Virus record (IMG/VR): IMGVR_UViG_3300037264_002906
Span: 1-54,158 of that record
Source of the DNA: a virus
Taxonomy: Duplodnaviria > Caudoviricetes
Length of the DNA: 54,158 nucleotides
Reading direction: 5' to 3' (one strand)
A program made the position numbers and the translations under genes. Below are positions 1 through 54,158 of the stretch, piece by piece. Position 1 is the stretch's first letter, and every line of letters starts with the position of its first letter. The notes beneath the pieces were generated by a model. The model was not told the DNA's origin, did not search any database, and saw only the letters and a program-made list of their open reading frames with translations.

Positions 1-50
1 CAGCCAAAGCAACAATAGGAGCAGGAGTATTTGTAGAAACAGTCGGAGGG

Positions 51-245
51 TCAAGAGCTAAGGCGGGAATTGCTATCAACATCAAGGTTAAAAGACCGAG
101 AATTTTTCGCATCGTTTCCTCCATCAGTTATCGCGGCATAGTACCCACATACGGTACAGGCTACATCATAACCACCAAGTCCATTCGGCCATTCTATACA
201 GATTAATGGAATCTTACAATTAGGACACCTTTCTTTTACTTTCAC
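51..245 (-). CDS. small Zn-ribbon protein
   Basis: Two CxxC pairs (CPNC, CTVC); overlaps the upstream ORF. Confidence 0.6.
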   Translation of the reverse strand: MKVKERCPNCKIPLICIEWPNGLGGYDVACTVCGYYAAITDGGNDAKNSRSFNLDVDSNSRLSS

Positions 246-462
246 CAGCAGGATTATAGTACAAATCCTCCGCGATTAATTGGTCCCAAATCTCATCACC
301 ATGTCTGTCTTTATCCCATTGGGAAACGAGTCTCCAATTCTTAATCACATGCTTTGGGACTCGAGTCTCTATGAATGTAACTCCCTCTATGCGTCCAAGC
401 TGACCCTTAAATAATGAATCAGGCTTCTTGTATTTTTTAATGCTCACCCATTTACCTGACAT
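220..462 (-). CDS. small protein with a major-capsid-like segment
   Basis: WVSIKKYKKPDSLFKGQLGRIEGVTFIET resembles the GEIG..GVRFIET motif of N4-gp56-family capsid proteins; start moved to ATG 462. Confidence 0.6.
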   Translation of the reverse strand: MSGKWVSIKKYKKPDSLFKGQLGRIEGVTFIETRVPKHVIKNWRLVSQWDKDRHGDEIWDQLIAEDLYYNPAGESKRKVS

Positions 463-676
463 CTTCAAACCTCTTCACCATTTCGTGAACAATAATCTTC
501 GTCGGAGGAATTGTTCCCTCTTCAACCTCATCGAATTTATCGTATTCAACACACAATTCCAGTCGATCACCATTATATTTCCCTGCGACAATTCTTGCAC
601 CATCAGGGAGAAACATAGCCTCTATCAATGCTGAATGAATTGGGACAATTGCTCGTTTTCTCGATATCACATTCAT
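452..676 (-). CDS. hypothetical protein
   Basis: ATGA overlap with the upstream gene. Confidence 0.6.
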   Translation of the reverse strand: MNVISRKRAIVPIHSALIEAMFLPDGARIVAGKYNGDRLELCVEYDKFDEVEEGTIPPTKIIVHEMVKRFEDVR

Positions 677-1176
677 TGGACATCCTTTGTGAGCTGTGGA
701 AAGCTATTTGAACGCCGCGTAATCTCTCGGGAGATACATTGGCATTTCTTATTATAGGCCTCCAGCTTGCTCTTGGATAATTTATAGAAAGACTGAGCGA
801 CCAAGTATTTGCGATTAAAGAAAACAAAATCGGGATGAATCTGAACTCTTGATTTTGCCTCTTGAACTGTCTCGTTTCCAGCAGACATAAGATATAACTT
901 TGCTTTCGTGTGTTCCATCTCTGCTTCAGCGATAATTAAATCATTATCTGCGCGAGATGTGATGGTCTCTGCGTAACAAGCCATCCCAGTAAAATAAGAG
1001 TGCAGATTACCAAGCTCATGATCCTGCACATCCACAATACTCATCGGGAAGTCTTTCGCGTCCACATTAGGACGTGGTTCAGGAAGCATTTCTGTTCTAG
1101 CTGCTTCTCTCGTAGCCTCTTCTTTTACTGTGTCATAAGATGTTCTCAATGGTGGTGCCTTTATCTTAATTTTCAT
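673..1176 (-). CDS. helical protein, possibly a UvsY-like recombination mediator
   Basis: Coiled-coil character, C-terminal ISREITRR, lies in the recA/nuclease cluster; SD GGAGGAG before ATG 1176. Confidence 0.5.
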   Translation of the reverse strand: MKIKIKAPPLRTSYDTVKEEATREAARTEMLPEPRPNVDAKDFPMSIVDVQDHELGNLHSYFTGMACYAETITSRADNDLIIAEAEMEHTKAKLYLMSAGNETVQEAKSRVQIHPDFVFFNRKYLVAQSFYKLSKSKLEAYNKKCQCISREITRRSNSFPQLTKDVQ

Positions 1177-1266
1177 ATCTCCTCCCATATTCCACAAGTG
1201 CTGACTTCAAATAATGGCTCTACAATTAACTGAGCTTGAAGAAGCTTAAGTTCTTTAAGAATCTCA

Positions 1267-1929
1267 TCAATAGTCTTTTCGCTCACAGAACTCACAGTTT
1301 CCACAAATCCATCTATCAGGTCGTTGTTTACTGTCGTAACAGACATTGACATACTTTACCCTCTCAAATATTGTCTCGAAAGTTTCTTCATCAAATGGCG
1401 ACAAAAATTCTTTCAAATCTTGCGTATCTTTATTCTCATATAAAAACACTGACTCCTTAATGTTACTCATCCACATATACAAATGAGCTTGCCATATGTG
1501 TTCTGGTTTAGGACCTTGAAGCGTCATGAACTGCCGGCTGTTCATACTCTTAATCTCCAAGATTCGTGGTCCCGCTTTTAATATTCCATCTGCTGTCCCA
1601 TGAATTCGCCATTGCTTATTTGTGAACTCATGTTCCCCAAATTTATCTTTCGATGGAACAAGAAGTCCCGCCTTCAATAAATACCTCTGCAATCGTCGAT
1701 GAGTGTAGTGGCCATTATCAAAGATGCGCCTCAATCGCGGGTCAATATTGTCTTTTGATATCGCTCCCACCATATTCGCATAAGTCTCATTCAGACATCG
1801 GGTAATCCCTGATGGATGAATAAAGCCATCCCCAGGCTTCTTGTCATTCAGCGAGATTAAATATCTATCGAGCGCAGGAACAAGAATCTGGTCTGTTTTG
1901 AAAGTCTTAAGAATGTCCTTGAGGCTCAT
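1267..1929 (-). CDS. Cas4-like PD-(D/E)XK exonuclease
   Basis: HPSGITRC, GHYTH, GTADG..LEIKS, QAHLYM and C-terminal CGNCEFC. Confidence 0.85.
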   Translation of the reverse strand: MSLKDILKTFKTDQILVPALDRYLISLNDKKPGDGFIHPSGITRCLNETYANMVGAISKDNIDPRLRRIFDNGHYTHRRLQRYLLKAGLLVPSKDKFGEHEFTNKQWRIHGTADGILKAGPRILEIKSMNSRQFMTLQGPKPEHIWQAHLYMWMSNIKESVFLYENKDTQDLKEFLSPFDEETFETIFERVKYVNVCYDSKQRPDRWICGNCEFCERKDY

Positions 1930-2564
1930 GATCGGTCATGACTGATAATATAATCAATCATCTCACTGAAACTTGAGCCCTTCTCAAATGTCCCAACAAA
2001 GGCAAATTGCATATCTTTGAACTCCAATCCCTGAATCGAATCAATCCCATTGTTCGTAGTGATTCCCCATATCTCTTCGGGCTTATATTCTTTCTTGCCA
2101 ATCTTAATTACCTGTTTATACGGAGACCTTTTGCTGTCAATAAAGCTCGACAATTCATGCATCGTCCCTGCTATAATAATCAGCTTCGTGTTCTGCGTTC
2201 GATTACCTATCTCTCGCGCATTAGGCATCACACCATACCCACCAGCTCCCAGCACATTTGAATAGAATTTCATTGAGGGTTTCATAGAATTAGCCACCTC
2301 CATGTCTAATTGATAAGCCGCTTCATGAGCTAATTTCTTAGCCAACCCATCAATGTTTATGTTAATGGGCAAATGGGCTTCCTTCAATTTTGCCACAGCT
2401 TTCTGTATATCTTGCGCGGTTAAAGAAGACTCAACTGCTCCATTAATCGTTCGCGTTAATCTCACATCAGCTATCACAGTTTTGTCACCTAATGGGTCAG
2501 CAGGATCAACTCCAATGAGTGTCGCGTTATCTATTGGGCGTCCCGTTTTCGGATCAATCGCCAT
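1926..2564 (-). CDS. hypothetical protein with terminase-like and capsid-like segments
   Basis: SD GGAGG; motifs described under findings. Confidence 0.6.
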   Translation of the reverse strand: MAIDPKTGRPIDNATLIGVDPADPLGDKTVIADVRLTRTINGAVESSLTAQDIQKAVAKLKEAHLPININIDGLAKKLAHEAAYQLDMEVANSMKPSMKFYSNVLGAGGYGVMPNAREIGNRTQNTKLIIIAGTMHELSSFIDSKRSPYKQVIKIGKKEYKPEEIWGITTNNGIDSIQGLEFKDMQFAFVGTFEKGSSFSEMIDYIISHDRS

Positions 2565-2565
2565 A

Positions 2566-2880
2566 TCATTCCTCCGTTAATAATTTGAAATCATTCTCCT
2601 CACAGATTATCCAGCGTTTATTGCCTATCTCCAAAGCAAGTGCTGGGAATCGGTTATTTCGATTCGCCTCTTTCGTTATCTTCTCCAGCCAATCCAGGTG
2701 AAGAGTTATCTGCTTCTTGTCTGTTCTCTTTGCTTCCACCAGGAATACCTTTGTCTTCACGTCCCCCTTTAACATTGAAATTGCGCCCGAATTGGGACGG
2801 ACCTGACCTCGGAAATCTCGCGCTAGTCTCTTTTCTTGCTTCTGAGAAAGGAACCGTTTGTCCAAGTTTCGAAGTGCCAT
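2566..2880 (-). CDS. Holliday junction resolvase-like PD-(D/E)XK nuclease
   Basis: SQKQEKRLA..SGA..KGDV..VEAKRT motif set. Confidence 0.8.
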   Translation of the reverse strand: MALRNLDKRFLSQKQEKRLARDFRGQVRPNSGAISMLKGDVKTKVFLVEAKRTDKKQITLHLDWLEKITKEANRNNRFPALALEIGNKRWIICEENDFKLLTEE

Positions 2881-3196
2881 CTTCTTTATCCTCCAATGCG
2901 AATGGTCGTGAATTAATCTCTACAGGTTTTGGGGCATTAAGCGGGGACACAGTTGAAAAAGCATTCCCTTTCGCCATATCTACAGGATTTTTCCCTGTTA
3001 ATATCTCAAGAGCTTTTAAGTCATTTGCGCGATTAATAATTTTAAGCTCAGGATTTAACCATCTCGAAACAACCAAAGGTCTCTGGTCATTTGCTCCAAG
3101 CTCAGGGATCATCACAGACCGTCCACTCAAGATTTCGTTTAAGTCTCGGTCATCCAATAAAACCTCAACTCGCTTCTTGTCTGTTTTTAGCTGCAT
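2654..3196 (-). CDS. hypothetical protein
   Basis: SD AGGTG; its C-terminal part overlaps the resolvase in another frame. Confidence 0.5.
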   Translation of the reverse strand: MQLKTDKKRVEVLLDDRDLNEILSGRSVMIPELGANDQRPLVVSRWLNPELKIINRANDLKALEILTGKNPVDMAKGNAFSTVSPLNAPKPVEINSRPFALEDKEDGTSKLGQTVPFSEARKETSARFPRSGPSQFGRNFNVKGGREDKGIPGGSKENRQEADNSSPGLAGEDNERGESK

Positions 3197-3203
3197 ATTT
3201 CAC

Positions 3204-4268
3204 CTACTTAAGTTTGAATTTTAATTTCTTCGGCGTCAGAACAGTCTCTCGGTCTATCTTCGGGCTCACATCAATTAATTTATCGCGCAAATGAGATATC
3301 TCTGCGGGATGATGCTTGAAAAATTTAAGAAGCTCTTCTTTTCCCTTAAATGCTTGATTGCGATATCGGTAAATAGCTCCAGCTCTTTCTATGAAGCTCT
3401 TCTCCACACCATACAGAATTACCGATTTCTCATTATCAATCTCACCACCCTTAAACAAGGGACCATCCATAAAGTAAAAGTCAAAAGACCCTTCTCTCTT
3501 CGGAGGAAATGTTTTGTTCTTCTCCACCTTAAAGTGAATCTCATGACCCATCACTTTCTTGCCTTCTTCATCACTAATCCAATCTCCTCGTCGAAGAGCC
3601 ACAATTATCGACGCCGCGAATTCTTTACCTTTACCGCCTGGAGTTGTAATCGGATGGTATTTGTCCATCGTTGCTCGCTCCTGATTCAGTAGCGTAACTA
3701 TACATTGATTACCATGACCAGTTAAATTCCCAGGTTGAAGTGCCATCGAGATTTTTCTAATAAACTTATTAATCAATCGCGCATGAAGTCCCATCTGCCA
3801 TTCTTCCATCGAACCTTCTGTCTCTTGCGTCGGAACAATATTCGCCACAGAATCAATAACCAGCAAACCAATCTCTTTGGTCTTTACAAGCTCTTCAGCA
3901 ATATCCAAACCTTTCGGACCTTCATCCGGCTGAACTATATAAGTCTTCTTTAAGTCCAATCCCAATTTCTCGGCCCAAGGTAAATCCAATGCTCCTTCTG
4001 CATCTACCCACACCACTTTATTCGGTTCTTCACCAATCTGAACTTGATGCGCCAATCTCAAGGCAAGAGAAGTCTTACCAGAAGAGAATGGCCCGTGAAT
4101 TGATATAATTCTCCCTTTTGGAACCCCTCCACCAGTCTCAACATCAAGCGCAAATGCACCCCATGAAACTCTCTCAATCTTAAGGGAAGATGCTTGATCG
4201 CCTCGTACTACAGTTCCCTCGCCGTATGTTTTGTTAATTTGATTCAGTGCCTTGTCTAATGCTCCCAT
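3204..4268 (-). CDS. recA: RecA/UvsX recombinase
   Basis: GGVPKGRI, Walker A GPFSSGKTS, VDAEGALD, VIDSVA, NQER, TPGGK, KVEKNK. Confidence 0.95.
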   Translation of the reverse strand: MGALDKALNQINKTYGEGTVVRGDQASSLKIERVSWGAFALDVETGGGVPKGRIISIHGPFSSGKTSLALRLAHQVQIGEEPNKVVWVDAEGALDLPWAEKLGLDLKKTYIVQPDEGPKGLDIAEELVKTKEIGLLVIDSVANIVPTQETEGSMEEWQMGLHARLINKFIRKISMALQPGNLTGHGNQCIVTLLNQERATMDKYHPITTPGGKGKEFAASIIVALRRGDWISDEEGKKVMGHEIHFKVEKNKTFPPKREGSFDFYFMDGPLFKGGEIDNEKSVILYGVEKSFIERAGAIYRYRNQAFKGKEELLKFFKHHPAEISHLRDKLIDVSPKIDRETVLTPKKLKFKLK

Positions 4269-4428
4269 CTCGTTCCTCCTTTATCACACTAACATCTGGA
4301 ATTAAATATTCATCGCCTACCTGCATATCGAGCCCATCTAAATCTTCTGGTCCTTCTGGGATAAAAGTAACTTCCATCAATCCAGTTGAGCCAGAAAGCA
4401 ATTTAACCAGCTTTCCCTTTATTTTCAT
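4234..4428 (-). CDS. hypothetical protein
   Basis: SD GGGAGG; fits operon packing. Confidence 0.55.
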   Translation of the reverse strand: MKIKGKLVKLLSGSTGLMEVTFIPEGPEDLDGLDMQVGDEYLIPDVSVIKEERDGSIRQGTESN

Positions 4429-4567
4429 TCATTAGCCTCCCTAAATCTCTATGAATTATTTTTCGTGCTTCTCTCTTTGATATCGGAGACTTTAATTGAG
4501 CGTAATACCACACACAATATCGAACCGCGATTTCAAATAAATAGTTATTTAACTTCGAACCTGTCAT
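4403..4567 (-). CDS. small hypothetical protein (not in ORF track)
   Basis: MTGSKLNNYLFEIAVRYC..., 54 aa, fills the gap between neighbours. Confidence 0.4.
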   Translation of the reverse strand: MTGSKLNNYLFEIAVRYCVWYYAQLKSPISKREARKIIHRDLGRLMNENKGKAG

Positions 4568-4865
4568 AAATCAAACCCTCTAATAACACCAAGTAATTAA
4601 TGCCATCAGTAATCTTCTCATCCATTAATTCTCGCGTCGGAAACTTACCTTTCCCAATATCTTGGACGAAATCAATTATTGAAATCACATGCTTCATCCA
4701 TAATTCAACACAGAACTCCTCAGGGGTTTGTGTCAATGCAGATGACCCTTTCTTGAAATTAGAAAGTCTATCACCACGAGCATATTCGTTACCTTTACTG
4801 CTCAAAACATTCTTCATCTTTTCACAACGCTGATTGACTACCTCATTGAACTTGTCGATTTCCAT
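4545..4865 (-). CDS. DUF1599 / nucleotide-modification-associated domain 1-like protein
   Basis: KGNEYA..DRLSNFK and KITDGINYLVLL motifs. Confidence 0.55.
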   Translation of the reverse strand: MEIDKFNEVVNQRCEKMKNVLSSKGNEYARGDRLSNFKKGSSALTQTPEEFCVELWMKHVISIIDFVQDIGKGKFPTRELMDEKITDGINYLVLLEGLIYDRFEVK

Positions 4866-5253
4866 TATCTTCTCCTTGAATTAATTCTTCGTATCGCAAT
4901 TTAATTATGTGAATCAAACCCTTATCTCTATATTCAAAATTATCTCCAATGCGCAGATTAAACACAGGTTTCTTTGTGCGTTCTTTCACTTTCAGTGTTT
5001 GATATTCGTCCATACACAAAATCTCGTCAGCCCATTCAAGGAGCGTGTCATCGAGCTTTATGAGAGCAATCCCCTCATCTATGCCCACAGCGCGTGTATT
5101 GAAGTTGTAAGGCTCATTAGACAGCACCCAAGCCACAGTTGGTGAGCGCAATAAACCCGCAGAACAAATACACAATACCCGCTTGAATTTACCCTGAAAA
5201 GGATTCTTCGCGTTCCAAGTTCTATTCATGTCCATTATTTTGCATTCCCCCAT
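4843..5253 (-). CDS. low-molecular-weight protein tyrosine phosphatase-like protein
   Basis: CX5R P-loop VLCICSAGLLRSPT, WADEILCM, IGDNFEY. Confidence 0.85.
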   Translation of the reverse strand: MGECKIMDMNRTWNAKNPFQGKFKRVLCICSAGLLRSPTVAWVLSNEPYNFNTRAVGIDEGIALIKLDDTLLEWADEILCMDEYQTLKVKERTKKPVFNLRIGDNFEYRDKGLIHIIKLRYEELIQGEDNGNRQVQ

Positions 5254-7136
5254 TTATCGACAATCGCCACATCCGTTTCTATCGGCACAGAAAGCTTAAA
5301 TCCAGTTTTGAATGGATTTTCCATCTCGCGTTTAATTATCGGCGTATACAATCCAGTTCTGGATTCCGCACACTCAAACACCAATTCGTCATGTACCTGA
5401 ATTAACATCTTGCAGGATTTCCCCAATTGTGGAGCTATCTTAATCATCGCCAGCGCAATAATGTCCATCGCTGTTCCCTGAATAATTGCATTCACAGCTT
5501 GTCTTTCTGCTCGGGCTCGAATTCCAAATACCCGCCGTTGTTCTTGCTTATCTCGTGGGTCTTTAGTGAGTGGCTCATTAATCTCAGGAACCCTTCTGTA
5601 TCGCCCCAATAAAGTGCGCACATAAGTTTTCTCATGCGCATACCTTTTCACAGACTCAATCCAAGGCAACACCATCGGATAAGTCATAAAGAACCCATCC
5701 ACATAAAGAATTGCCTCATCCTTTGAGATACCCAATTGTTCAGATAATGCCGTCGGTCCCTCTCCATATGAAATCCCGAAATTAACAGCTTTGGCGATAT
5801 CCCTCTGCGCTTTCGTAATCTTATCAGCAGGTCTCTTAAATATCTTGCAAGCAGTAATCATGTGCAAATCTTTCCCATGATTAAATGCGTCAATCATCAC
5901 CCTGTCTTTAGAGAAATGAGCAATCAATCGCAATTCGATATTCTTTTCATCGAACACCAGCAATTTATTACCGGGACCCGCAACAAACATATTGCGAATC
6001 TCTTTCCCATTCTCAACCCGAATTGGGATATTCTGAAGGTTCGGGTCAGAGGAAGATAATCGCCCCGTCACAGTTCGAGCTTGATTAAAGCTCGTATGAA
6101 TGCGCCCATTCTTTAATCTTGAACGTACCCCATCCACATAAGTCCCTTTCAATTTCTGCAATCCACGATGATTAATAATGTCTTTGCAAAAGGCAGAATT
6201 CTTAGATAACTCAATCAGCGTCTCTTCATCAGTTGATGGAGCTTTTGTTTTCTTGGAGTATTTAATTGGCTTCAATTTGAATTTATTGAACAGAATATCG
6301 GCCATCTGTTTCGTGCTATTCAAATTAAACTGAGACCCTACCTGGCTAAATATCTTCGCTTGCGTTACAGCTATCTCACCAGTAAATCGCTTATCCAATG
6401 CGTCCATATGCGCTTGGTCGATTAATACCCCCGTCCTTTCCATCTTGAATAAAATTCGCAACATCGGCATCATCACCCGATAAAACATGTCGTCCAATTT
6501 AAGGCGCACCAATTCGGGTTCGTACTTCTCATAGAGCTTATATGTCCACTCAGCGTCATTTCGTGCATAGTGAGCCACAAAGGGAATCGTCAGATTAATA
6601 ATCTTCTCTTTACCATTCCCCTTTCCAACAATGTCTGAGAATTCCAACATCTTGAATTTGAACTCCCTCATAACTCGCGGCTTCAATCCCACAAAATAAT
6701 TCTCATCAACCAACCAAGCCATTGTCATCGTATCGCAAAGTTGATTCTTAATTTTGAGGCCATATCTATTGACCACATGCATATCGAATTTGATGTTATG
6801 CCCAATGCACAATTTATCGGGATCAGAAAATATGGGCTGTAAATTATCCATCACAGTTCCCATATTTAACTGACGATCATCAAATGTCGCGTTTAGAATT
6901 TTATTCCCGTTCCGAAATTGTGCGTAATCGGACGTATCAAACCCCATAGGGATGAATACACTCCCCATTTCAGTAGTGTATAAGCTTAAACCTACCAATG
7001 AACCATCTTCCTCAGTTTCAGTATCAAATGCAAACTTATGGGCCCGTTTAAGAGCAGCATGAACAATATTTAATTGGGACATTGTTCGAATTATTCGAGT
7101 TAAATTATTTCGAGTAGAATTAAGAATTATTTTCAC
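5235..7136 (-). CDS. polA: family A DNA polymerase with 3'-5' exonuclease domain
   Basis: FDTET, HNIKFD, YARND, TGRLSSSDPNLQNIP, motif B KAVNFGISYG, motif C QVHDE. Confidence 0.97.
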   Translation of the reverse strand: MKIILNSTRNNLTRIIRTMSQLNIVHAALKRAHKFAFDTETEEDGSLVGLSLYTTEMGSVFIPMGFDTSDYAQFRNGNKILNATFDDRQLNMGTVMDNLQPIFSDPDKLCIGHNIKFDMHVVNRYGLKIKNQLCDTMTMAWLVDENYFVGLKPRVMREFKFKMLEFSDIVGKGNGKEKIINLTIPFVAHYARNDAEWTYKLYEKYEPELVRLKLDDMFYRVMMPMLRILFKMERTGVLIDQAHMDALDKRFTGEIAVTQAKIFSQVGSQFNLNSTKQMADILFNKFKLKPIKYSKKTKAPSTDEETLIELSKNSAFCKDIINHRGLQKLKGTYVDGVRSRLKNGRIHTSFNQARTVTGRLSSSDPNLQNIPIRVENGKEIRNMFVAGPGNKLLVFDEKNIELRLIAHFSKDRVMIDAFNHGKDLHMITACKIFKRPADKITKAQRDIAKAVNFGISYGEGPTALSEQLGISKDEAILYVDGFFMTYPMVLPWIESVKRYAHEKTYVRTLLGRYRRVPEINEPLTKDPRDKQEQRRVFGIRARAERQAVNAIIQGTAMDIIALAMIKIAPQLGKSCKMLIQVHDELVFECAESRTGLYTPIIKREMENPFKTGFKLSVPIETDVAIVDKWGNAK

Positions 7137-7503
7137 GATATTTTCTCCACTTTCTAATGTACGAAATTGCAGATTTAAGAATTTCTACATCATCTTTCGC
7201 ACGACCAAGAAGAGTATTACAGCTATGACACAGCAATCCCCTAATCAAAACAGGATAAATTTGGGAATGGTCATGATCTATTTGAAGGCGGTCAGGATGC
7301 TTACCGCATATAGCGCACTTACCTTGTTGTCGTTTTTCCATATCTAAGTAATCAGCCCTCTTCATTGAGTAACGATACAACCGTCTCGTGAGAGAACATT
7401 TCTTGAATCGTCCTCTTCTCACTGAATTGATCCTTTCCTTATTTCTCAAGTAATATGCTCTATAACGTTTTTCTGTTGTAAGACATCCTGACCACTCCCT
7501 CAA
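7120..7503 (-). CDS. Endonuclease VII-family homing endonuclease; 5' end probably frameshifted
   Basis: CAIC..LQIDHDH..IRGLLCHSCNTLLG. Confidence 0.8.
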   Translation of the reverse strand: MREWSGCLTTEKRYRAYYLRNKERINSVRRGRFKKCSLTRRLYRYSMKRADYLDMEKRQQGKCAICGKHPDRLQIDHDHSQIYPVLIRGLLCHSCNTLLGRAKDDVEILKSAISYIRKWRKYRENNS

Positions 7504-8346
7504 TTAGAAACTTTCCACTACTTCTTCTTCATCTTCAGTCGATGAACCCATCTCAGCCAACAGTTCAGGACGAGTCTTTGGAGATAGCAACTTCACCAAA
7601 TCCAAAGGCTTCTTCCCTCTATCATCTGCGGATAATGCACTCGGTTGTTCGGGGATGAAGTTATAAACAGAGTCTTTACCTTCACCAGCCCGAGAAACAG
7701 ACACATCGTAACCCAGCAGAGAACCCCTCTTGGCAATCAAGTTATCGAGCTGACCCAAGATGCGTTGTCCACATCGCCACAATTTAAGCGTGTTTTCTTT
7801 CTTGATTAATTTCCCTTCTTTGTTGGTCCAGCTTTCTTTTCGACGGTCAATAATCGAAAAGCACCCAACAAATCGCCTCTTATTACCCGATTCACACAAT
7901 GGGCATTTAGACCCAGTATCTTCCAAGCAAGTTCGTTCAGCAAACCGATTCCCGATTTTCACTCTATGCGTGTAGATACAGAAAGGTTGATCGCTAAGAA
8001 ATCTAACCTCAGCTTCCTCTCCATTCTTCAGCCAGAACTCAGGAGTCCAGCTTCCTCTCGCCTTTGCTTTTGCAGCTTCTTTCTTGGCATGTTTGAATCC
8101 CTGCGCAAACCAAGCTTTCGATGCTGGAGCTTCTTCAACTTCATCTTCCTCCACCGCATTATCTTCTGCCTTTGCCATTACCTCTTCGGTTTCTTCTGCA
8201 ACTTCTCGCTGCTTCTTTATCTTTATTTTCATTGAGTCCTCCTTAATTATTTCCCAATCATGTTCACACGAATAACAATGCCACCACCATTCGCCAGATT
8301 CAGCTTGTTGCTCAACTTCATGAGAACCACATTTAGGACACTTCAT
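7504..8346 (-). CDS. gp32-like single-stranded DNA-binding protein; main start probably 8232
   Basis: FWLKNGEEAEVRFL, H..C..CPLC zinc site, acidic C-terminal tail; sits between primase and polymerase. Confidence 0.75.
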   Translation of the reverse strand: MKCPKCGSHEVEQQAESGEWWWHCYSCEHDWEIIKEDSMKIKIKKQREVAEETEEVMAKAEDNAVEEDEVEEAPASKAWFAQGFKHAKKEAAKAKARGSWTPEFWLKNGEEAEVRFLSDQPFCIYTHRVKIGNRFAERTCLEDTGSKCPLCESGNKRRFVGCFSIIDRRKESWTNKEGKLIKKENTLKLWRCGQRILGQLDNLIAKRGSLLGYDVSVSRAGEGKDSVYNFIPEQPSALSADDRGKKPLDLVKLLSPKTRPELLAEMGSSTEDEEEVVESF

Positions 8347-9305
8347 TAAAACTTCACCAAGAAATCTCTTAGCGCATAAAATCTCTTCGATTTAATGACC
8401 TTCCCAACATCCTGCACTGAAAAGTCTTTCGGGTCTGTTGCTTTGGGAAACGCATCCCAGCTCACATCATAAAGCTTCACATACCCTTCCAACATATCGC
8501 GCATTCGGTTTCGGCCAGAATGTCCTGCATCGTCATTATCCAGCCAGATTAAAACCTCTTTCGCGTACTTCTTTAACAATTCAGCTTGCTTCTCTGATAC
8601 ATGACTTCCTTGAATCGCCACCACATTCTCAATTCCGCATTGGTCCAGCCATAGCGTGTCGATATGACCCTCAACAACGACGAATTGATCTCCCTTAGCT
8701 TTATCGAGCCCATACAAGAATCCGCTTTTCGGGAAATGCTCATAGAACATGTATTTCGGCTGTTTATCATTCACAGACCTCCCCACAATCCCCACCAATA
8801 AGCCATTCTCATCGCGCACAGGAAATGTCACCCTCTCCATCCATTTGTCATAACCAATCTCCCATTTCTTCTGTGTCTCGGGAGTAATTCTGCGTCTCTG
8901 CATATAATTCATAGGGTCTGATATTCGATAAATCTCTAACACAGCTTCGGATAATTCCATCACCCCATTCTTTAATTTGAAGCGTTCTTTCCATTCTGGA
9001 ATATTGGCAATCGTTGAAGATACCTTCGCCAATTTCGCATTGGAGCCATAATCCACCCCAAATTTCCCATCAAGAATTTGAATTGCTTCATACACATTCA
9101 CGCCTTTCATTGAAGAAATTAAATGAGGCAAAGTGCCGGCTGAATCACAGGTAAAGCAATGAAACAACCAAAGCCCGGATTTATTGTTCAATCCCATTGA
9201 GGGTCTCTTCTCTTGCCCACCTTTATGAAATGGGCATCGAACCATATACCCATCGCCCGATTTTCGAGCGTCTAATTTTAGCCACTCAAGAATTTTGTCC
9301 ATCAT
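8346..9305 (-). CDS. dnaG: DNA primase (CHC2 zinc finger + TOPRIM)
   Basis: CPFH..FHCFTC, FPVRD..GR, VVEGHID, LDNDDAG. Confidence 0.92.
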   Translation of the reverse strand: MMDKILEWLKLDARKSGDGYMVRCPFHKGGQEKRPSMGLNNKSGLWLFHCFTCDSAGTLPHLISSMKGVNVYEAIQILDGKFGVDYGSNAKLAKVSSTIANIPEWKERFKLKNGVMELSEAVLEIYRISDPMNYMQRRRITPETQKKWEIGYDKWMERVTFPVRDENGLLVGIVGRSVNDKQPKYMFYEHFPKSGFLYGLDKAKGDQFVVVEGHIDTLWLDQCGIENVVAIQGSHVSEKQAELLKKYAKEVLIWLDNDDAGHSGRNRMRDMLEGYVKLYDVSWDAFPKATDPKDFSVQDVGKVIKSKRFYALRDFLVKF

Positions 9306-10647
9306 GTGCCTCCTTAAATTCCTTCTCTAATTTCATCGCTTCATCTCGTTCGATCTCAGCATCCATGTCAGCATTGGATTTTGAAGAAGGAATAACTTCC
9401 TGCCCAGTTTCATCAGGCATTAATTCATCAAAAATCATCGTTGTGAAATCCCATTGCGTTCTTATCTCACCAGACATACCTTCTCTCTGTTTCGCCAAGT
9501 TATGAATCATAATTCCAGGTAAATCTGCGCGTCGAAATATTTCTATCACCTCATCTGAGTCTTGGGAAAATGAGTCCGACCATTGCAATTTAGCCAATCT
9601 ATCATCCCCACCTTTTCCACCATAAGCTCCTCTTCCCATCTGACAAGTCTGAATCACAGGAATCTTAAACTTCTTCGTAAGCTTCTTCATATCGCGAGTA
9701 ATATTATAGAGCTGCTCAACTTTAGAGCGACCACCTCTATCGTCTGTCAGCAAATAAACCCCATCCACAAACAAAATATCAGGGTTATATTCCTCGATTT
9801 TGGCTGCTAAAGATAACACCCCCCCATCAGATAATTCCTCACCAGACACATAAATCGTGTTAGAATCTACAGGCTTATTGATTAATCGCTTCATTTTCTT
9901 TTTTAACTGCACTCTCGTTTCTGGGTCTTTTAAGTTCGCTTGCCTCATATCGTCATAAGGAATTTTTGCATGTAAAGCATCCAATCTGCGCTCAATTTCT
10001 TGAACAGCCATTTCTTTCGTCACCACCAGCACATTGAATCCATTTCTCCATGCTTTATAAGCGTTCAATGCCACCCACCAAGATTTACCAATCCCAGGTC
10101 GTCCAGCCACAGTTACAAGGTGATAGTCTTGAAATCCCAGCATTAATTTATCCAACCCCTTCCATCGCGTCGGAATTCCAAACACTTGCTTCTTCTCTCG
10201 CTCTTCAAATTCAGCCCACCTATCTTTGGCTCTCTTTACCCAGTCAGAATCTTGAGACACTCTTATTTCAGTATTAATCGTCGATACAGCTTTCACCAAA
10301 GACCGAAATGCAATATCAACCGAATTGGGGAGTGCTTCAGAGGCATCTTGAAGAGTCTTTCTAAGAAGATTGTATTGTTCGCGCTCTCTTAATTCATCAA
10401 TGATTGCCCGAATAGGCTCAATCTTCGTTGGGACAATCGTAATCTGCGGAAAACGATTCCTAACAATTTTCTTATGAGGGACCTCTCCATAGTTGCGGAA
10501 ATAATCAACTATGTAGGCGTAAATCTGCTTATTATCCCCATGAAAGAAATTCTGCGTCACATTTTCTTTCAGAGCGACTTTTAAGCTGCGGGTATTTAAT
10601 ATTTTAGAAATCAGGCGTATTTCTACGTCTGCAACATTAGGTGCCAT
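9286..10647 (-). CDS. dnaB: DnaB-like replicative helicase
   Basis: AGRPGIGKS, TKEM, VDGVYLL, SDSFSQDSD, KQREG. Confidence 0.92.
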   Translation of the reverse strand: MAPNVADVEIRLISKILNTRSLKVALKENVTQNFFHGDNKQIYAYIVDYFRNYGEVPHKKIVRNRFPQITIVPTKIEPIRAIIDELREREQYNLLRKTLQDASEALPNSVDIAFRSLVKAVSTINTEIRVSQDSDWVKRAKDRWAEFEEREKKQVFGIPTRWKGLDKLMLGFQDYHLVTVAGRPGIGKSWWVALNAYKAWRNGFNVLVVTKEMAVQEIERRLDALHAKIPYDDMRQANLKDPETRVQLKKKMKRLINKPVDSNTIYVSGEELSDGGVLSLAAKIEEYNPDILFVDGVYLLTDDRGGRSKVEQLYNITRDMKKLTKKFKIPVIQTCQMGRGAYGGKGGDDRLAKLQWSDSFSQDSDEVIEIFRRADLPGIMIHNLAKQREGMSGEIRTQWDFTTMIFDELMPDETGQEVIPSSKSNADMDAEIERDEAMKLEKEFKEAHDGQNS

Positions 10648-10666
10648 GTCTATCTCCTATGTCGAA

Positions 10667-11137
10667 TTAATTCCAACTTCGTTGGTGAATGATCGCGTGT
10701 ATATTCCCTATAGTGACCCCAAATTTATTTGCCAGATTTTGCATAGTCAATTTAGGATAAACAGCCCTAATTACCGCAACATCCCTCTGTGATAATTTAG
10801 CGCATCCATTTCTCTCACCTTTTTGAGACATTCTCCCACGAAGAAAAGCATCTCTTATATTTTTAGAGTGCGTCCCCAATTCCAAGTGGTCAGGGTTAAC
10901 GCATTGAGGATTATCACACTTATGAAGAACAAACATCCCCTTTGGAATATCTCCTTTAGCCATAAAATAAGAAAGTCTATGTGCGCTCCAATGTTTTCCA
11001 TTCACATAAATCTTCCCATACCCATCTTGTAATCTCCAGCCCAACCATAATCAACAAGTACGAGTCTTTTTAGTATTTCGCCAAAACCGATCATGAACTG
11101 AAGGCCAAGGTTGGCGATATGGAGATTTACTTTTCAT
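10667..11137 (-). pseudogene. HNH homing endonuclease with an in-frame TGA at codon 29
   Basis: RFWRNTKKTRTC*LWLG..AHRLSY..VLHKCDNPQCVNPDHL..GERNGCAKL; the stop sits where this family has a conserved Trp. Confidence 0.8.
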
Positions 11138-11504
11138 CGCTATCATGAGAGTGGCCTATCGGCGGAATATGCTTAGGATTTTCGCGCGGTTGGCGGGGGT
11201 TAAATATCTTCTCATCAGAGGCCGTCGTGAATTGCGTTCCAGACCATGCACCCTCTTCGTATTTCTTCATCACCTGAACTGCTTCATTTAATTGCTTCGG
11301 ATTCGCAGGATGAGACCCCATAGAATTAACAGCGTCAATCTTCCCAATAATCGGTCTCGCACTCATTCTTCCGCCGGCTGGATTAATGCCAGTTGCGGAA
11401 GGTGGCATAGGAGGCGGAAGTGGAGTAGATGCCACTCTCTCACCCAAACAAACCACACATTGACCATTCTGCATGAAGTCCTTACAAGCGTGTTGTATTC
11501 CCAT
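11127..11504 (-). CDS. Pro-rich hypothetical protein
   Basis: SD AAGGAG before ATG 11504 (MGIQHACK). Confidence 0.55.
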   Translation of the reverse strand: MGIQHACKDFMQNGQCVVCLGERVASTPLPPPMPPSATGINPAGGRMSARPIIGKIDAVNSMGSHPANPKQLNEAVQVMKKYEEGAWSGTQFTTASDEKIFNPRQPRENPKHIPPIGHSHDSDEK

Positions 11505-11505
11505 T

Positions 11506-11685
11506 TTATTTCTCCTTTTTGAACCCAGGTATCGTCGGATACCCAAAATCCCTTGGTTGCGTAACTGATTTCTTCTCACCACAAATATCGCAATTTGCTA
11601 TATGCCAAGTAGAAACATCAAATCTCGGCTTTCCGTATTTATTGCCACAGTCTGAACAAATCCAATCTGGATAAGGGTTGCTCAT
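11506..11685 (-). CDS. small Zn-finger protein (not in ORF track)
   Basis: MSNPYPDWICSDCG..WHIANCDICG..VTQPRDFG, 59 aa; ATGA overlap. Confidence 0.75.
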   Translation of the reverse strand: MSNPYPDWICSDCGNKYGKPRFDVSTWHIANCDICGEKKSVTQPRDFGYPTIPGFKKEK

Positions 11686-12038
11686 TTTTTCTTCTCCCTG
11701 ATAATTCGATAAATAACCATTCGACCATCATATCGACCTGTTTCCTCAATCAGTAATCCCTTCAATCTATGGAGGGCTTGAGACAAAGCTTCAGGACTCG
11801 GTTCTTTCTTAAATTGTGGAAATAAAATGTGAATTCTCTTTCGAATATTTTTAATGGTGAAATCTCTGTCATGCGCAAATGCATTCACAATCGCTCGAAT
11901 CACATAAGGCAAAATCCCTGACTTTCTTGCTCCCCATCGTCCACTTTCCAAGAAATATTGCTTTCTAAGATTAACTAAATCTCGATAATATTTATCTCGA
12001 ATTTTTGCTCGAATATGCTTGTATTCTTTTATGTCCAT
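11682..12038 (-). CDS. putative winged-helix DNA-binding protein
   Basis: Basic protein; LSQALHRLKGLLIEETGR..IYRI. Confidence 0.55.
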   Translation of the reverse strand: MDIKEYKHIRAKIRDKYYRDLVNLRKQYFLESGRWGARKSGILPYVIRAIVNAFAHDRDFTIKNIRKRIHILFPQFKKEPSPEALSQALHRLKGLLIEETGRYDGRMVIYRIIREKKK

Positions 12039-12047
12039 GTCACTCTC

Positions 12048-12602
12048 CTATCGTTTTTCAATTCCAAGAAGTCCCCAGTCTTCAAACAACACCCCCTTGG
12101 GATAAGCTTCTCTTTGTTTTATCGCTGACAATGTGTAGTAAACCGTTACTTGCGGATTCAAAGTTACCTGCTCCCTAAAATCATCGGGATTATTAATGCA
12201 CAGTAAATTTGTGTATGGGAACTGCTCAATCAAAGCTTTCCTATGCGACCACAAATGTCTAGGACCCACATAAACCACCATGATGTTATAAGCCACCTTT
12301 ATCAAGTCGGTAATTCGTTCCATCGACCCAGGCCATCGCTTATACAACAACATTGATTTTTTATTTAAGTACGGAATCGGCAATTTCTCCAAATAGCCAA
12401 CCCGCTTTCTATCTTCTTCCAGCACATACATTAAGCATTCAAAATCAAATGCGATATATGGGTTCGGAACATTCGAAATGTCACCCTTCAGCATATTCCC
12501 TCCCTTAATTTTAGCGACATAAACAACAGGATTGGGCATGAATTCTCCAGCCCAACCCTTCAGTCCTGTCGTCGATTCTATCTTTGGAGCTTCTTCAGCC
12601 AT
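12048..12602 (-). CDS. hypothetical phage protein; possible internal start at 12494 (MLKGDISN)
   Basis: Long ORF; SD GGGAGG before 12494. Confidence 0.6.
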   Translation of the reverse strand: MAEEAPKIESTTGLKGWAGEFMPNPVVYVAKIKGGNMLKGDISNVPNPYIAFDFECLMYVLEEDRKRVGYLEKLPIPYLNKKSMLLYKRWPGSMERITDLIKVAYNIMVVYVGPRHLWSHRKALIEQFPYTNLLCINNPDDFREQVTLNPQVTVYYTLSAIKQREAYPKGVLFEDWGLLGIEKR

Positions 12603-12897
12603 TTATCTCTTTCTCAAGCTGTTCCAGTTCAGCTTTCCTCTTTTCAATTTCCATCTTCTTTTGTTCCAGCATTATTTTTCTATCTTCAAATGACATCTCA
12701 GACATATGCGCGTCGATCAATTTTTTGAATGCTCCCCGCGCGTAATAATCCAAAGAAATCATCAGTTCGTTAAAATGCTTCTCACACAATGGGACAGGTC
12801 CAAATGCTCCACAGGAAATGCATCGTGAAGTTGGAGCTTTCTCATCGCGAAATAATCCACCACTAGAAACGGTAGTCATGCCATCAACAGGGCTCAT
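12595..12897 (-). CDS. Zn-finger / coiled-coil protein
   Basis: CISC..LCEKH and a charged C-terminal helix. Confidence 0.6.
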   Translation of the reverse strand: MSPVDGMTTVSSGGLFRDEKAPTSRCISCGAFGPVPLCEKHFNELMISLDYYARGAFKKLIDAHMSEMSFEDRKIMLEQKKMEIEKRKAELEQLEKEING

Positions 12898-13778
12898 AAT
12901 TTACCTCCGCTTAATTTAACTGCTTTTTCCCAAGCTAAGGATTTCGTATTCACATCCGTTACCAATCGTGAACCCAATAATCCCATCCCAGGTTTTGAGT
13001 AATCTTGCTGTCCACTATCAAACAACCATCGAATCATGCGAATAATCTGCGCGTTATTAACCACTTTTCTAAGTCGGGAAATTATTCTAAGGTCTTTTCC
13101 CATCATCGGAATATAAGGCGAGCTGTATTTCTTCAAATACCGATATTCCCAAAAAGACAAAATATCTCGGGAAGTCATCTGCTCCAATTGCCCATCAGTT
13201 AATTTGCGCATCATAACGCCCCAAGGACCTTCTAATAATTTCTCTCGTACAGGTTGATAACCAATTCGGAACCACTTCTTTGTATTCGTCTCTTCATCCG
13301 CACCAAACCTCCCAACCCGAACTTTATCTCCGGGCTTAACCAGTTTTGCCACATTGACATCTAAATGCTGAGTTGGTGCGTCTCCATTAGGAGACTCAGC
13401 GATATCGTATTTCTTAGTTATGTGGCTATAGATTTGTCTTACTTTTGCTTCAATTCCCTGCTCTTTGAAATCCCAATTAACCCGATAGACTGCTTTCTCT
13501 CTTGTCCCCGACGCAGAATTAAGTGACCCAGCCTTTACTCTAAAAAGATATCCCTTCTCCCGCAAAACTCTAATGCTCGCTGATATTCGGTCTGGTACAA
13601 GACCTGTCCACATCTCAATATCAGTAAATGACGCAGGAACATCTTTATGCCCGTCCTCCAAACTCTCTTGAATAAAGACCCACATAATTCTCGCCACATC
13701 TCGACTTTCTGAGGTTAAGATGTCCGTGAAATACCACGAGGGTATAGGGAATATCGGGCTCGATAGTTTCTTGCCCAT
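12894..13778 (-). CDS. putative replication initiator with N-terminal HTH
   Basis: SFTDIEMWTGL..ISASIRVLREKGYL winged helix; upstream of the helicase cluster. Confidence 0.55.
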   Translation of the reverse strand: MGKKLSSPIFPIPSWYFTDILTSESRDVARIMWVFIQESLEDGHKDVPASFTDIEMWTGLVPDRISASIRVLREKGYLFRVKAGSLNSASGTREKAVYRVNWDFKEQGIEAKVRQIYSHITKKYDIAESPNGDAPTQHLDVNVAKLVKPGDKVRVGRFGADEETNTKKWFRIGYQPVREKLLEGPWGVMMRKLTDGQLEQMTSRDILSFWEYRYLKKYSSPYIPMMGKDLRIISRLRKVVNNAQIIRMIRWLFDSGQQDYSKPGMGLLGSRLVTDVNTKSLAWEKAVKLSGGKL

Positions 13779-13790
13779 AAATCCTCCCCA

Positions 13791-14030
13791 CTAATCTCGT
13801 TCAGCCACAACCCTTGCTACATCGCCAAGAACTTTTTTGTTCTCGTCTACCGCGATGGATAATTGTTCTTCAACAAGCTTTTTTGCTCTTTCAAATGTAT
13901 CTTTAACATCTGCAATCTCACAATCCAACTGAACCCCAGCATCTACACGCCAAGATTGATAATTCTTAGACAATGTGAGCCCTTGACTGTAAATGACCTT
14001 CGCCATCAGCTTTTTCTTTAGAATTTTCAT
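13791..14030 (-). CDS. hypothetical protein
   Basis: GLTLSKNYQSWRVDAG; SD AGGAGG. Confidence 0.65.
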   Translation of the reverse strand: MKILKKKLMAKVIYSQGLTLSKNYQSWRVDAGVQLDCEIADVKDTFERAKKLVEEQLSIAVDENKKVLGDVARVVAERD

Positions 14031-14334
14031 TATCGCCTCCTAAATATTTTTCTCGTATCTTTTTCCATTCAGAGAATGTCCTCTCCTTGAATCGGGTCTT
14101 TTGAAACCCAATCCCAGCTCTCGGAAATTCTTCGGCTACAATTTTTACAAGTGCATCAACTTCTGCTTTGAAATACAACCTTTGTCCGCGATTATCGCGA
14201 AGGGCAGCTCTTGGAATATGGCCATGATTTTCCCACTTACGGACTGTGATAGAATCACGACCCACCAAACCAGAAAGCTCACCAATCTGATACATCGTAT
14301 GCTTCTTCCCCTTAACGACCATTTCTCTAGGCAT
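13966..14334 (-). CDS. MerR-type HTH DNA-binding protein
   Basis: YQIGELSGLVGRDSITVRKWENHGHIP..RLY. Confidence 0.85.
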   Translation of the reverse strand: MPREMVVKGKKHTMYQIGELSGLVGRDSITVRKWENHGHIPRAALRDNRGQRLYFKAEVDALVKIVAEEFPRAGIGFQKTRFKERTFSEWKKIREKYLGGDNENSKEKADGEGHLQSRAHIV

Positions 14335-14773
14335 GATTCACCCCATTTAATAGGGCATAAGGGCCAAACAATTTCTTGGCCCAATAGTTATAGACGAGTG
14401 CTGCTGAAAACTCGTCCTTAAACCTCCCCAATGTTTTATTTTGAATCACAGCTCTCCACTTATTTCTCTCCATATCCCACGAAACTCCCTTAAACCATGA
14501 GGTTGATTTCTCACGTTTTTTACGATTTCTCATATTTTCAGCATGAGAAGAGACTCGTAAATTACTTCTGCGATTATCCAATCCATCCCCATTCACATGA
14601 TCTACCCTTCGACTCCCCATAATGTATTGATGCAGATAAACTTTCATCTCAGTCTGCCGATAAGCGTAAACATTGTTCTTTCGAACATCTGCTGTCCATT
14701 TGTAGGGAGCAACAAAGGGATAATCAACCGCATCAACGATTATAAATAGACCCTTTGTTATTGGAATTCGCAT
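14327..14773 (-). CDS. HNH-AP2 homing endonuclease
   Basis: VDHVNGDGLDNRRSNLR followed by AP2 domain FKGVSW..KWRA..LGRF. Confidence 0.9.
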   Translation of the reverse strand: MRIPITKGLFIIVDAVDYPFVAPYKWTADVRKNNVYAYRQTEMKVYLHQYIMGSRRVDHVNGDGLDNRRSNLRVSSHAENMRNRKKREKSTSWFKGVSWDMERNKWRAVIQNKTLGRFKDEFSAALVYNYWAKKLFGPYALLNGVNHA

Positions 14774-14915
14774 TGGTTCCTCCTTTAGCTTTACAGATTT
14801 TGTGATAGGAAAAACCGCCCACAATAAGCTTGTTAGGAGATTGGGGATTGACCTCCTGCTTACATCGTGGGCAAATCACATTCTTCTTTCTAATTATTGG
14901 CCTTGTATCCGGCAT
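14733..14915 (-). CDS. small Zn-binding protein
   Basis: CPRC..HKIC; SD GGAGG. Confidence 0.55.
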   Translation of the reverse strand: MPDTRPIIRKKNVICPRCKQEVNPQSPNKLIVGGFSYHKICKAKGGTNANSNNKGSIYNR

Positions 14916-14924
14916 ATCTGCCTC

Positions 14925-15344
14925 CTAGGTAATCTTCAATGCTCGCGTCACATTTTTAACAGCCAATCCCTGCATCACATCATTCGGGATATTGCCATTG
15001 ATAACCAGCTTCTCGAATTTATCATGGTCAATCGTCTCAACCTTAACCTTGTCCCACAGTCTATGCGCTTTGAGCCAGCTCTCTGCTTCTACTTCGTTAA
15101 GTGACATTGATGTTCGTGCTTCTAATTTCACCACATGACCAGCCACTTCCAATGTCACATTCCCTTTATCGTCAGTTGGAGGCATCACCATTAATTGCTT
15201 TTTAATGCCAGCCTTCATCTTATCGAGACGCTCTGAAAGAATCTTAATGCGTTTATTTGTTTCAAAATAATCAACAATCAACGCTTCAGACAACACCTCT
15301 TCAACATCGCTATCTAATTCTTTGCTATTTACTTTTATCGCCAT
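14925..15344 (-). CDS. hypothetical coiled-coil protein
   Basis: SD AGGAGG; N-terminal coiled coil. Confidence 0.65.
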   Translation of the reverse strand: MAIKVNSKELDSDVEEVLSEALIVDYFETNKRIKILSERLDKMKAGIKKQLMVMPPTDDKGNVTLEVAGHVVKLEARTSMSLNEVEAESWLKAHRLWDKVKVETIDHDKFEKLVINGNIPNDVMQGLAVKNVTRALKIT

Positions 15345-15525
15345 TTGCTTCCTCCTGTGAACTCGTCAGAAATAAAGACACATCGTCAAGAATTATCTTC
15401 TCTCCAGTGTGTTTCGCCTTTAATTTAAGTCTGAACTCATATGCTGTCCAAATACCTGTTCCTGGTAATGTGTCTTGAACAATATTTAGAACAGCATCTT
15501 CTACTTCATTAAACGCCTTAATCAT
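15325..15525 (-). CDS. hypothetical protein
   Basis: SD AGGAGG. Confidence 0.6.
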   Translation of the reverse strand: MIKAFNEVEDAVLNIVQDTLPGTGIWTAYEFRLKLKAKHTGEKIILDDVSLFLTSSQEEANGDKSK

Positions 15526-15692
15526 CTCGCCTCCTATGGGAGTTTATGCCCACAGTAGGGGCAGAATTGCATCTGCCCACTACTCTGAACTTCTTCTTGA
15601 ACAGGTTCACTCTTTTTAACTTTGAATAACTGTTCTGCGGTTAATGGAGACAACCCCGATACCGATAATACCCAACAAGAACACAATTATTG

Positions 15693-16211
15693 TCATAACA
15701 CTTCCTCCGATTTTTTATTTTCTACGTCAATCCCAAACTGTCGTTTGAGAAAATCAATGTCTATTTCGTAATAAAATTCGCTTCTTTCTCGCCACAACTC
15801 CATCTGCTCTCTCGCGTAATTATTCGCCTGTCCTAAAGTCCAATTGTTTACTTTCGCCAAATGTTCTAGGCATTCAGCCAATTGTCCCCTCATTTCACTA
15901 AGGCCGATATGTTTTACCTGGTGACAATTGGGACAAAGGGCGATCATGCGGATGAGTTTCTGGATGCGTTTCTTGTCGTCGTATTCCCACATCTCGTGGC
16001 ACTCCACTGGCCACTTGATTCCCTTCCCTCCGCATATCTCGCATTTGCGTTTTGCTCTGTCGTAAATCCGAAACCGGATTGTGTCCCATTCTTTTTTCGA
16101 CACCATGCTTCTCACGTTGTTGAACCAAGACGTTCTTGGAACTAATTCGATTGTTAATTTTGGTTGTAAATCCACAGCTTGTACACCTCCCTTCCACAGT
16201 TGGGGAATCAC
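15693..16211 (-). CDS. HNH endonuclease; start uncertain
   Basis: LTIELVPRTSW..CEICG..ECHEMW..LCPNCHQVKH. Confidence 0.85.
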   Translation of the reverse strand: MIPQLWKGGVQAVDLQPKLTIELVPRTSWFNNVRSMVSKKEWDTIRFRIYDRAKRKCEICGGKGIKWPVECHEMWEYDDKKRIQKLIRMIALCPNCHQVKHIGLSEMRGQLAECLEHLAKVNNWTLGQANNYAREQMELWRERSEFYYEIDIDFLKRQFGIDVENKKSEEVL

Positions 16212-16244
16212 ACCAGAAACAACTCCCCGGCTTTATTATTGGCT

Positions 16245-16433
16245 TCATAAACTATCAACCTCCGTCTCTCCTTCATTTTCTTTATTCAAAAGTCGAATAA
16301 ATTCCCTGTCAATATAATGTTCAATAGCTTCTGGTCGTCGATCTCCAATCCATCCGTTTCGATGCCTCCATTCAGTTTCTAAATTAACAGCCAACCGTCT
16401 CCATACCTCACACAGTCTTTTATCGGAATTCAT
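16245..16433 (-). CDS. hypothetical protein
   Basis: SD AGGAG; ATGA overlap. Confidence 0.55.
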   Translation of the reverse strand: MNSDKRLCEVWRRLAVNLETEWRHRNGWIGDRRPEAIEHYIDREFIRLLNKENEGETEVDSL

Positions 16434-16447
16434 ATAGAATATCTCCT

Positions 16448-16636
16448 ATGGAAGTTATTAACTGCCCGAATTGTCAGCATCGTATGAAACTCCTCCATGT
16501 CGAAGCTCGTCATGCATATAAGTCTCGCTGTGTGAGAACCGGAAAATGCCCATACTGCAAATTAATCTTCTCTGATTTTTGTAGCATCAAACATAAGCAA
16601 GAAGAATACGATCACACAACATACATACTTGAATGA
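16448..16636 (+). CDS. Zn-ribbon protein on the opposite strand
   Basis: CPNC and CPYC; ATGA-coupled to the next + ORF; no competing minus-strand ORF. Confidence 0.5.
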   Translation: MEVINCPNCQHRMKLLHVEARHAYKSRCVRTGKCPYCKLIFSDFCSIKHKQEEYDHTTYILE

Positions 16637-16854
16637 GAAACAGAGACCTTAAGCTTAATATCCGTAAATACAAACGACCCAATTTCGCGGTCGATGAATT
16701 CTTAATAATTCAATACATCGGTTCTGAATGGATAATCGCCAAAAATGAAACAGGAAAAGAAGTCATCTTTGAAAAACCAACCAACTTCGACAATGATTGG
16801 GAATACTTCGACTCAGAAATCATTGATCCTGATGATGAACCGAATCAAGTTTAA
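16633..16854 (+). CDS. hypothetical protein on the opposite strand
   Basis: Protein-like composition; ATGA coupling. Confidence 0.55.
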   Translation: MRNRDLKLNIRKYKRPNFAVDEFLIIQYIGSEWIIAKNETGKEVIFEKPTNFDNDWEYFDSEIIDPDDEPNQV

Positions 16855-17029
16855 GCTCAACACCATTAGCAATCGCCGCCATATCTTTTGCAAAATCAGC
16901 AAACTCGGAAAAGCTATTAAATTCTGCGACAATTTCATTTTCACAGATTAAGACCACCACATTCTCAGGCGGAACTATCTGCACCACATACCCATTATCC
17001 GTATACCAGCTTTCACCTTGATGAATCAT
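16820..17029 (-). CDS. hypothetical protein
   Basis: SD AAGGAG; ATGA overlap. Confidence 0.6.
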   Translation of the reverse strand: MIHQGESWYTDNGYVVQIVPPENVVVLICENEIVAEFNSFSEFADFAKDMAAIANGVELKLDSVHHQDQ

Positions 17030-17310
17030 TGTCTTGCTCCTTTCTTTTTATTTAGAACATCTTTGTACTGCGCTTTAATATCCATGAGCTGCTCGGTATT
17101 TGCAGTTGTTCCAGCCACCATACTTATCACCTGAAGGTCCATTAATTGTTGTCTATCTCGCGCAGACAAATAATTAAAAACCATCTGTGAACCAGCAAAC
17201 CCAGTTAAAACAGCCAGAATGATTATCAACAAAAGAGTATTGATATCTGACGTAGCTTTTAACGCACTCTCAGATACGGCCACAACTCGTCCAGCATCCG
17301 TAACTTGCAT
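17026..17310 (-). CDS. single-pass membrane protein
   Basis: SD GGAGG before ATG 17310; hydrophobic run LLLIIILAVLTGFAG. Confidence 0.65.
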   Translation of the reverse strand: MQVTDAGRVVAVSESALKATSDINTLLLIIILAVLTGFAGSQMVFNYLSARDRQQLMDLQVISMVAGTTANTEQLMDIKAQYKDVLNKKKGARQ

Positions 17311-17327
17311 ATTGCCTCCAAAATTTT

Positions 17328-17361
17328 GAGGGGAGTAGGCCCTCTCCTCCCACATCCCCTC
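17328..17361 (-). terminator. stem-loop downstream of the csp gene
   Basis: GAGGGG..CCCCTC inverted repeat just after the stop codon. Confidence 0.4.
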
Positions 17362-17368
17362 TAAAGAA

Positions 17369-17569
17369 TTAAGCGACCTTTTTGACGTTCGCTGCTTTCT
17401 CACCCTTGTCGCTATTGACAATATCGAACTCAACTTTATCGCCCTCTTTTAATTCTTTGTATCCAGTCCCCACAACTGCGGAAAAATGAACAAACACATC
17501 CCCGCCCTCTTCTTTGGCAATAAAGCCAAAGCCTTTCTGATTATTGAACCACTTTACCGTTCCCTTCAT
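17369..17569 (-). CDS. cspA: cold-shock protein
   Basis: [12 protein letters not shown]1 KGFGFI, RNP2 DVFVHFS; 66 aa. Confidence 0.95.
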
Positions 17570-17594
17570 TGTCTTAAGTCTCCTTTGTTTTTCT

Positions 17595-17831
17595 TTACGT
17601 CGGATCATCCAATTCAGCTTTGAAATCTCTCAACGCTTTTGTTAATTCTCGAACATCCCTCGATAACTGGGTCATCAATGCTGTCCCAATAAAGGCATTT
17701 GTATTCCGAAATGCATCAGCAATATCTTTGTCCACAAACTTAAATTCATCCGCAATCTTTACCGTTTGAACCTCATTCTTACCGATTCTTGGATTCGGCC
17801 AATCCATTCCCGTTTCTTCACTTATGTTCAT
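17595..17831 (-). CDS. hypothetical protein
   Basis: Fits operon packing; SD GGAG. Confidence 0.55.
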
Positions 17832-17991
17832 TTATCTTCTCCACAATCCCAGCCTTTTCTTCAAGCACTTTCAATCGTTTGTAAGTGTCAATCTTGAAAA
17901 GAATTAAAGACAACCCAAGAATACAAACAGCAATTCCCAAGAGAATTTGAGTCAGCCCTATCTTGTTATCCAAATACATGAATTCACTCAT
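17818..17991 (-). CDS. small membrane protein
   Basis: SD GGAGG; hydrophobic ILLGIAVCILGLSLILF. Confidence 0.6.
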   Translation of the reverse strand: MSEFMYLDNKIGLTQILLGIAVCILGLSLILFKIDTYKRLKVLEEKAGIVEKINEHK

Positions 17992-18121
17992 GTTCTTCCT
18001 CCGGTAAGTGCAATTCGTGATAAACACTCTTGCGTCCGAAAATATAACAAGCTCGACCCACAATTATTGTGATTACCGCGTGAATAATTCCCAGCCAAAA
18101 AGAGCCCCAATTAATGGCCAT
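17984..18121 (-). CDS. small membrane protein (not in ORF track)
   Basis: MAINWGSFWLGIIHAVITIIVGRACYIFG..., 45 aa. Confidence 0.5.
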   Translation of the reverse strand: MAINWGSFWLGIIHAVITIIVGRACYIFGRKSVYHELHLPEEEHE

Positions 18122-18221
18122 ACAGATTCATCCACTTGAATCCGTCAGGATTTTTCTTCGCGCAATAAGCCAAACCAAGAAGAACTGCAATCACAACAAA
18201 CAATCCGAAATATTTTTTCAT
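18111..18221 (-). CDS. small membrane protein (not in ORF track)
   Basis: MKKYFGLFVVIAVLLGLAYCAKK..., 36 aa; SD AAGGA. Confidence 0.5.
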   Translation of the reverse strand: MKKYFGLFVVIAVLLGLAYCAKKNPDGFKWMNLYGH

Positions 18222-18223
18222 GA

Positions 18224-18637
18224 TTAATCCTTCAGCACATCGTTTGCGTATTTAATGACTTCTTCTTTGGTCAATTCTTTCGAGCGTCGAAATGGTGCAG
18301 ATAAAACCAATTCATTTTCAGTCATCTGAAGCAATTGTCGCTCAATGGCCCCATTGTTCATCATCATGCGAAGATAATAATGCTTCTGAACCCCGCCATG
18401 ACACTGTTGGAGCAATCTCTCCACCACCTGATAAATGACCTTTGGATCACCGAAATTCAGATTAATCCAAGACCTATCTTCACCCATTTCTTTATTTGAT
18501 TTATGGCTATATCCCTGCCAAATAGGTTTCTCAATGTATTCACCAAGAGCCCCAACTTGAACGAAATCGCCAACCTTGAATTTGAATATCTTGTCCAATG
18601 AATCGTTAATTATTTGCGCTTCTCCAATACTAATCAT
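18224..18637 (-). CDS. hypothetical protein
   Basis: FKFKVGDFV motif; SD present. Confidence 0.65.
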   Translation of the reverse strand: MISIGEAQIINDSLDKIFKFKVGDFVQVGALGEYIEKPIWQGYSHKSNKEMGEDRSWINLNFGDPKVIYQVVERLLQQCHGGVQKHYYLRMMMNNGAIERQLLQMTENELVLSAPFRRSKELTKEEVIKYANDVLKD

Positions 18638-18649
18638 CGCCTTTCTCCT

Positions 18650-19390
18650 TTATTTACCGTTGTAGATAATGTCATCCACATATTTAATTTCTTTGTCCCA
18701 AGCACCCAAGATATACCACCAGCGTCCGAATGGCGATTTCCCCAGCATAATTGGGTCTTTCTTATGCTCTTTCTTATGCTCTTTCCCACCATCGTCCACA
18801 ATTAATTTAATCTCAGGGTCCACAGAAGATACCTTCCCACATGCTTTCACGAATTTTTCTAATTCATCGAGAGCTTCAGTTGGGACCGTTTTATAATAGC
18901 TCGCAAAATTAACACGTTGAAGCTTATATTTCTGCGTCAAATCCTCAACTAATTTATTGGTCGTAATTTGATAATTAAAGAGCTTCTCGTACTTCTTATA
19001 TTTCGTTCGCGCTTTAATATAAGTGAGAGCTTCATTCTCATCGTTAGGAGTCACCTTCTGCTTCTTAAGAATTTTAATGCGCTTCTCAACCTCTTTAATC
19101 TGCGCTTTCAAATCACCCAAATTAATTATCGGATTCTCAGTATTTAATTCTTTCACCACATCCACAGGTTTCGCCTCTACCCGACCATCAACTGAAGTAT
19201 CTTTATAAGACCCACCAGAAACAGGCTCATTCGATTGAACAGGGGCATTAACCCAATTCGTCACACTAATTGTGGCTGCGTTTGTTTGACCTAACCCAGT
19301 TCCAGATGAAGTGTCTATATACCCGCTCAAATAAGCGGGATGGCTCGTTCCTCGAAGCTTCTTAATTAATCTTGTCAATGCGCTAAACAT
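18650..19390 (-). CDS. hypothetical phage protein
   Basis: SD GGGAGG before ATG 19390; C-terminal DPIMLGKSPFGRWWYILGAWD. Confidence 0.7.
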   Translation of the reverse strand: MFSALTRLIKKLRGTSHPAYLSGYIDTSSGTGLGQTNAATISVTNWVNAPVQSNEPVSGGSYKDTSVDGRVEAKPVDVVKELNTENPIINLGDLKAQIKEVEKRIKILKKQKVTPNDENEALTYIKARTKYKKYEKLFNYQITTNKLVEDLTQKYKLQRVNFASYYKTVPTEALDELEKFVKACGKVSSVDPEIKLIVDDGGKEHKKEHKKDPIMLGKSPFGRWWYILGAWDKEIKYVDDIIYNGK

Positions 19391-19604
19391 TTTCTTCCTC
19401 CCTTGTTCGTGTGAATCTATAAGTAAATCCTTCATACTCCACAAAGCATTCTTCCCATGTATGCCCAACACCGCCTGGACCATGTTCACACCACATCTCA
19501 ACAGTGACTAAATTCTCAATTTTAGTCGTGCTTTTTATGTGTGTATTTTCCCACCCACATACAGGGCATCGAACTTGATTCTTTTCTACAAGTTGTTCAG
19601 TCAT
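19383..19604 (-). CDS. small Zn-binding protein
   Basis: CPVCG..H..WCE..HTW; SD AGGAGG. Confidence 0.65.
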   Translation of the reverse strand: MTEQLVEKNQVRCPVCGWENTHIKSTTKIENLVTVEMWCEHGPGGVGHTWEECFVEYEGFTYRFTRTREEENV

Positions 19605-19725
19605 TTAATTTTCCTCCTTGGCATTCATGATTATCTGCGCAATTTTCACAAACCTCATTCCCGCATTCACCACACATAAACACATCACCAGCTACAGCTA
19701 CTTCTGCGCCACAATAAGGGCACAT
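19597..19725 (-). CDS. small Cys-rich Zn-finger protein
   Basis: MCPYCG..CGECG..CENC..HEC; SD GGAG. Confidence 0.6.
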   Translation of the reverse strand: MCPYCGAEVAVAGDVFMCGECGNEVCENCADNHECQGGKLND

Positions 19726-19727
19726 AA

Positions 19728-20312
19728 TTATCTCCGTAATACGGCTTGTTCTATAGGAGTTAAATCCCAACTCGCTATAACGCAATAAAGATTTAATCCC
19801 AATTTTTTTAACAATATCGGATCTCCTGGTGGTTGCATCTTCCATTCTGCTTCCCACAGAATCCAATAATTCCGCAGCATTGTATCCGGTGGTCTGATAT
19901 TGGGAGGAATTAATGGCACAATTGCTTGACCTCTTATATCAGTTGAGTTATTGGGAAGAGTCAGTCGATTAAATGTCCCATCGGGCAAAGTTATTTTCGC
20001 CGTTGAATTTGCTCTACCCCAAGTACCCACGTCGTAAATAACGGCACCAGACCATGCTTTTCTTATGCACCAACAAGTCTTCATGTCTGCGCGTGAAATC
20101 GCCAATTTCGGCAGACCATTTCCGTAATCGAAACAGCCGGCTATCTTAATTGCTTGAGCAAGATCAATCACCGTTTTTTCTTTAGAAAGGGCTTTATAAC
20201 CAGCCATCACAGCTCTGTCTCTCTGGTCTCCACCCTTACCAATTGCTTTTCGATATTCTCGATAAGCGTTCCATGCGTTCTTAGGAGGCATTTTCAATGT
20301 TGCAACATTCAT
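19728..20312 (-). CDS. hypothetical phage protein
   Basis: SD AAGGAG; YWILWEAEW..DPILL..WDLTPIE. Confidence 0.75.
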   Translation of the reverse strand: MNVATLKMPPKNAWNAYREYRKAIGKGGDQRDRAVMAGYKALSKEKTVIDLAQAIKIAGCFDYGNGLPKLAISRADMKTCWCIRKAWSGAVIYDVGTWGRANSTAKITLPDGTFNRLTLPNNSTDIRGQAIVPLIPPNIRPPDTMLRNYWILWEAEWKMQPPGDPILLKKLGLNLYCVIASWDLTPIEQAVLRR

Positions 20313-20416
20313 TTTTTATCTCCTTCCGTATCATTTTATGTATGCTAAATTTAATGAAAATGGCATTTCTCGTCGGAAGAGAAGTCCCCAATTTGATTAA
20401 ATTTGCAATACATAAA

Positions 20417-21937
20417 TCATTCCCCAGTAAGATATTTGTGCAATGTTTCTTTGTTAATCACAAACTCATTGAGTTCCAAATCACCCTTATGCTTCCCATC
20501 CACCACAGCTTCAGCCATCTTTCTTTTGCGCAATAAAGCATCGTACATTCTTTGTTCTATCGTTCTGCGTCCAGTCAGCGTTAAAATTGTGTTCACATCA
20601 TGCTTGGAAGAAATTCTCTGAATTCGATTGCGCTGTTCAAATTTCCCAGGATGCCAGGGTATGTCCGTATTTAATAAGTGAGTCCCAGCAGGTAAATCCA
20701 CACCATATCCACCAGCGTCAGAACACAAAACAACTCGATACTTTGGGTCATGATTAAATAATTCTTGCGCTTGCGTTCTTTGTCGTGAATCTTCATCACC
20801 CGTATATTTCAGGACTTTATGGCCCAATTTCTTAAGACCATCTTCCAGCATTCTCAAAAATCCTTTGAAATAATTAAACACCACAATTTTATTCTTCGGC
20901 TCTTCTTCCAAAATGCGGTTAATTAATTCTGTCGCCTCAAAAATCTTATCTCCCATCTGATTCGTCACAATTCCTTGCTTCAATAAATATTTCGCATATT
21001 CTCCATCTGCGGTTTTTAATATCTGCGGTGATTGGCATATCTGTCTTAACACAGTGTATTTCTGAATCACCACAGACAAAGAATTATTATCAAGTGTTCC
21101 CTGATTGGTCGAAATAAATAATTTCGACACATCTCTATCCGGTAGATTTTCTAAATCTGCAATTAAATCTTCTTTCACAAAATCATAAACCTTCTGAGCG
21201 TCACCCAAATCGCATTGATAATCTTTGAAAATTAATTCAGGTAATTGGTCCTTCACCATCTCTCTCGTGTGTCTCAACAAATATGGAGCCACTTGAACTG
21301 CCATCTTGTCCAGATTCTTGTAATGGGCTACACCACCCCAAAAATTCTTCTCGATGAACTGCCCCGAAAATTTCCCAAAACTCCCGAACACATTCCTGTT
21401 CAACATCTCCATGATCGAGTAAAGCTCGTCGGGTCTGTTCTCTATCGGAGTCGCGGTCAAAGCCCATATCCACCGGGCAAATAGAGTCTTTATTCTCTTG
21501 CTTGTTTTCGTGCGAAAATTCTTTATCTTTGTTACTTCGTCCAAAGCTATTACGCATTTCTCCCTCCCACATAAATCAAGCAAATCCCATACCTGGATTA
21601 AATTATTCCAGGTGGTCTCATAATTCATGACTATGTATTTATTTTCGGATTTTTTGGCTTCTTCGAATTGTTGCTTTCTTTTGGCAGGAGTCCCATCTAT
21701 CAGGACGTATTTATGATCAGAAAACTCTTTTATTCTCTTACACCACTGTTCTTTCAGTGTTGCTAAACAAATGATTAAACATCTGTCTGCTAATCCCTTT
21801 TCAAACAATTTCTCTGCGGATGCTATTACTTCTACTGATTTCCCAAGTCCCGTGCCACTGGCATTAATGACACGTTTCTTATTCACTAGAAACAATCCCA
21901 TCTCTGTTTGAAAGGGGCGTAATTTCCCAAGAAACAT
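20417..21937 (-). CDS. SNF2-family helicase
   Basis: LRPFQ, TGLGKS, LDEVTKIKN, LTATPIENRPDEL, SDAGGYGVDL, QRNRIQR. Confidence 0.92.
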   Translation of the reverse strand: MFLGKLRPFQTEMGLFLVNKKRVINASGTGLGKSVEVIASAEKLFEKGLADRCLIICLATLKEQWCKRIKEFSDHKYVLIDGTPAKRKQQFEEAKKSENKYIVMNYETTWNNLIQVWDLLDLCGREKCVIALDEVTKIKNFRTKTSKRIKTLFARWIWALTATPIENRPDELYSIMEMLNRNVFGSFGKFSGQFIEKNFWGGVAHYKNLDKMAVQVAPYLLRHTREMVKDQLPELIFKDYQCDLGDAQKVYDFVKEDLIADLENLPDRDVSKLFISTNQGTLDNNSLSVVIQKYTVLRQICQSPQILKTADGEYAKYLLKQGIVTNQMGDKIFEATELINRILEEEPKNKIVVFNYFKGFLRMLEDGLKKLGHKVLKYTGDEDSRQRTQAQELFNHDPKYRVVLCSDAGGYGVDLPAGTHLLNTDIPWHPGKFEQRNRIQRISSKHDVNTILTLTGRRTIEQRMYDALLRKRKMAEAVVDGKHKGDLELNEFVINKETLHKYLTGE

Positions 21938-22031
21938 ATTTCACCCCACAAGCATTTTCTACATCAAGTTCTTCGTCGTAAATCGTCAATTTCTCGTCGA
22001 TAGTTCGCATTAGGTTGAGTAAGTGGGAAGA

Positions 22032-22061
22032 AGTGTAGCATGAATCGCGAAAAGCTGTCAA
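22032..22061 (-). promoter_or_regulatory. sigma70-type promoter for the early/replication region
   Basis: TTGACA, 18 nt spacer, TACACT with an extended -10 TG; lies upstream of the SNF2 gene. Confidence 0.7.
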
Positions 22062-22104
22062 GCACAATATTTTCTCGTCGGTAAATTAGCTTATCGCTAG
22101 GGTT

Positions 22105-22293
22105 TCAGTAGCGTAGATGAAGCCATCGTTTGAGAAGCTGGAAAAGGGCTTTCCAGTCCACCAAAGGGAAATCTTTTGACACTCGAGACAAGCTTGGTTT
22201 CTTCGTGTCTCGGTTCATCTCTTTCCACAAGAATGTCAGCCCATCCCATATTCCGCCAGGTTCCTTCACGCACACATCCACTTTTATTTCCAA
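22105..22293 (-). CDS. hypothetical protein
   Basis: 62 aa ORF in series with neighbours; start uncertain. Confidence 0.35.
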   Translation of the reverse strand: MEIKVDVCVKEPGGIWDGLTFLWKEMNRDTKKPSLSRVSKDFPLVDWKALFQLLKRWLHLRY

Positions 22294-22913
22294 ACCGTGC
22301 CGGCGAAACCTCCATCACCCCAGAAAATTTCGTCTTCATCCCTATGCCATCCCCGATAAGCATTTAATAACTGCCCATCGGTATCATGCTCTTTCTCAGG
22401 CGTTGGAACATCTTCAGCCTTAAAGTAAAAATGACCAGCCACCAAGAAAGGCCAGCACAATTGAAAATGCCATCGCGTCCATCTTTGCACTCGGGACAAA
22501 TAAAATGGCGTCATGATAGAAGCAGCAGAAGTTTCTAAGCGAGGGAAGAATGTCGGATTCGGTAGGCCATCCATCGGGACAATAATCTTGCTATCTGTGC
22601 TTTCTAATCTCCACGGACCTTTCCCTTTCATCGCGAAAATAACAGTTGGCATTAATCGCCATTTTCGCGCCACAGGAATAATCATCGCGGGGAATAAATA
22701 CCACCAGGACCATCCGGTAAACCAAATCGTGAAAGGCAATAGGAACAGCCCCGGTAGGAACACCAGAGATATCGTTATTCCTTTCGGGCATCTATTCGCG
22801 AATGCAAATAAACCTTTGCAGTAAATCCGCCATCGCATATACCACACATCATCGTCTGTCCCTTTCCAATCATCAGGGGAATCTGTGTCCTTATTTAACG
22901 CGCACTTTGGCAT
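22284..22913 (-). CDS. Trp-rich membrane protein
   Basis: SD GGAGGT; hydrophobic segment LVFLPGLFLLPFTIWFTGWSWWYLF. Confidence 0.65.
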   Translation of the reverse strand: MPKCALNKDTDSPDDWKGTDDDVWYMRWRIYCKGLFAFANRCPKGITISLVFLPGLFLLPFTIWFTGWSWWYLFPAMIIPVARKWRLMPTVIFAMKGKGPWRLESTDSKIIVPMDGLPNPTFFPRLETSAASIMTPFYLSRVQRWTRWHFQLCWPFLVAGHFYFKAEDVPTPEKEHDTDGQLLNAYRGWHRDEDEIFWGDGGFAGTVWK

Positions 22914-23139
22914 GAGAATACCTCCTATCAATTTCTGTCTCTATCAGGCCATCCACAAAATCATCAATGGTTCCTTCTGAATGGTCCGTAGCTGTTTTCA
23001 ATGTCGTAATTAAAATATATCTCGCCACTTCATAGCGGTCTTTGTAAATAATCTTTCCCCATAGTTTGCGGAAATAATTACTTACCCTTTTCAGCAGATT
23101 TATTTTTATGTCGTTTGTAAGCATAATATCCAGCACCAC
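22891..23139 (-). CDS. hypothetical protein; start uncertain
   Basis: Fills the gap between neighbours. Confidence 0.45.
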   Translation of the reverse strand: MVLDIMLTNDIKINLLKRVSNYFRKLWGKIIYKDRYEVARYILITTLKTATDHSEGTIDDFVDGLIETEIDRRYSHAKVRVK

Positions 23140-23632
23140 CCGCTACCCCGACTGCACCTGCTCGGGTTAAATGTTTCGCAGCAGCATAAGTCCCCAAAGC
23201 TCCTGCTCTCATCACTTCACCACGCGGACCACGAACTTTAATGGGGCTATGTTTCCAAGCCGCTATCTCGCGTTTATGTGTACCGCCTGTTAAATGCCCA
23301 ACCAATCCGCGTTCATGCCATTTCGGATATCCGTGTTTAACAATATCACGCACATGACCCACTTCATGTCCGGCAACATAGGGATGCACTCTTTTCGGCA
23401 AATGATATTCAGCTCCCTTAGGGCCCTTACCTGTAAAAATATTAACAGGCCATCTGTGGCGTCTAACAGCAACACCCGCTTGAAGATGTGACCCCACTGG
23501 CTTAACAGATGATGGGAAATTGAACTTGGAATGTTTAGCGATAAATTTTTCGGCAGGAACAGCTCTTCTCTTTAATTCGCGCTGAACAGCAGGAATAACC
23601 CCTGTTTTGCGTATTCTTCTCAAAAAGCCCAT
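23078..23632 (-). CDS. basic protein with a zincin HExxH motif and Gly-rich C-terminal helix
   Basis: AGHEVGH, downstream REIAAW, then AGAVGVAGGAGYYAYKRHK; SD AGGAGG. Confidence 0.7.
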   Translation of the reverse strand: MGFLRRIRKTGVIPAVQRELKRRAVPAEKFIAKHSKFNFPSSVKPVGSHLQAGVAVRRHRWPVNIFTGKGPKGAEYHLPKRVHPYVAGHEVGHVRDIVKHGYPKWHERGLVGHLTGGTHKREIAAWKHSPIKVRGPRGEVMRAGALGTYAAAKHLTRAGAVGVAGGAGYYAYKRHKNKSAEKGK

Positions 23633-23734
23633 CTCACCCTCCTTTTAAGACCATCCAGAACCCATCTAGAATCATTTCAGACGCGTTTTAATCGCAATCA
23701 GGTAGTCTGGCATGGTTTTAACAATTTAACGCGC

Positions 23735-23857
23735 TTAAATGCCAAAATGCATCTTCACAAAAAGCCACATGCATAATTTATAACCAACAGTTAATCCGAA
23801 CCCATAAAATATTCCATTAATCAGCAGATTCAACAACTCAATTAATTTCGTCATCAT
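23735..23857 (-). CDS. 40-aa membrane peptide (not in ORF track)
   Basis: MMTKLIELLNLLINGIFYGFGLTVGYKLCMWLFVKMHFGI; SD GGGAGG. Confidence 0.6.
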   Translation of the reverse strand: MMTKLIELLNLLINGIFYGFGLTVGYKLCMWLFVKMHFGI

Positions 23858-23989
23858 AATCCCTCCCATATTAACGCGCGTTATATTACATTGCGCCATA
23901 TATACATGGCACAATGCTATGTACAGTGCGCCAAGTAGTTTATGTCATCGTCTCATCGTTCATAAGAGACTACGTCTCTTATTCTCTCT

Positions 23990-24098
23990 TCGACGCGGAT
24001 TTTGAAGATTTACAGCAATTCCTTCCATCCCTTTCGCTTACCCATACCCCTACGGGATATGGGGCGAAAGGTGCGCTCGATAAATCTTCGCGCGTCGA
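23990..24098 (-). other. long nested stem-loop (candidate ncRNA or DNA structure)
   Basis: Four stacked helices with an internal loop; a G-U pair favours the minus strand. Confidence 0.6.
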
Positions 24099-24114
24099 TG
24101 ATTAATAAACTCGA

Positions 24115-24462
24115 TTAAGAAGGATTCAGTTGCGATTTAAGATTAACAACTGCTTCTTCAATTAAATGATGTGCTTCTTCCGTTGAAATTCGCGGGAATT
24201 TCTTATTCAATTGTTCCGCGACATATTTTAATTTCTCAGGATTTCCGGTTATCTTCTGTTCCGCATAAGAAACAAGTCTCAAAGCAATTGTCTGCTTCCA
24301 ACTCGATTTCATGGAGCTTAACCAGATTTTAACTGCCCATCCAACTCCGGTCGTTAAAAGCAATAATGCCACCTGAAGTAAATCAGATAACACGTTTGAA
24401 ATCGCGGAATTAACCGCCGGGTTTAATATCGTCGCTGTTGATGTGATTATTGTCGCGTCCAT
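24115..24462 (-). CDS. holin, LL-H-like
   Basis: One transmembrane segment; LVSYAEQ..EKLKYV..IEEAV; near the endolysin. Confidence 0.75.
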   Translation of the reverse strand: MDATIITSTATILNPAVNSAISNVLSDLLQVALLLLTTGVGWAVKIWLSSMKSSWKQTIALRLVSYAEQKITGNPEKLKYVAEQLNKKFPRISTEEAHHLIEEAVVNLKSQLNPS

Positions 24463-24640
24463 TTTTAATGTCCTCCTTAGTGACTTCTTTTATGTATTCG
24501 ATCTGCGTATGAATCTTCGGGAAATCTAGCCACTCACCCAATCCACCCAATGCTTTTCTCTCGGCGGTTTGTTGGTCATCCGCTTTAACTTCCATCACCA
24601 CAACTGAGATTCCGATGACCCTAACCCAGTGCTTTCTCAC
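24410..24640 (-). CDS. hypothetical protein
   Basis: MEVKADDQQTAERKA motif. Confidence 0.5.
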   Translation of the reverse strand: MRKHWVRVIGISVVVMEVKADDQQTAERKALGGLGEWLDFPKIHTQIEYIKEVTKEDIKNGRDNNHINSDDIKPGG

Positions 24641-24662
24641 TATTATTTCAGTAGCGTAAAGA

Positions 24663-25361
24663 TTATGCTAATCCTTCATTTGTGACCTTGGAATATAATG
24701 CCAAACACGAGTTCGAATAATTCTGGTCCGTCCCATATTTCTTCCCAACTTCCGCAAAGAATCCTGGCACATTATTTCGACACGCCTCTGAATAAGCGGC
24801 GGGATAATAATTCTTAATGTGATTAGCCCAATCAACAAATGAATCTAATGGAAAATCATATTTGCGGAAATCAATATTAACAACCAGAACAGAACCACCC
24901 TTTCCATCGGGTTTCTTAGAGATAATATCTCCAGGTCGATTCCAATATTTAATTTTTTCAGGCGGGAGTTTGTGAAATTCTGTCGAGGGAAAAGAGATAA
25001 TCTGACCTGTCCATGAACCTTTCGTCATTCCAAAATAATTATTGCCCTTCTTGTTTAATTCTGAATTCCCCCAACCAGATTCATGAGCAGATTGTGTCAA
25101 AGTAATAATTCGCGGGATTTGATAGCGCACAAATATTTCATCAGTAAATGGCTTGACAAATGCTGCATAATCTTTGGGCTCCATTTTCACATTCTTCCCT
25201 CCACCTGTTGCAATTATGGGGACCGTAACGGAGACTTTTATTGGCTTATCTTGGGGTAACGGTATTGGATCATTCGTGGGATTCGTTCCCATTAAATCCA
25301 AAATCTTTTTAATAAGCGCAATTAAAAATTTCAAAATCTTACCCTCTTTTCTTTGTGCCAA
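24663..25361 (-). CDS. endolysin, GH73 glucosaminidase
   Basis: QSAHESGWG, NNYFGM, FRKYD, YGTDQNYS. Confidence 0.9.
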   Translation of the reverse strand: MAQRKEGKILKFLIALIKKILDLMGTNPTNDPIPLPQDKPIKVSVTVPIIATGGGKNVKMEPKDYAAFVKPFTDEIFVRYQIPRIITLTQSAHESGWGNSELNKKGNNYFGMTKGSWTGQIISFPSTEFHKLPPEKIKYWNRPGDIISKKPDGKGGSVLVVNIDFRKYDFPLDSFVDWANHIKNYYPAAYSEACRNNVPGFFAEVGKKYGTDQNYSNSCLALYSKVTNEGLA

Positions 25362-25963
25362 TTTCCTTTTTCATCTTTCCAGTATTTTCCAAATCGTTTG
25401 CGCAAACCATTGGACAATGGGTTATTCTTCTTGTGATTTTCACATACTTCATTGATTCGGCTCTCTATATATTCGTCGATTAATGCAGGATTAATTAATT
25501 CAGGTCGCTCATACATGAAGTCGATAATCTCAAACCATTGCCAGTCTAAATCCTTAAGACTTGACTCACATCTTCCAATAGATGCTTCGGTCATCCATGA
25601 CAATAATTTTATCCCGAATTTCGACATCCCGCATGAAATCCAATCTTTTCGCGCGATACATGGGGGAGGATTATCGTGAAGAATTTTCTTAAAGTATTCT
25701 TGTCTTGTCATTCCATCATGTTTCTCTTGAAAAATCTTTTCAAGTTCATTCGGTTTCTTAAGTAAATTAATGGGATTCGGTTTATGGTATTGCTCGCACA
25801 ATCTATCGAAAAATTTTCGACGGCGCAGGACCATTTTCTTATCCAAAAACCACAAAACTTCCATCACATTATCGACCACTTCAAGGCAAATATAATCTTT
25901 GGCTTTAGAAAGTTTCTTAGTTTGCGCTAACCACTCTGTCAATGCATTCTTTTTAACGTTCAT
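25331..25963 (-). CDS. hypothetical protein
   Basis: 210 aa; SD GGAG. Confidence 0.65.
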   Translation of the reverse strand: MNVKKNALTEWLAQTKKLSKAKDYICLEVVDNVMEVLWFLDKKMVLRRRKFFDRLCEQYHKPNPINLLKKPNELEKIFQEKHDGMTRQEYFKKILHDNPPPCIARKDWISCGMSKFGIKLLSWMTEASIGRCESSLKDLDWQWFEIIDFMYERPELINPALIDEYIESRINEVCENHKKNNPLSNGLRKRFGKYWKDEKGNWHKEKRVRF

Positions 25964-25973
25964 GTGTCTCCAT

Positions 25974-26011
25974 AAAAATGGCTCTCTGAGGCATTCCCAG
26001 AAGAGCCATTT
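25974..26011 (-). terminator. Rho-independent terminator after the tail fibre genes
   Basis: AAATGGCTCT..AGAGCCATTTTT hairpin with U-tract. Confidence 0.7.
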
Positions 26012-26033
26012 AATATTGCCCTCGCGGGCATAA

Positions 26034-26270
26034 CTAAGCGGTTTTCGCTTCTGCTAAATCTTGTGATATTTCTCCACCACCAACAACTGGAAACCCTGTC
26101 AAACAATCACATGGAGCAGCCAACAAAGACCCTGACACGGAAAATGTTGTGTTACCCTCCGTGTATGGGCACTGTGTATTCAAATCAACTCCTACTGCGA
26201 TGCCACTGTGAACATCACATTGAAAATCTGCTGTATGATTAACTTTATCTATATTCGATGGACGAATCAT
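26034..26270 (-). CDS. small Cys/His protein, partner of receptor-binding protein copy 2
   Basis: MIRPSNIDKVNHTADFQCDVH..; paralog of 27847..28083; SD AGGAGG. Confidence 0.8.
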   Translation of the reverse strand: MIRPSNIDKVNHTADFQCDVHSGIAVGVDLNTQCPYTEGNTTFSVSGSLLAAPCDCLTGFPVVGGGEISQDLAEAKTA

Positions 26271-26280
26271 TTTTATCCTC

Positions 26281-27825
26281 CTATCCCACTTCATATGCAA
26301 TATAAGCATTGACACTATTTCCGTACAATAAATGCGATTGGCCTGCCACTCCAGCAGTAGAAACAGCTTGGATTCTACTACCACGAGGATTCAAAGATGC
26401 GTAACTCATAGCAGTCGTCGCTATCTGACTCCCCGCAGAGTCATCAACTGTAAAAGCTGTTTGACTACTAAATGTGATAGTAGGAATTGCCGCCATAGTA
26501 ACTGGCAACATTGCCGGCCCATTTGCTTCTCCCGTCTTGCCTTTCAGGGGGAGAAACACATACTGGGTTGAAAAGTCTTTTCCGAGCGTTTGATAATACC
26601 TCTGACACCTCATCAACTCAATCGCTGGGTCTTCTGATATATAGGGCATCACAACACTCCCAACGACGAGTGATGCATTCATAATGTAAATGTTCGGGGT
26701 ATCGCTCAGATTGGTAACTTCAACACGAATCACTGAAGATGCTGGGTTAATGGCAACGGGAGTAGTCACAGACAATAATTCCCAACCAGTTCCAACATTC
26801 CCTGAACTGGTTCCAAGAAAAGCCCCGGTACCTGTCGTGGAAATTCTGAGTGCCGCAACATAGGTGGCGTTACATTTCACCCAAACAGAGAACGTAAGAT
26901 ATTTTCCACCGAATCGTTGTGGATTAGTGACTGTCTGACGAAGAACTTTCGTATAACCACCACCGAAACTTCCCGACAATGACCAATTCATACAATACGT
27001 CCCATCGGGGGCTCCCTGAGCTGGAGCACTAGCCCGTGTAGCTGAAATCGTAGCCCCTCCACCTATAATAGCCAACTCCCAACCATCAGCGCACTTTACG
27101 TTTGAACTTGAACAAGAAAAAGATGTCCCTCTTTGCCAGATATTAAACCCACCATTAATCAGTATATTGGAAACATTCTGCTGAAGAGCCGTTACCGCCC
27201 CAGCCATAACTTTCTCAATTTCAGGATTTTCTGGGATATATTCAACCGGCTTAGAACCAACCACTGCAATAACTGAGTCAATATAAAAAGTACAAATTCC
27301 AACATCCGTTGTGGTGTCATTCTGCCCGATATAAACATACAGATATGTTACGTTAGTGGCTATTGTTTTCGTAACTGTAAGCGTCTGCCAAGTGTTATCA
27401 CCTGTATGGTAGGCAGAATAAGACTCACCACTGATGTCGAAAATTCTCATGCGAACTTTTCCAGCAGAATTGCATTTCACCCTCGCACTAAATGACACAG
27501 TTTTCCCCTGGAGGAATTGAGCGTTTGAGGCACCTGTTAAGGCGTCTAAGAACGAATAAAAAAGTGTGGTCTTAGAGCCAACTGGGCTGACCGTCACATC
27601 AAATTTTACGCTGTATTGACCGGTATCTGCTGTGGTACCCCTCGTCAATGAAAACGTGCTATTCAAACACTGAGTCTGCCAACCATCGGCAACAAAAGTT
27701 GTCCCGACAAGTAGATCTCCCTGATTCCATGAAACTCCATTGTTCCATAATTCAAAACCACCATTGGCGAGAAGATTCCCCGTCTTTTGGTCAAATAAAT
27801 TCCCAGCTAAAACTGTCTGTGACAT
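26281..27825 (-). CDS. receptor-binding / tail fibre protein with two CBM-like repeats (copy 2)
   Basis: NLLANGGFELW and NILINGGFNIWQRG repeats; ELMRCQRYY. Confidence 0.8.
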   Translation of the reverse strand: MSQTVLAGNLFDQKTGNLLANGGFELWNNGVSWNQGDLLVGTTFVADGWQTQCLNSTFSLTRGTTADTGQYSVKFDVTVSPVGSKTTLFYSFLDALTGASNAQFLQGKTVSFSARVKCNSAGKVRMRIFDISGESYSAYHTGDNTWQTLTVTKTIATNVTYLYVYIGQNDTTTDVGICTFYIDSVIAVVGSKPVEYIPENPEIEKVMAGAVTALQQNVSNILINGGFNIWQRGTSFSCSSSNVKCADGWELAIIGGGATISATRASAPAQGAPDGTYCMNWSLSGSFGGGYTKVLRQTVTNPQRFGGKYLTFSVWVKCNATYVAALRISTTGTGAFLGTSSGNVGTGWELLSVTTPVAINPASSVIRVEVTNLSDTPNIYIMNASLVVGSVVMPYISEDPAIELMRCQRYYQTLGKDFSTQYVFLPLKGKTGEANGPAMLPVTMAAIPTITFSSQTAFTVDDSAGSQIATTAMSYASLNPRGSRIQAVSTAGVAGQSHLLYGNSVNAYIAYEVG

Positions 27826-27846
27826 ATTTCAGTCCTCCCTATTTTC

Positions 27847-28083
27847 TTATGCCGTTTTTGCTTCTGCCAAACTTTGAGCAAGTTGACTCCCGCCTACAGT
27901 TGGATGAAAAGAAACACATTCACATGCCGGAGTTAATAAAGACCCGCTAACACCGATGGCCGAGTTGTCTATCGTGTATGGGCATTGCGTATTAAGATTA
28001 ACTCCCGTAGCCACGCCGCCATGTTCATCACATGAAAAATCTGCCGTATGAGCTTCTGCATTAATATTTAATGGTCGAATCAT
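27847..28083 (-). CDS. small Cys/His protein, partner of receptor-binding protein copy 1
   Basis: MIRPLNINAEAHTADFSCDEH..LAEAKTA; SD AGGAGG. Confidence 0.8.
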   Translation of the reverse strand: MIRPLNINAEAHTADFSCDEHGGVATGVNLNTQCPYTIDNSAIGVSGSLLTPACECVSFHPTVGGSQLAQSLAEAKTA

Positions 28084-28094
28084 TTTTTCTCCTC

Positions 28095-29630
28095 CTAAAC
28101 TTCCGCAGCCCAAGTTAAGCCCCAGGCCAATAATGGATAAGTTGTTTGGTCCACTGTTCGTCCCAAAACAAATTGCACGTTCTCAGTCGTTGGTGTGTAC
28201 CCCGCTGCCGTCCAATTTGCTGTGTCAGGCGACGCTTCGGTATTTCCCGTGTTTGGTAAATGTCGCATGGCACATACAAACCCCGTAACTGTTATCGTCG
28301 GAACAGCGGATTTACTCTGCTTAAATTGCGACAAGCCTGAATAAACCACACAGGAACTCGTCAATCTTTGAATCGCCGTTACGATGGTCGATATTGAAGC
28401 CTTTTCATAAAATCTTTGGCATCGAGCCAACTCAATCTGATAATCCTCGGGGTAAAACGAAATCGGTGTTGTTCCGTAAGTCAACATCACCGAGTCAATA
28501 TAAATATTCCCCGTCCCATACCCCGACTCTTCGTTAATTCCCACATACACTCGAATAATTGACGCCGACCCCAAGTTTGGAGTTATCGTGCAAGTCAAAG
28601 TTTGCCATGTGTCATCGCCATTATGGTATGCCCCATAAACAGCCGTAACCCCGTCGTGCATTTTTATTCTGACGCGATTGGCAATATTTGTCTTGACCCT
28701 TGCAGTCACCGTCAATGGGCCTCGGCCCTTTCGTCGCAGTCCACCGGTTACCTCCACATCTTGATACAAGCAACATGAGTCAGACCCGCTGCCGGCACTC
28801 GAAATAGCGATTAATGCTCCATACGCTCCATTTCCAAAGTCGTGTACGGACGAAGATGATTGTTGTGAAATAACTGCGGTTGGTGGAGTAACCCCATTCC
28901 GAAGATACACCCATCTATCTGCTGTGTAAGTTAAATTCGCCGGGGATGAAAAACTGGTTCCCCGCTGCCAAATTTCGAACCCACCATTGACCAATATATT
29001 GGGGACATTCAAACCCACGTCGGCTACTAACCCAGTTTTTACCTTATCTAATTCAGGATTTTCGGGGACATAATCAACTGCTTTATCGCTCATTACCACC
29101 ATTGCATTGTCCGCGTAAAAAATTCCCGTCGTTACTGTCGTCAGCTCAAATCCAATAGCAAAATGCAAAACTGACATAGTAGACCCTGGAACTAAACTAA
29201 CCATTAGAGTTTCCCAATTTCCACTACCAGTATGGTAGGCGGAATATGCAGCGGTCACACCATCACTCAGTTCAATGCGAATCCCATTCGCAATAGTCGT
29301 CTTTACCTGGATTGACGCAAAAATCTTTTTTCCAATTAAATCAACCCGAGGCGTAGAGTTAAGAACTTTGGCGTTCGACCCGGCAGGGGTAACGACCTGA
29401 AATTTGAGAGAATATTTACTGCCCAGAGATGCAATCTCAGTAGATTCACGGTTAATGTTAAGTGTGTTCCCCGACGCATTGGTAACCCACCCCTCCGCTA
29501 TCCGTGTACCGGATGTCGTAAGCCCATTAAATGACGTGCCAAAATTCCACTGTTCAAATCCCCCATTAGCAAGTAAATTTAACTGGGGCTTAACGTCAAG
29601 CAAACTGTTATTGACTATTCTCTGTGCCAT
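28095..29630 (-). CDS. receptor-binding / tail fibre protein with two CBM-like repeats (copy 1)
   Basis: NLLANGGFEQW, NILVNGGFEIWQRG, ELARCQRFY. Confidence 0.8.
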   Translation of the reverse strand: MAQRIVNNSLLDVKPQLNLLANGGFEQWNFGTSFNGLTTSGTRIAEGWVTNASGNTLNINRESTEIASLGSKYSLKFQVVTPAGSNAKVLNSTPRVDLIGKKIFASIQVKTTIANGIRIELSDGVTAAYSAYHTGSGNWETLMVSLVPGSTMSVLHFAIGFELTTVTTGIFYADNAMVVMSDKAVDYVPENPELDKVKTGLVADVGLNVPNILVNGGFEIWQRGTSFSSPANLTYTADRWVYLRNGVTPPTAVISQQSSSSVHDFGNGAYGALIAISSAGSGSDSCCLYQDVEVTGGLRRKGRGPLTVTARVKTNIANRVRIKMHDGVTAVYGAYHNGDDTWQTLTCTITPNLGSASIIRVYVGINEESGYGTGNIYIDSVMLTYGTTPISFYPEDYQIELARCQRFYEKASISTIVTAIQRLTSSCVVYSGLSQFKQSKSAVPTITVTGFVCAMRHLPNTGNTEASPDTANWTAAGYTPTTENVQFVLGRTVDQTTYPLLAWGLTWAAEV

Positions 29631-29642
29631 CTTAAATTCCTC

Positions 29643-29972
29643 CTAGATTACTTTCAGGTCTCCCATTTTTTCTATTTCTCGGAGCCATGATAAAAGTTGA
29701 GAATGAAATCCCGCATACATTTTCCCTTCATTCAAATCCATTTTCGCCAGAATTAACTTAAAGTCATCGTTATCAATCTCTAATATTGGTTCGGCTACCC
29801 GCAGCTTTAACAATAATTGCCCCATCACCGCAGACTCTTCATTATTCTTCGGGGATGTTTGATTCAAGATATTCTTTAATAATCCCCGGTACGTCGGGAG
29901 CTTCATCCCTGGAACAATCATTGCCTCGTCTAATATGGCCACCTGCTTGTCAAGTTCTATAAGTTTTTTCAT
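29643..29972 (-). CDS. putative tail fibre chaperone
   Basis: Small helical protein directly after the long fibre gene. Confidence 0.5.
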   Translation of the reverse strand: MKKLIELDKQVAILDEAMIVPGMKLPTYRGLLKNILNQTSPKNNEESAVMGQLLLKLRVAEPILEIDNDDFKLILAKMDLNEGKMYAGFHSQLLSWLREIEKMGDLKVI

Positions 29973-30007
29973 GTCAGTTTCTCCTATGATTTATTTTACT
30001 ATGTCGT

Positions 30008-33000
30008 TTACGATTTTAGTGCTGCCAATTCTGCTTGTAATTTTCTCACCGCGTGACAAAGAATCCCAACCACTGCTGATTCATGAACACCATCTTTCAG
30101 AATATTCCCAGCGTCATCCCATTCAAACGCCTCTTTGGGAAGATTGTCCGCGAGGAATCCATAGAACCGTCGGTCATTGGATTTTCCAGCTCGGTCTTTC
30201 CAGTTAAACACAATCCCTTCTGGTACTTCAATATCATCGGTAATTGTCACAATGTCACTCTTAAAGTCTGAATGAGAAGTTTGAATCACACCGTTACCTG
30301 CCCAAATTGCCGACCAACGATACCCAGTGGCTCCACACGTTTTTGTGTTATCAGCCCAAGGAGAGAAATTTCCGGTTGTAAAATAGAAAGTATCTACTCC
30401 ATTATTACATACTGTTATTTCATTTGCAGAAGAACGCCTAAAGCCTGTGATTGTGTCATTTACAAATGAATATGATGGAACTCCAGCAGTTCCATTCGCT
30501 GTCCTTACCCCGAAGCTCCCTTGAGTAAAGACTGTGTTGCCATTGTTATAGGCAACCAAATCCCCTGTCTTCGTCCAATACCAATAATAATTCGCGTTAC
30601 CAGAGATGTAAAATTCTCCAGTTAATCCTGCGATGTCAATTACGCCTTTCCCGATGGTGTCGCCACCAACGATAATTCCCCAGCTATTGGTCAATAATAA
30701 TCCTGAGGTATAAGACCCCGAATAGCCATTAGCGTACTTGACGAAGTTCACGCTTCCAATAGCGGTTGTAGATTTATTGTTAAGCCCGAAAGAACAAGAG
30801 ACTCCAGTCGGAGTTGTCGTTAAAGAATTATAAACACGGACAGTGCTATCAGAATTTATGTCATTTGCATTGATGCTAATCGGTAATGATGCCCCACCAC
30901 CAAACTGTATTGAACCATTCCATGTTCCCGCAAAAGACGCTCTTAAAGTTCCCGCAATGGAAACATTTAATTGAGTGGCTGAGTAATAAAGACCCGTGGT
31001 TGTCGTCCCAATAGCCAAAGACGGAAGAGAGGCAGACCCACTCCCTAAAACATATTGACTATTCGAATTCAACGGCAACAAATTATTTGCCGTAGGGACT
31101 ACATTTGCAGAAATACCATTCACAGATTGGGCGTTATAAGCAGCTCCACTCATTCTCCAGAAGAATGAAACTTTTTGGCCGGCTACTAATCCTGGCGAGC
31201 GAACAAAGGTTATCCGCGTTGAAGAAGTTTCTTGATAATCATTGCTTGCTCCCTGAGTCATCAACACACCATCAAGATAAACACAGAGATTATCTGTGTT
31301 AGCCACATATGCATTCACCAGATCAAATGCAGTCAATGAGCCTGTGTAATTCCCTGATGGCGTACCAACCACATAATCTTCGCGGTATTCAAAGAATTGA
31401 GTCGCAGGTGCAGCACCAACAATCGCTCTCACCTCAACCACCTGTCCTGCGATTAACGCAGAATTAAATGTGATTTGATTTACAGCGGTCTCTTGATAAT
31501 CATTCGCTCCACCCACAGACATTAAAATCCCATCCACATACACGAACGCGGATTTTCCATCATTTAGATAAGAGAAGTTCAAGTCGAATACCGTGGTCGA
31601 TCCAGAATAGGGAGCAGCAGGAGTTCCAACGACTAATCTATTGTAATAGAAAGTTGCCCCACCACCACCCAGATTTAAGAAGAACCGCGCATCAGTGATA
31701 TCAGCAGTATTAATCACCACCGTCACTGTCTCATTGACAAGAACATGAGCAATAACTTGAGAGGTCGTCGGATAGGTTGGAACAGCAGGGGAAGCAGATT
31801 GAACCCCAGCGATAATTCCCAAAGTTCCAGTGTCATCTATGGTCAGCAAGTCAATTCGCGAATCAGCAGTTACCACAGAAAACGCAGGAGAAGAACCCCC
31901 AGCAAAGAATATGGACCCCTGTCCATTTGATTTAACAATATGACCCGGCTGAACATAGACTGTGTTATTCGGAACAGTCTGAGGTCGCGGTCGAAGTAAA
32001 TCAACCCGAGTTGCAATCTCTTGAAGAGCCAATTCCGCGTTCGCTCCATCGTACCAGTTGCCCGCATCAACAACCGCAATAGAGGCAGCGGTAAGAGAAG
32101 TAGCGCGAACAAAATCCCCAGTACCAACCCCAGTATATTCAGAGAGAGTTAAATGATATCTCTCCGTCGATGAACCACCTTGTAGACCAACCAAGTCATT
32201 ATGGCGCGTAATTAATGGTGTATGGACATGGGAATAATGCGTCGTCCCATTATGAAGCATCGAAATAGTCCGCGCAGGATTAGCCGTCGTTCGGGCATAA
32301 AACCGAATGCAAACTTTATCCGTTGCAGTAATTCCAGTGAAAGCCGGCTGAACAGTGGTCACATTCTCTAATGCAACTGTGAGGTCAGTGATAGGCCCCG
32401 TCGTTGTGCTGAATAAATATCTGTGAAGCGCAAATGCAACACCAGCTTCATTCACATATCCGCCAGGAGTAATAACCGTCACCACACTGGAACTTGTATA
32501 TCCAGAGATTTCAAATGTTGCAGTCGGAGTCTCGATACATCCGCAGAGAGTTAAATCTGCGTTCGCATCTCCAGCCACAAATGGTGTTCCTCCAGTTATC
32601 GTCGCGGTTCGAGAAGTCCCAGAACCCGTAATCGTTAAAGTCCCAGTGCCAACCACGCGTTTCAAAACTTTCGGGATAATCGTATTCGTCCCACCAGCAT
32701 TACTGGTGAATCGGTACAAATCGAATTCCCAGATACCGCCATCAATTTGTGCGCCACCAACCACCCCAGGCGTAATATAAGAATCCATGAGAGCTGTGGC
32801 AGGTCCAGCAAGACTCACAGACGCGGAATCAGTTTGCTCGATAGCAGAGTCAGGGAATGCTGGAAGGCTATGGTTTCCATCCGTTGAAATCGTATCACTC
32901 AAGAAATAAACAACACCACCACTTGCAGCGGTATTAATTATTGGAGCATTTATCCATTTGGTCCCATTCCAAGATAGAACATCATTTAGAGATGGGGCTA

Positions 33001-33883
33001 CAATTTGCGCATCGGTTAATTGGCTGAGAGGCATCGTAATGGCGGTACTGTCCACAGATATCGTCGCTCTTCCACCACCTGCATCCACCACATTTAGCGC
33101 GGTCGTGAAATTTAATTCATTCGGGTCCGTAACCTTAAGAGTCCCATCTTCCAGAATATCTACCCGAAGCGCGGTCTTAAGAGTTCCATCGGCATTGAGA
33201 GAAACAGAGAGGCGGGTATCGAGGGAGATCGTGCTTCCCCGAGCTGCATTCACTTCTTTCACAGTTTCGTCGATAACACTAATCGTCTGAGAAATATCTT
33301 GGCGATTATCTGTCACCATTCCCACGGTAATTTGGGCATTTCCACCCGCGCGAACAATCGTGGCTAATTTGTAATACCAGTCGGTCAAAGTGTCAGTCGG
33401 AATAACCAGTGACCCTTCAGCCACCTCAACCCGGGCCCGAAGTCTTATGCGCTGGGAAGTTTCAACAGCAAGGGTGGGGTCTTTAATCGTCGGATCAAGA
33501 ACGGAATCAATAACCTCTTCAAACACATGAAGATAAGCGGTATCCGTTCTGGAACCACCGGGGGTAGTTAAAGGGGTAGGAGAAGCCCAATCGGTTTGGC
33601 CATTATAGGTTTCGTCAGCTTCTTTCCAAATCACTCGGCCATTGACGAAGATAGTTCCCAATTTGATCGTAAAGTTATTGACAGCACCCGTGCCAACACA
33701 TTGCAATCCAGTATCAGGAGAACCATTGCCGATTGAGTGCAGAACAATCTTCTCAATCTTATCTCGGGTAAGGTCCTGCATCTCATTGAAATCTGCATCC
33801 ACCCAAGGTACTCCTTGTTGTAGGATGACCTTGTCGTACTTTTTGGTCGGGCTAAAGGTGCCTCTTGAAATATTGGGTGCCAT
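30008..33883 (-). CDS. long tail fibre with DUF6519-like N-terminus and S74 intramolecular chaperone
   Basis: LQQGVPWVDADFNE; two VYxDG..DYQET repeats; C-terminal TSHSDFKSDI..YGFLAD..AVRKL. Confidence 0.85.
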   Translation of the reverse strand: MAPNISRGTFSPTKKYDKVILQQGVPWVDADFNEMQDLTRDKIEKIVLHSIGNGSPDTGLQCVGTGAVNNFTIKLGTIFVNGRVIWKEADETYNGQTDWASPTPLTTPGGSRTDTAYLHVFEEVIDSVLDPTIKDPTLAVETSQRIRLRARVEVAEGSLVIPTDTLTDWYYKLATIVRAGGNAQITVGMVTDNRQDISQTISVIDETVKEVNAARGSTISLDTRLSVSLNADGTLKTALRVDILEDGTLKVTDPNELNFTTALNVVDAGGGRATISVDSTAITMPLSQLTDAQIVAPSLNDVLSWNGTKWINAPIINTAASGGVVYFLSDTISTDGNHSLPAFPDSAIEQTDSASVSLAGPATALMDSYITPGVVGGAQIDGGIWEFDLYRFTSNAGGTNTIIPKVLKRVVGTGTLTITGSGTSRTATITGGTPFVAGDANADLTLCGCIETPTATFEISGYTSSSVVTVITPGGYVNEAGVAFALHRYLFSTTTGPITDLTVALENVTTVQPAFTGITATDKVCIRFYARTTANPARTISMLHNGTTHYSHVHTPLITRHNDLVGLQGGSSTERYHLTLSEYTGVGTGDFVRATSLTAASIAVVDAGNWYDGANAELALQEIATRVDLLRPRPQTVPNNTVYVQPGHIVKSNGQGSIFFAGGSSPAFSVVTADSRIDLLTIDDTGTLGIIAGVQSASPAVPTYPTTSQVIAHVLVNETVTVVINTADITDARFFLNLGGGGATFYYNRLVVGTPAAPYSGSTTVFDLNFSYLNDGKSAFVYVDGILMSVGGANDYQETAVNQITFNSALIAGQVVEVRAIVGAAPATQFFEYREDYVVGTPSGNYTGSLTAFDLVNAYVANTDNLCVYLDGVLMTQGASNDYQETSSTRITFVRSPGLVAGQKVSFFWRMSGAAYNAQSVNGISANVVPTANNLLPLNSNSQYVLGSGSASLPSLAIGTTTTGLYYSATQLNVSIAGTLRASFAGTWNGSIQFGGGASLPISINANDINSDSTVRVYNSLTTTPTGVSCSFGLNNKSTTAIGSVNFVKYANGYSGSYTSGLLLTNSWGIIVGGDTIGKGVIDIAGLTGEFYISGNANYYWYWTKTGDLVAYNNGNTVFTQGSFGVRTANGTAGVPSYSFVNDTITGFRRSSANEITVCNNGVDTFYFTTGNFSPWADNTKTCGATGYRWSAIWAGNGVIQTSHSDFKSDIVTITDDIEVPEGIVFNWKDRAGKSNDRRFYGFLADNLPKEAFEWDDAGNILKDGVHESAVVGILCHAVRKLQAELAALKS

Positions 33884-33915
33884 TTTATTCCTCCTGGTAT
33901 TCTACTGCTATTTTT

Positions 33916-34527
33916 TCAATTAACATAAACAAATGTCCAAGTAACTCCCGCTGGAACTTGAGTTTTCAAGGACTCATTCAGCAAATTCTCTTTTGTCGTC
34001 CTATCAGGATCACCATGAGTTTCGCAAAAAATCCTGATGCTCATGTAGTCACCCGTTATGGATATTCCATCCCACGTTTTTGCTTGTAGCGCATAGGCAG
34101 CTATAGGACCAATCAAAGCCACCAATGCTGGATATGTCGCGCTATTAAAAGTCTTCAATCCTGCCACATTCGTCAGCATCATCCCGCTGGTCAAAGAATT
34201 ATGTTCAACCACTGTTACCGGGTCCCATCCCGTCAAGGTACTCACATGCGTTTCAATCGCGTTCTTAGTTCCCTTGACTGTGTAGGTATAAACAGCACCC
34301 TTAATGTAGTTCCGTATCTGCGTCGATTTCAGGACCTCAAAATAATCAGCCCCAACATACTGCGATAAATATGGAAAGAACTTTGCATCACAAGAATCAA
34401 CATCAAATATATTCGTGAAAAATTCCGCATAGGTTTGAATCACATCAAACTCAGACCCAAATATATCCAGAAATCTTTTTAAGACTTTATCTTCAGTATC
34501 AAGCTGACGATAAATCGCTGGTAACAT
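33916..34527 (-). CDS. baseplate wedge / P2 gpI-like tail protein
   Basis: LPAIYRQLD..LKRFLDIFG..FPYL..KGT. Confidence 0.85.
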   Translation of the reverse strand: MLPAIYRQLDTEDKVLKRFLDIFGSEFDVIQTYAEFFTNIFDVDSCDAKFFPYLSQYVGADYFEVLKSTQIRNYIKGAVYTYTVKGTKNAIETHVSTLTGWDPVTVVEHNSLTSGMMLTNVAGLKTFNSATYPALVALIGPIAAYALQAKTWDGISITGDYMSIRIFCETHGDPDRTTKENLLNESLKTQVPAGVTWTFVYVN

Positions 34528-35018
34528 TATGACACCATCACAGGTACGTCATTTTGGTCTGCGGGTTCTCCATACATCAAAGCCCCAATCCCATAGCGTT
34601 TAATTGCAATCGCAGATATTTGACTATTAGCCCCATTCCAACCCCACAAATTGTCTAATTTTGTGGGCCCATAAACCAGCCAATTAATACTATTCGTGCG
34701 TTTGTTAATCACGTTCGTATAAAGTTGAAATGCAGGATTATAGGGAGCCAATTGAGTTCCGCTAAGTCCCAGTATCGTGTAATAATATGGGGTCAATCCA
34801 GTCACATCTGTGTCAATAAATATCTCGTCTGTTCCTGAATAAATCTTCGTCGCTGTAGAATCGAGTGGGTCTCTTATGTACCCTAACTTAGATTTATAAA
34901 TTTCTGTGTGATCCCAAAAAGGATGATTCGGATTCACCCAGGTCAGTCGAATCCCGCTTGCATCAGCTAATGCCCATGCTCTCGGTTCTGTGACTGCAAT
35001 ATAAGTAACTAAAGGCAT
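34527..35018 (-). CDS. FN3-like baseplate-associated protein
   Basis: IRLTWVNP..FIDTDV..YYYTI. Confidence 0.65.
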   Translation of the reverse strand: MPLVTYIAVTEPRAWALADASGIRLTWVNPNHPFWDHTEIYKSKLGYIRDPLDSTATKIYSGTDEIFIDTDVTGLTPYYYTILGLSGTQLAPYNPAFQLYTNVINKRTNSINWLVYGPTKLDNLWGWNGANSQISAIAIKRYGIGALMYGEPADQNDVPVMVS

Positions 35019-36724
35019 TAAGCACCACCAACAATCGTTAAGGTAACTGTCCCCAGCAATAATACCTGCGTGTCATTCGTCGGAACATTTTCCAAATTCG
35101 TCAGAGTCGTAATTGTAAAGCTATCCAAAGCAACCATCGGAACAACTCCTGCGGTAATTTGAAAGTGAAGGCTATTCGCGTCATTATTATAAACCGTCCC
35201 CAATGTTCCAGTCGTAGTTTGTAATCCAGACACAGAACCAGTCACCGTAAAAGTCGTTGGACTATCAAACAGTATTGTCCACACCTCTGCGGTAATATTG
35301 GAAGACGTTGTGATGGACCCAAAAGTGGCATCTCCAGTAGCGCGAATAATTTGCAAGTCAGGCTGCATCGTCATCTGTGTAATTGCCAAATAATCCACAC
35401 CCTCCGTCGCTTCCAAAAGTGCATAGATATCACTGATGTAAGCTGCTTTCCCGAATTCAAATTGACCGGGGGCAAAATAATTAATCAAGGCAAGATTGGA
35501 GTTTGATTCTGCAGATACTTGCGAATACCCAGCCAAGACATTAATTGTCGCGGAAATATTCACATAAATATAATTTGCGGAATGCATTACGATTTGAGTG
35601 CAGACAGGTCGGTATAAATCAATGTAATCATTAATCGCGGTCAAGAGAGCAGGAGACGCTGGACCAGCTCCAGTCGGCTCAATAAAAATATCTATCGTGC
35701 ATAAATTCAAAGGCGTCACAGTGGCTATAGCCCCAGCTTTTGCAACCCCAGGATATCCTCCCGCGATTGATTTGTAGTCATCCAACGTGACTACTCTGTT
35801 GTTTCTTTTCAGAGATGCTGGTGCGAATACTCTTGCATGGTCCAATGATTCTTTGTCATCCCCTCCACTCGTTACAGCCAAGTTCGTCACAGAGGAAATA
35901 AACACTGGACCGGAAATAACTTTCGTTATCGTCCCAACACCAACATTTCCCCGCAATCCCCCACCCACGCGATACGTTGCCCGAATTGCAGCTCCATTCG
36001 TTGGAATGGCCCCATTGTACCCGTCCCCAAATTGAATATAGGTCACATCATTCTCATCCGTCTGGAAATACCAAACCTTGGCTGATGCGGAAGATTCAAT
36101 AATGTTCTCTACCCAGTTCCATGTTTCATAACCCAACCCTTGATCCACCTCAACAATTATTGCAGTCATAGTCGCAATCGTTGGAGTAATGGCCGGAGTT
36201 CGCGGGAGGGCAAAAGACTGATTCGCAGAAGCATCAGAATTCCCCAAATCATCTGTGTAAGTTCTTCCCTCTACAATGTTCGCTATCCCAGTCGTTCCGC
36301 CGGCTAAAATAGTCACATCAGCCAAAGTCTCAAAAAAGAGGGGGTCTTCAGTCGTTGATCCAGATGTCCCAACCACTGACCCAGCAGGAATTGTTTGATC
36401 GGACACAGACACCGGAACTGTAAAGGTCACTTGTCCTGTGGCTGCAACAGGACCAGCCAATGTGTAGTCGATTAATTTACAAAGAGAAATAACATTTTTG
36501 CGGAGTTGAGCAGTCGCAAGAAAAGCTTCATTGGCTTGTTTATCTTGATAATAGGCGAGAGAGTCGGCAACATGGGCAAAGAGTTCAATTAAAATCACAC
36601 CAAAATCTGATTCCGTCACATTCGTCCATTCTGGCACCTTCGTTGTGACCAAAGAAATCATGTCGCTCTTAAAGGCATTATAATCGCGTGATGTGTAATC
36701 TATCGTCGGTAAAGTAATTCCCAT
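35018..36724 (-). CDS. baseplate J-like wedge protein
   Basis: IDYTSRDY, SDFGVILIELFA, FGDGYNGAIP, RVVTLDDY. Confidence 0.93.
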   Translation of the reverse strand: MGITLPTIDYTSRDYNAFKSDMISLVTTKVPEWTNVTESDFGVILIELFAHVADSLAYYQDKQANEAFLATAQLRKNVISLCKLIDYTLAGPVAATGQVTFTVPVSVSDQTIPAGSVVGTSGSTTEDPLFFETLADVTILAGGTTGIANIVEGRTYTDDLGNSDASANQSFALPRTPAITPTIATMTAIIVEVDQGLGYETWNWVENIIESSASAKVWYFQTDENDVTYIQFGDGYNGAIPTNGAAIRATYRVGGGLRGNVGVGTITKVISGPVFISSVTNLAVTSGGDDKESLDHARVFAPASLKRNNRVVTLDDYKSIAGGYPGVAKAGAIATVTPLNLCTIDIFIEPTGAGPASPALLTAINDYIDLYRPVCTQIVMHSANYIYVNISATINVLAGYSQVSAESNSNLALINYFAPGQFEFGKAAYISDIYALLEATEGVDYLAITQMTMQPDLQIIRATGDATFGSITTSSNITAEVWTILFDSPTTFTVTGSVSGLQTTTGTLGTVYNNDANSLHFQITAGVVPMVALDSFTITTLTNLENVPTNDTQVLLLGTVTLTIVGGA

Positions 36725-36735
36725 AATTTGCGCTC

Positions 36736-37116
36736 CTAAATAGGTATTGAAACCGTGTCTTGCGTTCCAGACCGAATCACTTGAAATTTAATTTGCAAAA
36801 GAACAGCTCCGTCATCTGGGTTTGTAAAAAATTCAATTCCAATAATTGAAATCCTTGGTTCCCACGAAGATAAAGCTCTCATAACCGCATACTGAAGACC
36901 CTGTTGAAGCACATCATCCATCGGGTCAAAAACATATGTCACCAAATCTGTGCCGAAAGTTTTCTCAACTGTACGCTCTCCAAATCGAGTCGCAATAATC
37001 TGAATAATCGACTGCTTGATGAGAGTAATATCACCCTCATCATTCCACTTGGCTACTTGAATTCCACCCGTGGATGGGGAAATTCTAAACGGAAATGAAA
37101 TTCCAATCGCTTCCAT
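36736..37116 (-). CDS. gp25/GPW baseplate protein
   Basis: GISFPFR, TRFGER..FGT, WEPRI. Confidence 0.92.
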   Translation of the reverse strand: MEAIGISFPFRISPSTGGIQVAKWNDEGDITLIKQSIIQIIATRFGERTVEKTFGTDLVTYVFDPMDDVLQQGLQYAVMRALSSWEPRISIIGIEFFTNPDDGAVLLQIKFQVIRSGTQDTVSIPI

Positions 37117-37259
37117 TATTTCTTCTTTTTCTTATGATACGGGAGCTTTTTCTTCGGCGTTTCTTTCTCCCATTTAGCGACCGTTTTTGCGGACATTTCC
37201 CCTCTCGCTCTTTTCGCATAAAACAGTCCTCTCTGAGCAGAACTTTGGAACGGGGCCAT
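37116..37259 (-). CDS. small basic protein
   Basis: MAPFQSSAQRGLFYAK..WEKETPKKKLP; SD AAGGAG. Confidence 0.75.
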   Translation of the reverse strand: MAPFQSSAQRGLFYAKRARGEMSAKTVAKWEKETPKKKLPYHKKKKK

Positions 37260-37260
37260 G

Positions 37261-37770
37261 TTATTTAACTCCTTTAAGGTACGATAACGCATTCTCAAGA
37301 ATCTGTGGGTTGTCTAAAAACCCGCCCAAGCTGAAATTACAGGCGTTACAAATAAACCCACGAACTTCTCCTGTTTTATGGTTATGGTCCACGCAAGAAG
37401 GCTTCCTACTCTTGCATATCGGACAGACACCCTTAGAGAGCTTGACCACCGCTTTATATTCCAAATCAGAAAGGCCATAGTTCATTATTCGGTAGCGAGA
37501 CATTGAATTAGGCGCACACGTAAGGCACCATTTTTGTCTGGCACCCGATTTCACATATGGCTTTTTACAATGCTGACAAACTCCCTTAATTTTCCCATTG
37601 ATAAAACTTTTACTCGCACAGATGGCTGCATCCACATATTGCTTATTGAGACATTTTTGAGAGCCACACGTTCTCAGATAACCCTTGTTTACGCCATTAA
37701 CAACATTGAGCCTCACGGAATCAGGACAATACTTACAGGAGCGAACTTGTGCCTGACTTTGAAATGGCAT
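37261..37770 (-). CDS. Endonuclease VII-family nuclease
   Basis: CPIC..VDHNHKTGEVRGFICNACNFSLG; start at MPFQS with TAATG coupling. Confidence 0.88.
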   Translation of the reverse strand: MPFQSQAQVRSCKYCPDSVRLNVVNGVNKGYLRTCGSQKCLNKQYVDAAICASKSFINGKIKGVCQHCKKPYVKSGARQKWCLTCAPNSMSRYRIMNYGLSDLEYKAVVKLSKGVCPICKSRKPSCVDHNHKTGEVRGFICNACNFSLGGFLDNPQILENALSYLKGVK

Positions 37771-38078
37771 TATTTCCACCCTCCTGTCCTTGAGACATGA
37801 TAAGGAGATTTTTGAGAATTAACTCGGGCAATCTCTTTCTCTAACTTTTCAATGCGCTTTCTATTTTCGTCATCTTTTTTCTTCTGTTCCCGCGCTTTTC
37901 TCTCTTCTTCTTTTCTGGCTTTCTCAGCAGCAACTTCAGCCTTTCGTACTTCTCGTCGGCGTCTATCTGCATCATCTACATCGCGTAAATCTTGTGTCAT
38001 CAAAGCTTCATTGTAGGGATCAGCTTTAGCTTTATAATATCTGCGTTCTTGATCGAATGATTTGAAATAAAGACTCAT
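37770..38078 (-). CDS. charged coiled-coil protein
   Basis: E/K/R-rich helix; ATGA coupling. Confidence 0.7.
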   Translation of the reverse strand: MSLYFKSFDQERRYYKAKADPYNEALMTQDLRDVDDADRRRREVRKAEVAAEKARKEEERKAREQKKKDDENRKRIEKLEKEIARVNSQKSPYHVSRTGGWK

Positions 38079-38407
38079 GATATCACCGTCGATGTGCTGG
38101 CCACAGTTCCGCCTTGTGGATCAGCCCCAGTGGAGAGAACAACTTCGTAGGTAATAATGTGCGTGATTATCGAATCGCAAAGATTATCAGAACAGGATTT
38201 AATGTGGTCCCAAAGTTTGTCAGCTATTGCGTCTCCAGCGTCTTTAATCGAGGGAGTTCCAACAACCATGTGAGACGCGTTAGGATGGTCATGCCAATCA
38301 TGAAAACCTTTCGCCTGTAAAGCAGCCCAAACAGCAGCTTGAAGAGATGCCTTCGTAGGCATCAATCCATTAACAACACCCTTCAATACGGCTGAACTCA
38401 TTGGCAT
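38075..38407 (-). CDS. putative baseplate-associated protein
   Basis: AIADKLW..IITHI..DPQGGTV; lies after the spike gene. Confidence 0.55.
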   Translation of the reverse strand: MPMSSAVLKGVVNGLMPTKASLQAAVWAALQAKGFHDWHDHPNASHMVVGTPSIKDAGDAIADKLWDHIKSCSDNLCDSIITHIITYEVVLSTGADPQGGTVASTSTVIS

Positions 38408-38410
38408 AAA

Positions 38411-38560
38411 TTATTTCTCCTTCTCTTCAACTTCTTCTTTCTGTTTCTTATATTCAGCCAAATCGTCTTTATGAGACTTAGATTTCAAGACCTTAAGAAG
38501 CCTCTTATGCTCATTAAAATATTCTTGTTTCTCCATGCGAATATAATTTTTATTCTTCAT
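38411..38560 (-). CDS. small charged protein
   Basis: MKNKNYIRMEKQEYFNEHKRLLKVL; ATGA coupling. Confidence 0.65.
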   Translation of the reverse strand: MKNKNYIRMEKQEYFNEHKRLLKVLKSKSHKDDLAEYKKQKEEVEEKEK

Positions 38561-39432
38561 GTGAAATTCTTTGCCATCACAAATTCCGCACCCATAGGAT
38601 GCGGTGATCCAGTAAAAGGGTCTAAGCTTATAGTCGTCACAACTTTTCCATCCACAGCATCTCCCAGATGAATCAATTGATTCGCAGGTGCCAATAATTT
38701 CACAAACCCAGTCGGTGTTATTGTCACATTTCCCGTTATCGTCACAGCCCAATCTCCCCCATACTGTTCAGTAACTTTATCCCCAGTTGTGACATTCCAC
38801 AGTTTACCAATGTTATCGGTTCGATTCCTTGTAATTGTTGTAATTTTATCACGCCCAATCGTTTGTGTATCATCTCGCGTGATATTAATGATCTGGTCAT
38901 TCGTAACTACAACCGTTGCGTTACCCAACCAATCAAGAGTAATTTCAATTCCACTGACCATATGCTTATAGTGAAATATCTCTGCTCCGTCGGTGTCTAC
39001 AAATTCCATCCAATGCGCATCAGTTCGAATCGTCTTAACAGCCGGCCCTAGATGCTCTATAGGGATATTCCCTATCCCCACATTAGGCGTCGTCCATACA
39101 CCAACCCATATAGGAAAAGTTAAATCCCCAGCTTCAAATTCAATCCACACCAATGAACCAACTGGAGGAATAAAGTTAAACCCAACAAAATCCCCACCAT
39201 AAAGAAAGCAAGGTTCTGCCCATACAGAAGGCGTATTTTCTCTGATGTATTTATCTGTCGCAGTCACATCTTTATTTGATGTCGTTGGGGCTGCTTGAAT
39301 AATCTCAGCATCCGCATGAAATATCGAGGGAATCTGAACTCTAAGTCTTCCCTTTCTTTCTCCATCAGGATGTTTAGCGTCATCATTTTCAATGACCACC
39401 CCTCGATATTTCCCATAAAATTTATTGCTCAT
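38557..39432 (-). CDS. baseplate spike (gp5/gpV OB-fold plus beta-helix)
   Basis: FYGKYRGVV, GRLRVQIP, PPVGSLVWIEFEAGD..PIWVG, then beta repeats. Confidence 0.92.
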   Translation of the reverse strand: MSNKFYGKYRGVVIENDDAKHPDGERKGRLRVQIPSIFHADAEIIQAAPTTSNKDVTATDKYIRENTPSVWAEPCFLYGGDFVGFNFIPPVGSLVWIEFEAGDLTFPIWVGVWTTPNVGIGNIPIEHLGPAVKTIRTDAHWMEFVDTDGAEIFHYKHMVSGIEITLDWLGNATVVVTNDQIINITRDDTQTIGRDKITTITRNRTDNIGKLWNVTTGDKVTEQYGGDWAVTITGNVTITPTGFVKLLAPANQLIHLGDAVDGKVVTTISLDPFTGSPHPMGAEFVMAKNFT

Positions 39433-41321
39433 TTTGCTGTCCCATCAAGAGGATTAACGACCGTGACTTTCTTTCCAAAAGCCGTGTCGAGAACCAACTT
39501 AACATCGTCTACTTTCTTGGTGTTCGTATGGTCTTCATCGCTTGGATGAGTCGGTTGAGCCCATTGCCAAAATCTCTTCAATTCGAGTTCGCAAAGATAA
39601 GCTTTCCCAGTTGTAATTCTATGAGTCACCCCAAACACATACCACTTCCCGCAAATTTTTTCGTTATGAACCCCTTCTTTTAATTGTTGAGGAGAACCAA
39701 ATCCATAAATCCATACTGGCATTGCTACAGTTAAATGCGGATCACCAATCACTTCTGCTTGAGCAGTTGCAAACCACATCCATTTTCGATAAGAAGCCGC
39801 AGATAATCCACCCATCTCTTCATCGGATTTTCCAGCTTCAGGTTGCATTACTCTGACCCCTTGTTTCCCAGGTGTAAGAGCCGATTCCACAGAAGAAGTT
39901 GCTGCTCCCCCGAGTAATCCAGAAGGAACAAGTTTTTGAACATATTCCTTGAGCTTATTTTTAGCTGCACTTTTTACTTTATCCAGCAAAGAAGGCTTTG
40001 GTTTAGGGGCCGCTGATGTTCCAGGAGGTGTTGGAGTTTTAACTGTAGCTGGAGGAGCTTTCTTAGTCGTCGATAATGTGACTTGACCAGCAGGAGGCTT
40101 CTCAGAAATAAACTGACCAGTTTTAGGATTGTATCCACTCGTTCCTTGTGTCGGAGTAGCTGTTTGAATCGAGCCCAAATTATCATTCTCAGTTGCTTTA
40201 CCAAAAGTTATTCGTCCAGATTTCGGGTCCATAGCCATCCCAAAATATCCACCCACCTGCAAATTTTGGAGTTCAGGCTTAAAGGACAATAAATTATACC
40301 CCGTCCCATATCGAAGAGGATTATCCATCTTGTACCAGAAGGTTTTTCCAGTCTTTGCTTCTTTGTCTGTTGTAAATTTTCCAAACTTGGAAAATATTGT
40401 TGTCTTAGATATGACCTCTTTTATGGATTGATTCAAACTGCCCAATTTTTTTAGAAGAGATGCCTTCTGTATAGGGTTATTCGTTTTAGATATTTGAGAA
40501 ACGATGGCCGATTTCTTTTCAGCAGCTCTCTTATCAAAATCAACAGGAGCATCAATCCATGCTGCGGGATAGAAATGCATCTCTCTTCCTTTCAGAAAGA
40601 AAATACAGCCCATTCTATCGGCCAATTGACCCAGATATTCCCACGCCGACATTCTTCCACTCGGCATACCTTTGAATTCGCGTGATTTGCCTTCCAATTG
40701 TATTCTCTGCTCTAAATCTTTCGGAATTGTTCGTCCCCAATCTATTGGCTCAAGTCCAAATTGCGCTTGAATCGTGTCAAAAAATTCTTTGAGGGATGTG
40801 TATGTTTTATTGAAATAAACAGTCGGTCCCATCTCTTCAGGTTTATCTGCAATTCTAATTCTCCACATATGAACATCTTTGCTCATTAAGTCCCACACCG
40901 TTCCATATCCCTCAATCACCAACACAGGAAGTCCATTTGAAGGAAATTCATACTGCATCGAATTAATAAACCCATCAACTTTATGGACAACTTCTTGCCC
41001 GAGTCCAATCGAAATAAAGATATATCGCCCAATAAATAAATTTTCTCCAAACATGAAGCTCATATCAGGGTCAATCATCTTTATCGTAAAGCTGTCTGCA
41101 GCTTGCATCGTCTCGTGAATAATTAATTCCGTCGTATGCGCATTCAATTCTTCATTGAATATATTTAACTGGTCATTGGTTAAGTGAGGTGGGTCAAGCT
41201 TTGTTCGGCTAATAAATTTAACTTCTATCCCGTCCTTTGTTTTCGTCGTCGTCGGAACAGGATTAGCTTTTGCAATCCATATCTTAAAATTAGGAGCTTG
41301 TACTGTTTCTTCCGTACTCAT
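39429..41321 (-). CDS. baseplate hub (gpD/gp27-like)
   Basis: SAWEYLGQLADRMG, IGDPHL, GKWYVFGVTHRI. Confidence 0.85.
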   Translation of the reverse strand: MSTEETVQAPNFKIWIAKANPVPTTTKTKDGIEVKFISRTKLDPPHLTNDQLNIFNEELNAHTTELIIHETMQAADSFTIKMIDPDMSFMFGENLFIGRYIFISIGLGQEVVHKVDGFINSMQYEFPSNGLPVLVIEGYGTVWDLMSKDVHMWRIRIADKPEEMGPTVYFNKTYTSLKEFFDTIQAQFGLEPIDWGRTIPKDLEQRIQLEGKSREFKGMPSGRMSAWEYLGQLADRMGCIFFLKGREMHFYPAAWIDAPVDFDKRAAEKKSAIVSQISKTNNPIQKASLLKKLGSLNQSIKEVISKTTIFSKFGKFTTDKEAKTGKTFWYKMDNPLRYGTGYNLLSFKPELQNLQVGGYFGMAMDPKSGRITFGKATENDNLGSIQTATPTQGTSGYNPKTGQFISEKPPAGQVTLSTTKKAPPATVKTPTPPGTSAAPKPKPSLLDKVKSAAKNKLKEYVQKLVPSGLLGGAATSSVESALTPGKQGVRVMQPEAGKSDEEMGGLSAASYRKWMWFATAQAEVIGDPHLTVAMPVWIYGFGSPQQLKEGVHNEKICGKWYVFGVTHRITTGKAYLCELELKRFWQWAQPTHPSDEDHTNTKKVDDVKLVLDTAFGKKVTVVNPLDGTAK

Positions 41322-41605
41322 GTTGAAGCTTGGATAGGAATATCAATCAACACACCAACTGGTGGAAAGAGTGGGTTCTGGATATTATTAACATCGGCAA
41401 TCACCCACCATTTCGTCGCATCTTGGTAATATCGAAAAGCAATTCCCTCCAACGTCTCCCCTTGAACAATAACATGTGAAATAATTCCACTTCCACCCGT
41501 CACAGCTATTGGGCGTTCATGGTCTACAATTGTTCGTGCTTCCGACGAGCTTTTCTCAGTAACATAAGTTCCGCCCATCGCATATCGAGAAGCTTCATCA
41601 ATCAT
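41318..41605 (-). CDS. LysM / tail X protein
   Basis: QGETLEGIAFRYYQDATKWWVIADVN. Confidence 0.92.
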   Translation of the reverse strand: MIDEASRYAMGGTYVTEKSSSEARTIVDHERPIAVTGGSGIISHVIVQGETLEGIAFRYYQDATKWWVIADVNNIQNPLFPPVGVLIDIPIQAST

Positions 41606-42426
41606 CCTACCCTCCCGAATTTAGGCAAAGTTGGAAGGCTCTGAAGAGGATTCACATTCAACAGACCCAACCGTGTCATCTGTCGGCGCATATCATAATT
41701 CGCAGCTGCTCTTGAGCTGTTCTCATCTACAGCCATCGTAAATTTGCACTCAGCTCTCACAGGATCAAGAACAGAATTCCACATCGTTATCCGCATATCA
41801 ATTGTCTTTATAAGACATTCATTTAATTCCATCCCAAAAGTCAGCAAACATTTCGGCGGAGGAGTAAATTGCGGAGGATATGGATTATGAGGATTCTTTC
41901 CCTGATTCCCATAATTCTTAATTGTTCCCCAATACCCCTTTGCGGTTTGCTTAACAACATTCGTCGCAGTTGCAGCAACAGTTCCCCAGATGTTTTTACC
42001 CTTCTGAATCGTGTCCATGTTCTGATAAGGGTAAAGAAAGCTTTGTACCTTCGCAAGTTCAGACTTAATTCCACCCATTCCGGGAAGATTCAAAAAGCTG
42101 GTTGATCGTTCAGTTCCGTATTCGTATGAATTAATCAATAAAGTAAACTCTAAAATTCTCTCTCCACCATGCGAATAGGTATAAAATGGCCTATCCAACC
42201 CAGGGATATTCGTCACCGCGAAATTAACTTCTTTCTTGTCAGTCATTTCCGTCGGGTTATACATGAACTGTAAAAGCAATGGCGGGTCTTTAAGGTAATT
42301 CCCATGCGCATCCAATCCAGCCATAAATCCGCGAATGGGTTTCTGAGGAGAAGAAAAAGCAGAAGGCTTAAATGGATTAGAAACAATTTTCTTTAGAGAC
42401 CCAAATGTGTCCAAAACATTAGGCAT
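41602..42426 (-). CDS. tube initiator / injection-system tube protein
   Basis: FMYNPTEM, PPPKCLLTFG, PVRA. Confidence 0.8.
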   Translation of the reverse strand: MPNVLDTFGSLKKIVSNPFKPSAFSSPQKPIRGFMAGLDAHGNYLKDPPLLLQFMYNPTEMTDKKEVNFAVTNIPGLDRPFYTYSHGGERILEFTLLINSYEYGTERSTSFLNLPGMGGIKSELAKVQSFLYPYQNMDTIQKGKNIWGTVAATATNVVKQTAKGYWGTIKNYGNQGKNPHNPYPPQFTPPPKCLLTFGMELNECLIKTIDMRITMWNSVLDPVRAECKFTMAVDENSSRAAANYDMRRQMTRLGLLNVNPLQSLPTLPKFGRVG

Positions 42427-45176
42427 TATTTTTGCTCCTCTCTACTACCGCTGCGAATTTTTAATCGCTTTGAAGTCCCGGCTGCTAATTCAGCAGCAGT
42501 CACAGTTAAATTAAGCACGACATCATTCCCACCTGAAGCTTTCATCGCATTTGCTAAATTGTCCCAAAATCCTTTTGGTTCTGCCCCAGTCATGGAGGGA
42601 CCACCAGCAGTTGCGAATTCAGGTGCGGTTGCAGGAGTTGGAAACATCTTATCGGCAACCGAATCAATTAAAGCTTCCAACACTCGCAACCCCGTTATAT
42701 TAGGACCCTCTGTTATCGCTCTCTTTGATTCTGGGCTTTCAACAAATGAAGAAATTAATTTTCCAGCGGGCTCTAAAAAATGCCCAATCTTCTTCATCAA
42801 CCACCAAGCAAATTTAACCAAGCCCATAACCGCATCAAAAACTTTTTCAAATACAAATGTCAAAACAGTCCACAAATCAGACCCAAAAGATTTCAAAAGT
42901 CGCCAGAATTTTTGAAGAGAAGGAATAATAGAAGACGTTATCCACCCCTCTATCACCACATACCAATCAGCCAATTTCTTCATTAAATTAATGAACTTCT
43001 CGCCAAATGGCATTGATCTTAAAATTGCGCCCAACACTTTTGTCGATTCTTCTGTTTGCGCCCATTGCCAGGTTTTATAAATCGCATAGATAATCGCCAA
43101 TCCAGCCAGGATATAGCCCAAAGAGGCCACAATTGCCCCAGCAGAGGCGATAATGCGAATCACCAACCCAGCAGCAATACCCATCGTATTACTGATAATA
43201 TCGAAGCCCATCAAGAATGACAGCACTTTCACAATCATCGGAAATTTCGGAAGAATTAAAGATAAAGCCCCTGCCGCCAAAGTGAACTTAAATGTTCCCC
43301 AAACCATATCCCAGATAAATTTCCCAATAGACCCAATAAGTCCGGGCTCTTTAACCATTTTCACATACATGGGATTTCCAGCGGACCCTAATTCGCCACC
43401 ACCCTTTCCACCACCAAATAATTTCCCAACAAAAGGCAATTTACTCAGCAATCCACCAGTCGCCAAATCAAGTCCACCAAAAATCATTCCAATAGCCTTT
43501 AAGACCATCTTGGTTATGACCGCACCAATTACTGCCACAGCAACGGCAGTAAGAGCTACCCCAAGTAAATACATCCCCTCTTTTGAGTGCTTCTTAAATC
43601 CGTCAATGATTTTATTCCAAATTTCTCCCCATCGAATTGTGCCAATGTATCCAAACACTTGTTTAATCGCGTCTGAAAATACACTTCCAATAATCTTTGC
43701 AAAATTACCCCACCCTTCCCCCTTTAATGCACGATTAAAAGCATCTGTGAATACGAAGAACCCTTTTGCAAGCTTCTGTCCCATCGGGCCAATTTTATCC
43801 CACGCCGCTTTATCAACTTTCGTAATCCCTTCACCAAAATTATTGGCCCAAATATCTGTAATCACAGTAAAGAAATCTGCCACCCATTCTAATTTAGCCA
43901 TGATCCATTTAATGATTCCATCAACCAATACTTTCACATTTCCCCAATTGTGATAATAAGCCTGGACCAACATATAGAACGCAGATGAGAAAAAGAAAAA
44001 TCGCCCAATAGCTGCCGATATAGAACCCTGAAGTGTAATTCCAAATCGCAATAAAGCTCCCCGAGCTAAATTAATCGTCGCTTGAAATGCGATGAAGGCA
44101 CCAGTCACAGCCAGTAACAATCCCAATAATCCAAGTCCTCTCCCCAAAAATGCAATTATTTTTCGATGCTCAGGAGCAGCAAACCAAACAGAGAATTTAA
44201 TAACCAGGCGGGTTAATTCTTGAATTATCGGAATCATCGCTTTTATAACAGGCAACACCATCGCATTAATGGTATTGGCCATTTCTTTCATGATGTTCCC
44301 CGTCGTCTTCATTGCGCCGGCCATCATGGGAATCTTATTGCCAAGAAAGAAATCAGAAAGCGTCTGTAAAGCATTGGCCATTATTTTTCTGATTTCACCG
44401 AAAGCACTATGCCTATTAAAAATATCCAAAAACCCAACAATGAACATATCTCTCAAGTCTTTGAAGTTCTGCATAATGCCTGTGAATGTGCGGGAAAGTT
44501 CGAGGGAGAATTGACCATATCTCTTGTTGAGATATTTCATCACATTATCGAATTGCATCTGGTAGGTGCCAATAAAAGCCCCAGACATTTGAAGCATCTG
44601 GGAGTTCAACCCACCAATCCAGTGAGTGAGATAATCAGCTCGTCCAGCTCCAATTGCTAAGGCCACATCATGCGAAATTTGCTCAAAAGAAGCCCCAGAA
44701 GCAGCGGCTAATCCAGCCATCGCAGTTGCTCCCGTCGCACTGGTCTTCGTTAATGAGGTCGTTAATTCCCCATAGGTCTTCTTGACATTAATTCCCAAGA
44801 AAATGAATTCTTTCATTCCCGACAACATTTCGCGAAATGAATATGGGATATCTACAGAAGCTCGGGCAAGAGTGGAGAACATCTCATCAGCTAATTTTTT
44901 ATTCCCACCCAATAATCCGCGAATTTCGACATTAATTTTCTCGTAGAAAGTTCCGGTATCATAAATCTCTCGTCGCATTCTCTCGAATGGGGCAAGCATT
45001 AATCTACCAGCACCGGCCACAGAAACAGCCACAGCTGCCAATCCTATCCCCTTCGAGATAAATCGGTCAGCTGCATCAGACATTCGATTGAAAGACTCGG
45101 CAGATTTTGACATCTGATCCATGCCCTTCGCATCGAATCTCTGTGTAATGCCTATCGTATAGTCGCGATTCGCCAT
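42426..45176 (-). CDS. tape measure protein
   Basis: 916 aa, helical, hydrophobic segments and Trp-spaced repeats; follows the chaperones. Confidence 0.88.
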   Translation of the reverse strand: MANRDYTIGITQRFDAKGMDQMSKSAESFNRMSDAADRFISKGIGLAAVAVSVAGAGRLMLAPFERMRREIYDTGTFYEKINVEIRGLLGGNKKLADEMFSTLARASVDIPYSFREMLSGMKEFIFLGINVKKTYGELTTSLTKTSATGATAMAGLAAASGASFEQISHDVALAIGAGRADYLTHWIGGLNSQMLQMSGAFIGTYQMQFDNVMKYLNKRYGQFSLELSRTFTGIMQNFKDLRDMFIVGFLDIFNRHSAFGEIRKIMANALQTLSDFFLGNKIPMMAGAMKTTGNIMKEMANTINAMVLPVIKAMIPIIQELTRLVIKFSVWFAAPEHRKIIAFLGRGLGLLGLLLAVTGAFIAFQATINLARGALLRFGITLQGSISAAIGRFFFFSSAFYMLVQAYYHNWGNVKVLVDGIIKWIMAKLEWVADFFTVITDIWANNFGEGITKVDKAAWDKIGPMGQKLAKGFFVFTDAFNRALKGEGWGNFAKIIGSVFSDAIKQVFGYIGTIRWGEIWNKIIDGFKKHSKEGMYLLGVALTAVAVAVIGAVITKMVLKAIGMIFGGLDLATGGLLSKLPFVGKLFGGGKGGGELGSAGNPMYVKMVKEPGLIGSIGKFIWDMVWGTFKFTLAAGALSLILPKFPMIVKVLSFLMGFDIISNTMGIAAGLVIRIIASAGAIVASLGYILAGLAIIYAIYKTWQWAQTEESTKVLGAILRSMPFGEKFINLMKKLADWYVVIEGWITSSIIPSLQKFWRLLKSFGSDLWTVLTFVFEKVFDAVMGLVKFAWWLMKKIGHFLEPAGKLISSFVESPESKRAITEGPNITGLRVLEALIDSVADKMFPTPATAPEFATAGGPSMTGAEPKGFWDNLANAMKASGGNDVVLNLTVTAAELAAGTSKRLKIRSGSREEQK

Positions 45177-45178
45177 TA

Positions 45179-45340
45179 TTAAGCCTTCATTTTCTCAAAG
45201 CTGGCTTTAATAAATTCCACCCAGAAACGTCTGTCTTTTCGTGTGAGGTTGTAAATTTCGCGTCTACTCCAGTGAAAGTTAAAAGCAATCGTCCCAACTT
45301 CCACCCGCAATTGGGCTAAATCTACCTCAGTACGAAAAAA
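45179..45340 (-). CDS. -1 frameshift extension of the tail assembly chaperone (DUF6760-like)
   Basis: Slippery T TTT TTC at 45334-45340; the -1 frame reads ..EVGTIAFNFHWSRREIYNLTRKDRRFWVEFI.. Confidence 0.8.
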   Translation of the reverse strand, partial: FFRTEVDLAQLRVEVGTIAFNFHWSRREIYNLTRKDRRFWVEFIKASFEKMKA

Positions 45341-46098
45341 TCCGCCACCTGCAATGGTTCAGTCCAGCTATTCGTGCATCTTACGCATGTATGGGCCCCT
45401 TCAAGAACCGGACCAGGCATATTTTCCATGATAACTTTGCTCATCGCGTTTCTGTCTTGAAATGACAGATTACGAATCACGCTCTGAGAAACAGCTTTCA
45501 AGGAACCTAATTTGGTGCAGCATCGGGTAAGGAGGGCAGTTGTAGCTGTCCCCTTGTTCTGGGCTGAAGCGAGGAATTCTTGCTCTACCCCGGTCGGAAG
45601 CTTCATTAGGCCGTCTTTGTGAACTTTTCCCTCTCCGTCTCTATATCCTCTAGGCAATTTGAAAGGGAACTCATAAGACGGCTTCGTTAATTCTTTTATC
45701 TCCAAGTCGTCAAGGTTAAGTTTAACATCAAACTTTTCCTGACACCGAGGACAAGTTACCTTCGTGGTGTAGTCGTCTCCAATGGTAATTTGTCTCAACT
45801 TAACCATTAAGAAATCACGATCCCCTATCAATAAGTTCCGTATTATTTCCTCATCAGTAGGTTTCCCACCAATGGTTAATACAGTCCCCTTTAACAGAGC
45901 CGTGATTATCTTGCCACCATTTTGCGCGACAGATGGATGAGCAATATTCTCTTCATCCTGACCCGTCATCTCGCGCATAGTGACTTCTTTTGAAAGACCA
46001 CTTGCACCCAACAACCCACCCGGAAGCTGGAACTCAAATCCTTGCTCTTGTTCCTGTTCTTCTTGGGCAGCTTCTTTCTGTAGCTCGTCTGTAGCCAT
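45322..46098 (-). CDS. tail assembly chaperone (T4 gp26-like)
   Basis: LPGG, REMTGQDEE, LLIGDRDFL, CPRC; lies between tube and tape measure genes. Confidence 0.85.
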   Translation of the reverse strand: MATDELQKEAAQEEQEQEQGFEFQLPGGLLGASGLSKEVTMREMTGQDEENIAHPSVAQNGGKIITALLKGTVLTIGGKPTDEEIIRNLLIGDRDFLMVKLRQITIGDDYTTKVTCPRCQEKFDVKLNLDDLEIKELTKPSYEFPFKLPRGYRDGEGKVHKDGLMKLPTGVEQEFLASAQNKGTATTALLTRCCTKLGSLKAVSQSVIRNLSFQDRNAMSKVIMENMPGPVLEGAHTCVRCTNSWTEPLQVADFFVLR

Positions 46099-46123
46099 AA
46101 TGACCTCCATGTTATTTTCTATG

Positions 46124-46166
46124 TCAAAACACCTGGGGTGAGTAGCTTTTAACTACCCACCCCAAG
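46124..46166 (-). terminator. terminator after the tail tube gene
   Basis: TGGGGTGGGTAG..CTACTCACCCCA hairpin followed by GGTGTTTT. Confidence 0.7.
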
Positions 46167-46179
46167 CGCAATATCGTTT

Positions 46180-46671
46180 TTAGACTGTTATCAAGTTATC
46201 TGGCTGCGGAGTACCAACCAAGAGAATACCTTCATGCTGAACAGTAAGACGTTCGATAAGAACATCGTTACCCTTCGCATCAAGTTCCCCTTGTTCCCAC
46301 TCAGAAGGCCAGCAATTCTGGAGCGTGTACTCTTTCAGGCGTTTTCCCTCATTACCAATCAACACAACAGTAATGGTCTTTCGGGAAATATACAACCCCG
46401 GAGTCGTTCCATACTTGTGAATCTTCTGGACCCAGTTAATAAAGTCCGTATTAGCAGTCGCTCCCCGTTCAAACACAATCGGGTCAAATTTCGTCTGGCC
46501 CGGTAGCTTACGAACGGTGGCGTTTTCTCCACCCTCGCGGTATTCAATAACATCTGTGGCGATTTTTAACCCAGTTGCTTTATTGAACCCAGCGGAGGCG
46601 AATCCATCAATCTCTACCAGAAATCTAAAATTCCGGTAGGGCTCGATTATCACTTGACTTGGTGTAGCCAT
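46180..46671 (-). CDS. tail tube protein (T4 gp19-like)
   Basis: PYRNFRFLVEIDG, EYREGG, KLPGQTKF, WPSEW, IERLTVQHEG. Confidence 0.95.
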   Translation of the reverse strand: MATPSQVIIEPYRNFRFLVEIDGFASAGFNKATGLKIATDVIEYREGGENATVRKLPGQTKFDPIVFERGATANTDFINWVQKIHKYGTTPGLYISRKTITVVLIGNEGKRLKEYTLQNCWPSEWEQGELDAKGNDVLIERLTVQHEGILLVGTPQPDNLITV

Positions 46672-46683
46672 TTTATTTCCTCC

Positions 46684-48486
46684 TTAGAGTTCGGTAACTG
46701 AAGCTTTACCATCAAACTGCGTAAACTCCAGAATGATTTGTTCTGCCGGTCGTGTCGGCCTCACTCCCACCCGATAATGCAGGATACCTGCATCAATCTG
46801 AGCTGGAGGGTTATTTGAATCGTCGCATTTGATGAAAAAGGCGTCATCAGCAGAACGACCAAATAGAGCCCGATTTTTCCACTGTTCGGTTAAGAACATT
46901 GTCCCCATTCTGATAAGTTGCGCCCACAGAATGTTATCGTTTGGTTCAAACACAGCGAATTGAAAGTTCTGTTTGAAAGAACTCTTCACAAAGTTCAAGA
47001 ACCGACGAGTCTGCAAGAAGATTAATTTCTTCTGGAAACTCAGCGTTCTCGCACCCCAAACAACCACACCCAGATTATTAAACACCCGAATACAGTTAAT
47101 TCCAACCGCATTCAAGGCATCTTGGTCTGAGTCAGTCACCTTCGTTTGAACTCCGATAGCATCTGCCAATGTGGAATCAACTCCAGCCGGCGATTTATGC
47201 ACCCCTCGATCCATGTCCACTCTCGCGCAAACTCCGAGAACAGCTCCAGCAGGGGGAATGTATTTCACCGGATTAGAGCCAGTACCGAAATAATCCGAAA
47301 CAAGAATCCACGGATAATAGAGCGCACCATAACTCTTATCACCCAATAGAGCCCGTTCTGTCTGAGACCCACCAATGGTCGTATTCGCGGCTAATTCCGC
47401 GAAGTAGGTGCAATCCCCACGATTCGAGCAATAATTAATTCCGGCCAAATTAACAGCTTCCGAAGTCCCGGGAACACCAGGAGAACAGACATTCATATTG
47501 GCTTCAATCGCGGTTAATTTATTGAACGAGTTGGTAAAGTCGGAATCAATAACAGTCGATCCAGCAGTTCCAGAAGCAAGGTTCGTAGCGACTTGAACGG
47601 TAGGCCGATTATTCGGAGCAGCAGTCACGCTCAAGAGATCGGTCAAGGTGACATAATTCGACACCCCATTAACAATCCCAATCGCGTAATTTCCATCCGA
47701 GCTAACCATCGACAATTCCGTAAATTGCTCAACAGCTTGTCCGTTCAAGAGAACAGTCAAGTTGAAGCGATTCACAGAATCAAGCGTCCCATTTGCAATC
47801 GTCACCTGAAGTCCACCAGTCGCGCCATTTCCCCATGTCCCAGGAGAAATCGCATCAACCTGCAGAGTTGGAATCCCAGCATTCACTCCACCCAACAAGT
47901 TCGTCGCAGCAACAGGAGCAGTCTGAGGATTCGAAGCCACACCCGAGATGGTCACATTGACCAAAGCAGCTGCAGCTGGGAAACCATCCACAGCAGCCTT
48001 TACTTGAGTCGCAGTAGAGACACCAGTCTCAATCTGGACAGTAATTGCATTCGCCAACACAGACACCACTTCCGCACCAGCAGTCGCGCCAGTCGTGTAT
48101 TCAATGGTGATGGCATTTCCGCCAGTACCCACTGAGTCAGCGGTATAGGTCAAGTCTTGGATAATCTTAGAAGCAGCAACACCACTCGAACGGTCATTCA
48201 GGACAACTGTCGAAACAACAGGTGGGGTAACTGAGCTAACAACTCGAGCCACATACAGATTCTTTCCGCCATTATCGAAGAAACTCTTGGCAGCATAAGC
48301 TCCATATTTTCCTGACAATGCATTTCCATATTTCGTTAGGAAATCTTGAAAATTGGTCACAAGGACCGCATTAACAATATCTCCCCTTTCAGCTTCCATT
48401 AACATCGCGCCGGTTGATGTCGAAACTCCGACAATACCAGCGGGAGGTGCAGAAAGCTCTTGTACAAATATCCCTGGTCTAGTCAT
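46684..48486 (-). CDS. tail sheath protein
   Basis: PGIFVQE, YYPWI, GVHKSPAG, GINCIR, WGARTL, VFEPND. Confidence 0.96.
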   Translation of the reverse strand: MTRPGIFVQELSAPPAGIVGVSTSTGAMLMEAERGDIVNAVLVTNFQDFLTKYGNALSGKYGAYAAKSFFDNGGKNLYVARVVSSVTPPVVSTVVLNDRSSGVAASKIIQDLTYTADSVGTGGNAITIEYTTGATAGAEVVSVLANAITVQIETGVSTATQVKAAVDGFPAAAALVNVTISGVASNPQTAPVAATNLLGGVNAGIPTLQVDAISPGTWGNGATGGLQVTIANGTLDSVNRFNLTVLLNGQAVEQFTELSMVSSDGNYAIGIVNGVSNYVTLTDLLSVTAAPNNRPTVQVATNLASGTAGSTVIDSDFTNSFNKLTAIEANMNVCSPGVPGTSEAVNLAGINYCSNRGDCTYFAELAANTTIGGSQTERALLGDKSYGALYYPWILVSDYFGTGSNPVKYIPPAGAVLGVCARVDMDRGVHKSPAGVDSTLADAIGVQTKVTDSDQDALNAVGINCIRVFNNLGVVVWGARTLSFQKKLIFLQTRRFLNFVKSSFKQNFQFAVFEPNDNILWAQLIRMGTMFLTEQWKNRALFGRSADDAFFIKCDDSNNPPAQIDAGILHYRVGVRPTRPAEQIILEFTQFDGKASVTEL

Positions 48487-48549
48487 TTTGATGTACTCCT
48501 TTAATTAAATTTATATCGGTTGCAATGTCAGTTAATTCTGTTTCGAGTT

Positions 48550-49197
48550 CTATCGAGCGTCAATGTCTGTCAGTGTGGAATTCGCTACCCCGACATCTAT
48601 CCCGCCGGTTGGGCTCATTCCATCGACATCAATATTAATCCCCGTATAAACCAACTTCTGCGTCGTCAGTAACCCCTCGTCAAGCCATCCCAATACTCGA
48701 TATGTAAGAGCTTTTCGAAACATCCGATATTCGCCCATTGTGTCGAGGGACTGAAATCCTTCAAAATATGTTTCAAGTTTGTATTGTTGTGGACTCGTAA
48801 CTCCTTCCTCCGCTACAGGAATGAATCCTCTCGGTGGAAGTGTGCTATGAATCAGCTTTGTCAATTTCCTGTCATGTTCCGCGAAATATGTCGCAGTTGT
48901 AATCTGATACCTAAAATCAAACTTCACTGGTGCTGGCCTCTTCCTCATGTACGTCGGAGTTGGAGCTGTATCCATGTCACTATATTGCCAAATTTTATCC
49001 GATTCACGCTCTGGTTTGTGAACTATATCGAACAAATAAACTCCAATCGACGGAACAGGATATTGACCCTTCTTAAATTGTTCCTCAGGAGCTTGAATAA
49101 CGGCTAACACAGGATAAGTAATCCCTTCAATCGACACACTAATTTTATTTGTCAGTGCCGATTTCAGTGCTGTATCTATCGCATAAGAATAAGCCAT
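48550..49197 (-). CDS. tail terminator / sheath cap-like protein
   Basis: PSIGVYLFDI..FRYQI; directly upstream of the sheath gene. Confidence 0.65.
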   Translation of the reverse strand: MAYSYAIDTALKSALTNKISVSIEGITYPVLAVIQAPEEQFKKGQYPVPSIGVYLFDIVHKPERESDKIWQYSDMDTAPTPTYMRKRPAPVKFDFRYQITTATYFAEHDRKLTKLIHSTLPPRGFIPVAEEGVTSPQQYKLETYFEGFQSLDTMGEYRMFRKALTYRVLGWLDEGLLTTQKLVYTGINIDVDGMSPTGGIDVGVANSTLTDIDAR

Positions 49198-49601
49198 TAG
49201 AGCCCCATCTTATCGAGCTGAACACCAGCTTCAGAATCAATCTCTTTTTCAAATTGGTCCGTGAACCTTCTCCATACACCCATATAAGGAGCCCCATAAA
49301 CACCATACTCTGCATCTATTGAAAATTTTCCCACATCAAATCCGCGAATTTTTTTGTCTGTTGGAATTCCCACAGTGGTGTCATTATCGTCTTTCTCTAA
49401 ATTTATCGCTCCAGCATGTTCTCCGGTTGATATCTGCTTCAATGGAGGACGAACTGCATGAGTAACAATCTCTCCCCGAATGCCATTCAAAAATCGAATA
49501 GGCAAAACTCGTTGCATATTTTCCTGCATCTGCTTTGTGGCAGCAGGAGTTTTATTTATTGACCTCTGAGCTTCTTTCCATTGACCAGTTTTATAAATCA
49601 A
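49197..49601 (-). CDS. neck / tail completion protein
   Basis: Gene position; TGQW..EYG motif; TTG start inferred. Confidence 0.5.
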   Translation of the reverse strand: MIYKTGQWKEAQRSINKTPAATKQMQENMQRVLPIRFLNGIRGEIVTHAVRPPLKQISTGEHAGAINLEKDDNDTTVGIPTDKKIRGFDVGKFSIDAEYGVYGAPYMGVWRRFTDQFEKEIDSEAGVQLDKMGL

Positions 49602-50293
49602 GGCACAGTCCTCGGAGCTACTTCGCTCCATGTCTTCCCCGTGATGAGGGTATCAATCGCCACATCCTGCACAAAATCATTCTTAGCCACAGAATAAATT
49701 GAATATCGAATTCCTTGGAATAATATTCTGTCATCGGTATTGGGATAATTCGTGGGAAATGTATCCACCAAATCTTGTTGCGCACATTTCGCAATAAAAT
49801 CAACCTGATCTCTTATTCCCAATTCAAACAGTGTTTTAGGAGAGGGATTAATCGTCACAATCGCCAAAACAGAATAGGGCACATAAAGTTTATTGGTCTG
49901 TTCATCATAAGTAGAATCTTCCTGAATATCGTAGGTAACTCGGATGTTATTGGCGGGTGTTGTAGGAATGGCCACAGTAAGCGTTATAACCTGCCCTACG
50001 CGTGTGAAAGTGGTGTAAGGAGCCCAAGTAACCCCAGTCAATTTTTCAATGACCAGCGGCAATTTAACAGCTCTGGAGACAGTAATTATCTGGCCGGCTG
50101 TATTTGTCCCCGTAAATAAATCAACTTTCGTATTGGTGAATTTCTCAATGACAATTGGCGTAGATCGTTCATGCGCAACCTCACCATACAAATCCTTAAT
50201 ATCTTCAATCGTTCCTGGGTCCAATATAGATGGCTCCGGGGCGCATAAACCCTGCCGAGTAAGCGGATATTTATTACGCCCCAGATGAGCCAT
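49598..50293 (-). CDS. head closure-like protein with an inserted beta domain
   Basis: DDRILFQGIRYSI C-terminus; gene position. Confidence 0.6.
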   Translation of the reverse strand: MAHLGRNKYPLTRQGLCAPEPSILDPGTIEDIKDLYGEVAHERSTPIVIEKFTNTKVDLFTGTNTAGQIITVSRAVKLPLVIEKLTGVTWAPYTTFTRVGQVITLTVAIPTTPANNIRVTYDIQEDSTYDEQTNKLYVPYSVLAIVTINPSPKTLFELGIRDQVDFIAKCAQQDLVDTFPTNYPNTDDRILFQGIRYSIYSVAKNDFVQDVAIDTLITGKTWSEVAPRTVP

Positions 50294-50621
50294 AATTAAT
50301 CCCCTTAGGAGTCACCAATTTCTTTCTTAACGCATTCGAAACTTGTCCTGGTGCTGGCGTTCGTGGTGATCGTGCGCGATAAATCGGAGCCCCAGAAGAT
50401 GAGAAAGATAACCCCACCCCAGTTGTTCCTTTCGCTGATTCTCTCTCATGCCTCAAGTCTGCCACTCGTTCCCGTTTCATATTCTCAAGAACATTGTATT
50501 TAGAAGAGTCTCTCACAGCTCTTTGTCGGCGCGTAATATTGGATTTCATCAAAGCAGTCATTGACCACTTTGGCTTCAAACCAATTTGATGAAACCCACT
50601 ATGACGACTTGGAAATGCCAT
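50274..50621 (-). CDS. small basic protein
   Basis: N-terminus MAFPSRHSGF; TAATG coupling. Confidence 0.7.
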   Translation of the reverse strand: MAFPSRHSGFHQIGLKPKWSMTALMKSNITRRQRAVRDSSKYNVLENMKRERVADLRHERESAKGTTGVGLSFSSSGAPIYRARSPRTPAPGQVSNALRKKLVTPKGINYGSSGA

Positions 50622-50941
50622 TATTTCTTCCTCTTGAATCTTTTAACTGGAATCCCAGGCTTCACAGCTCTCGGAATGTTCGCCCATTTATGCTCATGAG
50701 GAGGGACAGTAAAATGCTCATGAGGACCGGAAGATATATGAGAATGAGGAATAAACTTCTGGGAACTCCCAGGCTTCTTAAAGATAGATTTCCCCAAAGC
50801 ATATGCTCCCAACCCCGATAAGCCAATATTGGCCACAGTTCCCGCAATATGAATGGCGCGATTAATTTTTCTCTGATGTTCAGCCTTCTTCGCTTCATTC
50901 GCGAATTCTGCGTGTCTTGCTGGATCATGCCATTCAGCCAT
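50621..50941 (-). CDS. small basic protein with a Gly-rich hydrophobic helix
   Basis: DPARHAEF; IAGTVANIGLSGLGAYALGK. Confidence 0.7.
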   Translation of the reverse strand: MAEWHDPARHAEFANEAKKAEHQRKINRAIHIAGTVANIGLSGLGAYALGKSIFKKPGSSQKFIPHSHISSGPHEHFTVPPHEHKWANIPRAVKPGIPVKRFKRKK

Positions 50942-50943
50942 AA

Positions 50944-51324
50944 TTATTCTCCGTCTTGAGCAGTATGTTTAATCGCGTCAGAATGAGGGACCTCAGCTCG
51001 GTCGATAACATTCACACCGCGCGTTTTATCACTCGGGAGAAGACCTTGACCGCGATAAGGAGACATCCCAGATTGAAACTCTTCCAATCTATAGGGCTTC
51101 TTCATATCCCACTCTTTGTCATTCTTGCGCATTTCTTTAATTTTATTGTCCACCACATTGAGGGGATTTCCCACAAGAGGCACATCTTTCTTTTTGGATT
51201 CAATCTCAGCTTTCAAAGCCTGATGTCTCCGAACCATATCAGGAACTTCAACTTGCTTATTCTCATCCTGATTGCTCAAAGAGTTATTATCTTTGACATT
51301 AATTGGTTGCTTGATATTTGGCAT
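50944..51324 (-). CDS. hydrophilic hypothetical protein
   Basis: SD GGGAGG. Confidence 0.7.
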   Translation of the reverse strand: MPNIKQPINVKDNNSLSNQDENKQVEVPDMVRRHQALKAEIESKKKDVPLVGNPLNVVDNKIKEMRKNDKEWDMKKPYRLEEFQSGMSPYRGQGLLPSDKTRGVNVIDRAEVPHSDAIKHTAQDGE

Positions 51325-51325
51325 G

Positions 51326-51631
51326 TTATTTTCCTCCCTTCACAAATTTCTTAGACCCTGGTTTTGATTTGCGTCCAGCAACATAACCAGCTCCTACTCC
51401 GACTGCTGCTCCAGCACTAAAGGATTTAGTCGCCAATTTTCGGTTGCTCATATATTTCCTCATCGTCAAAACAGTGCTTGGATTCTTCAATGGACTTGTA
51501 CCCATTCCGACAAATTTCGGATTTGGTTTAAGAGCCCGTTTGCTTATCTTCGAATACCATTTCCCCGTACTTCTCTGGGCTAATTTCTTTCCAGTCTTTT
51601 TAATCATGCGAGCTGTTTTTCCAAAATCCAT
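51326..51631 (-). CDS. small Lys-rich protein with a Gly-rich helix
   Basis: AGAAVGVGAGYVAGRK; SD AAGGAG. Confidence 0.7.
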   Translation of the reverse strand: MDFGKTARMIKKTGKKLAQRSTGKWYSKISKRALKPNPKFVGMGTSPLKNPSTVLTMRKYMSNRKLATKSFSAGAAVGVGAGYVAGRKSKPGSKKFVKGGK

Positions 51632-51663
51632 ATAATCTCCTTTACAGTACGGAAACAGTAGCC

Positions 51664-53046
51664 TTAAAGCACAGAATACGGAATGCTATAAGCACTATCT
51701 ACACCGTTGAAATTTTGTTTCATGCGAATTAAACTTCCCACTCCCAACCATCCAACCCCATAAACGAATCGAGCAGCTGGAACAGTTCCCGTCTGAAGAG
51801 AGACAGTCGAAATAACAGTATATCCTAGGTCCAATGGCCTCTTTATTTCCACTGTCAAGAATGAAGTCGGAACACCTGTTGCGATAATTACACCCTCGTC
51901 ATTGCGTATTGGAGCCAACAATGTCGGAGGGCCCAATGGGGGAAGTACCGCTGAAATCTCATTTGATAAAGATATCAGCATGTTCTTATTCACCACACCA
52001 ACCACCCAATAATAGGTTGCATTTTCGCGCAACAATAAATTCGTAGACCATTGAGAATAAAAGGGGTCAGGAGTTAATCTATTCTGATCCGTCCAATAAG
52101 TGACAGAATTTCGATAAAGCATTCTTATCGGAACAGTCACTCCACCCCATAATCCAGAAGCAAAATCTCCAGGGTCATCATAAAGTGCAATTCTTTTATT
52201 GTAGACATCTTCAATCACTCTCTTCTGCACATTCGGCGCAGTAGAGCGATAAACAATGTAATAATAAAAACCTGGGTCATATGATTGCGTCCACCTTAAT
52301 TCTGCGCTTCCCGCGCTCAAATTAAGAGCTGGCAGTAATTTGATGGGTTCAGGAGGTGTTGCAAAGATATAAGGAGTTCTTCGGCCAGTCGTAAAAGATT
52401 CGCGGGTCATATAAGACTCTTTGATAAACCCACTTCTCTCGGCATTTAATTGCCATTCATCTCTCTTCGTCGTATACCGTTCCATGTATTTATCATGGAC
52501 CTGCATATACTTCTCAACACGATTCGATTTATCAACCGTCATCCCGTCGATAGACAACAAGAAATATTTCGAGGAATCTTGCGCGAGAGTTAAAGCAATA
52601 TTCGCAATAGCAAGCCAAGTAATTAGCAACTCATCTTGCTCCGTCATCTCATTCCATTCTTTGAAACGATTATGAAGAATCTTGGCTTCGTTTAGGAAAT
52701 CAAGCATCTCCCAATCAGGAAAGCAATAAGGCAGGACATGATCGTTAATCTTTCGGCGGATTTTCCAAATTAAATCAATCGCAGAGGCATCAGTCGTCTC
52801 TCCCCTTCTCGGGTCAGTTTGAGCGATAACAGTCCCATCTGTCGCAACACTTTCAATTATGTACCAGTCGCTTTTTGATCCAGTTGCATCATAATACTGA
52901 ACAGTAAATACGCCGGCAGTTTGGGCAGGAGTTATTTCAGTAACTTGGGCATAAGTACCCGTTCTGTCTTGGCATTTCTTAATGCGAAATTTAACAACTT
53001 CATTTGCTGAAGTTCCCTGAGGCGCGTACCAATAAACTAGGTTCAT
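51664..53046 (-). CDS. head-tail adaptor-like protein with FN3 domains
   Basis: IRRKIND..FPDWEMLDFL core; ELRWTQS..YIVYRS and YYWVV FN3 motifs. Confidence 0.65.
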   Translation of the reverse strand: MNLVYWYAPQGTSANEVVKFRIKKCQDRTGTYAQVTEITPAQTAGVFTVQYYDATGSKSDWYIIESVATDGTVIAQTDPRRGETTDASAIDLIWKIRRKINDHVLPYCFPDWEMLDFLNEAKILHNRFKEWNEMTEQDELLITWLAIANIALTLAQDSSKYFLLSIDGMTVDKSNRVEKYMQVHDKYMERYTTKRDEWQLNAERSGFIKESYMTRESFTTGRRTPYIFATPPEPIKLLPALNLSAGSAELRWTQSYDPGFYYYIVYRSTAPNVQKRVIEDVYNKRIALYDDPGDFASGLWGGVTVPIRMLYRNSVTYWTDQNRLTPDPFYSQWSTNLLLRENATYYWVVGVVNKNMLISLSNEISAVLPPLGPPTLLAPIRNDEGVIIATGVPTSFLTVEIKRPLDLGYTVISTVSLQTGTVPAARFVYGVGWLGVGSLIRMKQNFNGVDSAYSIPYSVL

Positions 53047-53390
53047 TCGTCCCTCCTGGGTCGCAGTAAAGTATACGCAGCAAGACCCGCACCAGCTATT
53101 CCAAGAGCTTTTGGATGTTTCGCTAAGGTTGCTTCTATTTTGGGAATAAAACCAGGAGCTTTTTTAATCGTGGAAGGAGCTTTTTTAATTCCGGCACCAA
53201 TTTTCTTACCAGCCCACCCTATACCCTTCTTGACATCATGCACGAATTCACGAGTCTCTCCAAAGAATTTTCGTTTCGCAGGAGGAGCAGAAGCGGATGT
53301 GACAGCTTCTTTTGCTCCACTCGCCGCGTCATAAATTTTCTTCGCTTTATCTGCAATCGTCCTGAATCCTGAATGATGCGCTGGAAACAT
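53043..53390 (-). CDS. small basic protein with a C-terminal Gly/Ala helix
   Basis: MFPAHHSGF; ALGIAGAGLAAYTLLRPRR. Confidence 0.7.
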   Translation of the reverse strand: MFPAHHSGFRTIADKAKKIYDAASGAKEAVTSASAPPAKRKFFGETREFVHDVKKGIGWAGKKIGAGIKKAPSTIKKAPGFIPKIEATLAKHPKALGIAGAGLAAYTLLRPRRDE

Positions 53391-53647
53391 TAAACCACCT
53401 TTCCACGCTCCCTCAAATAATCTGCAACGTAATCTGGGAGCAATGTGATCTGCCCTTTTGTAACTGCATAAACATCTGGTCCAACTCTAAACATCCCGCT
53501 GTCGAGACCTTTAACTTGAACCCGCTTCACCTGAGGAGCTGCGTCCTCAACTACGACAGCAGTTTCCTCTTTCTTCTTCTCATTGAACTTCTTGAGCCCT
53601 TCTCTTAATTCGTGTTTCGGCGTCACAATTTCCGTTTCTTCTGCCAT
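53390..53647 (-). CDS. small protein following the capsid gene
   Basis: SD AAGGAG; VADYLRERGKV C-terminus. Confidence 0.7.
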   Translation of the reverse strand: MAEETEIVTPKHELREGLKKFNEKKKEETAVVVEDAAPQVKRVQVKGLDSGMFRVGPDVYAVTKGQITLLPDYVADYLRERGKVV

Positions 53648-53688
53648 ATCTATCTCCTTTGTCAATGTCAAATAACTGCACGGGTATC

Positions 53689-53727
53689 AGGGGTGAGAAG
53701 AACCTTAACAACGCTCTCCCCACCCCT
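53689..53727 (-). terminator. stem-loop after the putative capsid C-terminus
   Basis: AGGGGTGGGGAG..TTCTCACCCCT inverted repeat. Confidence 0.55.
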
Positions 53728-53743
53728 CAACCACGTTTAATTC

Positions 53744-53803
53744 TTAGGCGGATTCAAGACGGACGATATTAACGTCAGTCAAGCGGCCAGTACATCTATA
53801 CAT
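53744..53803 (-). CDS. probable C-terminal exon or fragment of the major capsid protein
   Basis: (MYRC)TGRLTDVNIVRLESA* resembles N4-gp56-family capsid C-termini; followed by a hairpin and neck genes. Confidence 0.55.
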   Translation of the reverse strand: MYRCTGRLTDVNIVRLESA

Positions 53804-54158
53804 TTGCGAGTCCTTTAGAGCGTAACAGCGGGCTAAATTTCTTAACCCGTTTCAATTTATTGCTCAATCGAACCATATCACTACGGTAAACATCCCAATC
53901 AGAAAGAAATGCGATTTCTGCAATATCTCTCCAGATCAAGAAATCCCTTTGCTTTTTAGACTGCAAGGGATACTTCTCAAAGTGAGAAATTATCTTTTTC
54001 CATTCTCTCGCTGTACTAAGTTCCAATCGAAATGCTTTGGAATAAGCATGAGAGCCATGATGACTGTAAATCCTTCCACAGCCAAAATAACTTCGAGCCT
54101 TAAGAAGCGTATTCAAGTCATCTCCACGAAGGGTAATTGTTAATCGTAGATTAACTCC
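53796..54158 (-). mobile_element. LAGLIDADG homing endonuclease, truncated by the window edge
   Basis: Frame open to the edge: LRGDD..YFGCGRI..IISHFEKYPLQSKKQRDFLIW. Confidence 0.88.

Follow-up and report, generated by a model that had tools for sequence, protein, structure and literature searches.

What does a piece of a major capsid protein (MCP) do in a small gene that lies outside the head module? The question arises at one end of a linear IMG/VR virus record of 54,158 bases from a sediment metagenome, a fragment with an estimated completeness of 58% (the whole of this stretch is called the window hereafter). The phage is a sediment myovirus whose genome is estimated at roughly 93 kb. An earlier note, based on the letters of the DNA, had pointed to a capsid-like segment in a small open reading frame (ORF) and proposed that it could serve as a decoy for a capsid-sensing defence, as a regulator of assembly or as an inhibitor of competing phages. 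The origin of this segment and its possible role are considered in turn below.

The mini-gene and its genomic setting

The mini-gene occupies positions 220..462 on the minus strand and comprises 80 codons plus a stop (ATG at 462-460, stop at 222-220); a start at the TTG at 468 instead would lengthen the product by two residues. A Shine-Dalgarno-like AGAGG, read from the sequence, is located 7 nt upstream of the ATG (470..474, minus strand). The gene is tightly packed with its neighbours on the same strand. An upstream ORF of 74 aa (452..676), to which profile searches assigned no family, has its stop inside the start of the mini-gene, with 11 nt in common; a downstream ORF of 64 aa (51..245) begins at a GTG within the mini-gene end, the overlap being 26 nt. 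The latter has the form CxxC...CxxC and is zinc-ribbon-like with its two CxxC pairs, its zinc-ribbon-type matches being sub-threshold only. The GC content of the mini-gene is 0.40 versus 0.42 for the window. Beyond these genes, a further ORF at 2-124 (minus strand), with a signal-peptide-like hydrophobic start, leaves the window at its left end. In a DNA sequencing run that may represent the source sample, contigs match positions 1-3000 without differences, and one of them extends 1851 nt beyond position 1.

The minus strand carries 38 of the 41 ORFs of at least 150 aa found in the window. In the direction of transcription (54158 to 1), the gene order starts with a cut LAGLIDADG ORF, small ORFs of connector size and an ORF of 460 aa, and continues with the tail sheath, tail tube, baseplate and tail-fibre genes, then the lysin. 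These are followed by helicases, a primase, an SSB, PolA, a UvsX-like recombinase, a RusA-like resolvase and a Cas4-like exonuclease, and a run of small ORFs, the mini-gene among them, closes the order at the low-coordinate end. The mini-gene lies outside the head module; the recombinase and exonuclease genes precede it, and it stands where the replication block ends. The term 'early region' used in the earlier note is not established for this site, which is the distal end of the replication and recombination run and where promoter-like sites are not enriched (6 found versus 9.8 expected). Neither Rfam families nor tRNAs were detected in the window.

Other features of the gene map can be noted here. 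The tail-fibre genes at 26281-27825 and 28095-29630 (minus strand; 514 and 511 aa) are adjacent paralogues, both of which match one tail-fibre PHROG over their C-terminal halves. Five homing-endonuclease-like ORFs, three of HNH and two of EndoVII type, are scattered across the replication and baseplate modules (7120-7503, 10667-11044, 14327-14824, 15693-16211 and 37261-37779, minus strand); with the single LAGLIDADG ORF they constitute an unusually high load for 54 kb. No close relative of the phage was found among the sequences searched. Its PolA reaches a best identity of 37% among 50,697 phage records, the Cas4-like protein used as a query recovered no relative of the phage, and viral contigs contained no exact copy of a 49-base string taken from the right end. 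The sheath query returned two contigs that share short stretches only and contain no match to phrog_1357 or to the family of mini-proteins described below.

A capsid segment joined to a conserved tail

The capsid-like segment that had been placed at nt 364-450 is indeed present. It corresponds to WVSIKKYKKPDSLFKGQLGRIEGVTFIET, i.e. residues 5-33 of the 80-aa ORF (nt 450..364, minus strand), and lies inside an MCP-derived segment covering residues 4-38 (349..453, minus strand), which is supported by phrog_1357, TIGR04387, the MCP of Bacillus phage BCD7, hhalign and an independent MCP profile, A4. Comparison with profiles of capsid families, which the earlier note had proposed as a check, gave significant matches. 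In phrog_1357 ('major head protein'), residues 4-35 align to profile positions 228-259 of 356 with an E-value of 2.4e-5, and in NCBIfam TIGR04387 ('N4-gp56 family major capsid protein') residues 4-38 align to positions 203-237 of 324 with an E-value of 5.1e-6 and 26 bits. Residues 4-38 have profile matches to MCPs and to nothing else, and Pfam gave no match for the mini-protein. The conserved element W..KY..P..F.G(E/Q)(I/L)G.I.GV.F.ET of the N4-gp56 family is found in this segment.

Pairwise comparisons agree with the profiles. The best named match among phage records is gp100, the BCD7 MCP, with 15 of 31 residues identical in BLASTP (pairwise E 5e-10; MCP aa 240-270 of 357), and identity to individual MCPs amounts to 48-50% across 30-31 residues. 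An hhalign comparison of five mini-proteins with seven phage MCPs, the latter chosen from matches to the mini-protein, gave a probability of 97% and an E-value of 1.2e-10 over 36 columns. Profile A4 was made to avoid circularity, from nine prophage MCPs that phrog_1357 had identified in Bacillota genomes. When A4 was run against all 963 stop-to-stop frames of the window, the mini-ORF was the sole match (E 4.3e-7, profile positions 193-232 of 311), the next best frame having an E-value of 0.97. Shuffled versions of the mini-protein never exceeded 6.5 bits (0/5000), versus 25.0 and 35.0 bits observed with two profiles. Chance resemblance is excluded by these shuffles together with E-values of 1e-5 to 1e-7 in three profile libraries.

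Searches of large collections lead to the same protein family. Tblastn against the 50,697 phage records returned 24 records, 21 of which match within query residues 1-40: nine of these bear a major capsid or head protein annotation, a further one is the BCD7 locus under the label 'hypothetical', and 11 are unannotated. For three of the unannotated records (L024, L025 and L028) the ORF under the match was extracted, and each is a full-length MCP. The remaining three tblastn records were set aside as noise (E at least 4). In Bacillota prophages, phrog_1357 has 16 matches in 15 of 401 genomes, all in open frames of 276-524 aa, and no stand-alone mini-gene occurs among them. The profile and pairwise comparisons show residues 4-38 to be homologous to the MCPs of the N4-gp56 family. 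The earlier note had named two grounds on which its idea should be dropped, the lack of a significant profile match to capsid families and the existence of full-length homologues with an unrelated fold; the match is significant and no full-length homologue with another fold came up, so that neither ground applies.

Homology does not amount to membership. The 26 bits obtained with TIGR04387 stand against a cut-off of 60 bits, and about a tenth of the profile is covered; judged by its sequence, the mini-protein is a derivative of the N4-gp56 MCP family and not a member of it. Where N4-gp56 MCPs have about 300-400 residues, the mini-protein has 80, and it is devoid of the N-arm, the E-loop, the P-domain and the rest of the A-domain. 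It carries instead an unrelated conserved C-terminal half. The setting is also different, since the MCP gene of BCD7 comes after that of the portal, whereas the mini-gene is found outside the head module.

The C-terminal half, residues 39-80 (223..348, minus strand), is unrelated to MCPs, is predicted to be helical and has no match in Pfam, PHROGs, NCBIfam or the PDB. Its conservation became apparent with the discovery of relatives. Word-indexed searches and exhaustive searches of representatives revealed, on separate contigs, five more stand-alone proteins with lengths of 67-82 aa, which answers positively the suggestion that similar isolated fragments might exist elsewhere. Identity to the window protein is 61-75% for P0002, P0003, P0004 and P0012, and 37% for P0010. 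Both halves are present throughout the family (P0001, P0002, P0003, P0004, P0012 and P0010), and phrog_1357 is matched individually by four of the five members scanned. The tail motif W49-D50-x2-R53-H54-G55-x2-I58-x2-Q61-x2-A64 occurs in all six proteins and has no counterpart in MCPs. Fourteen positions are invariant in 6/6 sequences: F18, G20, G23, V28, F30 and T33 in the capsid-like half, and W49, D50, R53, H54, G55, I58, Q61 and A64 in the tail. Identity to the window protein ranges from 13/28 to 27/32 over aa 4-35 and from 11/32 to 24/31-24/32 over aa 36-67, i.e. the two halves are about equally conserved across the family. Selection was judged from this protein conservation and from the intact reading frames. 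What is present here is a conserved chimeric mini-gene outside the head module, in which a piece of an MCP is joined to a novel tail.

The capsid-like half has nevertheless diverged at specific positions. The glutamate of GEIG is replaced by glutamine in four of the six mini-proteins, and the arginine of VRF by threonine in five and by asparagine in one. Given these replacements, the surface of the mini-protein is no faithful copy of that of an MCP.

Other candidates returned by the searches do not belong to the family. P0006, P0007 and P0011 are long repeat proteins and were taken as noise, while P0008 and P0009, from contigs of 812-1620 nt, are pieces of capsid genes. Among 102 candidates, none was a longer relative of the mini-protein at E<=1, which is weak evidence. 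Viral contigs scanned with the mini-protein or with the family alignment contained no relative. The only locus returned from metagenome contigs was spurious, a frame antisense to a high-GC bacterial gene, and genome contigs yielded one full-length prophage MCP and one spurious match.

The capsid gene of the phage and the origin of the fragment

The earlier note had placed the capsid locus of the phage about 53 kb from the mini-gene. This is borne out in part, by a weak match to the last 17-19 MCP codons at 53803..53747; the MCP body, however, is absent from the window, where phrog_1357 matches the mini-ORF alone, and since the record is a fragment the distance around the genome may differ. The putative MCP 3′ end (53744..53803, minus strand) comprises these 17-19 codons and a stop, and aligns to the extreme C-terminus of two MCP profiles, A4 (positions 292-308 of 311, E 5.1) and A3 (319-336 of 341, E 2.7), both matches being weak and both calculated over 963 frames. 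The sequence before its stop reads ...RLTDVNIVRLESA (53803..53744). It is abutted, in a different frame, by the LAGLIDADG ORF (53796..54158, minus strand; Pfam PF00961, E 6.3e-10), which is open at the window end; read from the LAGLIDADG stop onward, the other frame gives ...MYRCTGRLTDVNIVRLESA and then a stop. A PHROG scan of the 35-aa frame containing the putative MCP end returned nothing. Directly after the putative MCP stop, at about 53680-53736, there is a hairpin with a 15-bp stem (-36.4 kcal/mol, z -4.1). Both this strong hairpin and the location of the stretch ahead of the connector and sheath genes support the reading as an MCP 3′ end. Probably the right end of the window contains the 3′ terminus of an MCP gene that belongs to the N4-gp56 family, seems to continue beyond the window and has a homing endonuclease inserted 17-19 codons before its stop. 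The capsid gene of this phage may be split, or interrupted by an intron, close to that terminus; group I intron models gave no match in the visible part of the right end.

A short way downstream of where the capsid gene seems to end, the ORF of 460 aa (51664-53046, minus strand) has no Pfam or PHROG family. It was considered as the MCP, being at the expected location, and was rejected as it has no similarity to the mini-protein. It may encode a decoration or neck protein, its look-alikes in the Atlas being viral fn3/Ig-like proteins and head-completion or adaptor proteins and not MCPs.

An interrupted capsid gene raises the possibility that the mini-gene is an exon or a broken piece of such a gene. 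MCP genes can be interrupted, that of this phage seemingly carries a LAGLIDADG insertion, and the capsid-gene pieces P0008 and P0009 were found on short contigs. Yet the left 53 kb contain no other MCP part, the independent profile having a single significant match in 963 frames, and an Rfam search of positions 1-1300 found no intron-like RNA. The mini-gene is also complete in itself, with a start, a ribosome-binding site and a stop, and its conserved tail is unrelated to MCPs. Without a flanking MCP-like frame and without intron-like RNA, the mini-gene is considered neither an exon nor a full copy in decay; taken together with chance resemblance, such an explanation is extremely improbable.

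A second possibility is that a piece of the capsid gene was copied ectopically during the repair of a double-strand break and has persisted without function. The LAGLIDADG ORF at the putative MCP 3′ end and the three HNH and two EndoVII-type ORFs speak for this, in that such a load of homing endonucleases makes frequent break-induced recombination likely. Against a neutral by-product, all six sequences retain an unbroken ORF of similar length, even where identity has fallen to 37%, and both halves are conserved; the mini-gene has a ribosome-binding site and is tightly packed with its neighbours, and there is no other MCP-like frame beside it. Persistence without function is thus very unlikely, while the many endonuclease genes do suggest a route for the original copying of the capsid piece.

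Possible roles of the mini-protein

To locate the copied piece in the capsid protein, an AlphaFold model of the family MCP L029 (308 aa) was used. Its mean pLDDT is 54, with values of 66-90 over residues 130-200. The model comprises a long helix at 103-125, taken to be the spine helix, a helix at 152-164, a strand at 175-179 and a helix at 181-188, followed by a short helix at 202-206 and the hairpin strands 209-213 and 216-220. The mini-protein aligns to residues 192-225, i.e. to the loop, short helix and β-hairpin after helix 181-188, and this element is situated in a better-modelled part of L029 (pLDDT blocks 52-82). From the order of elements under the HK97 topology, and not from coordinates, the copied piece would belong to the A-domain. 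The best solved matches of the model are the capsids of phages N4, Moo19 and B2, in line with the N4-gp56 family (TIGR04387) that the earlier note had named; solved capsids of this type include those of N4 (9e99/9lbz) and Moo19 (9d7z).

The prophage MCPs L036 (G094:C10) and L030 (G077:C2) have insertions of roughly 100-190 residues directly after the hairpin element. The MCP similarity of the mini-protein ends exactly at this insertion point, which suggests a natural structural boundary. The fold of the mini-protein itself is less clear. Its structure prediction is poor (pLDDT 45.8), with helices at 37-41 and 48-67 of low confidence; structure matches in the Atlas all have TM<0.45, no usable feature match was obtained there, and a PDB profile search returned a beta-glucosidase only (E 0.19). 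A hairpin packed against a C-terminal helix, as the low-confidence model has it, is for this reason a prediction only.

The explanation preferred here, at a probability of roughly 40%, is that of a small accessory protein made of a captured MCP piece and a helical tail, which acts as a mimic and competes for a binding partner of the MCP. A piece of roughly 35 residues of an N4-gp56-type (HK97-fold) MCP would have been captured and fused to an unrelated helical tail, and would now be translated together with overlapping neighbours in a gene block different from that of the structural genes. The product would imitate a conserved element of unassembled capsid protein and compete with monomers for whatever binds it. 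Candidate partners are a neighbouring capsomer subunit, in which case the protein would be a modulator or poison of assembly, an assembly or folding factor, or a host sensor; the conserved tail may add stability or a second contact. The finding of six family members among billions of proteins searched is counted against this reading.

Recognition of this part of capsid proteins has precedents. Avs7, Avs8 and Avs10 recognise MCP monomers, binding the face of the A-domain through which capsomers form, and short motifs of the MCP are the target of Lit and CapRel (PMC13581612). The contacts that CapRel makes include a β8-β9 loop of the A-domain (PMC9712102). In view of such recognition, this part of the MCP is a plausible recognition surface. 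A special case of the mimic is the decoy proposed in the earlier note, which would occupy a sensor of the CapRel, Lit or Avs type before real capsid accumulates. The known sensors of short MCP motifs or of the A-domain face of monomers (PMC13581612; PMC9712102) and the place of the gene within a non-structural block would fit a decoy. Such sensors, however, are normally activated by binding, and a mimic might trigger them instead of blocking them; the lack of enrichment of promoter-like sites does not help, and the regions reported to be sensed by Lit (Gol) and CapRel may differ from the copied element. None of 40 other small ORFs scanned contains a fragment of another structural protein, so that there is no 'decoy module'. 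A role as defence decoy is decidedly unlikely. It is also rather unlikely, though a little less so, that capsid self-mimics form a recurrent and undescribed class of phage accessory genes. The present N4-gp56-type member would then offer the conserved A-domain hairpin as bait, either to blunt host sensors of unassembled capsid monomers or to disrupt the formation of capsomers in competing phages with the same capsid type.

The main rival of the mimic is a function unrelated to capsids, in which the hairpin would have been kept as a structural module, for example in an accessory factor binding DNA or proteins. Most of the motif residues that MCPs conserve look as if they belong to the core and determine the fold; a stable hairpin alone could explain their retention, which also counts against mimicry. 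The position of the gene after those of the UvsX-like recombinase, RusA-like resolvase and Cas4-like exonuclease, among small ORFs, is consistent with such an exaptation, as are the conservation of the C-terminal half to the same degree as the capsid-like half and the replacement of charged MCP positions (E by Q, R by T or N). On the other hand, no nucleic-acid-binding or other known domain was detected, and the segment still reads as an MCP motif at 37% identity, in P0010. This exaptation is a possible but doubtful explanation.

Capsid proteins and their descendants are known in other roles. The Gol peptide of T4 gp23 activates the Lit protease, an example, like the short MCP motifs sensed by CapRel, of a capsid stretch that can be an active ligand by itself. 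Gol is nonetheless part of the capsid protein and not a separate gene, and it belongs to another MCP family and to another part of the fold. The T4 vertex protein gp24 and the capsid homologues of phage satellites are descendants of MCP genes with a new role; these retain the complete HK97 fold and are incorporated into shells, whereas the mini-protein keeps about one tenth of that fold. For a small phage-borne protein acting on the virion assembly of a competitor, Tab provides a precedent (PMC10884400); it acts on tails and has no known sequence relation to the mini-protein. Stand-alone mini-proteins made of capsid fragments were not found in the literature at the level of titles and abstracts, which is weak evidence, and the family described here, small as it is, is apparently undescribed.

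Capsid proteins are among the main signals by which bacteria detect phages, and they are contested building blocks for competing phages and satellites. A separately encoded conserved capsid element would be a simple means to disturb sensing or assembly. If the mini-protein does bind a sensor or a capsid subunit, it would represent a new phage counter-measure or a weapon between phages, and would provide a minimal peptide probe for the recognition of capsid monomers. If it is a structural module only, it would be a clean case of a new gene arising from a fragment of an essential structural gene.
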